NCBI GenBank assembly: GCA_019056805.1
Contig: DXJG01000009.1
Coordinates: 156,015-188,014, forward strand
DNA from: Candidatus Baldrarchaeota archaeon
Lineage (GTDB): Archaea > Asgardarchaeota > Baldrarchaeia > Baldrarchaeales > DXJG01
Direction of reading: 5' to 3'
Length of the DNA stretch: 32,000 nucleotides
Below are positions 1 to 32,000 of this stretch, in pieces (positions within the stretch are counted from its first letter, which is position 1; the number at the start of each line of letters is the position of its first letter). Under the pieces are notes generated by a model that did not search any database, was not told the origin of the DNA, and saw only the letters and a list, made by a program, of their open reading frames with translations. Position numbers and translations under genes: made by a program.

Positions 1-506
1 GTTTTAACCAGGCTATAATCATTAAAAACATCCGTTAAAGTCCTTTCAATTACTGGATAATTAAAAAACCGGGAACGTCTAACGAAAATTAAAGTTCTTT
101 TGACGTAATCAAATTTACGAGCAAATTTTCCCAACTTAACATAACCATACTTTATCTCAAAAGAAAGTTTTCTAAATTTCGCTTTCAAGGTAGCTTGTTC
201 TTCTGCAAAATCAACTACCTCGGTAGAGCCACATTTGGAACAAGTCTTCACATACTTGGTAACAAAAACGACTTTCTTACTCTTACAGTCTTCACAAGAA
301 TAATTGGATAAATCCTTATTTCTCCCTTTTCCAGTCTTAAGCTCTTTAACATTCTTTGACCCGCAGGTCAAGCAAATTGGAAACTTTTCTATTTTGACCG
401 ACACGCAATTACGACATAACCCTGCTCCACACGTCCTACATATCCACTCAACTTCCTTCAATCCACACTTATGGCAGATTTCTCTCTCTGTATAAAAGTT
501 TTCCAA
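1..506 (-). CDS. Multi-zinc-finger protein (B-box-like N-terminus plus zinc ribbons), 3'-truncated by window edge; not in ORF track
   Basis: Manual translation from TTG at 506 (GGGAG RBS upstream), open for 168 codons to the edge: MENFYTEREICHKCGLKEVEWICRTCGAGLCRNCVSVKIEKFPICLTCGSK...SCEDCKSK...TCSKCGSTEVVDFAEEQATLKAKFRKL...; six CxxC pairs. Confidence 0.8.
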   Translation of the reverse strand, partial: MENFYTEREICHKCGLKEVEWICRTCGAGLCRNCVSVKIEKFPICLTCGSKNVKELKTGKGRNKDLSNYSCEDCKSKKVVFVTKYVKTCSKCGSTEVVDFAEEQATLKAKFRKLSFEIKYGYVKLGKFARKFDYVKRTLIFVRRSRFFNYPVIERTLTDVFNDYSLVK

Positions 507-763
507 TGTTATCTCCCTACTACAATGCTACAACAAGCTGAAATTAAACAATATAATCTGCATTATTTAACCACTCGTAACACGTTAATATTACGTCACC
601 AAACAAACTTTACTAATTTCATAGATAGGACATTCACCTTAATTTTACACATCTAAATGCCATAACATAGATTTACGAAAAGCTTTGAAAAGAAAACATT
701 ATCAACTAACATGAAAATCAAAACTATGTTTAGAAATAGTTTGAATTTCAAGAAAGAAAAGAC

Positions 764-1528
764 TTATTCGTCTAAATCTGCCAATTTCCTGCAATGTTCT
801 TCAAAGAAGTCAAATATTTGAGTTAAAAATTTTACGTTCGATATATTGGACTTATCTCCTTCCTCAAGCTCCCTATGATGCCACCAGTATCCCCACCTGT
901 AAAACATATAAAGCAAGCCAACAGCGAACACAAGTCCATTACCATAATTTCTTATAGCAGCAACTACCCCTGGCCTATTTCCCATCATTGCAGCCCCCAA
1001 TACAGTCCAATCATTTGAAACTCTTAAAAAATAAGGAGCTATCTTTGGATCTTTACCAGGAATCTCTGCAACTGCTTTTAAATTTTCATTAATTTTATGC
1101 TTTCCCAGAAAATTCCTAATGAGTTCAAAACGTGAATCTACCTTCAAGAACCGTTCCGGAACTCCACAAAAGAACGCATAACTCTTGGCCTTCTCTTCTA
1201 AAAACTCTGCATCGAAAACTCTAAGCAATCTATTTATTCCTTCAAAATTTTCAACCGGCCTGCCAATGAAAAGAATTCCTCCTTCATCAACCCAAGAAGC
1301 AATTTCACGAATCTCTTTGTTATGAAAGGGTATATTACCTGATGCACTTATTATAATAAAAACATCCCAATCATCTAAATCTTCTCTACTTACATTTCCA
1401 CGAGTTAATCCAACGGTGTATCCCCGTTCTTTTTCTAACCACCAAAGAAATCCCCCAATGCCTAGAACTCCTGGCATCTCTGATTCGTACCGATAAACAT
1501 CAATAAGAACATCAAGTATCACATACAA
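764..1528 (-). CDS. Class I glutamine amidotransferase-like fold protein (DUF4350 / IFT52-GIFT-like), function unknown
   Basis: 254 aa; pattern DLDDWDVFIII...EIREIASWVDEGGILFIG...N...VVAAIRNYGNGLVFAVG...N.KFLTQIFDF resembles DUF4350/GIFT domains; GGAGG upstream. Confidence 0.5.
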   Translation of the reverse strand: MYVILDVLIDVYRYESEMPGVLGIGGFLWWLEKERGYTVGLTRGNVSREDLDDWDVFIIISASGNIPFHNKEIREIASWVDEGGILFIGRPVENFEGINRLLRVFDAEFLEEKAKSYAFFCGVPERFLKVDSRFELIRNFLGKHKINENLKAVAEIPGKDPKIAPYFLRVSNDWTVLGAAMMGNRPGVVAAIRNYGNGLVFAVGLLYMFYRWGYWWHHRELEEGDKSNISNVKFLTQIFDFFEEHCRKLADLDE

Positions 1529-1651
1529 CCCTCCACTATCCTATATTCAACCCTTTCTCAGCACTATAAAATATGATGCAAGATCACTATTTTAAAATTC
1601 TATTACCACCGGGTAACGGTAAATATTAAAATAATAAAATTAAAGTGTGAG

Positions 1652-3002
1652 TTAAAATCCTTTTTCCTTCAAGAATTTCTCAATTATATCTCTTAGGTCT
1701 GGCTTTCCTATTTCTTGTAGCTCGTATCTCACTCTTAATACTGGCTTATCTACATCGATTAATCGTCTTATATCAATTGGAGTCCCAGTTACAACGATGT
1801 CACACTCTGTTCTTTTAATCGTCTCTTCTAATTCCTTTATTTGCTCTTTACCATAACCCATTGCCGGTAAAACAGGTCCCAGATGAGTGTATTCTTCATA
1901 AACTTCTTTTATTGAACCAACAGCGTAAGGACGCGGATCTATAATCTCCTTAGCTCCAAATTTCCTAGCAGCCAAGTAACCCGCTCCAAAAGGCATATGG
2001 CCATGAGTTACCGTGGGACCATCTTCAACTGCCAATACTCGTTTACCTCTAATCATTTCGGGGTTGTCAACAAACAATGGCATTGCTGCATCAATAATTA
2101 TCGCGTTTGGATTGATCTTTTCCAGATTTCTCCTAACTTTTTCAATGTTTTCTGGAGGTGCGGTTTCAACTTTATTTATAATAAGTACATCTGCCATTCT
2201 TGCATTTGCTTCCCCTGGATATGCACCAACTTCTTGGCCAGCTCTATGAGGGTCAGCCACAACAATGAAGAGATCTGGCTTATAAAATGGGAAATCGTTA
2301 TTTCCACCATCCCAAATAATTAAGTCAGCTTCTTTCTCAGCTTCCCTAAGAATTTTTTCATAATCTACGCCAGCATATACTACAACACCCCTATCGATAA
2401 GTGGCTCATATTCTTCTCTCTCCTCTATGGTACATTCATAGCGGTCTAAATCTTCATAAGAAGCAAATCGCTGACATACCTGTTTTCTTAAGTCTCCGTA
2501 TGGCATTGGATGTCTTATAACAACAACTTTAATACCTTTCTCCTTAAGGAGATCTACAACTCTTCGCGTAGTAGGACTTTTACCGGATCCTGTTCTTACA
2601 GCGCAAATAGCTATTATTGGGACCTTAGATTCTAACATTGTAGATTTTGGACCCATAAGTCTAAAATCAGCACCAGTGGCTAGAACCATAGAAGCTTTGT
2701 GCATAACATCTTCATATACCAGATCGCTGTATGCTAATATCACTTGTTCTACATCAAATTTTTTGACAAGTTCCGGTAATTGTTCCTCAGGGTATATTGG
2801 TATGCCATTTGGATAGTTGGGACCAGCAAGTTCAGGTGGGTATTTTCTCCCAGTTATATTTGGAATTTGAGCTGCTGTAAAAGCAACGACCTCATACAAA
2901 TCATTATTTCTAAAATGTACGTTAAAATTGTGGAATTCGCGAGCCCTCTTAGGGCTTGTCGCGTCCAGCAGCACCCATAATTATTACCTTTATCTTTTTC
3001 AT
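1652..3002 (-). CDS. COG2403 P-loop 'predicted GTPase' (cyclic 2,3-diphosphoglycerate synthetase-related family), two exons: 3002-2958 and 2935-1652, spliced product 442 aa
   Basis: ATG at 3002 with GGTGA RBS 8 nt upstream. Exon 1 MKKIKVIIMGAAGRD plus exon 2 FHNFNVHFRNN... gives the family N-terminal motif GAAGRDFHNFN. P-loop AVRTGSGKS; WDGGNND, EDGPT and PAMGY motifs. The ORF-track start at 2974 (MLLDATSPKRARE) reads through intron sequence and lacks the motif. Confidence 0.88.
2936..2957 (-). other. Putative 22-nt bulge-helix-bulge intron in a protein-coding gene
   Basis: Minus strand: UGGA-CGCG-AC|A-AGCCCU-AAG-AGGGCU-CGCG-AA|U-UCCA. 4-bp central helix, two 3-nt bulges, 6-bp inner stem, 4-bp outer stem. 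Cuts after the 2nd nt of each bulge give GGA CGC GAC | TTC CAC in frame. Unspliced frame hits TAA inside the insert. Confidence 0.9.
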
Positions 3003-3212
3003 TCCATAACTCACCTTCTGTTTTTATTACGTCTTTTAACGACGTCTAAAACTTACATCTTTATCTTATTAAACTATTTTCCTATATAACAATCACAACT
3101 AGCTATTTATCCTGTTTAATGTTAAATGTTTTAACTTAATTTTGCAAAATTTTTCTTCATACTATTTAAGAAAAAGTAAAAGGCAAATTATACATGTGAA
3201 ACTCAAAAACAT

Positions 3213-4097
3213 TTATCGCTTCCTTTTCTTCCTGGTAGGCTTTTTCTTTCCCTTTTTACTAATACGTTCGTAAATTTTCTTCATGTTAATAGCATCTCTA
3301 TCCAGCGTAGGTGACTCGCTTATAATAACTGGTTTCAATCCCAACTCAACAATTAACTCCGCAAAAGGTTCAAAAGGAGGGCCAAATTCTTTTTCAGACA
3401 ACAACCTATGAGTCTTCTCACCTTTATCCGTAAATTCCACCTTGGTAAAATGACAATGAAGATCTTTTAGCACATCAGAACCCAGCCTCTTCTCTATTTC
3501 ATCAAGAATTTTTTCATACTCCTTCCTACCTTTAATTAATCCCTGTTCTCTCGCATGGACATGAGCCCAATCTATTGTAGGGCACACTAATTCTACTTGC
3601 TCACACATCGTTAAAATTTCATCTAAACTTCCCAACTGTGAGAGTTTTCCCGTAGTCTCCGGAGCTAAAAGCACACCCTTTATACCCTCAGCCTTAGCCA
3701 TCTCCACAACTTCTCTAATCGCCTCTATACACATTTTCAAAGCTTCTTCTGGAGTTTTCTCTCCATAGTAGCCAGGGTGAAAAACAACTTTTCTAGCACC
3801 CATCCACATCGCAGCCCTCATAGAATCCAAAAGACGCTCCTTAGATTTTTTAAACGTCTCCTTTTTATCTGAAGACAAATTTATATAATAAGGTCCGTGA
3901 AGAGAAACATAAACATCGTTTTCCTTAGCATTTTTTCCCAGTTCTCTTGCCACTTCTTCCTTTATACGCACCCCTCGTACAGCCTGGTATTCGTAAGCAT
4001 CAAGACCTTCCTCTCTAATGTATATGGGGGCTTCAACGGTTGGACCTTTAAAATCTAAAGGATTTCCAGCAGGACCAAAACGTACACGATCAGCCAT
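3213..4097 (-). CDS. nfo: Endonuclease IV (AP endonuclease family 2), archaeal type
   Basis: RFGPAG start, HGPYYINLSS, VFHPGYY, PETTGK, DWAH, HCHF, ISESP motifs; probable start at ATG 4097 (ORF track extends to 4115); Lys/Arg-rich C-terminal tail. Confidence 0.9.
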   Translation of the reverse strand: MADRVRFGPAGNPLDFKGPTVEAPIYIREEGLDAYEYQAVRGVRIKEEVARELGKNAKENDVYVSLHGPYYINLSSDKKETFKKSKERLLDSMRAAMWMGARKVVFHPGYYGEKTPEEALKMCIEAIREVVEMAKAEGIKGVLLAPETTGKLSQLGSLDEILTMCEQVELVCPTIDWAHVHAREQGLIKGRKEYEKILDEIEKRLGSDVLKDLHCHFTKVEFTDKGEKTHRLLSEKEFGPPFEPFAELIVELGLKPVIISESPTLDRDAINMKKIYERISKKGKKKPTRKKRKR

Positions 4098-4220
4098 AAT
4101 TATTCCCCCAACCAAACATCATTACTAGATAAACTAACTTACAACACATTTAATATAATATTCCCCTCCCCATATACATGAGCACATGAAAAATGATAAA
4201 AGGTTAAATGAGCTGCATAC

Positions 4221-4228
4221 TATATAAG
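4221..4228 (+). promoter_or_regulatory. TATA box of tRNA gene
   Basis: TATATAAG starts 23 nt upstream of the tRNA 5' end at 4244. Confidence 0.6.
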
Positions 4229-4243
4229 AAAAACCATTATCTA

Positions 4244-4343
4244 GGGCCCGTGGCCTAGCAGGATAAGGCGGCGGCCTCCTAAAATCTCCTCAAAGATTGT
4301 AGAAAGCCGCAGATCCCGGGTTCGAATCCCGGCGGGCCCGCCA
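4244..4343 (+). tRNA. tRNA-Arg(CCU) with 23-nt intron at 37/38 (4282-4304) and encoded CCA
   Basis: Acceptor GGGCCCG/CGGGCCC, discriminator G, CCA; anticodon stem GCGGC/GCCGC with CCT at 4278-4280; T-loop TTCGAAT; intron AAATCTCCTCAAAGATTGTAGAA forms a relaxed BHB (central CUCC/GUAG with one mismatch, inner AAUCU/AGAUU). Confidence 0.95.
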
Positions 4344-4367
4344 AAGAACCCTATCCGAGATATAGTT

Positions 4368-6617
4368 TTAGCTTATTGGTTCTCCTACTCTTGGACTTGT
4401 TATAGTTTTTGTCTCTATTCCTAATTCTACCACTTTTTTCAATAATTCGCTAGCTTTTGTTTTTGATAAGTACTTATTATCATTTCCGCAATAATAATCA
4501 TATACACATGATGGGCAGCCATCTCCTTTGCATTTACAGCTTGTTAATATTTTAAGGGCTCTATTAAGTGCCTTTTCAAGTCTTTCTATAAGAAGAAGGG
4601 TAAGACCTGAACCACCCACAGCACCATCATATATGAAAATTGTTCCATCTGGGTATGATATGCCTCCCATTTCTGCTATATCGGCTCCAACAACTGTTTG
4701 TGCCGCTGATATTATCACATGTTCTGCTGCATGGGCAGCAGATGCGGCATCTTCTAAATCCCATTCAGGATTCATGGGTAATTGAAAAGCTATGCCTCTT
4801 GTTTCAAATCTATATTTTAGGGGTTCCTCAAGCATTGTTTCGCTCATTACATGTTTTGTTGTAAAGTCCCTTGTTTTATATCCGTAGACCACATGTTCTA
4901 TTGTCATTTCACTGTAAGTCACTGGAATACCGTAAACTTTTCGTTTCTTGACTGTTGTAAAATCAACAGGTTCTGATCTCCATACAGGTTTTGTTTCCAA
5001 TCTCAAATATTTTGGTATTTGAGTTACTATTGCTCTTTTATAGTCGAATTCAAGAACTTGGTAAAGTTTACCTCCATGCATATAAATTGCTCCGGGATAA
5101 AGCTCCTTTATTGCCATCGGCATTTCTCTAAACCCTAAATATTGTTTCTTAACATTATAAATGTGAATTATATCACCTGTCCCTCTTAGATTTATGGTAT
5201 ACAGAGTTTTCCAGCATTTTTCCAATGGATAAAACATGTTTCTTCGTTCAATTAAATACCCTTGAGATATAAGCTCCTTAATTATTTTCTTCTCTTTCTC
5301 TGACATTCTTTCTACTTCGCTTAGCCTTATAGGACGGTCACATGCCATACCGATAAGATGATTTCTTGTGATTATTGGATTTGTTGGATCAACATATACA
5401 GGTTCAGGCTCCTGCTTGAAGAACTCATCTGGGTTTTCACTATAATATCTGCTAATAGGGTCCTCACCAAGAATGGTAAACACATAGGCAGTTTGACCTC
5501 TTCTCCCAGCTCTTCCAACTCTTTGTAGATATTTTGCAAATGTCGGCGGTATTTCAGTTAAAATTACACAATCTAAATCTCCTATATCTATTCCTAGCTC
5601 AAGGGTAGGTGTTGCAACAACAGCTTCCAACTTACCTTGCTTAAATTCTGTCTCCACCTTCTTTCTAAAATGTTCTGTTAGCCCGGCGCGATGTATTCCT
5701 ATCTTTATTTTTCTCATATCTGCTAATCGCTTTATGGACTCCGCTTCTTTATGACCCCTAACAAAAATTAATGTTTTCTTTCCAGCATTAATCATTATTT
5801 TTACCAGTTCTACAGCCTCACTTATCCTACTTCTTGTCAAAGGCCGTATGAATACATGATACGTTTTACCAGTAACTCTTCCTTTTGAGTATACAACCTC
5901 TACTTTCCTATCAAAAAGAGTTTCACCAAACTTCTCAGGATTACCTATCGTAGCTGATGAACCTATGAATTGAAGCCTTCTTCTAGCTTTCCTTTTTAAT
6001 CTCCTAAGGAGATGATGAACATGAGCCCCAAAAACTCCACTATAAACATGTAACTCGTCCAAAACTACAATTTTAAGGGTGCTAAGTATATCTCTAAACC
6101 ATCTACTAGGCAGTATTCGATTGAGCATATCTGGATTCGAAATTAAAATCGAAGGAGGATTCGCCCTTATTCTTTCCCTATCCTTCTCTGAAGTATCGCC
6201 ATCGTAAATAGCTATCGATATGCCGAAAATACTTGGAAACATCTTGTATACTTTCTCCACTTGATCACGAGCTAGAGCTTTAGTTGGATACATTATAAGT
6301 GCCCTTGTTCCTTCACCAATGTGATGAATACAATCCTGTAAAATAGGTGTTAGGAATGCTTCTGTTTTTCCCGTACCAGTTCCAGAAACAATAACAACAT
6401 CCTTTCCATCTAAAATTTTCCGGATAGCCTCTTCTTGAAACTTATAAAATCTAGTAATTTCCCTTCTTTTCAACGCAGATATAACTGAGGGGCGGAGAGG
6501 TAAATCATCTACATTACAGCCATATGGAATTTCGGTTCTTTCAAGAACTTTCGACACAACCATTTTCCTAGTGTTATCACTTATAACACTTTGAATAATT
6601 GGGTCGTCGGTTATCAT
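4368..6617 (-). CDS. SF2 DEAD/DEAH-box helicase with C-terminal DUF1998 Zn domain (Hrq1/MrfA/SftH-like)
   Basis: GTGTGKT, YPTKALARDQ, DELH, SAT, TLELGIDIG, QRVGRAGR motifs; C-terminal CKCKGDGCPSC. Confidence 0.9.
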   Translation of the reverse strand: MITDDPIIQSVISDNTRKMVVSKVLERTEIPYGCNVDDLPLRPSVISALKRREITRFYKFQEEAIRKILDGKDVVIVSGTGTGKTEAFLTPILQDCIHHIGEGTRALIMYPTKALARDQVEKVYKMFPSIFGISIAIYDGDTSEKDRERIRANPPSILISNPDMLNRILPSRWFRDILSTLKIVVLDELHVYSGVFGAHVHHLLRRLKRKARRRLQFIGSSATIGNPEKFGETLFDRKVEVVYSKGRVTGKTYHVFIRPLTRSRISEAVELVKIMINAGKKTLIFVRGHKEAESIKRLADMRKIKIGIHRAGLTEHFRKKVETEFKQGKLEAVVATPTLELGIDIGDLDCVILTEIPPTFAKYLQRVGRAGRRGQTAYVFTILGEDPISRYYSENPDEFFKQEPEPVYVDPTNPIITRNHLIGMACDRPIRLSEVERMSEKEKKIIKELISQGYLIERRNMFYPLEKCWKTLYTINLRGTGDIIHIYNVKKQYLGFREMPMAIKELYPGAIYMHGGKLYQVLEFDYKRAIVTQIPKYLRLETKPVWRSEPVDFTTVKKRKVYGIPVTYSEMTIEHVVYGYKTRDFTTKHVMSETMLEEPLKYRFETRGIAFQLPMNPEWDLEDAASAAHAAEHVIISAAQTVVGADIAEMGGISYPDGTIFIYDGAVGGSGLTLLLIERLEKALNRALKILTSCKCKGDGCPSCVYDYYCGNDNKYLSKTKASELLKKVVELGIETKTITSPRVGEPIS

Positions 6618-6773
6618 AGATTTCCTCTCTACCTAGTTCAAAATATAAGATTTAAATCAAAATTTAAATGTAGTTTCTTCAACAAGGTAAAAAAGTTTAA
6701 GATATAAAGATTTTCTGGGAAATCCTATTTTAGTCTACATCGTATTTCAACCGAATTTAGAAAATGAAATATT

Positions 6774-9692
6774 CTATGTTAGTAGTATTGCTGGTTTTCC
6801 TGGTAATGCTTGTTCTGCTTTAGGATGTTTTTCTTCTTCCGCTCTTTTTATCACCACTTCTTTTAGTCCAGTTTCCTTCGCTATGTAATCTGCAAATTTT
6901 TGAAATACCTCCATTTCTATTTCAGGATCTGTAAATTTCCACAGTCTGCCAGCTTTAACTATTCTTTGAACAAGTTGTTGAACTTTTTTAGCAAATTTCC
7001 TTAAATTTTCATCCTTCATTAACAAAGGCATTAGCGATTTGAAGGTCAACGGTGCGCCAGATTCTACTATTTTTTGGAAAGCTTGATATTTCCATTTTGG
7101 AGCGATGTAAATGTATGCAGTAGACGGTTTTTGATCTTTTATCAAAGACTTAATCTCTTTTATATCGCCTATAGTCTGTAGTACAATTTCTATCGATGTT
7201 TCTATCCTTTCATCTATCAATTTCTCATCGGGGGTTGGCCAAGGTTCCAACGATATGAAACTCTTTTTCCCCATTTTATGCCATATTTCTTCGCAAATAT
7301 GAGGAATTACCGGCGCTAAAAGACGTAGCCATTTATCCAATACGTATCTTAGTACCGCTGCAACTTCATTAATATTTCTATCCTTCATTATCTCCCTGTA
7401 AAAGTCTATATGATGCATGATTTCGAAGAAACTTTGTATTATTGCATCTCTAAATCTTAAATCCTCATAGAATTTTGTAACATTTCGAATAGTTGTGTTT
7501 ATTTTTGAAAGCATCCATCTACTAATACTTGAAACTTTTTCTACTTTTAGTTCTCTTTCAGGCATTTCTAAGATCTCGTTTACCACATTCCAGAAGTGTT
7601 GTAACCTTTTCATAGTTACTGTTACTTCTTTTTCTCTCCAATCCATTGTAGTGGGCAAATCTGCTGCGTATGCCACATACAGCCTATATAGATCACTTGA
7701 ATACTTCTTCGCTATATCTACTAGTGGTATTATGTTTCCATAGGATTTAGACATTTTTCTTCCTTCTTTAATAACTAGCTCATTTAATGTTATCTTTTTA
7801 GGCCATTTTTCCTCCGGGAAGATTGCTACATGATGAAATATGAAGAATGTCAAGTGGTTCGTTATATGTGCAGGAGCTGTATGTCTCTGATCAACTGGAT
7901 ACCAATATTCAAATTCCTCATGCATTTTTCTCAACAAATCTGCTGGAATCCCTGTTTTCTTCGCTACTTCTTCAGGTGTTCCGTTACCCAAGAAAACATA
8001 GTCCCAAAATTCATAGGACAGTTTTGATGAATCTATGTTATTTTCTCTAATATGATGTATTACTGTATAAAATGCCATGTATATTGTCGAATCTGAGAGA
8101 GATTCTATAATCCATTCGGGATCAAATGGCAGAGGTGTCCCTATTCCTCGTTTCCTTGCGCAAGGCCTTTCCCTCAACCATTCTATCGTATCTTCAAAAA
8201 GCTTCCTATATGTTCTTGGAAATATCACCATATTTTCTAAACATTTTCTTGCTTTCTGCTTCCATTCTTCTTTTGAGTAATCTATGAACCACTGATCAGG
8301 TAAAACAACTGCTATAACCTTACCACCACATCTACAGATTACAGGCTTCTCTAAAGCAGTAACTTCATACATAACATCTGCCATACCCAAATCATTCAGA
8401 TACTGAACTACATCATCTTTGATTTCCGACACTTTCCTACCAGCAAATTCACCACAATTCTCCTTCATCACTCCATGATAGTATTCAGCCTTATAAATTT
8501 CTTCGGTTGCTTTTTCCAGCTTGTCCACGTCATCCTGGCTCTTTATTCCCATTTTTTCACATATTTCAACAGCTGGATAATCTCCGAATCCCTCGATCTT
8601 TATAATTGAAATAGGTTTTATTTCTCTAATTTCTTCTATATTTAACCCGAATTCTTTAACCATTTCTCGGTTTTCCTGTAAATCCTTTAACGCTATCCAG
8701 TCAAAAGGAGCATGAGCAGGTACAGAGTATACAACGCCAGTTGCATTATCTGTATCGACAAAACGCCCTGGCAATATAGGTATTTCCCTATTTATCGGTG
8801 CTATACATGTTTTACCTACCAGTTCTTTACCCTTTAATTCTCTTAGTACTTCTACTTTTCTCTCTTGTCTTGATAGTTTAAATGCTGCTTCTTTTGAAAT
8901 TATCCATTTTTCTCCATCAATTCTAGCCTCAACATATGTACCTTCAGGATGTACCCACAGGTTTGTGACACCAAAGATAGTTTCAGGCCTTAATGTAGCT
9001 GCAGCTAAATAACTATCATTCATTTTAAACTTTATAACAGTAAAATCTATTATTTCAGGCTTTATTTCATCTCCGCCTTTTATATCATCTTCACCAACAG
9101 CATTTCCATGATTTACACAAAACAGAATCGGATATTTTCCCTGTTTTATAAATCCTTTTTCATTTAGCTTCTTAAACTGCCACGTAACAAATGCTTGATA
9201 TTCCGGGTCTCCCGTTGTAAATTTTCGTCTCCAATCTATACCGAAACCTAGCGACTTAAAGTCCTGGCTAATTACCTGAGAGAAAAATTTTGCAACGTTC
9301 CAAGGCTCTTTAAACGACTCCGCTATCTCATCTATTTTTCTCTCGTCCTCAACATACAATTTAACATAATCTCTATACTCTCGTATCGCCCCTGGATCTC
9401 CTGACCGGATCCTAGCAGATATTCCCTCTATAGGTGTGCCAGTTATATGAAATGCCATAGGCCAAAGTACATTGTAACCTTGCATCCTCTTGAACCTTGC
9501 AATTAAATCCCCGATAGTATATGTTCGTCCATGTCCTATATGTAGAGCTCCACTCGTATATGGGTAAGGTACGGTTAGGAAAAATTTCTCCTTGCTTGGA
9601 TCAGGATCAGCCTCAAATATTTTTGCTTCTTCCCATTTCTTCTGCCATTTTGCCTCTATGGCTCTTAAAGTTTCTAAGAAATTGCTCGACAA
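6774..9692 (-). CDS. leuS: Leucyl-tRNA synthetase, archaeal/eukaryotic type
   Basis: 972 aa; PYPY..GALHIGH, ATLRPET editing domain, KMSKS; GGAGGTG RBS before TTG. Confidence 0.97.
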   Translation of the reverse strand: MSSNFLETLRAIEAKWQKKWEEAKIFEADPDPSKEKFFLTVPYPYTSGALHIGHGRTYTIGDLIARFKRMQGYNVLWPMAFHITGTPIEGISARIRSGDPGAIREYRDYVKLYVEDERKIDEIAESFKEPWNVAKFFSQVISQDFKSLGFGIDWRRKFTTGDPEYQAFVTWQFKKLNEKGFIKQGKYPILFCVNHGNAVGEDDIKGGDEIKPEIIDFTVIKFKMNDSYLAAATLRPETIFGVTNLWVHPEGTYVEARIDGEKWIISKEAAFKLSRQERKVEVLRELKGKELVGKTCIAPINREIPILPGRFVDTDNATGVVYSVPAHAPFDWIALKDLQENREMVKEFGLNIEEIREIKPISIIKIEGFGDYPAVEICEKMGIKSQDDVDKLEKATEEIYKAEYYHGVMKENCGEFAGRKVSEIKDDVVQYLNDLGMADVMYEVTALEKPVICRCGGKVIAVVLPDQWFIDYSKEEWKQKARKCLENMVIFPRTYRKLFEDTIEWLRERPCARKRGIGTPLPFDPEWIIESLSDSTIYMAFYTVIHHIRENNIDSSKLSYEFWDYVFLGNGTPEEVAKKTGIPADLLRKMHEEFEYWYPVDQRHTAPAHITNHLTFFIFHHVAIFPEEKWPKKITLNELVIKEGRKMSKSYGNIIPLVDIAKKYSSDLYRLYVAYAADLPTTMDWREKEVTVTMKRLQHFWNVVNEILEMPERELKVEKVSSISRWMLSKINTTIRNVTKFYEDLRFRDAIIQSFFEIMHHIDFYREIMKDRNINEVAAVLRYVLDKWLRLLAPVIPHICEEIWHKMGKKSFISLEPWPTPDEKLIDERIETSIEIVLQTIGDIKEIKSLIKDQKPSTAYIYIAPKWKYQAFQKIVESGAPLTFKSLMPLLMKDENLRKFAKKVQQLVQRIVKAGRLWKFTDPEIEMEVFQKFADYIAKETGLKEVVIKRAEEEKHPKAEQALPGKPAILLT

Positions 9693-9994
9693 AATTCAGG
9701 CACCTCCAGATTATTTAGAATAATCATGCTGGCAAAAGTAGATCTTTGATACAGTATTTTAAAGTTGAAAAACATATGTTTGGAAGCTATTTTAATAGAG
9801 AATACAATCCCTCACGCTTTTGGCCTCCTTCTTCTCTAATTATTACTTACTCACATTTAAACTTATGGATTAAAAGACTCGACGATTAATGTCCCTAGAA
9901 TGTTAAAACTGAGAGATTTTATAAGGTGATTGCCACTTAAATATTATGGAAAAATTTAGATTTAAGTTTAAGAACTTCTATTTAGGTGTCTTAA

Positions 9995-10747
9995 TTGCCG
10001 ACATGTCCTCAATGTGGTAATACTGTTTCGCCTGACGAAGTTATTTGTCCTTTTTGTGGTTATAGAGTTGGTACTGAAGAAGTTAAGAGGGTTTTTGAAG
10101 AAGAATATGAAGAAAGAGTACCACCTAAACCCGTATTGACAAAGCTTAAACTTTTATTCATTTCGCCTAAAGAAACTTTCAAAGATCTTGCATATTTTCC
10201 AGAAAATTCCGGCACTTTCTTAATATTGTTGATATGTGCTGTTCTTTCTACCTTAACCATACTTGCAGTTCTTTCTCATTTAAATATAGAAATAAGCTAT
10301 ATGTCTTATATCAGTTTTTTCTTTGGAGGATTCTTTGCTAATTTTATTTTATATGTAATAATATGGTTATTTTTTTCTCTATGTTATTGGATTCCTACTC
10401 GTTTATTTTTTGGGAAAATTAGTTTTAGGAAAGTTTCAGCATTTTTAGGCTATGCTTTGGTAACATTTATTCCAGCTAACTTCATAACTCTAATATTGGC
10501 TCTGATAATTGTACCGCGAATACCTTCTTCAGAAACAGATATTTTAACATTTATTCAAGAAGCACTTAACATACCACCATTTAATATCTATCATATGATC
10601 TTTCTTCCATTTTTGATTGGAACGGGTATACTATATGCTTATGGTGTTAGAGAGGAATTCAAAACTAGTTTTGTAAAATCACTGATTTTTTCTCTTTTTA
10701 CAACAATACTTATCTTACTATTTATTTACAAACTTCTATACCCCTAA
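9995..10747 (+). CDS. Yip1-domain multi-pass membrane protein with N-terminal zinc ribbon
   Basis: N-terminal CPQC-x10-CPFC; LFISPKETFKDLA motif followed by about 5 hydrophobic segments, typical of Yip1 family. Confidence 0.7.
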   Translation: MPTCPQCGNTVSPDEVICPFCGYRVGTEEVKRVFEEEYEERVPPKPVLTKLKLLFISPKETFKDLAYFPENSGTFLILLICAVLSTLTILAVLSHLNIEISYMSYISFFFGGFFANFILYVIIWLFFSLCYWIPTRLFFGKISFRKVSAFLGYALVTFIPANFITLILALIIVPRIPSSETDILTFIQEALNIPPFNIYHMIFLPFLIGTGILYAYGVREEFKTSFVKSLIFSLFTTILILLFIYKLLYP

Positions 10748-10750
10748 AAA

Positions 10751-11758
10751 TCAAGCTATTTTTATCTTTAATTTTAGCGGTTTAGCAAGTCTTTCATCAA
10801 CTATAAATATTGCATCTCCTGTTTTCAATCCTAAATCCGAAATTCTCAAATTTTTATCCGAAATTATTTTTCCCTTTATTATAATTTCTGGATTGGCAAG
10901 TCCATATGTAATTATTAACCTGTTTTTAAGCTGGTTTAATGTTTCTTGTTGCTCTAACGTATAGTCGACTCCCTCTATTCTATATTTATCGCTACAAACC
11001 ACACATTCGGGATTTCTTTCCAATTTTATCTTTGTAAGTGATTGCGAAACACCGTCATAAAAAACATAGTTCTCCAATATATTAGGTATTCCTAAGAGTA
11101 TCTTAAGTACTTCTTGAGTTTGTATTCCCCCAATAACAGTAGCTATAGATGCTACAGTTGGAATCTTTTCTTCTTCAACCTTAACTTTTCTTCTTACTCT
11201 ACCCGGCGGTGTACACATTTTTTGAAGCTTTTCTGGTGGTATCAATGGTTGACATTCAAGACAAGCTGTCTTGAACGGTATAACTACTTGAACATTACCA
11301 TACCAACCATAAAAACCTCCATGAACCAAAGGCTTGGACAAGCTTACACACATAGAATTCAACCATCTTCTAACTTCAAAACTATCCAAACCGTCAACAA
11401 TAACATTACATTTTTCAAAATAAGATGTGTCTACTTTCCTTATATCCTTATTTAATGCAACTATTTTTATTTCAGAATTTACCTCCTGAAGCCTTTTCTT
11501 TGCAATCTTCACTTTTGGTTTATTAAGATCATCTTCCCTATATAATAACTGTTTACTTAAATTTGATAACTCTACTGTATCAAAATCAACAAGTATAAGT
11601 TTTCCAACCCCCATCATAGCAAGATTTAAAGCTACAACTGAACCTAAAGCTCCAACCCCAGCTATCAGCACACAGGAATCTTGGAGCTTCTTTTGATCCC
11701 ATTCTTTTAAAAGCAACTGTCTATTATATCTCTCCTTATCTGAACCTATTTTCTTCAA
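10751..11758 (-). CDS. Ubiquitin-activating enzyme E1 (ThiF/UBA family) with C-terminal ubiquitin-fold extension
   Basis: RYNRQ, AGVGALG, DFDTVELSNLSKQ, CLEC and CVVC Zn pairs, candidate catalytic Cys in KMCTPP; likely TTG start at 11758 after AGGAGG (ORF track 11800). Confidence 0.9.
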   Translation of the reverse strand: MKKIGSDKERYNRQLLLKEWDQKKLQDSCVLIAGVGALGSVVALNLAMMGVGKLILVDFDTVELSNLSKQLLYREDDLNKPKVKIAKKRLQEVNSEIKIVALNKDIRKVDTSYFEKCNVIVDGLDSFEVRRWLNSMCVSLSKPLVHGGFYGWYGNVQVVIPFKTACLECQPLIPPEKLQKMCTPPGRVRRKVKVEEEKIPTVASIATVIGGIQTQEVLKILLGIPNILENYVFYDGVSQSLTKIKLERNPECVVCSDKYRIEGVDYTLEQQETLNQLKNRLIITYGLANPEIIIKGKIISDKNLRISDLGLKTGDAIFIVDERLAKPLKLKIKIA

Positions 11759-11772
11759 TTTTATCCTCCTAA

Positions 11773-12237
11773 CTACCCATATTTCCCTAATTTTTCCCAA
11801 GTAGCATATTTTCTGATCCAGTCTTTAACTTTCTTCTTAAATTTTTCAGGATTTTTCTTCATTTCACGAGCTGCATCACGATTAAGCGGATCATCTGGAT
11901 TAGGATAATTTAACAAGTTTCTTATTGTTTCCACTACACCTGTAAGTGATATTGTTGGTGTCCAATCTTTCCCTAATATTCCGACACATACACGCCCCCC
12001 ATAAATGTTAGGATGCCAAATTGGGGTAAGAAACTTGACTTTTGGCGGATCAAATGGAAATGTTCTCGGTATCTCTATTTCGATTTCAAAAACTCCTCCA
12101 TCATAAACACCCGTACCTAAAATATATCCTCTCCACTTTCTCAAGTCGCCTTTTATGGGTTTAAACGTAGGTTCTTCTTCTCTAAGTAACTTTGCTTCGT
12201 AAGCTAATCGAGCCCAAAATTCTTCTTCATTTAGCAT
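11773..12237 (-). CDS. Ubiquitin-conjugating enzyme E2
   Basis: UBC fold motifs W.G.I.G..YDGG.F, FPFDPP, HPNI...RVCVGIL (catalytic Cys), W.P, P.P.DPLN..AA. Confidence 0.95.
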   Translation of the reverse strand: MLNEEEFWARLAYEAKLLREEEPTFKPIKGDLRKWRGYILGTGVYDGGVFEIEIEIPRTFPFDPPKVKFLTPIWHPNIYGGRVCVGILGKDWTPTISLTGVVETIRNLLNYPNPDDPLNRDAAREMKKNPEKFKKKVKDWIRKYATWEKLGKYG

Positions 12238-12269
12238 TGCACTTCACTTCAAAATTGTAGAAAATTTAG

Positions 12270-12503
12270 TTAACCGCCAGTTGTACGAACTATTAAAAAT
12301 ACTTTGTCGTACTCACCGACACCTACTTCTTCTAAAGTTTGACTATCTTCAAGTTGTTTTCCCCTAAATACTAGAAGAACTGTTGATTCAGGTATTTTTT
12401 TATTTTGAGCTATTTGTTTCCTTAAATCTCTTACAGTCGTTTTCGGCGGCACATCAACATCTATTACATCTCCACCTATTGCTGAGACTATTTTTATTTT
12501 CAA
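12270..12503 (-). CDS. Ubiquitin-like protein, eukaryote-type, encoded with mature C-terminal GG
   Basis: 77 aa; LLVFRGKQLEDSQTL aligns with ubiquitin RLIFAGKQLEDGRTL; ends TTGG-stop; TTG start overlaps the RING stop. Confidence 0.93.
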   Translation of the reverse strand: MKIKIVSAIGGDVIDVDVPPKTTVRDLRKQIAQNKKIPESTVLLVFRGKQLEDSQTLEEVGVGEYDKVFLIVRTTGG

Positions 12504-12760
12504 GAGGGTCCCTCCAAACTTGCTAATAATTTATTTTCTTTAAGAGGACGTCTACAATGCGGACATATACCCTTAACATGAAGCCATTCCAACATGTGTT
12601 CCCTATGAGCTGGATAATAACAATAGGGGCAAAAAACTACATCATCTTTGTCCTTGATCTCTAAAGCACAAATCATACATCTCTGGGGCTTTGTCCAGTC
12701 CCATTCACCTACTATCTTTACATTTGAAATTAAAAACCTCGTACAATTTGTTTTGTTCAT
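12500..12760 (-). CDS. Small RING-finger protein, putative E3 ligase
   Basis: CMIC...CPYC...HREH..EW.....CPHC cross-brace ligand pattern; first gene of the RING-Ub-E2-E1 operon. Confidence 0.85.
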   Translation of the reverse strand: MNKTNCTRFLISNVKIVGEWDWTKPQRCMICALEIKDKDDVVFCPYCYYPAHREHMLEWLHVKGICPHCRRPLKENKLLASLEGPS

Positions 12761-12908
12761 TTTAGCGTCTCTCTACATAAACTCATTTGTTGTAATATTT
12801 ATTGAACATTTAGTTTTTAACATTGCGCATTAATATATTCATTACTGCGAACTTTACAATAACATCAATACCTAAATTAAGTTCAAGCGTATACGTAATA
12901 AATGATAG

Positions 12909-13349
12909 GTGAGTAATTTGCAAGAAAAAACTAGAAGAACTTCGCCGAATAAAAAAACAATCAATCTTGAAGTTGAGGCCATAAAAACTCCAGCAGGCCT
13001 CGTACCCACTGTAAAAAGTGTGGAGAATATCGTCACTGGTCTTAACGTAATCAGTGAAGACATAGCCGATGTTCGCGACACGTTGCTCGAAAGAGTGTTA
13101 AATGTTGAAAAAGATGTTATTAGCATTAGAAAACTACTTGCAGAACAAATCGTAGCGTTAGAAGCAACAAAAGAAACAATAAAAACATTATCTTCGAAAG
13201 TTACTGATGTAATTGAACAGTTTACCGAAAAATGGCGAGAGATGGAAGAAACCATAATGAGCATAGATGTAACCCTCAGAGAGATTCAAGAAAGATTAGA
13301 AGAAATAACTATTAAAATGGAGGAAGAAGAAAAAACCATAGAATATTAA
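12909..13349 (+). CDS. Uncharacterised coiled-coil protein
   Basis: 146 aa; heptad-like helical pattern from about residue 38 to the end; GGTGA at start; sits between the Ub and ESCRT operons. Confidence 0.7.
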   Translation: MSNLQEKTRRTSPNKKTINLEVEAIKTPAGLVPTVKSVENIVTGLNVISEDIADVRDTLLERVLNVEKDVISIRKLLAEQIVALEATKETIKTLSSKVTDVIEQFTEKWREMEETIMSIDVTLREIQERLEEITIKMEEEEKTIEY

Positions 13350-13472
13350 TCACAGCAATTTAAAATATTTATTAGTATTTTGTTCTAAAAATTTATGAGG
13401 CAAATACTTGATTAAGTTAATTAACCTCTTGAAACCATAAAATTAGTTTACCTCTCAGAGGAGTGAAACAAA

Positions 13473-14204
13473 TTGGATGTTAACTTTGACTATGTACTAG
13501 CTCGTGAAGCTCAATTAATGTTTAAAAGAGCTCCCGGATTTGAACCTATTAACGGAGACTTAAAGCGATGGAAAGGCAAAGTTCGAGGGGGAGACAACAA
13601 CTGGATTGAAGTTGAAATAGTAATTCCAGAAACTTTTCCAAATGAACCTCCAATAGTTAAGGTTTTAACTCCAGTAGAACATTCATACGTTGATTCTTCA
13701 ACTGGTCGAGTAAACCTACGTATTCTATCAGAATGGCGCCCAGAATACCACGTGTATCAAGTCGTAAATTCTTTAAAAGGCCTCTTCGTCAGAATACCTC
13801 CGAAAATAGTTAAAACTGCACCTCCCGTTACTCCACCTAGCGAAGATGTTGAACTATTAAGACAACGAATCCGACATTTAGAAGATCAAGTTAGACAACT
13901 ACAGAGAATGCTACATGAAAAAGATGAAGAAATAGCACGTCTCCGAGGACTCATAGCCGTTCACAATGTTCCTGAAAAAGAAACAGAAGTTAAAACCATA
14001 CTTCTCCCAAGCGACGAAAAAGAACGTAAAACTCTTGAACTAGAAAGCGAAAAAATAGCTGTCGAAGATCTAATAAAGAGTTTAAATGAGAAATTTGAAT
14101 CCGGCGACATACAACCTTCAGATTACTATAAACTATACAAAAGATACAGAAAAGAACTCTATCTAATCAATAAGAAACTCGAGGAACTCCGCAAGGGGGA
14201 ATAA
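13473..14204 (+). CDS. vps23: ESCRT-I Vps23/TSG101-like protein (UEV, Pro-rich linker, coiled coil, steadiness box)
   Basis: UBC-like N-terminus with the catalytic Cys replaced (HSYVDSSTGRVNLRIL..W); PPKIVKTAPPVTPP linker; coiled coil; C-terminal AVEDLIKSLNEKFESGDIQPSDYYK..KRYRKELY. Confidence 0.85.
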   Translation: MDVNFDYVLAREAQLMFKRAPGFEPINGDLKRWKGKVRGGDNNWIEVEIVIPETFPNEPPIVKVLTPVEHSYVDSSTGRVNLRILSEWRPEYHVYQVVNSLKGLFVRIPPKIVKTAPPVTPPSEDVELLRQRIRHLEDQVRQLQRMLHEKDEEIARLRGLIAVHNVPEKETEVKTILLPSDEKERKTLELESEKIAVEDLIKSLNEKFESGDIQPSDYYKLYKRYRKELYLINKKLEELRKGE

Positions 14205-14205
14205 A

Positions 14206-14814
14206 ATGAGAAAAGAAGACAAAGCCATCGATGTCGAAGCAAACTTTTACGCTTGCATCGCTACCCTAGATTCACTAGTAAGGTTTTTTGAAGAAGGAAA
14301 AATAGATCCAGCTATATACAAAAGACAACTACAATCCCTCTTTCGTGACATATTCAAATTTCAAAACATGCTACGAGAAAAAGGTATAGATGTACAATCA
14401 TTCATAGAAAGAGAACGTTTAAAGGAACAGTTTCCCCTAGCAATCCAAAGATTAGAAGCCCCACCTCTAGAAGGAAAAGGACCCACCGAGATTCTTGAAT
14501 CACCCATTGCTGTTGCTTTTAAAGCAGCTGAAATAGTTGCAGATCTAATAACTATTATCGATGCTGCTAAACTTGAAACAATAGCAAATGCAAAAATGTT
14601 AGTCCCATTACTTGAAGACGCATTAATACTCTTAGAAGCTTTTCCTGGTCTTGATAAGGACTACTGGGTTTTGAAAAGCATGAGAAAATGGAGGGACTAC
14701 CTCAGCAATCTTCCTCCTGACAAAGTATTACCACCGGATGAAGTAAAGAAGCTTGAATTTGAAGCTGTAAGATGGCTTAATGACTTTAGAGGGAGATTAA
14801 AAACTTTAAAATAA
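14206..14814 (+). CDS. vps28: ESCRT-I Vps28-like protein
   Basis: N-terminal hairpin ANFYACIATLDSLVRFFEEGKI...Y; C-terminal bundle AEIVADLITIIDAAKL...LVPLLED...W...L...KKLEFE. Confidence 0.85.
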   Translation: MRKEDKAIDVEANFYACIATLDSLVRFFEEGKIDPAIYKRQLQSLFRDIFKFQNMLREKGIDVQSFIERERLKEQFPLAIQRLEAPPLEGKGPTEILESPIAVAFKAAEIVADLITIIDAAKLETIANAKMLVPLLEDALILLEAFPGLDKDYWVLKSMRKWRDYLSNLPPDKVLPPDEVKKLEFEAVRWLNDFRGRLKTLK

Positions 14815-14824
14815 GGGATTATGA

Positions 14825-15112
14825 ATGAATGTTGCCGTAGAATTGACAGAACGATTAATCAAACTCATAGATATGTTAGAACTCCGGTTAAACATAGAAT
14901 ATGTTTTAGAAGAATTGGATATGGTTTTATATTTTTCCAAAGCCTTTTTAGGCCTAAACCACAAAGTTACTAAAGAGGCAGAAGAATGGTATAATTTCCT
15001 CTGGGAAAAATACAATAAAAACCCAGGAGCAGTCATTAGTGAAGAGGATTCGAAAAAACTTGTTATGAAAGCTAAAGTTTGGTTTAATATTGTGAAAAGA
15101 ACCTTATGTTAG
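14825..15112 (+). CDS. Stand-alone Vps28 C-terminal-domain-like protein
   Basis: 95 aa; aligns by eye over its full length to the C-terminal half of the adjacent Vps28 (A.E...LI..ID, AF.GL, V.K...W...L, P..V....KKL...A..W.N). Confidence 0.65.
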   Translation: MNVAVELTERLIKLIDMLELRLNIEYVLEELDMVLYFSKAFLGLNHKVTKEAEEWYNFLWEKYNKNPGAVISEEDSKKLVMKAKVWFNIVKRTLC

Positions 15113-15121
15113 GTGAATAAT

Positions 15122-15862
15122 TTGGGATTACATGAAATAGAAAAGCAAGTTAAAATGAAATCCGCTTTCCAAAGAAAAAGAGTAGAATTAATGATGGAAG
15201 AATTAAAAGGGATGTTAAATACAGTAAAAGAACTGAGGGAAAAAGTAGAAGAATTCGAAAAAGAATATGAAGACCTAATAATGGAATTACCTGAATATCA
15301 AAGAAAGCTAGATGCAATTAAAGCTGAAGTTGGGCTCCCTACAACAGAAGAATTTGTAATTAAAAAGAAAAAACCAGGACTACTTGAAAAAATCACAGGT
15401 AAAGGAAAATTCTACGAAGAACTGTCAATGAAAATCTTAGATATTGCTACAAAAGCAGCAAAAGAAACCGGAGGCATCATATCTCTTGCTGATTTAATTC
15501 TAAGGGTTAATAAAATTATTCGTGATATTTCAATTTCTCCAATGGATGTTGTAAAAGCTCTTAAAAAACTTGAAGAGGCCGGGTTAATCTCTGGAGTTAG
15601 AAAACTTAAAAGTGGGGTAAAAATCGTAGAAGTTTATCCCGTGGAACTAACCAAAGATCAAAATGAAATTTTAAGTCTTGCATCTAAAAAGGGCTGGATT
15701 ACCTTAGAGAACGTTATGGTTGAAACAAAATGGAGTAGAGAAAGAGCAATGAGAGCATTAAAAAGCCTCGAAGAAGCAGGGATAGCTATTTACGATCCAA
15801 GTTATACAAAAGGATCTAGATGGTACTTCCCTGGGTTCGTTGGAGAGAAAAAGACAAAATAA
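15122..15862 (+). CDS. ESCRT-II Vps22/Vps36 (EAP30)-like protein
   Basis: N-terminal helical LGLHEI...EEFEKEYEDLI...PEY...I.AEVG; FYEELSMKI...GGIISL; two C-terminal winged helices; probable TTG start at 15122 after AGGTGA (ORF track GTG 15113). Confidence 0.85.
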   Translation: MGLHEIEKQVKMKSAFQRKRVELMMEELKGMLNTVKELREKVEEFEKEYEDLIMELPEYQRKLDAIKAEVGLPTTEEFVIKKKKPGLLEKITGKGKFYEELSMKILDIATKAAKETGGIISLADLILRVNKIIRDISISPMDVVKALKKLEEAGLISGVRKLKSGVKIVEVYPVELTKDQNEILSLASKKGWITLENVMVETKWSRERAMRALKSLEEAGIAIYDPSYTKGSRWYFPGFVGEKKTK

Positions 15863-15902
15863 ACTTACCCTATTTTATTTAATAAGAACTAAAAAGAGAA
15901 GA

Positions 15903-16298
15903 TTAGTCTGATTTATCTTCATTTTCCGATTTAAGTGCTTCGCTTAAAGTTTTTACTTCATTTTCTCCTCTTCTTTTAATCATTATTACAGGTTCTCTGC
16001 CCTCTATTCTTCTTTCCAACCGTTTAATATCTATTAAGTCAATTTTTGTCACTAATCTTCTACTTATGAAGAGATATATGATAACATCTTCTATTTTCTT
16101 CGCTACCTTCGGTTTATGCGCCCTTAGTTCCATAAAATATTTGTAAGCATCTGGCATTAATACAGCTTTAATTATCGCCATTTTTTGCTGTTCAACCTTT
16201 TTTTCTTGCTCTTCCTTCTTCTTTTCCTCTTCCATCTTTTTCATAAGTTCTAGCATTTTTTTCCTCATAATTCTTTGCAGCTCTGGATCCATGTTCAT
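15903..16298 (-). CDS. PDCD5-family dsDNA-binding protein
   Basis: DPELQRI, acidic/basic helix, QKMAIIKAVLMPDA...KPKVAKKIE...KID..IK.L pattern. Confidence 0.75.
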   Translation of the reverse strand: MNMDPELQRIMRKKMLELMKKMEEEKKKEEQEKKVEQQKMAIIKAVLMPDAYKYFMELRAHKPKVAKKIEDVIIYLFISRRLVTKIDLIDIKRLERRIEGREPVIMIKRRGENEVKTLSEALKSENEDKSD

Positions 16299-16488
16299 AC
16301 CTCCACTAATACCATTTTCACCTTAATGGAGTTAACAAATAATCATCATGTTACTTATATTGCTAGTTGCGAAGTATGCCAAAGTAAAGCTAAAGCCGTA
16401 GTATCTATTTTCAGAATGTATTAAAAACTTACTCTGGAGAAGTATTGTGCGATAGAATTTAAATCTGTTTAAATATCCTATACATAGG

Positions 16489-17787
16489 ATGGTTCAAATG
16501 TCTTTAGAAAGATTGTTTACCAAAGAGTTTGAAAATACTATTAGAAGAGTCTTAAAAGAGATCAAAGAAAAACATGAAACGTTAGCAGAAGTAAGGCTTA
16601 AAAAAGATATTAAAATTATTGAAGATAAACTTTTGACAAGCTTTAAACCTTTTCCAAAAGATGTGGTTTTTGATGAAGATTTTCTTGTAGGAGCGATTGA
16701 TGGTAGCGGAGTTTCCCCACTACTAAGATACGATGATATCATGATACATTTAGTTACAGCTTATCTCTCTGTTCATACTACTGGAACAAAAATAAACTCC
16801 CCAATGAAAAAAGTTGAAGTTACAGGTTATCCACCCATACCCGATGGCGGTAGACTAATCGAAGCATTCTGGTTCTCCATGGACGAAGGTCAAATGTGGA
16901 ATTACCTAGAGAAATTTATTAATCGTACCTATATGATAGACAACCTAGATACGCTGCTCTATCCCTATTTTTCCGACATATCTGGGCGCAAAATCGAAAG
17001 CATCAATGACATCATTGAACTATTAGGCCCTAGATACAGAAACATTACCGGGATCAAAGATCTCATAATTTTGCCTCCTGCAACATCCATAAGAATAATA
17101 CACGACCTCCTTAGGGAGATAACCGAACTCTCTCTAGCAAAAAGAGTTTTAAAATCAAGTTTGTCGATCAAATATTTACTCTTAGACACTACAATGACCC
17201 TTCTCATACCTAAAGGCATAGTTCATCCAAATCTTATTACAGATTACATGCTTAGAGATGTCGTATATGAAGCTAGGAAAAAGAACACCATTGTTATAGC
17301 AATAGCAAAATCCCACACAATTCCATGCACTAACGCCATAGCTAAAATAGCAGAACAAAAATTCGGAAAAAATGCTCACTGGTTCTGTAGACTACCCGGA
17401 GATGAGGATCCAGAAGGGAAGCTAAAAATCTTAGAGGGAAGAAGATACATCCCACCCCGAGGAGCTGTCACCTACATATTTCGCTTCTCATATACAATGC
17501 CTGTCTTCAGACTAGATCTAGATCGTAAGTGGTGGGAGAAAAACGTCTATAGTGACGATTTAAAAGAAATGAAAGAAAACGAAATAACGCTATTTAGAGA
17601 ACTAGATTTCATGAGCCATGATGCACGATGGTACGGATACCCAATGCCTCTTTCCTACGCTCACGACGGATGCACCATCAAAGACGTCGAAGGAATGCTT
17701 TTAATAGAACAAGCCATCAGCATCGCTAAAGAAGAAGGATTTGAAGAAGAGAAGCTAATTACACCAAGAAAACTAATCGGAATATAG
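16489..17787 (+). CDS. nurA: NurA 5'-3' nuclease
   Basis: GAIDGSG, LLDTT, IAKS, GYPMPLSYAHD motifs; upstream of herA-mre11-rad50. Confidence 0.85.
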   Translation: MVQMSLERLFTKEFENTIRRVLKEIKEKHETLAEVRLKKDIKIIEDKLLTSFKPFPKDVVFDEDFLVGAIDGSGVSPLLRYDDIMIHLVTAYLSVHTTGTKINSPMKKVEVTGYPPIPDGGRLIEAFWFSMDEGQMWNYLEKFINRTYMIDNLDTLLYPYFSDISGRKIESINDIIELLGPRYRNITGIKDLIILPPATSIRIIHDLLREITELSLAKRVLKSSLSIKYLLLDTTMTLLIPKGIVHPNLITDYMLRDVVYEARKKNTIVIAIAKSHTIPCTNAIAKIAEQKFGKNAHWFCRLPGDEDPEGKLKILEGRRYIPPRGAVTYIFRFSYTMPVFRLDLDRKWWEKNVYSDDLKEMKENEITLFRELDFMSHDARWYGYPMPLSYAHDGCTIKDVEGMLLIEQAISIAKEEGFEEEKLITPRKLIGI

Positions 17788-18018
17788 ATTACATCCTAAA
17801 CTAGACGGATAAGCTGAAATATAATAAATCAAAATTCGCAAAATTATTTCTCGATATATTTTTCTTCTTCTTTTCAAGGAAGGATTGAAAACTTGAGTTC
17901 ATATGCATAAAGTAAATTATTAAGAGAAATGTATATTGAATAAATGATATAAGCGAATCTAATTTATTGTTATTAAGAGATCAGAAGGAAGCTGGACTAT
18001 AACTTTGGTGGGAAAATA

Positions 18019-19782
18019 ATGGAAGAACCAGAGAATCTTTTTGGTGAAGTGTTTGGTAGGCTTGCTGGGGGGACAACAGAGGAAATTCTTCTAATAGCTG
18101 AAAATAAAGATATTTGTGCTGGTGAACTTTTCTTAATTCCATCAAATCGCGGAGGAAAAGAACGAATTTTTCTTTTTAGGGCATTAGATGCAGAAAATAT
18201 AATGAGAAGAGTTTCGGATCTTTCTCGTCTTGCAGGAACTCTCCTTGTAGAGGGAGATGCTTATTTCGCCAATTTGGATAAAGAAAAACTTCTCGGCATC
18301 TTTGGTAAACTTTTAGGTTATGCTGAGAAAACTGGAAATAAGTGGATATTTAGATTACCAAGAAGATTACCAGAACATTTGGCTATAGTATATAGGCCAA
18401 TTCCTGGAATAACGGACAAAATACTTAGAGAAGTGCTGGATAGTCAAATTAGAGGAGAGCTTTATGTTGGTAATCTTCTAGCTGGAGAAAACGAGTTAAA
18501 TATTCCGGTTTATATTCCGTTAAATTTTTTACCAAGTCATTTAGGTATTTTCGGTACTACAGGAGCTGGAAAATCTAATTTAGTTGAAGTCTTGATCAAA
18601 AGTTGTATTGATGTTAACTTAGAAGCATATAAGAAAGGATTAACTAGCACGTATCGAGTCTCGATGGTAGCTATTGATCCTCATGACGAGTTTGCTTTAG
18701 GTGTAGATAAGCGAGGAATTCAAGACATAATCGACGCCATGGATGATGATGTTAGAAGAAATGTAATCGGCGATTTCTATTATTTAACTCCATATCTTGC
18801 AGCCGCAGCACGCAGAGTTAGACCCTATGCTAGAGCAATAAGAATATTGTGGAGTGAAATAACACCACATGATATTTTAAGCATCAGAGAAGTTACACCT
18901 CAACAAGCAGATTTCCTTATTGCAGCCTATAATAAATGGGGAGATAGATGGTTAAGCGAAATTTTCGAAATTGAAGAAGGCGAAGGAGCCCTAGGACATC
19001 CTAGTATAACTGTAAAAGCTGTTCAGAGAAGACTTAGATTTCTACAGAGATCACCCATATTTATTGAAACAGGAGAATCACTACTCGCAGAAATTATTGA
19101 AGCATTAGAATGCGGAAGAGTTCTAGTTGTTAATACAAGCTTATTAAGCGACTTAGAGCAATTTCTATTTACCACAGTTGTTACAAGAACGTTATTTGAT
19201 TTACGTAGAGCTATAAAATCTTCTACAAACTGGTCTGAGTTTGAAAGAAACGCATACGGAAGACTACCAAAAACATTTATGAATAAATTCAAAGACAAAG
19301 CGAAACGACTTTACATTAAAATGAGAGGAGAAGAAGGACAATTTCTAAAAGACATGAAGGAACTTCCAGTAGTTATGATCACGGTTGAAGAAGCACCCTC
19401 CATACTTAACCCTCAACTCATGAAAGGTGAATCTATATTTAAGGACATAGCTCGTCAAGGAAGAAAATTCCGCATAGGCCTCGTAGTAATTTCTCAACAA
19501 GTAACAGCCATTGACAACACTATCCTAAGCAATATGAATACCGAAATAAATCTCAAACTGGGAAATGAAGAGGAAATAAGAGCAGCCATAAAAAATGCTA
19601 GCATAAATATTAGCGGTTTTGAAAGAGAATTCAAGGTCATGGATAGAGGAGAGGCGATTCTAACCGCCAGTTATAGAGAAATGCCCATTCCTTTACGCAT
19701 ACCTAAGTTTGACGATCTTTTTGAAAAGGAAAAAGAAAAATATAAGTTGAAAGAGGGGATCATTGGAGATAGAGGTTTATAA
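18019..19782 (+). CDS. herA: HerA bipolar helicase/translocase
   Basis: N-terminal HAS barrel; HLGIFGTTGAGKSN, IDPHDEF, VEEA, IARQGRKF.IGL..ISQ motifs. Confidence 0.92.
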   Translation: MEEPENLFGEVFGRLAGGTTEEILLIAENKDICAGELFLIPSNRGGKERIFLFRALDAENIMRRVSDLSRLAGTLLVEGDAYFANLDKEKLLGIFGKLLGYAEKTGNKWIFRLPRRLPEHLAIVYRPIPGITDKILREVLDSQIRGELYVGNLLAGENELNIPVYIPLNFLPSHLGIFGTTGAGKSNLVEVLIKSCIDVNLEAYKKGLTSTYRVSMVAIDPHDEFALGVDKRGIQDIIDAMDDDVRRNVIGDFYYLTPYLAAAARRVRPYARAIRILWSEITPHDILSIREVTPQQADFLIAAYNKWGDRWLSEIFEIEEGEGALGHPSITVKAVQRRLRFLQRSPIFIETGESLLAEIIEALECGRVLVVNTSLLSDLEQFLFTTVVTRTLFDLRRAIKSSTNWSEFERNAYGRLPKTFMNKFKDKAKRLYIKMRGEEGQFLKDMKELPVVMITVEEAPSILNPQLMKGESIFKDIARQGRKFRIGLVVISQQVTAIDNTILSNMNTEINLKLGNEEEIRAAIKNASINISGFEREFKVMDRGEAILTASYREMPIPLRIPKFDDLFEKEKEKYKLKEGIIGDRGL

Positions 19783-19792
19783 TGGTGATTTT

Positions 19793-21175
19793 ATGGTAAC
19801 AATTGCACATATAGCTGATACACATCTTGGTCATCGACCGACAACAGGCGTAAAATTTGAATGGGCAGAGGAGAGAAAAATAAGACTTTTGGAGAATGAC
19901 TTTTATGAGGCCTGGAAAAAAATCTTGAAGGAAATTATAGATAGAAAAGATGAAATCGACTTAGTTATACATGCAGGAGACCTTTTTGATTCTCCATGGG
20001 ATAGAAACCCTCATCCACCACCTGAAGCTGCAAGAGAACTTGTTTATAAAACTCTAAAAAAGTTTTTTGAAGAAACAAAAATACCCATGATTATAATTGA
20101 TGGAAATCACGGATCATTCACAGGTTACAAATCCTCAACCCTTGATACATTAAAAATTATATTTGAAGATTATTTATTTGCAGCAACTACATGGGATTTA
20201 AGAGCAGCTCTTTCAAATCAAATCCCTTTAAAATTTAAAGTTAAAGATGCAAATATCTATACGTTTCCCTACATAAACCCCGAGATCTTATATAAGTCTC
20301 AAGCTATAGAGTTATTTAACGCCTGGATTGTAAATGTTCAAAAACCGGAAATAGGTGCAGGGCCAAATATTGCTGTTGCACACGGTATGATTATTGATAA
20401 CACGTTGAATAAGAGAATTTTGGAACTTAATTACGATTACATAGCTCTAGGACATAATCATAAGATGGGGAAGCTAAGTGAAAATGCATGGTATGCTGGA
20501 AGTACTGAGAAATGGAGATTTGATGAATTTGAAGACGAAAAGGGCTTTCTCATAGTCCAGGTTGAAGAGGGAGAAAAACCATCAGTACAAAAAATACCTA
20601 TAAAATCTTCAAGACCTATGCTTGTCGAAAAAATCAAAATAGATACTAGTGACACACCTGACACTATTAGAAATATTGTTCTATCTAAAGTATCTGAACA
20701 TGGACTTCAAACAGGCTGGGATCCCCGTACAGCTGCTAGAGTTAAAGTTGTTTTTGAAGGAAGAACCTTGATGTCTTCTCTTTGGAAAATTAATTCAATG
20801 CTGGAATATCTAAGAAAACAGTTTTTTGAAGACAATAAATTTAATATTGCCCAATTTATCTGGGATTGGAAAAGCGTTGAGAAAACATGGGTTGCCCCAG
20901 CATATGCGCCAGAGGAGAGGGAATGTTTAATAGATGACCCTGAAAAAGATTTTGAAGAATTTCTAAAGTCACAAACAATTGAAGAGGGATACGATACCAG
21001 CTTACTTGTTAAATTAGCAGCCGAGGCAATCAAACAAGCCCTAGGCAAACCAACCGAGCACGAAATACGCAAAGAAATCCAAACAAAACCGAAACAACCA
21101 TCACCTAGAAAAGAAGAAAAAAGGGTAAAACCTAGAAAAAGAGGAACCTTAGATGCATTCTTTGGGGGAGAATAG
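19793..21175 (+). CDS. mre11: Mre11 nuclease
   Basis: HIADTHLG, HAGDLFD, DGNHG, AHG, ALGHNH, YAGS phosphoesterase motifs; likely ATG at 19793 after GGTGA. Confidence 0.93.
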   Translation: MVTIAHIADTHLGHRPTTGVKFEWAEERKIRLLENDFYEAWKKILKEIIDRKDEIDLVIHAGDLFDSPWDRNPHPPPEAARELVYKTLKKFFEETKIPMIIIDGNHGSFTGYKSSTLDTLKIIFEDYLFAATTWDLRAALSNQIPLKFKVKDANIYTFPYINPEILYKSQAIELFNAWIVNVQKPEIGAGPNIAVAHGMIIDNTLNKRILELNYDYIALGHNHKMGKLSENAWYAGSTEKWRFDEFEDEKGFLIVQVEEGEKPSVQKIPIKSSRPMLVEKIKIDTSDTPDTIRNIVLSKVSEHGLQTGWDPRTAARVKVVFEGRTLMSSLWKINSMLEYLRKQFFEDNKFNIAQFIWDWKSVEKTWVAPAYAPEERECLIDDPEKDFEEFLKSQTIEEGYDTSLLVKLAAEAIKQALGKPTEHEIRKEIQTKPKQPSPRKEEKRVKPRKRGTLDAFFGGE

Positions 21176-21177
21176 GG

Positions 21178-23292
21178 GTGAGAATCCGTAGAATCCAATT
21201 AATAAATTTTAAACCTTACAAAAAGTTAATTTTACCAAATGAAAAAGACATTTTCCCACGAGGATTAATTTTAATAGAAGGACCTAACTCTACCGGCAAA
21301 ACATCTATCTTAGACTCAATTATATGGGCTCTGTGGGGACCTACTGCTATAGGCACAAGAAATGAAGATTTAATTAAATTCGGTGAAAGATTTTGTCGAG
21401 CTATAGTTGAATTCGAAGTCGATGGTAAAAAATATCTAATAGACAGATCCTATGACAGAAGTTCAGGCATGAAAGTAGTTCTGTACCAATATGATGAAAA
21501 TAAAGGTAAGTTTATCGATATAGCTTCTAAATCTGGAGAAGTTAGTAAGAAAATAGAAGAAATACTTCAAATAGACTATAAACAAGCCCTTAGTACCGTT
21601 ATGGTACGTCAAGGCGAAGTTAATGAGCTAGCGGTTGCTTCTCCCGCAAGTCTACGAGAATTAATTTCGAAAGTCTATAGCTTAGATTTATTAGAAAAGG
21701 TAAACGACGTCCTGAAAAAGGAGGAGAATCTTTTAAAAGAAAAACTCGATGAACTGCAAAGAAAATTTATTCCCATCGAAAGAATTGAAAGCCAACTCAC
21801 CGAAAAAAACAATGAGTTAAAAAGCAAAAAATCACAGTTAAAAGAGAAACAAAAAAAACTTAAAGAGCTAAAAAGTAAAATAAAACAGCTTCCTAGCCCC
21901 GATCTTATCAGAAAAATAGAATCTGCTATGATTCGCATTAATAGTTTTCGAGAAGACTTGTTAAACATAAATAAGAATATCGAAGAATTTGCAAGAAACA
22001 TAGGTATAACTCGTGAGGTTTCAATAAAAACAATAGAGGAGGAAATCAATAAAAGAGATCAACTACTTCAAGAGAAGTTAAAAGAAATCAATGTTCTTGA
22101 AAATGAACTCCGCAATTTAAGTGAGAAAATCGGTGGACTACAAGGAGTAAACAAGGAATTAGAAGATAAAATTATCAGATTACAAAAAGCAGAGAAACTC
22201 GAGGAAGGAGAACTTGAATATCGTTGCCCAACATGTGGCACGACTCTTTCCAAAGAAAAAATGGAAGACATTGTTAATCATTATAGAAAAGAAATAGAGA
22301 ACAACAAACTTACCATTAAAGAACTAATTAAACAGAGAAATAGCCTAAAGGAAAAAGGAGAAGAAAAACGCAGAGAAAAAGAAAAAATACTAGTTGAAAA
22401 GAGTAACCTAACATCGCTGAAGAAGAGAATAGAAGAACTAGAAGAAAAAAGAAGAAATTTGGCAAATCTAGAAAACCAGTTTAAAGAGATGTTGAGCGAA
22501 ACAGGATATAGTAGTGTTGAAGACATTCTTACAAAATTCAATTTCAAAAGTTTAAATGAGCTTTACCAACACGTCACTGACCTCAGTGAAAATATTACAA
22601 GAATAGAGGTAGAAATTGGGAATTTCATTGAAGCCATTGACAGAATAGAGAACGAAATAACAAAACTACAACAAGAAAAAGAAGAAATGTTAAAATTAGA
22701 AAAAGAAATCAAAGAAACCAAAAAAGTACTGCAACATATTACATATCTTAGAAAAGTTTTAATGAAAAACTTCCTTTCTCAATGGGTTGTACAAAAAAGA
22801 CTTTTAGGAACTATAAAGCATACCGCAGCGAGCTATCTTCTAAGATTTACCTGTGGACAATACTCTAATGTCGATTTAGTCCCAACTAAAGCAACTGGTG
22901 AGAGAGGGTCAGGAATACTATTAACAGTTTTAGATGAAAGCGATGGAATAGTTAAAAATAAGGACATGTTAAGCTTCGGCGACAGAACCGCAGTAGGTCT
23001 AGCTTTAAGACTTGGAATCTCAAAAACAATGTCTAGAATTAAACCCCTAAAAGAAAGTACACAAAAAACACCAAGAATCCGCTGTGTACTTTTAGATGAA
23101 CCATTAGGAGGACTAGATTTTTCGAGAAGAAAAGAAGTTATCGATCAATTGGTTGAAGACGAAGGGTTTGAACAAATCTTCCTCATAACTCATATGGAAA
23201 TCGAGAGAAAAACAGAAATCCCCAGAGTTGTTGTCAGAAAAGAGGGTAACATAAGTGTTGCAGAATTCGTCGCTTCAAAACAAGAGCTATAA
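21178..23292 (+). CDS. rad50: Rad50 ATPase
   Basis: Walker A GPNSTGKT, Q-loop VRQGE, coiled coils, central Zn hook CPTC, signature LSFGD, LLDEP, ITH. Confidence 0.93.
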   Translation: MRIRRIQLINFKPYKKLILPNEKDIFPRGLILIEGPNSTGKTSILDSIIWALWGPTAIGTRNEDLIKFGERFCRAIVEFEVDGKKYLIDRSYDRSSGMKVVLYQYDENKGKFIDIASKSGEVSKKIEEILQIDYKQALSTVMVRQGEVNELAVASPASLRELISKVYSLDLLEKVNDVLKKEENLLKEKLDELQRKFIPIERIESQLTEKNNELKSKKSQLKEKQKKLKELKSKIKQLPSPDLIRKIESAMIRINSFREDLLNINKNIEEFARNIGITREVSIKTIEEEINKRDQLLQEKLKEINVLENELRNLSEKIGGLQGVNKELEDKIIRLQKAEKLEEGELEYRCPTCGTTLSKEKMEDIVNHYRKEIENNKLTIKELIKQRNSLKEKGEEKRREKEKILVEKSNLTSLKKRIEELEEKRRNLANLENQFKEMLSETGYSSVEDILTKFNFKSLNELYQHVTDLSENITRIEVEIGNFIEAIDRIENEITKLQQEKEEMLKLEKEIKETKKVLQHITYLRKVLMKNFLSQWVVQKRLLGTIKHTAASYLLRFTCGQYSNVDLVPTKATGERGSGILLTVLDESDGIVKNKDMLSFGDRTAVGLALRLGISKTMSRIKPLKESTQKTPRIRCVLLDEPLGGLDFSRRKEVIDQLVEDEGFEQIFLITHMEIERKTEIPRVVVRKEGNISVAEFVASKQEL

Positions 23293-23301
23293 ATTATTAA
23301 A

Positions 23302-23493
23302 TCAGTATATGGGGTATGGAAATTCATGTCCACATTTTGGGCATTTAATGTAACCGCAACTTCCCATAGCAGATGATGGGCATCCACGACACGCAAATGC
23401 CCTTGCGTAAGAAACATCAAAGTGATATCCACACTTTGGGCAGGATAACAACTTTTTTCTCACTGCGAGTTCCTCCATTCTACTGACCATCAC
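23302..23493 (-). CDS. Small Cys-rich zinc-ribbon (CPxCG) protein
   Basis: 63 aa; CPKCG...CRGC-x7-C...CPKCG (7 Cys). Confidence 0.75.
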   Translation of the reverse strand: MMVSRMEELAVRKKLLSCPKCGYHFDVSYARAFACRGCPSSAMGSCGYIKCPKCGHEFPYPIY

Positions 23494-23674
23494 ATCATTT
23501 TTGATATAGACATTTCCGTTTTAAAAATATGGAAAGTACATTTAATGGGAAATTTATATAATTCTAGGTTTATGCAAATGTCATAAGAACGAAAATGCAT
23601 GCTATTGTTATGTCTCAATGATAATACGAAATTTTAATTATAAATAATGGTTAACCTAAACTGGTGGTTGTATC

Positions 23675-24271
23675 ATGGAAGATGCCTCTGAGGCGAAGGG
23701 AACAATTATTATTCGTGGCAGAGCGTACCCAGCTGAAAGAGTTTTGAGAGCTCTCCTAAATCAAAGTTTAGTGGAAATCAAGGTGGAGGGCGGTGATCTG
23801 ATTATTGGTAGAGAAAGAATTCAACCCGTCTATAAATCCGTTATAGAAAAAGCGATGGCTCTCACTTGTTATGGAAGTCTGGCATATTGCTGTAGTCTTG
23901 ATAAACGTTGTGCGAATCGTGATAGGGCTTTAGAACTTTTAGGATTAACTAATGAAGATTATCAAAAATTGAAAGAAGACTTTCATAGAAGGATAATAGA
24001 ATACGCTAAAGGCCACTTGCATCCAGAAACTACAGACATTAAGATAGAAAGTTTTCAAACAGGTTTTGGTGCAGATCAAAGTCGGCAAATCGAGGAAACA
24101 ACAGATTTAGGAACTCTTTTCTCCGACAGTGAGACCTCAAAGGAAACTAAACCTTTACTAGGAACATATGGAAGTGAACAACCTTCACAAATGAAATATT
24201 GTATATATTGTGGTACTCAGTTACCCTCGGATGCAAAATTCTGTTTCAAATGTGGAAGAACAGTAACATGA
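23675..24271 (+). CDS. Cys-cluster protein with C-terminal double zinc ribbon
   Basis: CYGSLAYCCSLDKRCANRD.AL..LGL...DY..LK resembles the repeat of methanogenesis marker 9-type proteins; C-terminal CIYC-x10-CFKC. Confidence 0.65.
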   Translation: MEDASEAKGTIIIRGRAYPAERVLRALLNQSLVEIKVEGGDLIIGRERIQPVYKSVIEKAMALTCYGSLAYCCSLDKRCANRDRALELLGLTNEDYQKLKEDFHRRIIEYAKGHLHPETTDIKIESFQTGFGADQSRQIEETTDLGTLFSDSETSKETKPLLGTYGSEQPSQMKYCIYCGTQLPSDAKFCFKCGRTVT

Positions 24272-24279
24272 GAGAAAAA

Positions 24280-27200
24280 TTAAATGAACGTGTCAAGGCT
24301 GCGTATACCCATAATTTCGCTGAAATCTATTCCTAACGCATCTAAAATTTGCTCAAATGTAGTTCTAATGTGATCCTTATATTTTTCCACGTCAATCTCA
24401 TATATTGAGGCATATTGAACGGGTTTAACACCCGGTACTCCTCTAGTTTTTACAAAAGTTATTATATCACCTGGTTTTATCTCTTTTCCTTGTGTTTTAA
24501 GCATTCTTGCAGCCTTTACATGTTGAGGAGTTGTTTTTACATAATGGTGCAAAGGCTTTGTCAGCTGCACCTTAAAAGCCAATTCTTCAAGCGAATACTT
24601 TTTTTCTTCCAATTTTCTATAACATTCTTGAGCTATTTCCCTGATTTTCTTTTTCGCATTTTCAAAATCTTCCACTGACTTAACTTCACCTAATACTTTT
24701 ACAACTTCCATGAAAGCTTTTTGAAGAAATATCGGTGTATTTCTTTTCTTCCCTGTTAAACCCTTAATATCAACACTTCCATCGTTAAATACTCCCAAAT
24801 AGTTCTTTTTCCTTTGAGATAAAGCTAAGTACCTATAAACTTTATCTACATCTAATTCTATTCCAAGTTCTTCATTACTCCACTTAATCAACTCTTTAAT
24901 TTTCTCTTCACTAGGTTCTTTTAAGAAAACGCTATCAGTGTCGCCATACACTACTTCTACTCCTAATTCCTTCGCTTTTTCTATAGTCTTCTTAATAGCA
25001 TACCTCCCTATAGCAGTAGTACTATTATGCACTAAAAGTCCATTAGCAATGAAGTTCATAGTCTTAGGAACAGTTAAATCATAGAACTCTTCCCCAGGGT
25101 TATTTTTTAATACTCTTTTCTTCTGAACTTTACAGAAAATGAGGTCGGAATCAAGTAAATGCCGTATTTTTTGCGCTATTTTCCTTACTTGAGACGAATT
25201 TGCACGTTCTATCAGAGAAAGTAGTCTTTCAGCCTGATATCTAGTAATATAGTTATTCCAGAAATTGCTTCCATATGTAAGCTTATCAGCATCTCTTGAA
25301 GAATATCCAGCAAGTCTTAGTATTCTATAGAAGTCTCTTCCCTTTAAGGGGAAGAAATCAGCCCGTGTCCGTACCTCCCTTCTTCCCTCAAAATACTTTA
25401 AGACGTGATTCAGTTTTCTTCTCTTTTCTTCTGAAGAGAAGTTTATTTTCTCGGCAAAAATTTTAATCGAATTCCTATCACATATATTTATTCGGTACCA
25501 TGTATAAGATCCCTTTCTTTGCTTCTTCGGTGGCGTAGTAATGATACCATCACGGAGTAAGAGGAATCTTATCTGTTCTAAGAAAATTGGATCAGCACTT
25601 GACAAGCTAATAGCTCTAGTACTAACTGTTCCTTCTGCATCAAATATTCCTCTGAGGAAAGCTCTTACAACGTTAATCGGCGATAATTGAATTAACTCGG
25701 GTACACGAGCATATCCCCTCTTTTTCCCTAGTTTTCCTGTCAAAGCATCTAGAGCTCTGGCAAGATTCTTAGATGAAAAACTAAGGTACCAACTACCATT
25801 CTTCTTTCTGATAATTCCACCTCTTACTTGGAAAGTTTTTGAAATGAGAGAACTATAGAACTTTAAAAGCTGTAGGTCTTTATCAAAGAATCTCACATCG
25901 CGGTCATATATTGTTCCATCCCCTTCAAGGTAACCTAAGATTTGAGCAATCCTTTCATCGACATATTCGGGAATTTTTATTTCTTTGACGTGGGTCACGT
26001 GTCCACCCACTGAAATTTGATCGAACTGAGGAAAAGGCTGAGGTGACCCCTCTATATATACTTTTCTAACCCCTACTAGAAGTTCACCTTCCATGACATC
26101 TTTTGCACACTTTTCTCGGATTAATAAGTTATCTGCTACAAACATTTTATGTTCAGGAGAGACAATTATCGAGTATGGATAAGCATACAAATAGATGGCC
26201 TTTTCTTTTCTTTTAGGGATAACATACTGAGGATCAGCATCTGTAACCTTAAAATCTTCCAGTTTAACGCTTTTTAAAGGAGTATTACCTAATTGTGCAT
26301 AATCCTTGATTCTTACAATTAACCCATTAGAAAGTTGCAATAAAGTATCTGGATGAAGACATTCTGCCACTGGTAAACAATAAAAGGGGAAGTGTTCTGC
26401 TCCGAATACACCATAGGAGGCGTTTATGAATACTTTTAGTGCTTGTTGGACAACTGAATACCAGCTTCTTATCTCTTCTGGTAAGCTTTTATCTTTACTC
26501 ATTGGTTTAAACCATCTAACCCTTATATCTCTTAGAAAACCTATTATTTGAGAAGTTAAACCTCTACGTTTCTTACACACCCAATGATTGGTTTCAGGAA
26601 CCTTCTGATCTTTGCACTCTGGATGATTACACCTAACAGTTTCATAACTAAGATTATATCTCTTAATTACCGAAGGATATAATGATGCAAAGTCTAGTAC
26701 TACGACATTGAAGTGTACTCCTGGTTTCGGTTCTACAACAATGGCTCCTTTGTACTTTTTCCCTTTAATAATAGGAGATGTATCTACAGATCCCTTTAAC
26801 CCGCTAATCTCTTCAGGCCTAGGAATTAAATAATTCCTTATTCTATGTTCAGCATAAAAAAGACTTTTAACCCAACTAGACACACCTTGTCTTACGAGAT
26901 CCTCCATTGGTAGTCGTGAAATTCTCATTAACAGTATAATTAGCTTCAATGTTAAGTTATCGTTAAAGGTTGTAAGATCTAAAGTTATTTTTGCATCTTG
27001 ATAATTGTAATGTGCAAGTTCTTCAAGTGCAAGTTCAGATATAGGTTTTTCTATCTCAATTTTACTAACTCCAAGTAAAGCTTTCGCTATCGCGTCCAAT
27101 GTAACTTCTTTGTAAGCATTACCAAATGCATACACTTTAATTGCATTGTTATGGAAGAATTTGTAAAGATCTACATGAACACCATACCTCACATGAGCTT

Positions 27201-28320
27201 CATCTTTGGTGAGCGTAATTGGTATTTCCTCTTTTTTAAATCCAAGCTTTTCAGCTCTATGATAAAGATATCTTAGGTCAAAATTATCTCCATTAAATGT
27301 AACAACAATAGGATACTTGTTAATTATATTAAAAACCTCTTCAATCAACTCTTTTTCATCTTCAAAGTAAACAACCTCAACACCGCTTGGAATGTTACTT
27401 CTGTCTTTAGAACTTTCTAAATTGACACGTTTTAAAACTAAAACTTTATTCAAACCATCTGTCGAAGCAAATGCAGCCGAAATGATAGTATACTCTGCTT
27501 TCCTAGAATCTGGAATTCTATCTAATTCTGGTGTAAATACTTCAATATCAATAGCTACCCTATCAATATGAGGCACTGGATACAAGAAAATAGGCAGATA
27601 TCTTTCTAAAATATCCTTATATCCAGTTTCTTCGCTTTTTAGAAGATTAAAAAGATGTTCCCTAACATTCTTAGGGATTTTTACATCAACTAACTGCAAC
27701 TTATTATCTTTTTCAATGTAAGGCATACCCGGAATCAAATTATTATCGTACATAAAACAATGATGATATCTTATTCTTGCTTCCCAAGCTCTCGAACCCC
27801 AACGATCCTCGGGGAGAAGTTCTCTAAGCGAGTCTGATTTACCACCAATAGAAAGAGGATCATCTGCAATAACTTTAGTCATTACAACTTTCCTATCTCG
27901 AAGCAAATCGTATTTTTCAACCTCTTCCATACCCACTAAGCCCTTATGATTCTTAACACCAGGTATATCTTCAAGTTCCTCTTTACTTAAGTCCGTTAAA
28001 AGATAGGGTCTGTGTGTTTTTTGTGTATCATACCACGTAAAAACCCGTTTACTCTCTGGATTATATAATTTAGCATACGCACAACCTTTAGCACCATCAT
28101 AACCAACAGAAAGCAAAATACCAGATTTAATTTCTTGATCTGTTTTTTCACCCTCCGAAAGAGATACTTCAACATTATACGTCAATTTTTCCTCAACAAT
28201 TTCCTGAACTGGTTCACCTTCTAGTTCTCTAGGCGGTTCTTCGATTGAAGATTTTTTTTCTTCCTTAGCAATGTAATCTAATAGCTTCTTTTGAACAACC
28301 TTTTTCATACCAGAACTCAT
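24280..28320 (-). CDS. polB: Family B DNA polymerase (PolB1-like) precursor containing one intein; about 900 aa after splicing
   Basis: Exo I DIEV, Exo II TFNGDNFDL, DFASLYPS, KVFINASYG, YGDTDS, KKNY, TPQHVKA motifs. Confidence 0.96.
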   Translation of the reverse strand: MSSGMKKVVQKKLLDYIAKEEKKSSIEEPPRELEGEPVQEIVEEKLTYNVEVSLSEGEKTDQEIKSGILLSVGYDGAKGCAYAKLYNPESKRVFTWYDTQKTHRPYLLTDLSKEELEDIPGVKNHKGLVGMEEVEKYDLLRDRKVVMTKVIADDPLSIGGKSDSLRELLPEDRWGSRAWEARIRYHHCFMYDNNLIPGMPYIEKDNKLQLVDVKIPKNVREHLFNLLKSEETGYKDILERYLPIFLYPVPHIDRVAIDIEVFTPELDRIPDSRKAEYTIISAAFASTDGLNKVLVLKRVNLESSKDRSNIPSGVEVVYFEDEKELIEEVFNIINKYPIVVTFNGDNFDLRYLYHRAEKLGFKKEEIPITLTKDEAHVRYGVHVDLYKFFHNNAIKVYAFGNAYKEVTLDAIAKALLGVSKIEIEKPISELALEELAHYNYQDAKITLDLTTFNDNLTLKLIILLMRISRLPMEDLVRQGVSSWVKSLFYAEHRIRNYLIPRPEEISGLKGSVDTSPIIKGKKYKGAIVVEPKPGVHFNVVVLDFASLYPSVIKRYNLSYETVRCNHPECKDQKVPETNHWVCKKRRGLTSQIIGFLRDIRVRWFKPMSKDKSLPEEIRSWYSVVQQALKVFINASYGVFGAEHFPFYCLPVAECLHPDTLLQLSNGLIVRIKDYAQLGNTPLKSVKLEDFKVTDADPQYVIPKRKEKAIYLYAYPYSIIVSPEHKMFVADNLLIREKCAKDVMEGELLVGVRKVYIEGSPQPFPQFDQISVGGHVTHVKEIKIPEYVDERIAQILGYLEGDGTIYDRDVRFFDKDLQLLKFYSSLISKTFQVRGGIIRKKNGSWYLSFSSKNLARALDALTGKLGKKRGYARVPELIQLSPINVVRAFLRGIFDAEGTVSTRAISLSSADPIFLEQIRFLLLRDGIITTPPKKQRKGSYTWYRINICDRNSIKIFAEKINFSSEEKRRKLNHVLKYFEGRREVRTRADFFPLKGRDFYRILRLAGYSSRDADKLTYGSNFWNNYITRYQAERLLSLIERANSSQVRKIAQKIRHLLDSDLIFCKVQKKRVLKNNPGEEFYDLTVPKTMNFIANGLLVHNSTTAIGRYAIKKTIEKAKELGVEVVYGDTDSVFLKEPSEEKIKELIKWSNEELGIELDVDKVYRYLALSQRKKNYLGVFNDGSVDIKGLTGKKRNTPIFLQKAFMEVVKVLGEVKSVEDFENAKKKIREIAQECYRKLEEKKYSLEELAFKVQLTKPLHHYVKTTPQHVKAARMLKTQGKEIKPGDIITFVKTRGVPGVKPVQYASIYEIDVEKYKDHIRTTFEQILDALGIDFSEIMGIRSLDTFI
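25024..26361 (-). mobile_element. Intein (446 aa) with LAGLIDADG homing endonuclease in PolB
   Basis: Starts CLHPDT after ...LPVAE; block B VSPEHKMFV; LAGLIDADG-like ILGYLEGDG and FLRGIFDAEG; ends YDLTVP...NFIANGLLVHN followed by +1 Ser (STTAIGR). Confidence 0.95.
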
Positions 28321-28417
28321 CCCCGAAATAATAGAAACTCAAATAAGGTATAAATGTTCCTCAATATTATTACATACAAAATTACATATTTTATGCGTTC
28401 TCATTGGAGGTGTTTAA

Positions 28418-28843
28418 TTGAAAGTAAAGAAAAACGAAATTGCCGAAGTTTTAGTCATAAAATTAGAGAAGGGAGAAGACCTATTAGAAACTCTAAGCAC
28501 AGTTGTTGAAAAAGAAAATGTCGAAGCTGGGTTCTTTACTGGAATAGGTGCTTTAAACAGGGTGAAAATGGGTATATTTATCGAGGGAAAATATGAAGAG
28601 ATCGTCATAGAAGACGAGTTAGAAATAGTTAGCTTACTTGGAAATGTAAGTCTTAAAGATGGAAAGCCATTTGTACACGCTCACATCATTGTTTCGAAGA
28701 GGGATGGAAGTGCATTTGGTGGACATTTACTTCCAGGATCCATAATTTCTGTTACATGTGAAATATTTCTGATAAAACTAAAAAATGCCATTAAACGGGG
28801 ATTTGACGAAGAAATAAAACTATATCTACTTGATCTTGATTAA
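28418..28843 (+). CDS. PPC-domain (DUF296) DNA-binding protein
   Basis: KLEKGEDL, GIGAL, EIVSLLGN, HAHI...FGGHL motifs. Confidence 0.9.
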   Translation: MKVKKNEIAEVLVIKLEKGEDLLETLSTVVEKENVEAGFFTGIGALNRVKMGIFIEGKYEEIVIEDELEIVSLLGNVSLKDGKPFVHAHIIVSKRDGSAFGGHLLPGSIISVTCEIFLIKLKNAIKRGFDEEIKLYLLDLD

Positions 28844-28902
28844 TAAATATCATCCACTTACTTTTTGCTAATAAATTAAAAAATGTGAAATTTAACATTT
28901 CT

Positions 28903-29319
28903 TTAAATTTGCTTAGATAAAACGATACGTATTTCTCTATAAACGATATCTAAAATTATTTTTAGTGTGGTAAAAATTTTTTCTTTGCTTGAAATTCTGT
29001 ATAAGTACTTTTGTTGCTGTGATATCCAAGTTCTTTCAATAAATCCATGTTTAAAAAGTATTGTAAGCAACTTTTGAGTCCAACTTCTACTTTTTCCGAT
29101 CTTACTTGCGATATCCAAGACTGATAAATCGCTATGTGAAAGTATATTAAGTATTTTTATCGCTGCATCGTTCAAACCAGTTAAGGCCCAAATAATTTTC
29201 ATTTTATCTACATTGTTATCCCTTAAAATACCAAAACTTCTTTCTAAGATTTTAGAAAAACTGATCTTTAAGGGAGTATTTTTATCTAAGTCCTGCTGTT
29301 CATCTATTGACTCATACAT
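28903..29319 (-). CDS. Winged-HTH transcriptional regulator (TrmB-like)
   Basis: LSVLDIASKIGKSRSWTQKLLTILFKHGFIER...YLY wHTH pattern; divergent from the lut-like genes. Confidence 0.7.
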   Translation of the reverse strand: MYESIDEQQDLDKNTPLKISFSKILERSFGILRDNNVDKMKIIWALTGLNDAAIKILNILSHSDLSVLDIASKIGKSRSWTQKLLTILFKHGFIERTWISQQQKYLYRISSKEKIFTTLKIILDIVYREIRIVLSKQI

Positions 29320-29378
29320 CCTCTCTCCAGCCCCTGACAGCTAAAACTCCCAAGTTCACCGATAAATTGAAACAACTG

Positions 29379-29400
29379 TACATACTTATTAAGCTATGTA
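29379..29400. promoter_or_regulatory. Imperfect palindrome, candidate operator
   Basis: TACATA-CTTA-T-TAAG-C-TATGTA between the divergent regulator and the CCG/LUD operon. Confidence 0.4.
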
Positions 29401-29551
29401 AGTTTTGAATTTTTTGATAGTTGATATATAACCTAATAAATAAAGACATAGCTACCTTTATCGGCAGAAACTAAAAACAATATAAGGAGTATCAAATTCA
29501 ATAATTCATAAATATCATAGAATCGACAATTTTAAATATTTATGGAATATT

Positions 29552-30409
29552 TTGACAATCCTTAATATCATCTCCCTCAAAATGGAAATTAATAATAGCT
29601 TCTTAAGTTTTAAGCAAACTTTGGTTTCAAATACCGCATATGGGCTGGTAAAGTTGACAAAAAATAAAATAGGTTACTTTGTTGGATGTACCATCGCTAA
29701 ATTTGCAAAAAATATCTATGATGCTACAAGCAAAGTCTTTAATAACTTAAACATAGAATTCGAAGTTTTCGGTGAAAAACAATGCTGCGGAATGCCTTTA
29801 ATTATATCTGGGTATGAGGAAAAAATGAAAGAACATGCAAAAACAGTAATTAACAATATTATCGAGAAAAAAATCCCCTTAATAGTTACGTCATGTCCAG
29901 CATGTTATAGAGCTTTTTCGGAATACTATCCCAAAATTTTAAATTCAAACTTACCGTTCAAAACCTATCATTTTACACAATTTATACATAAAATTATCAA
30001 AGAAAAGAGATTGAACATCAAAAAAACACTGACAATGAAAGTCACTTACCATGATCCATGTGAATTAGGAAGATATAGCAAAATCTACGAAGAACCAAGA
30101 ACTATAATAAAATCAATACCCTCAATCAATTTAGTAGAACTAGAATTTAATAGAGAGAAATCAACTTGCTGCGGTGGAGGAGGCCTCTTAAAAGCAACAT
30201 TTCCCCAAGTTGCTGTCGAAATCGCAAAAGAAAAAATAGAAACTGAAATTATACCTCTCAATGTCAATGCTATAATTACCGCATGTCCATTCTGTTACCT
30301 GAACCTTAGAGATGGCATTAGAGAAAGAGAGGATTCTCTTGAAATCTATAACATAGAAGAAATCTTAGCATTAGCTATCGGAGGAAAAAATAATGGAAAA
30401 AATCGCTGA
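29552..30409 (+). CDS. Two-CCG-domain Fe-S oxidoreductase subunit (LutA/GlpC/HdrD-like)
   Basis: YFVGC, QCCG, SCPAC, YHDPC, CCGGGG, ACPFC motifs; true start may be ATG at about 29581. Confidence 0.85.
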   Translation: MTILNIISLKMEINNSFLSFKQTLVSNTAYGLVKLTKNKIGYFVGCTIAKFAKNIYDATSKVFNNLNIEFEVFGEKQCCGMPLIISGYEEKMKEHAKTVINNIIEKKIPLIVTSCPACYRAFSEYYPKILNSNLPFKTYHFTQFIHKIIKEKRLNIKKTLTMKVTYHDPCELGRYSKIYEEPRTIIKSIPSINLVELEFNREKSTCCGGGGLLKATFPQVAVEIAKEKIETEIIPLNVNAIITACPFCYLNLRDGIREREDSLEIYNIEEILALAIGGKNNGKNR

Positions 30410-31655
30410 AAACTGGTTCAAATATAAAGATAACCTATATGAAGCATTAGACAATGAATTCATAAGAATCGCGCTTAGAAGAGCAATAAAAGCTTTTAGA
30501 ACTAACAGAGATAAAGCGATCCAACGTTACCCTGAAGTTGAAGAAAAAAGAAAGAAATTAAAAGAAGCAAAGGAATACGCCCTTACACATCTAAATGACA
30601 TGATTAAAATGACAATAGAATCCTTTGAAGCAATGAAAGGACATGCTTATTACGCTAAAACCGTTAACGACGCACTCAAAATACTCGACGAAATTATCGG
30701 CTCAGGAAAACTAATTGTAAAATCCAAATCAATAACCTCAGAAGAACTAGACTTAAATGAACACTTAGAAAAACAAGGAAACACTATATATGAGACAGAC
30801 TTAGGCGAATTTATCATACAAAATCTAGGCAGCAAACCTATGCATATTCTTTCTCCAGCAATCCACGTTCCCAAAGAAAAAGTTGCAGAACTATTTTCAA
30901 AAATAGTTAACAAAAAATTACCCCCCAATATAGAATTACTTGTCTCTGTTGCTAGAAAATTGCTCAGAGAAAAATTCTTTAAAGCCGACATAGGAATCAG
31001 CGGTGCTAATGCTGTATCAGCCAATACAGGCTCTATCTTTGTAATAGAAAATGAGGGAAACGCCAGATTTGTCACAAATGCCCCTCCAACCTATATCGCT
31101 CTTACTGGTATCGAAAAAATAGTTCCAACACTTATGGATGGTATGCTTCTTGTAGAAGTAGTTTCACGCTACGCCAGCTACTATGCCCCCAGCTTTGTTT
31201 CAATAATTTCAGGTCCAAGTAAAACTGGCGATATAGAAAAAGTTCCAGTATATGGTGTTCACGGACCAAAAGAAGTTCATCTAATTCTACTTGATAATGG
31301 TCGTAGCGAAGTTGCCAAGGATCCCATATTTAGACAAGCACTATACTGCATACGATGTGGAGCATGTCTCTATGAATGTCCAGTTTACGCCCTAACCGCT
31401 GGTCATTACGGTTACAAATACTTTGGAGGCATCGGTGCCATTTGGACTGCTTTTATTGCCGGTGGACTTGAAAAAGCAGCTCCCATTGCATATACTTGTA
31501 CATTATGTGGAAGATGTGTTAAAGCTTGCCCCATGGAAATAGATGTACCAAAAATGATACTAAAATTAAGAACAATGTTGTCACGAAAAGGATATGTACC
31601 AAACTACGTAAAAACAATGATTCAAAACGTATTAACCACTGGTATTCCTTACTAA
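30393..31655 (+). CDS. lutB: LUD-domain plus 2x[4Fe-4S] protein (lactate utilization LutB-like)
   Basis: KSKS..SEE, ETDLGEFI, HILSPAIH, ENEGN, GPS.T.DIE..HGP motifs; CIRCGACLYECP and CTLCGRCVKACP. Confidence 0.85.
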   Translation: MEKIAENWFKYKDNLYEALDNEFIRIALRRAIKAFRTNRDKAIQRYPEVEEKRKKLKEAKEYALTHLNDMIKMTIESFEAMKGHAYYAKTVNDALKILDEIIGSGKLIVKSKSITSEELDLNEHLEKQGNTIYETDLGEFIIQNLGSKPMHILSPAIHVPKEKVAELFSKIVNKKLPPNIELLVSVARKLLREKFFKADIGISGANAVSANTGSIFVIENEGNARFVTNAPPTYIALTGIEKIVPTLMDGMLLVEVVSRYASYYAPSFVSIISGPSKTGDIEKVPVYGVHGPKEVHLILLDNGRSEVAKDPIFRQALYCIRCGACLYECPVYALTAGHYGYKYFGGIGAIWTAFIAGGLEKAAPIAYTCTLCGRCVKACPMEIDVPKMILKLRTMLSRKGYVPNYVKTMIQNVLTTGIPY

Positions 31656-31859
31656 TTGTAATTCGAAAATAAAATTGTGAAAGGGATGAGGGAGGAGGTT
31701 TGATTTCTTATATCCTCCCTCCCTCGATCATCGGAATGCGTACCTCACTTTCTCCCTCCACTTCGCATCTCTCTAAAATATAATTGAACAATCTAATTTA
31801 AGATTTTCGCAGAATATAATTAAAATATTTGCGAAGTATTGAATTGATAAAGCCCGATA

Positions 31860-32000
31860 TTAAACACCTATCAATCTAATATCTTTTTCCGAAGATACTT
31901 CTGCAATCTTAGCATTTACTGGAATAACATAATTTCTAGCTGAAAAAATACTTAATATTTCTTCATCAAAAAAGTAACGATAACCTTCGGGGAATACTTC
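31860..32000 (-). CDS. C-terminal fragment of a gene entering from beyond the window
   Basis: Open frame from 32000: EVFPEGYRYFFDEENIKYFSARNYVIPVNAKIAEVSSEKDIRLIGV-stop. Confidence 0.55.
   Translation of the reverse strand, partial: EVFPEGYRYFFDEEILSIFSARNYVIPVNAKIAEVSSEKDIRLIGV

What the first reader, a model, noticed from the sequence alone, without database searches (positions are those of the whole stretch)
2927..3002. Canonical bulge-helix-bulge intron inside a protein-coding gene (non-cbf5 archaeal mRNA intron)
Seen: on the minus strand, ATG(3002) encodes MKKIKVIIMGAAGRD, then a 22-nt insert AAGCCCTAAGAGGGCTCGCGAA (2957-2936) carrying an in-frame TAA and a frameshift, then FHNFNVHF. 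The junction folds as outer stem UGGA/UCCA (extendable by 2 bp past a single bulged C), 4-bp central helix CGCG/CGCG, 3-nt bulges ACA and AAU on opposite strands, and inner stem AGCCCU/AGGGCU. Established: archaeal splicing endonuclease (EndA) cuts after the 2nd nt of each bulge and RtcB ligates. Applying that rule gives exactly GAC|TTC, in frame, restoring the family motif GAAGRDFHNFN. The established archaeal mRNA intron example I know is cbf5 of some crenarchaea. Inference: this probable Asgard archaeon splices an mRNA of a metabolic P-loop enzyme with the tRNA machinery, making expression EndA-dependent. Such introns are misannotated as altered starts or pseudogenes, so more may exist genome-wide.
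Basis: partly seen in the sequence, partly recalled or inferred. Interest (0 to 1): 0.96.

Follow-up and report, generated by a model that had tools for sequence, protein, structure and literature searches.

The report
tRNA-type intron splitting a protein gene
A 22-base insert that breaks a conserved enzyme gene of an Asgard archaeon has exactly the RNA shape cut out by the tRNA-splicing enzymes, and the same gene carries such an insert at the same spot in about ten other archaeal phyla, so archaeal messenger-RNA splicing looks much more widespread than the single published coding-sequence case (cbf5).

Summary

**The insert.** On the minus strand, ATG 3002 encodes MKKIKVIIMGAAGRD. A 22-nt insert (2957-2936) follows, then FHNFN... 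Removing the insert by the canonical bulge-helix-bulge (BHB) rule gives exactly the N-terminus of intronless orthologs that are 90-91% identical.

**It is real DNA.** Contigs from two other studies and a 97%-identical allele from a vent metagenome carry the identical insert.

**Comparative evidence.** The same D|F codon junction holds a 14-37 nt insert in 44 species genomes, all archaeal, under about ten phylum names, and in 55 metagenome contigs.
- The exon's Arg codon covaries with the intron's 3' tetramer.
- Every insert shifts the frame or carries an in-frame stop.
- Exon 1 stays coding.

**Machinery and context.** The genome has two EndA paralogs and RtcB. It also has similar introns in aIF5B, CTP synthase and probably kae1.

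**History.** The intron state needs at least 11 changes on the protein tree. A single clade of intron-bearing alleles is rejected.

**Prior work.** I found no publication on this intron. The scan has already noted BHB mRNA introns on other DNA and elsewhere in this genome.

The parts
3011..3015 (-). Shine-Dalgarno-like GGTGA, 8 nt upstream of the start codon
   Evidence: Read. The same AGAAGGTGA lies upstream of the ATG in the intronless orthologs.
2958..3002 (-). Exon 1: ATG plus 14 codons, MKKIKVIIMGAAGRD
   Evidence: It is identical to the N-terminus of intronless P0008/P0009. Exon 1 is coding-constrained in 77 of 77 intron-bearing alleles.
2936..2957 (-). 22-nt BHB intron, phase 0, between the Asp and Phe codons. 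It contains an in-frame TAA and shifts the frame by +1.
   Evidence: It is single-copy in the genome and identical in independent contigs.
1652..2935 (-). Exon 2: FHNFN... 427 codons plus stop. COG2403-like 'predicted GTPase' distantly related to cDPG synthetase.
2929..2970 (-). Complete hBHBh' motif. Outer helix 2967-2964 with 2934-2931 (plus 2970-2969 with 2930-2929 beyond bulged C2968). Central helix 2963-2960 with 2941-2938. Bulge 1 at 2959-2957, cut predicted between 2958 and 2957. Bulge 2 at 2937-2935, cut predicted between 2936 and 2935. Inner stem 2956-2951 with 2947-2942. Loop 2950-2948.
   Evidence: MFE fold. The register is fixed by 76 of 76 alleles and by covariation.
2972..2974 (-). 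GTG used by gene callers as a false start. It yields the artefactual N-terminus MLLDATSPKRARE by reading through the intron in another frame.
   Evidence: ORF list. Database proteins P0002-P0006.

Best explanation
**What it is.** The 22 nt at 2957-2936 (minus strand) are an archaeal bulge-helix-bulge intron inside the coding sequence of a COG2403-like GTPase gene.

**How the structure forms.** In the pre-mRNA, exon 1 supplies the 5' strand of the outer helix (UGGA, from the Ala-Gly codons). It also supplies the 5' strand of the 4-bp central helix (CGCG, from the Arg codon plus the first base of the Asp codon). The intron supplies a small hairpin and the complementary CGCG. Exon 2 supplies UCCA, from the Phe-His codons.

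**How it is removed.** The splicing endonuclease EndA cuts after the second base of each 3-nt bulge (AC|A and AA|U). The genome has two EndA paralogs, which fits an (alpha-beta)2 enzyme. RtcB then joins GAC to UUC, restoring GAAGRD|FHNFN and the reading frame. The excised 22-mer is probably circularised.

**Consequence.** Unspliced mRNA can only give a 17-residue peptide ending at the intron's UAA. Production of the enzyme therefore depends on the tRNA-splicing machinery.

**Wider picture.** The same intron position is occupied in many archaeal phyla. It is stably inherited within lineages, with repeated loss and/or gain.

**Shown versus inferred.**
- Shown: the anatomy, its conservation and covariation, the presence of the machinery, and that the insert is real DNA.
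- Inferred: actual cleavage and ligation in vivo, circularisation, and any regulatory role.
For: **Anatomy and product**
- Geometry and the in-frame junction are as predicted.
- The spliced product equals intronless orthologs that are 90-91% identical and lie in the same gene neighbourhood.

**Distribution**
- The same codon junction is occupied in 3 of 400 genomes of the phylum, 44 species genomes that are all archaeal, and 55 metagenome contigs.

**Structure conservation**
- The central helix pairs 4/4 in 101 of 101 instances (76 of 76 distinct), across seven combinations: CGCG/CGCG, CGUG/CACG, CGGG/CCCG, AGGG/CCCU, AGAG/CUCU and two G-U variants.
- It pairs in 0 of 76 at slides of -4 to +4. 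The shuffle maximum was 47 of 76.
- Formal count on 26 same-length alleles: central helix 100% paired, all 6 inner-stem pairs with changes on both sides, covariation 0.389 against 0.128 for shuffles (0 of 500) and at most 0.11 for slid registers.
- An exact BHB appears in the free MFE of 43 of 77 alleles, against 0 of 1540 intron-shuffled controls.

**Coding constraints**
- Gly GGA in 71 of 76 and Phe UUC in 75 of 76 intron-bearing alleles. In 27 intronless alleles, GGA occurs 12 times and UUC 11 times.
- All 76 inserts shift the frame or carry an in-frame stop. That includes all 18 whose length is a multiple of 3.
- Exon 1 upstream of the search pattern keeps the family's [R/K]x[R/K][V/I/T][I/V/L][I/V] strand in 77 of 77, and an in-frame start in 75 of 77.

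**Machinery and sequence reality**
- Two EndA paralogs and RtcB are present.
- Independent DNA contigs are identical over the insert.
- The 97% allele has an identical intron although its flanks differ.

**Inheritance and sister introns**
- Vertical inheritance in other lineages: 14 of 19 Caldarchaeum-group alleles and 9 of 19 Thermoplasmata-group alleles carry it.
- Sister introns in the same genome sit inside invariant motifs of aIF5B and CTP synthase. They are conserved across the genus with compensatory changes.
Against: - No RNA evidence of any kind. No spliced junction or circular intron was seen, and no RNA run was listed.
- The single-sequence fold is not significant on its own (z -1.83).
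- The strict MFE prefers a register with a 5-bp helix, which would not restore the frame.
- Two same-genus genomes lack the intron, so it is dispensable for the gene.
- The multi-phylum search pattern required intact flanking codons. Degenerate (pseudogene) copies would therefore have been missed.
- The intron lies only 45 nt from the start codon, so translating ribosomes could compete with BHB folding.
Confidence: 0.88

Rival explanations
1. EndA cuts the BHB but the exons are not rejoined. The element would be a cleavage-only device that destroys or down-regulates the mRNA, and no full-length protein comes from this allele.
For: The BHB geometry alone predicts cleavage, not ligation. No spliced RNA was observed. 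The intron is absent from close relatives.
Against: Excision restores the frame and the invariant motif in every one of 76-77 alleles. Exon 1 keeps its start codon and coding constraint. Exon 2 remains a full-length conserved ORF in all lineages. None of this is expected if the exons were never joined. RtcB is present.
Confidence: 0.05
2. The insert is not removed. The protein is made from an internal or alternative start (GTG 2974 or a later codon) without the GAAGRD loop, as current annotations assume.
For: Gene callers produce a 440-aa ORF from GTG 2974.
Against: That ORF's first 13 residues are a translation of exon 1 in the wrong frame plus the intron, and have no counterpart in any homolog. 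IMGAAGRDFHNFN is invariant across the listed homologs. Exon 1 is conserved with a Shine-Dalgarno sequence and an ATG at the orthologous place. In other alleles no such alternative ORF is conserved, because the inserts differ in length and sequence.
Confidence: 0.03
3. The gene is a recently inactivated pseudogene, and the hairpin is a chance or mobile DNA insertion.
For: The frame is broken. Same-genus genomes have an intact gene.
Against: Exon 2 is full length without a further defect. The insert is identical in a 97% allele whose flanks have diverged. The same site is occupied in about ten phyla, with covariation between the exon codon and the insert. The insert is single-copy in the genome, so it is not a repeat or MITE.
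Confidence: 0.02
4. Translational recoding. Ribosomes bypass or frameshift over the 22 nt, as in T4 gene 60-type hopping or programmed frameshifting.
For: A stable hairpin directly follows the break, and there is a stop codon shortly after it.
Against: There are no matched take-off and landing codons (GAC ... GAA|UUC). There is no slippery heptamer. Across alleles the inserts are 14-37 nt in all three length classes modulo 3. The only shared property is the BHB geometry with exon-intron covariation, which recoding does not require. Carriers are all archaea.
Confidence: 0.02

Closest known systems
BHB intron of the cbf5 (pseudouridine synthase) pre-mRNA in Crenarchaeota (Watanabe 2002; Yokobori 2009, PMC2738675)
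   Same: Both are short introns inside a coding sequence with a BHB at the exon-intron boundaries. Cleavage falls between the 2nd and 3rd bulge nucleotide. Both lie at a codon of an invariant or catalytic motif, show lineage-specific loss, and cause misannotation as a frameshift or pseudogene.
   Different: The host gene differs. Per PMC2738675, most cbf5 introns have an unconventional BHB that is tied to the hetero-oligomeric EndA, and they are confined to Desulfurococcales and Sulfolobales. This intron is a strict canonical hBHBh' in all alleles, so it should be cleavable by every EndA type. It occurs under about ten phylum names, including DPANN, Thermoplasmatota, Nitrososphaerota, Bathyarchaeia and Asgard. 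cbf5 splicing is shown by cDNA, whereas splicing here is not shown.
BHB intron in the 5' UTR of Haloferax volcanii HVO_1309 mRNA (Schwarz 2020, PMC7714728)
   Same: An mRNA substrate of the tRNA splicing endonuclease, where removal is needed for efficient expression.
   Different: It lies in the untranslated leader, so it does not interrupt the reading frame. It is a single-species case, proven by EndA knock-down and by in vitro cleavage.
Canonical archaeal tRNA and rRNA BHB introns
   Same: The motif is identical (two 3-nt bulges on opposite strands of a 4-bp helix), with the same predicted enzymes (EndA, RtcB) and a similar size range.
   Different: The substrate here is a translated mRNA. 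The exon halves of the motif are built from constrained codons (GGA CGN GAY / UUC CAY), so protein coding and RNA structure co-constrain the sequence.
Unconventional HAC1/XBP1 mRNA splicing in eukaryotes (IRE1 plus tRNA ligase/RtcB). Cited from my own knowledge; mentioned in PMC13149111.
   Same: A very short, frame-changing intron in an mRNA is removed by a protein endonuclease and joined by the tRNA ligase, independently of the spliceosome. Translation of the functional protein depends on it.
   Different: The endonuclease is IRE1, which recognises twin stem-loops, not EndA recognising a BHB. That system is stress-regulated. No regulation is shown here.

Membership tests
Archaeal BHB (EndA/RtcB-type) intron | [quoted passage not shown] | tested here: met
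   MFE fold. 76 of 76 alleles pair 4/4 in this register and 0 of 76 in slid registers. Exact BHB in 43 of 77 free MFE folds against 0 of 1540 shuffles.
Archaeal BHB (EndA/RtcB-type) intron | Cutting after the 2nd nucleotide of each bulge yields a functional, conserved product | tested here: met
   GAC|TTC restores MKKIKVIIMGAAGRDFHNFN, identical to intronless orthologs P0008/P0009.
Archaeal BHB (EndA/RtcB-type) intron | The structure, not the sequence, is conserved (compensatory changes) | tested here: met
   Seven central-helix combinations track the Arg codon. All 6 inner-stem pairs have double-sided changes. Covariation is 0.389 against 0.128 for shuffles, 0 of 500.
Archaeal BHB (EndA/RtcB-type) intron | The host encodes the splicing endonuclease and the RtcB ligase | tested here: met
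   Two PF01974 genes at G000:C9:197884-198129 and 13779-14039. RtcB at C9:161691-162998.
Archaeal BHB (EndA/RtcB-type) intron | Occurrence restricted to organisms that have EndA (archaea) | tested here: met
   All 44 species genomes with an insert at this site, out of a scan of 185,579 species genomes, are archaeal. Caveat: I did not count how many bacterial genomes carry the intact pattern.
Archaeal BHB (EndA/RtcB-type) intron | Excision and exon ligation observed in RNA (spliced cDNA, circular intron) | not testable with these tools
   No RNA run was listed for this DNA.
Archaeal BHB (EndA/RtcB-type) intron | Cleavage by purified EndA at the predicted bonds | not testable with these tools
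   This is a bench experiment.
cbf5 pre-mRNA intron family | Located in the cbf5 gene, at the catalytic Asp codon | tested here: not met
   The host gene is a COG2403-like GTPase. This intron works like the cbf5 intron but is not a member of that family.
Translational bypass / programmed frameshift | Matched take-off and landing codons, or a slippery heptamer, with a fixed frame offset | tested here: not met
   No matched codons and no slippery site. Inserts across alleles fall in all three length classes modulo 3.
Repeat / MITE-type DNA insertion | Multiple copies in the genome, terminal inverted repeats with a target-site duplication | tested here: not met
   A single copy in G000 even when allowing 4 substitutions. 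No target-site duplication at the junction.

The most novel reading that the evidence does not exclude
This is one copy of a deep, position-specific mRNA intron that has persisted, or repeatedly re-entered, at a single phosphodiester bond of the COG2403 gene across about ten archaeal phyla.

The carrier is a Baldrarchaeia-like Asgard archaeon. It routes a whole set of housekeeping mRNAs through the tRNA-splicing pathway: aIF5B, CTP synthase, Kae1 and probably more.

On this reading, BHB mini-introns behave like mobile elements that settle in codons of invariant protein motifs, much as inteins and homing introns do. Protein-enzyme mRNA splicing would then be a regular layer of gene expression in the closest prokaryotic relatives of eukaryotes.
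Probability: 0.35. Interest if true: 0.92.

Novelty: new member of a known kind. Interest (0 to 1): 0.82.

Why it matters
**Scope of archaeal mRNA splicing.** For more than twenty years the literature I could search has known one coding-sequence BHB intron (cbf5, in two crenarchaeal orders) and one 5'-UTR case (PMC7714728 says so explicitly). A second host gene with overwhelming comparative support changes that picture. It is spread over DPANN, Thermoplasmatota, Methanobacteriota, Nitrososphaerota, Thermoproteota/Bathyarchaeia and Asgard. That would show that mRNA splicing by the tRNA machinery is neither a crenarchaeal oddity nor limited to relaxed-specificity endonucleases.

**Annotation.** Current gene calls are wrong. 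The 440-aa database entries have an artefactual N-terminus, and such genes risk being scored as pseudogenes or as missing in metabolic reconstructions.

**A natural experiment.** The site shows codon choice and RNA structure constraining each other: the Arg codon covaries with the intron, and the Gly GGA and Phe UUC codons are nearly fixed.

**Evolution.** Several such introns sit in invariant motifs of essential genes of an Asgard archaeon. This makes questions about intron gain, loss and mobility directly testable, along with questions about the ancestry of RtcB-dependent mRNA splicing of the HAC1/XBP1 type.

Tried and rejected
**RNA evidence**
- No RNA holder was listed for this DNA, so expression and splicing could not be examined.

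**De novo genome-wide BHB scans of G000 had little power**
- Strict geometry gave 1566 motifs, against 1583 in reversed sequence.
- One scan timed out.
- An MFE-exact test was too conservative: 12 passes against 10 in the control, and the target itself fails because of an isoenergetic A-U slide.
- Energy scoring plus an ORF-rescue filter gave 10 candidates against 2 in the control. About five of the 10 look real.
- Candidate G000:C2:37889-37922 was rejected because its fold is not a BHB.

**False leads closed**
- The 'internal TGA' flags in Thermoplasmata matches are the genes' real stop codons, not second introns.
- Junctions first reported as 'not found' are intronless alleles with variant motifs: FHLFN, FCLFN, FWNFQ, FHDFN.

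- NCBIfam gave no family.
- Pfam gave only a marginal CobW/HypB/UreG hit.
- PDB gave only a distant partial match to cDPG synthetase, so the enzyme's function stays unknown.
- ARAGORN found no tRNA in the window although Rfam finds one.
- A locus id is not accepted as the centre for a 'relatives' search.
- A second AU test (G000 allele with the Bathyarchaeia intron clade) did not finish.

**Literature**
- Searches for this family plus 'intron', for COG2403, and for BHB introns in Asgard protein genes found nothing relevant.

**Mobility**
- No homing-endonuclease gene lies beside the intron. The neighbour is a xylose-isomerase-like TIM barrel.
- The resemblance of the G000 intron stem (AGCC/GGCU) to a Bathyarchaeia allele (L056) is within chance expectation and was not pursued.
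Full report
**1. The observation**

On the minus strand, ATG 3002 is preceded at the usual distance by GGTGA. It opens MKKIKVIIMGAAGRD, ending at 2958. The next 22 nt (2957-2936, AAGCCCTAAGAGGGCTCGCGAA) contain an in-frame TAA and shift the frame. From TTC 2935 a 427-codon frame runs to the stop at 1652 (P0001).

Gene callers start instead at the GTG at 2974 and read through the insert in another frame. This produces the N-terminus MLLDATSPKRARE (database proteins P0002-P0006).

The free MFE fold of 2980-2920 is a helix-bulge-helix-bulge-helix:
- outer UGGA/UCCA, plus 2 bp beyond a bulged C
- CGCG/CGCG
- two 3-nt bulges on opposite strands
- an inner stem with an AAG loop

The MFE slides one A-U pair, giving a 5-bp central helix. 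On its own the fold is not significant (z -1.83).

**2. Is it real DNA?**

Yes.
- Contigs from two other studies cover the insert with zero differences: X3 over 2700-3066 and X4 over 2700-2995.
- A 97%-identical allele from a hydrothermal-vent assembly has the identical 22 nt and exon 1, although its flanks differ at several positions.

**3. What does removal give?**

Cutting after the second nucleotide of each bulge (AC|A, AA|U) joins GAC to TTC. The result is MKKIKVIIMGAAGRDFHNFNVHF.... Intronless orthologs at 90-91% identity (P0008, named Baldrarchaeota by a source, and P0009) begin MKKIKVIIMGAAGRDFHNFNVYF....

IMGAAGRDFHNFN is present in essentially every homolog listed.

At the DNA level, the same-genus genomes G001 and G003 and the P0008 contigs lack the 22 nt at the orthologous locus. 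Upstream and downstream genes are the same. This is therefore a clean presence/absence polymorphism.

**4. The decisive evidence is comparative**

I searched for the flanking codons separated by 10-40 nt. The hits were:
- 3 of 400 genomes of the same phylum: G000, plus two genomes of another family whose records are titled Promethearchaeota and Candidatus Borrarchaeum
- 44 species genomes in all
- 55 metagenome contigs

All 44 species genomes are archaeal:

| Phylum name | Genomes |
|---|---|
| Nitrososphaerota (mostly Caldarchaeum) | 14 |
| Thermoplasmatota | 9 |
| Aenigmatarchaeota | 8 |
| Thermoproteota | 2 |
| Bathyarchaeota | 2 |
| Methanobacteriota | 2 |
| Nanobdellota | 1 |
| Nanohalarchaeota | 1 |
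| Promethearchaeota | 1 |
| Borrarchaeota | 1 |
| unnamed | 3 |

Inserts are 14-37 nt long, and their inner hairpins are unrelated in sequence between lineages.

- The 4-bp central helix pairs perfectly in 101 of 101 instances (76 of 76 distinct).
- The exon's Arg codon covaries with the intron's 3' tetramer: CGCG/CGCG 24, CGUG/CACG 30, CGGG/CCCG 12, AGAG/CUCU 4, AGGG/CCCU 3, plus three G-U variants.
- Sliding the partner by 1-4 nt either way gives 0 of 76. Shuffling partners among alleles gives a mean of 35 and a maximum of 47.

A formal count on the 26 alleles of the 31-nt length class, which align without gaps across several phyla, gives:
- central helix 100% paired, with four Watson-Crick types at one position
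- all six inner-stem pairs with changes on both sides
- covariation 0.389, against 0.128 in shuffles (0 of 500) and at most 0.11 in slid registers

The free MFE contains an exact BHB in 43 of 77 alleles, against 0 of 1540 when the intron letters are shuffled.

**5. Coding consequences**
- Every one of the 76 inserts either shifts the frame or carries an in-frame stop. That includes all 18 whose length is a multiple of three. None can be read through as extra residues.
- The exon bases that build the outer helix are nearly fixed in carriers: Gly GGA 71 of 76 and Phe UUC 75 of 76. In 27 intronless Asgard alleles, GGA occurs 12 times and UUC 11 times.
- Exon 1 upstream of my search pattern is independent of that pattern. 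It keeps the family's basic-hydrophobic strand in 77 of 77 alleles and an in-frame start codon in 75 of 77, most often 8 codons upstream.

These facts fit an intron whose exons must be joined. They argue against a pseudogene, an alternative start, cleavage-only regulation, and ribosomal bypassing.

**6. Machinery**

G000 encodes two EndA-family proteins and RtcB. Two EndA paralogs is the pattern that a recent Asgard tRNA-intron preprint interprets as an (alpha-beta)2 enzyme (10.64898/2026.10.13.758758).

ARAGORN finds only 18 tRNA genes in G000, 12 of them interrupted. The splicing pathway is therefore heavily used here. Because the motif is a strict canonical hBHBh' in all lineages, it should be a substrate for every EndA type, including the strict euryarchaeal ones.

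**7. History**

Within lineages the intron is stably inherited:
- 14 of 19 alleles among relatives of a Caldarchaeum genome carry it.
- 9 of 19 among relatives of a Thermoplasmata genome carry it.

On a 90-allele protein tree:
- The intron state needs 11 changes. At least 4 are forced by well-supported branches, and the shuffled mean is 30.
- Holding all carriers in one clade is rejected: delta lnL 342, p-AU 3e-62. The group was defined after the tree had been seen.
- G000's allele sits in a fully supported clade with the intronless G001 and G003 alleles, and its next neighbours are also intronless.

For G000, parsimony therefore slightly favours a recent gain at the same bond that is occupied elsewhere. 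Differential loss cannot be excluded.

I cannot decide between an ancient intron with many losses and recurrent site-specific gain. No homing-endonuclease gene is adjacent, and the intron is single-copy in the genome.

**8. The genome has more of them**

My own scans, which have low power (see Tried and rejected), recovered the following:

| Gene | Location | Length | Junction | Distribution / note |
|---|---|---|---|---|
| aIF5B | G000:C10:39163-39195 | 33 nt | EAGGI\|TQHIGA | Pfam-confirmed. Present in all four genomes of the genus and in G004, with compensatory stem changes. Absent in G315. |
| CTP synthase | G000:C9:155012-155043 | 32 nt | KIDP\|YLNVD | Present across the genus. Absent in G004 and G315. 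|
| kae1 | G000:C9:291057-291073 | 17 nt | GIESTA\|HT | Candidate, not compared with relatives. |
| cdhB homolog, 5' leader | G000:C6:114510-114551 | 42 nt | perfect BHB ending 6 nt before the ATG | Candidate, not compared with relatives. |

Sources.

All the coding-sequence introns lie inside invariant motifs, as the cbf5 intron does at its catalytic Asp (PMC2738675).

Earlier notes of this scan list further candidates in this genome: glyA, porG, fbp, atpD, pcm and SRP RNA. I did not test those.

**9. Host protein**

The host is a COG2403-like 'predicted GTPase'. It has a Walker A motif (GSGKS) and an NKVE motif, both visible in P0001. The Pfam hit to CobW/HypB/UreG is marginal. There is only a distant partial match to true cyclic 2,3-diphosphoglycerate synthetase, 9sxb (E 1.4e-9 over about 100 residues). 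Its function is unknown, so 'metabolic enzyme' is unproven.

**10. Comparison with what is known**

In the searchable literature:
- The only confirmed coding-sequence BHB intron is cbf5 in Desulfurococcales and Sulfolobales.
- One 5'-UTR intron is known in Haloferax. PMC7714728 states that only the cbf5 case had been reported before.
- PMC2738675 mentions only unconfirmed predictions in Sulfolobus genomes and 12-bp elements in the virus SIRV1.

Searches for this family, for COG2403, and for BHB introns in Asgard protein genes found nothing.

Mechanistically this is the cbf5 kind, so I class it as a new member of a known kind. What is new is the host gene, the strict canonical motif, the breadth (about ten phyla) and the Asgard context with several sister introns.

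The scan itself has noted BHB mRNA introns before on other DNA: EF-2, DRG, Rab, and a 31-nt one in a Thermoplasmata 'GTPase' that may be this same family. It has also noted them elsewhere in this genome.

**11. Verdict**

[quoted passage not shown] I put the confidence at 0.88 that it is spliced by EndA and RtcB. The missing piece is RNA-level proof.

Noticed in passing
L136:664-696 (= G000:C10:39163-39195, + strand): A 33-nt canonical BHB intron sits in the aIF5B/IF-2 gene between EAGGI and TQHIGA (switch-I motif). It is present in G001-G003 and, with a different hairpin, in G004. It is absent in G315. Compensatory stem changes are seen.
   Followed up: yes
L137:1813-1844 (= G000:C9:155012-155043, - strand): A 32-nt canonical BHB intron (phase 2) sits in CTP synthase between KIDP and YLNVD. 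It is present in the three other genomes of the genus and absent in G004 and G315.
   Followed up: yes
G000:C9:291057-291073 (+ strand): A 17-nt BHB candidate with an 8-bp exon-exon helix sits in a kae1-like gene. Its excision joins ...KSLICIGIESTA to HTLGVGI.... It was not compared with relatives.
   Followed up: partly
L138:811-852 (= G000:C6:114510-114551, - strand): A perfect BHB (8-bp outer helix, 42-nt 'intron') lies in the leader of a CO dehydrogenase/acetyl-CoA synthase epsilon-subunit homolog. It ends 6 nt before the ATG, and the start codon is part of the outer helix. It is possibly a 5'-UTR intron like Haloferax HVO_1309.
   Followed up: partly
window 4244-4340 (+ strand): Rfam finds a tRNA spanning 97 nt (model positions 1-71), so it is interrupted by about 26 extra nt. 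ARAGORN did not call it. Across the whole genome ARAGORN finds only 18 tRNAs, 12 of them with introns, so many interrupted tRNA genes are probably missed.
   Followed up: no
window 2972-2974 (- strand); proteins P0002-P0006: Public protein records for this gene and its 97% relatives are 440 aa long with the artefactual N-terminus MLLDATSPKRARE. It comes from translating exon 1 out of frame plus the intron. The true product should be 442 aa.
   Followed up: yes
Loci L034-L132 (intron-bearing alleles of other phyla): Inner hairpins are lineage-specific. Examples are a 31-nt GC-rich type in Thermoplasmata, 23-30 nt GGGYYY types in Caldarchaeum, a 37-nt GGUCACUAG type in Bathyarchaeia, and 14-nt minimal introns in an Aenigmatarchaeota and a Nanoarchaeota genome. 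The 14-nt ones leave only a 2-bp inner stem.
   Followed up: partly

Follow-up and report, generated by a model that had tools for sequence, protein, structure and literature searches.

A free-standing homolog of the Vps28 C-terminal domain in the ESCRT operon of a Baldrarchaeota archaeon, and its retention among Asgard archaea

Introduction

What is the small open reading frame that separates vps28 from vps22 in the ESCRT operon of a Candidatus Baldrarchaeota archaeon, and what might its product do there? The window analysed in this study is a stretch of 32,000 nucleotides from contig DXJG01000009.1 of assembly GCA_019056805.1, and the frame in question encodes 95 amino acids. An initial annotation, made from the DNA alone, read it as a stand-alone duplicate of the C-terminal domain (CTD) of the adjacent Vps28. 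The CTD of eukaryotic Vps28 contacts ESCRT-II (PMC10936438; PMC9192718), and for Odinarchaeota it has been noted that ESCRT-I is probably linked to ESCRT-II by factors yet to be determined (Hatano et al. 2022; PMC10936438; PMC9192718). Here we ask whether the small gene is real, whether it is indeed related to Vps28, how old and how widespread it is, and which of several possible roles its features favour.

Results

The 95-aa gene lies among co-directional ESCRT genes (Table 1). Only 10 nt separate the stop codon of vps28 from its start, and its own TAG is followed at once by the GTG with which the vps22 reading frame begins. The neighbours named in the initial annotation, Vps28 and Vps22/36, are both recognized by Pfam, and the Vps28 of this operon is the single PF03997 match in the genome. 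Upstream of the ESCRT genes, on the opposite strand, Pfam identifies genes for a ThiF-type E1, an E2, ubiquitin and a RING protein, so that the locus represents the ubiquitin and ESCRT-I/II cluster typical of Asgard archaea. Just before the window the same contig encodes Vps25, Vps4, two Snf7-family proteins and a 509-aa bPH-containing protein.

Table 1. Position and assignment of the ESCRT genes and associated features in the window
Feature	Coordinates	Strand	Details
Stand-alone Vps28 C-terminal-domain paralog	14825..15112	+	ATG start, TAG stop, 95 aa
Helices of the 95-aa protein (residues)	3-19, 24-42, 47-65, 73-94		Four-helix bundle (AlphaFold2)
Full-length Vps28, 202 aa	14206..14814	+	Pfam VPS28 PF03997, E 1.5e-13, profile positions 2-176; comprises a steadiness-box half and, at about residues 103-202, the embedded C-terminal domain
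UEV-Vps23: E2-variant domain, coiled coil, Vps23 core	13473..14204	+	Pfam UQ_con 4e-13, UEV 1.3e-6, Vps23_core 1.4e-4
Vps22-type ESCRT-II subunit, EAP30 family	15113..15862	+	Pfam EAP30 (Vps22/36), E 1.5e-27
146-aa coiled-coil protein, upstream of UEV-vps23	12909..13349	+	Pfam, weak matches only

Two further features of the window may be recorded here. The weak Pfam matches of the 146-aa coiled-coil protein include Mod_r/Vps37, at an E-value of 0.011 and below the cut-off; its homologs lie just upstream of the ESCRT operon in three of our families (f1, f4, f12) and away from it, elsewhere in the genome, in four (f3, f8, f13, f18). Judged from its sequence it may be an accessory stalk protein of ESCRT-I or a subunit like Vps37, though whether it belongs to the unit is uncertain. 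Asgard archaea have been reported to be without Vps37. Beyond the ESCRT cluster, four large co-directional ORFs of 432, 587, 470 and 704 aa (16489-23292, forward strand) resemble a NurA-HerA-Mre11-Rad50 DNA-repair operon by size and order alone.

The 95-aa ORF is a genuine protein-coding gene. Its closest homologs, two relatives recovered by a word-based search, are 93% and 80% identical and equal in length, the second being labelled Baldrarchaeia, while an exhaustive single-sequence search of 1.8 billion representative proteins returned 8 relatives, with further ones at 60, 44, 38 and about 30% identity, all of 94-103 aa. Against three same-genus orthologs the ratio dN/dS is 0.06-0.10 (Nei-Gojobori), and it is 0.04 between two of those orthologs; by the same method vps28 gives 0.08-0.09, and vps22 and UEV-vps23 each give 0.04. 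The gene is thus under purifying selection, as its neighbours are.

Similarity to the second half of the adjacent Vps28, as initially proposed, is upheld by two kinds of comparison. Residues 4-88 of the 95-aa protein align with Vps28 residues 107-192 at 28 identical positions of 89 (31%, with 48% positives) and a BLASTP E-value of 4e-7 for the single comparison. All four of the similarity blocks quoted in the initial annotation recur in this alignment, with the strings of the two proteins having been interchanged there. When a profile of 23 stand-alone sequences was set against one of 16 Vps28 proteins from Asgard archaea, hhalign gave a probability of 91% and an E-value of 9e-7 over 89 columns, mapping to Vps28 residues 107-199. 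The nearest feature neighbours in the ESM Atlas were VPS28 clusters in 30 cases out of 30, with a best score of 0.91. The Pfam VPS28 model, which describes the whole protein, matched neither the ORF itself nor any of the 23 stand-alone family members, and a PDB sequence profile search with the family retrieved designed helical proteins only and no Vps28; the tie to the eukaryotic Vps28 CTD is therefore transitive, by way of Asgard Vps28, and structural. The 95-aa protein begins at helix 1 of the bundle, so that the N-terminal steadiness-box/core half, which anchors Vps28 in the ESCRT-I headpiece, is absent; this absence, together with the failure of the Pfam model, makes the protein a paralog of the Vps28 CTD and not an ortholog of Vps28.

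The predicted structure agrees with this assignment. AlphaFold2, run on the single sequence, gave a four-helix bundle with a mean pLDDT of 95.7. The highest Foldseek TM-scores were to Vps28 CTDs (2j9w 0.84, 2j9v 0.80, 2g3k 0.79), at E-values that are non-significant for so short a helical protein. VIA-align placed the same three structures at Z 14.4 (2j9w_B, rmsd 1.6 over 92 residues), 13.6 (2g3k) and 13.4 (2j9v), the superpositions ranging over rmsd 1.6-1.9 and 91-92 residues. When 48,161 representative chains were searched independently of Foldseek, the yeast Vps28 CTD again ranked first (2j9u_A, Z 13.4). HEPN, which had been named at the outset as the kind of fold that would speak against the assignment, was absent from the top 50 rows of the Foldseek, VIA and representative-chain searches. 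Compared with the eukaryotic domain (PDB 2J9U, 2J9V, 2J9W, 2G3K), the 95-aa protein has a like four-helix bundle and shares the tryptophan of helix 4, but it is only 12-14% identical and has no steadiness-box half attached.

Could the protein instead be an unrelated, generic four-helix bundle, for instance of the HPt (histidine-phosphotransfer) type, that has come to lie in the operon by chance? CheA P1 was the next fold after the Vps28 CTDs in VIA-align (Z 11.8), CheA P1 and HPt bundles together spanned Z 10-11.8, and the failures of the Pfam model and of the PDB profile search could be read in the same way. Since the margin of the Vps28 CTDs over generic bundles is modest (13.4-14.4 as against 11.8), the fold taken by itself would leave the question undecided. 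There is, however, significant sequence homology to archaeal Vps28, Vps28 CTDs came first in every fold search, and synteny is kept across classes; we regard chance residence of a generic bundle as a very remote prospect. An HPt domain in particular was rejected, as helix 2 (24-42) contains no histidine; the sole histidine of the protein is a loop residue, at position 46, and is not conserved in family f5. Taking BLASTP, hhalign, the confident model and the fold searches together, we are close to certain that the 95-aa protein is a free-standing homolog of the Vps28 CTD, encoded, as first proposed, within the ESCRT-I/II operon.

A survey of Asgard loci for the same ORF, suggested in the initial annotation, showed how regularly it occurs. 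We searched 301 Asgard genomes of 30 families with the 95-aa protein and then with the family profile. The profile found exactly one stand-alone copy in each of the 66 genomes of seven families: f1 (3/3), f2 (1/1), f4 (2/2), f5 (29/29), f12 (19/19), f24 (1/1) and f27 (11/11). These orthologs are small open frames of 93-132 aa. Labels taken from identical proteins assign f1 and f2 to Baldrarchaeia, f12 to Hermodarchaeia, and f27 and f5 to Heimdallarchaeota and Heimdallarchaeaceae, those of f4 being inconsistent (Hod/Wukongarchaeota). The profile found no stand-alone copy in any of the remaining 23 families, f7 (0/76) and f9 (0/68) among them; of the families without the gene, f9 is labelled Lokiarchaeota, f8 Jordarchaeia and f21 'Promethearchaeota'. 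Three other, weak profile matches were seen, none of them stand-alone: two in f19, which fall inside a protein of 466 aa, and one in f21, which is interrupted by many stop codons and was for that reason taken as spurious.

The position of the gene is as regular as its copy number. It stands directly after vps28 in every locus examined, with vps22 next in nearly all, giving the order UEV-vps23, vps28, stand-alone gene, vps22; it follows the Vps28-bearing gene in loci L003-L037, L046 and L050, and UEV-vps23 is syntenic in all related loci for which the upstream flank was recovered. In f5 a UEV-Vps23-Vps28 fusion, of a kind known from Heimdallarchaeota (PMC9192718), takes the place of the first two genes of the operon. 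Departures are few: in two f27 loci (L036, L046) an unrelated gene lies between the stand-alone gene and vps22, and in the f24 locus (L037) no vps22 was detected nearby. Where the stand-alone gene is lacking, vps28 abuts vps22 in f8, f14, f15, f18 and f20, and since the same operon occurs without it in many Asgard lineages, the gene is not essential to the ESCRT-I/II link. One f21 genome (G258) has a different gene between vps28 and vps22: it lies on the opposite strand to these (L047:1705-3048, +) and encodes a 447-aa protein, Cys-rich at its N-terminus with zinc-ribbon motifs and ending in a coiled coil, which from its sequence may be of the Zn-ribbon/PH/steadiness-box type.

This constancy next to vps28 would suit a heterodimer in which the free bundle packs on Vps28's own CTD as a composite module, as the gene always follows vps28 immediately and stays with it in those f27 and f24 loci where vps22 has been separated or is undetected nearby. 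We nonetheless hold such a heterodimer to be quite improbable.

The age of the gene was addressed with a maximum-likelihood tree (LG+C20; 39 rows, 102 columns) in which 16 stand-alone domains were placed beside 23 CTDs excised from full-length Vps28 proteins. A single branch with 99/99 support splits the stand-alone from the embedded domains, and on both sides alike the Baldr, Hermod and f4 sequences cluster apart from those of the Heimdall-type families. It follows from this single branch that the stand-alone gene is an old paralog and was not copied from the vps28 beside which it now lies. The initial description of a duplicate of the Vps28 CTD thus holds in so far as the two are homologous paralogs, but not in the sense of a simple copy of the adjacent gene, given this branch and the signature residues described below. 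The family split once from the Vps28-embedded CTD and was then kept right after vps28, nearly always ahead of vps22. As the tree is unrooted, the free domain may either derive from Vps28 or be a relic of the pre-fusion module proposed by Makarova et al. (PMC10936438).

Adjacency to vps28 and 31% identity to its C-terminal half might also be expected of a recent tandem duplicate, or of a decaying vps28 fragment, with no function of its own. The stand-alone copies of seven families nevertheless cluster away from all embedded CTDs, dN/dS lies at 0.04-0.10 and the copy number is one in every genome of those families, and we give a recent or decaying copy practically no credence.

Stand-alone and embedded domains share the helix-4 tryptophan (Trp86/Trp190) and some core leucines, and differ elsewhere. 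Glu29 is invariant in the stand-alone family where Vps28 has a conserved Pro134, the family carries an inserted Lys-Tyr63 relative to Vps28, and the residues Ile115, Leu123, Trp162, Pro171, Arg189 and Phe194 that are conserved in Vps28 are not kept across it. Its surface signature is therefore unlike that of the embedded CTD, which argues for another partner or binding mode and not for plain redundancy. Net charge varies widely among the stand-alone orthologs, from -9.5 to +5.8, and so gives no indication of a single conserved electrostatic interface.

These residues bear on a further alternative, that of a competitive regulator or decoy, in which the free CTD would occupy the Vps28-CTD site on ESCRT-II or on the ESCRT-III subunit Vps20 and thereby damp or time the hand-over from ESCRT-I. 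A protein with the fold of the Vps28 CTD and no tethering half could act in this manner, and like a modulator it is dispensable in many lineages. Against this, the positions most strongly conserved among embedded CTDs (Ile115, Leu123, Pro134, Trp162, Arg189 and Phe194) are not conserved in the free domain, so that an identical binding site is unlikely, and a translationally coupled place between two structural subunits is more in keeping with a stoichiometric subunit than with a regulator. We consider a decoy unlikely, and the diverged signature, as read from the sequences, favours a distinct contact over simple competition.

Discussion

The gene proves to be real and conserved but already known. 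It had been thought undescribed, yet Makarova et al. (2024, mBio, PMC10936438) reported that in some Asgard genomes the Vps28 C-terminal domain has a gene to itself, besides a full vps28. In Table S2 of that work such genes appear under asCOG cog.004115, named 'Vps28 protein, C-terminal region', with for example As_001-p_01332 of Heimdallarchaeota AB_125, where the gene sits between an E2-Vps23 fusion and Vps22 (PMC10936438). The window gene is the same kind of gene in the same position: each is a single domain of about 80-110 aa, found besides a full Vps28 and between a Vps28-bearing gene and vps22, the likeness being one of position and annotation. Heimdallarchaeaceae-labelled orthologs of the window gene were found at E-values of 6e-6 to 3e-4 in the library of 1.8 billion proteins, and those with the UEV-Vps23-Vps28 fusion upstream fall with it in the 99/99 stand-alone group. 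The Baldrarchaeia version keeps more Vps28-like residues (Asp16, Trp55) than the Heimdall versions do.

The ortholog of the window gene from Ca. Heimdallarchaeum aukensis (UJG39579.1, in the cluster of L031:1483-1788) is labelled 'YtzH-like family protein' at NCBI, and all other orthologs that we looked up are 'hypothetical protein'. The YtzH model (Pfam PF14165) gives a weak chance match to 3 of 23 family members, with a best E-value of 1.2e-5, and it is probably from such a match that the label stems.

Vps28-C-type bundles outside canonical Vps28 are also known from the multidomain Asgard proteins of Makarova et al. (2024, Fig. 6B, PMC10936438), which include adaptin-appendage, longin and similar fusions; the window gene, in contrast, encodes a bare domain with no cargo or adaptor module. 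The 466-aa protein of f19 (L054:330-1727, +, in genome G042, with a second copy in G058) is probably one of these multidomain proteins. Its C-terminal bundle (371-461), which contains the helix-4 tryptophan as well as a YSILEEL motif, matches the stand-alone profile (hhalign E 5e-6) and not the Vps28 profile, and its locus is not an ESCRT locus. The AF2 model (pLDDT 85) has beta-rich and alpha/beta N-terminal domains that in Foldseek weakly resemble class-I glutamine-amidotransferase-like and BamC-N-like folds. None of the 8000 candidates scored with the family alignment was a longer, fused form, which is weak evidence. The present analysis adds confirmation for Baldrarchaeia and shows that the stand-alone genes form one old paralog group, that the families possessing the gene retain it strictly, and that its surface signature differs from that of the CTD within Vps28.

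Asgard ESCRT-II is without Vps36 and its NZF zinc finger, the site that the yeast Vps28 CTD binds, so that the eukaryotic contact is not directly transferable to the archaeal complex. A zinc-finger partner was sought in the Zn-ribbon/PH/steadiness-box protein whose gene immediately precedes the window, and this candidate was rejected for want of co-occurrence with the stand-alone gene across families: it is present in f7 (72/76), f9 (64/68) and also f8, f15, f18 and f20, all of which are without the gene, and with that query it was found in none of the 29 genomes of f5, though f5 has the gene.

How, then, might a free Vps28 CTD act? We suggest that the 95-aa protein would be produced along with UEV-Vps23, Vps28 and Vps22, probably at matching levels, and would then work as an untethered accessory subunit at the junction of ESCRT-I and ESCRT-II. 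The surface of its bundle would putatively bind the ESCRT-II subunit Vps22 or, alternatively, a Vps20-type subunit of ESCRT-III or Vps28 itself. Asgard Vps22 self-interacts, and two-hybrid data link Asgard ESCRT-I with Vps22 (PMC10936438; PMC9192718); given the reported self-interaction a second docking site is possible. As a mechanism this accessory role, the most likely of those considered, is tentative and in our judgement falls a little short of an even chance, while the reading taken as a whole, Vps28-C identity joined with an untethered accessory-subunit role at ESCRT-I/II, is one towards which we lean slightly.

A more far-reaching form of the accessory-subunit proposal is that the protein might have served since ancient times as an additional, dedicated subunit of the Asgard ESCRT-I/II supercomplex, one that would predate the split between Heimdall-type and Baldr/Hermod-type lineages, would dock on the second Vps22 copy where ESCRT-II is a homodimer or else directly on ESCRT-III, and would have been lost in Loki-type lineages and in eukaryotes. 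This we regard as speculative and rather doubtful. A conserved free Vps28-C bundle at the ESCRT-I/II junction is in any event an obvious candidate for a bridge or a regulator, and if the ancestral link did comprise two CTDs, the one-CTD link of eukaryotes would be a simplification of it.
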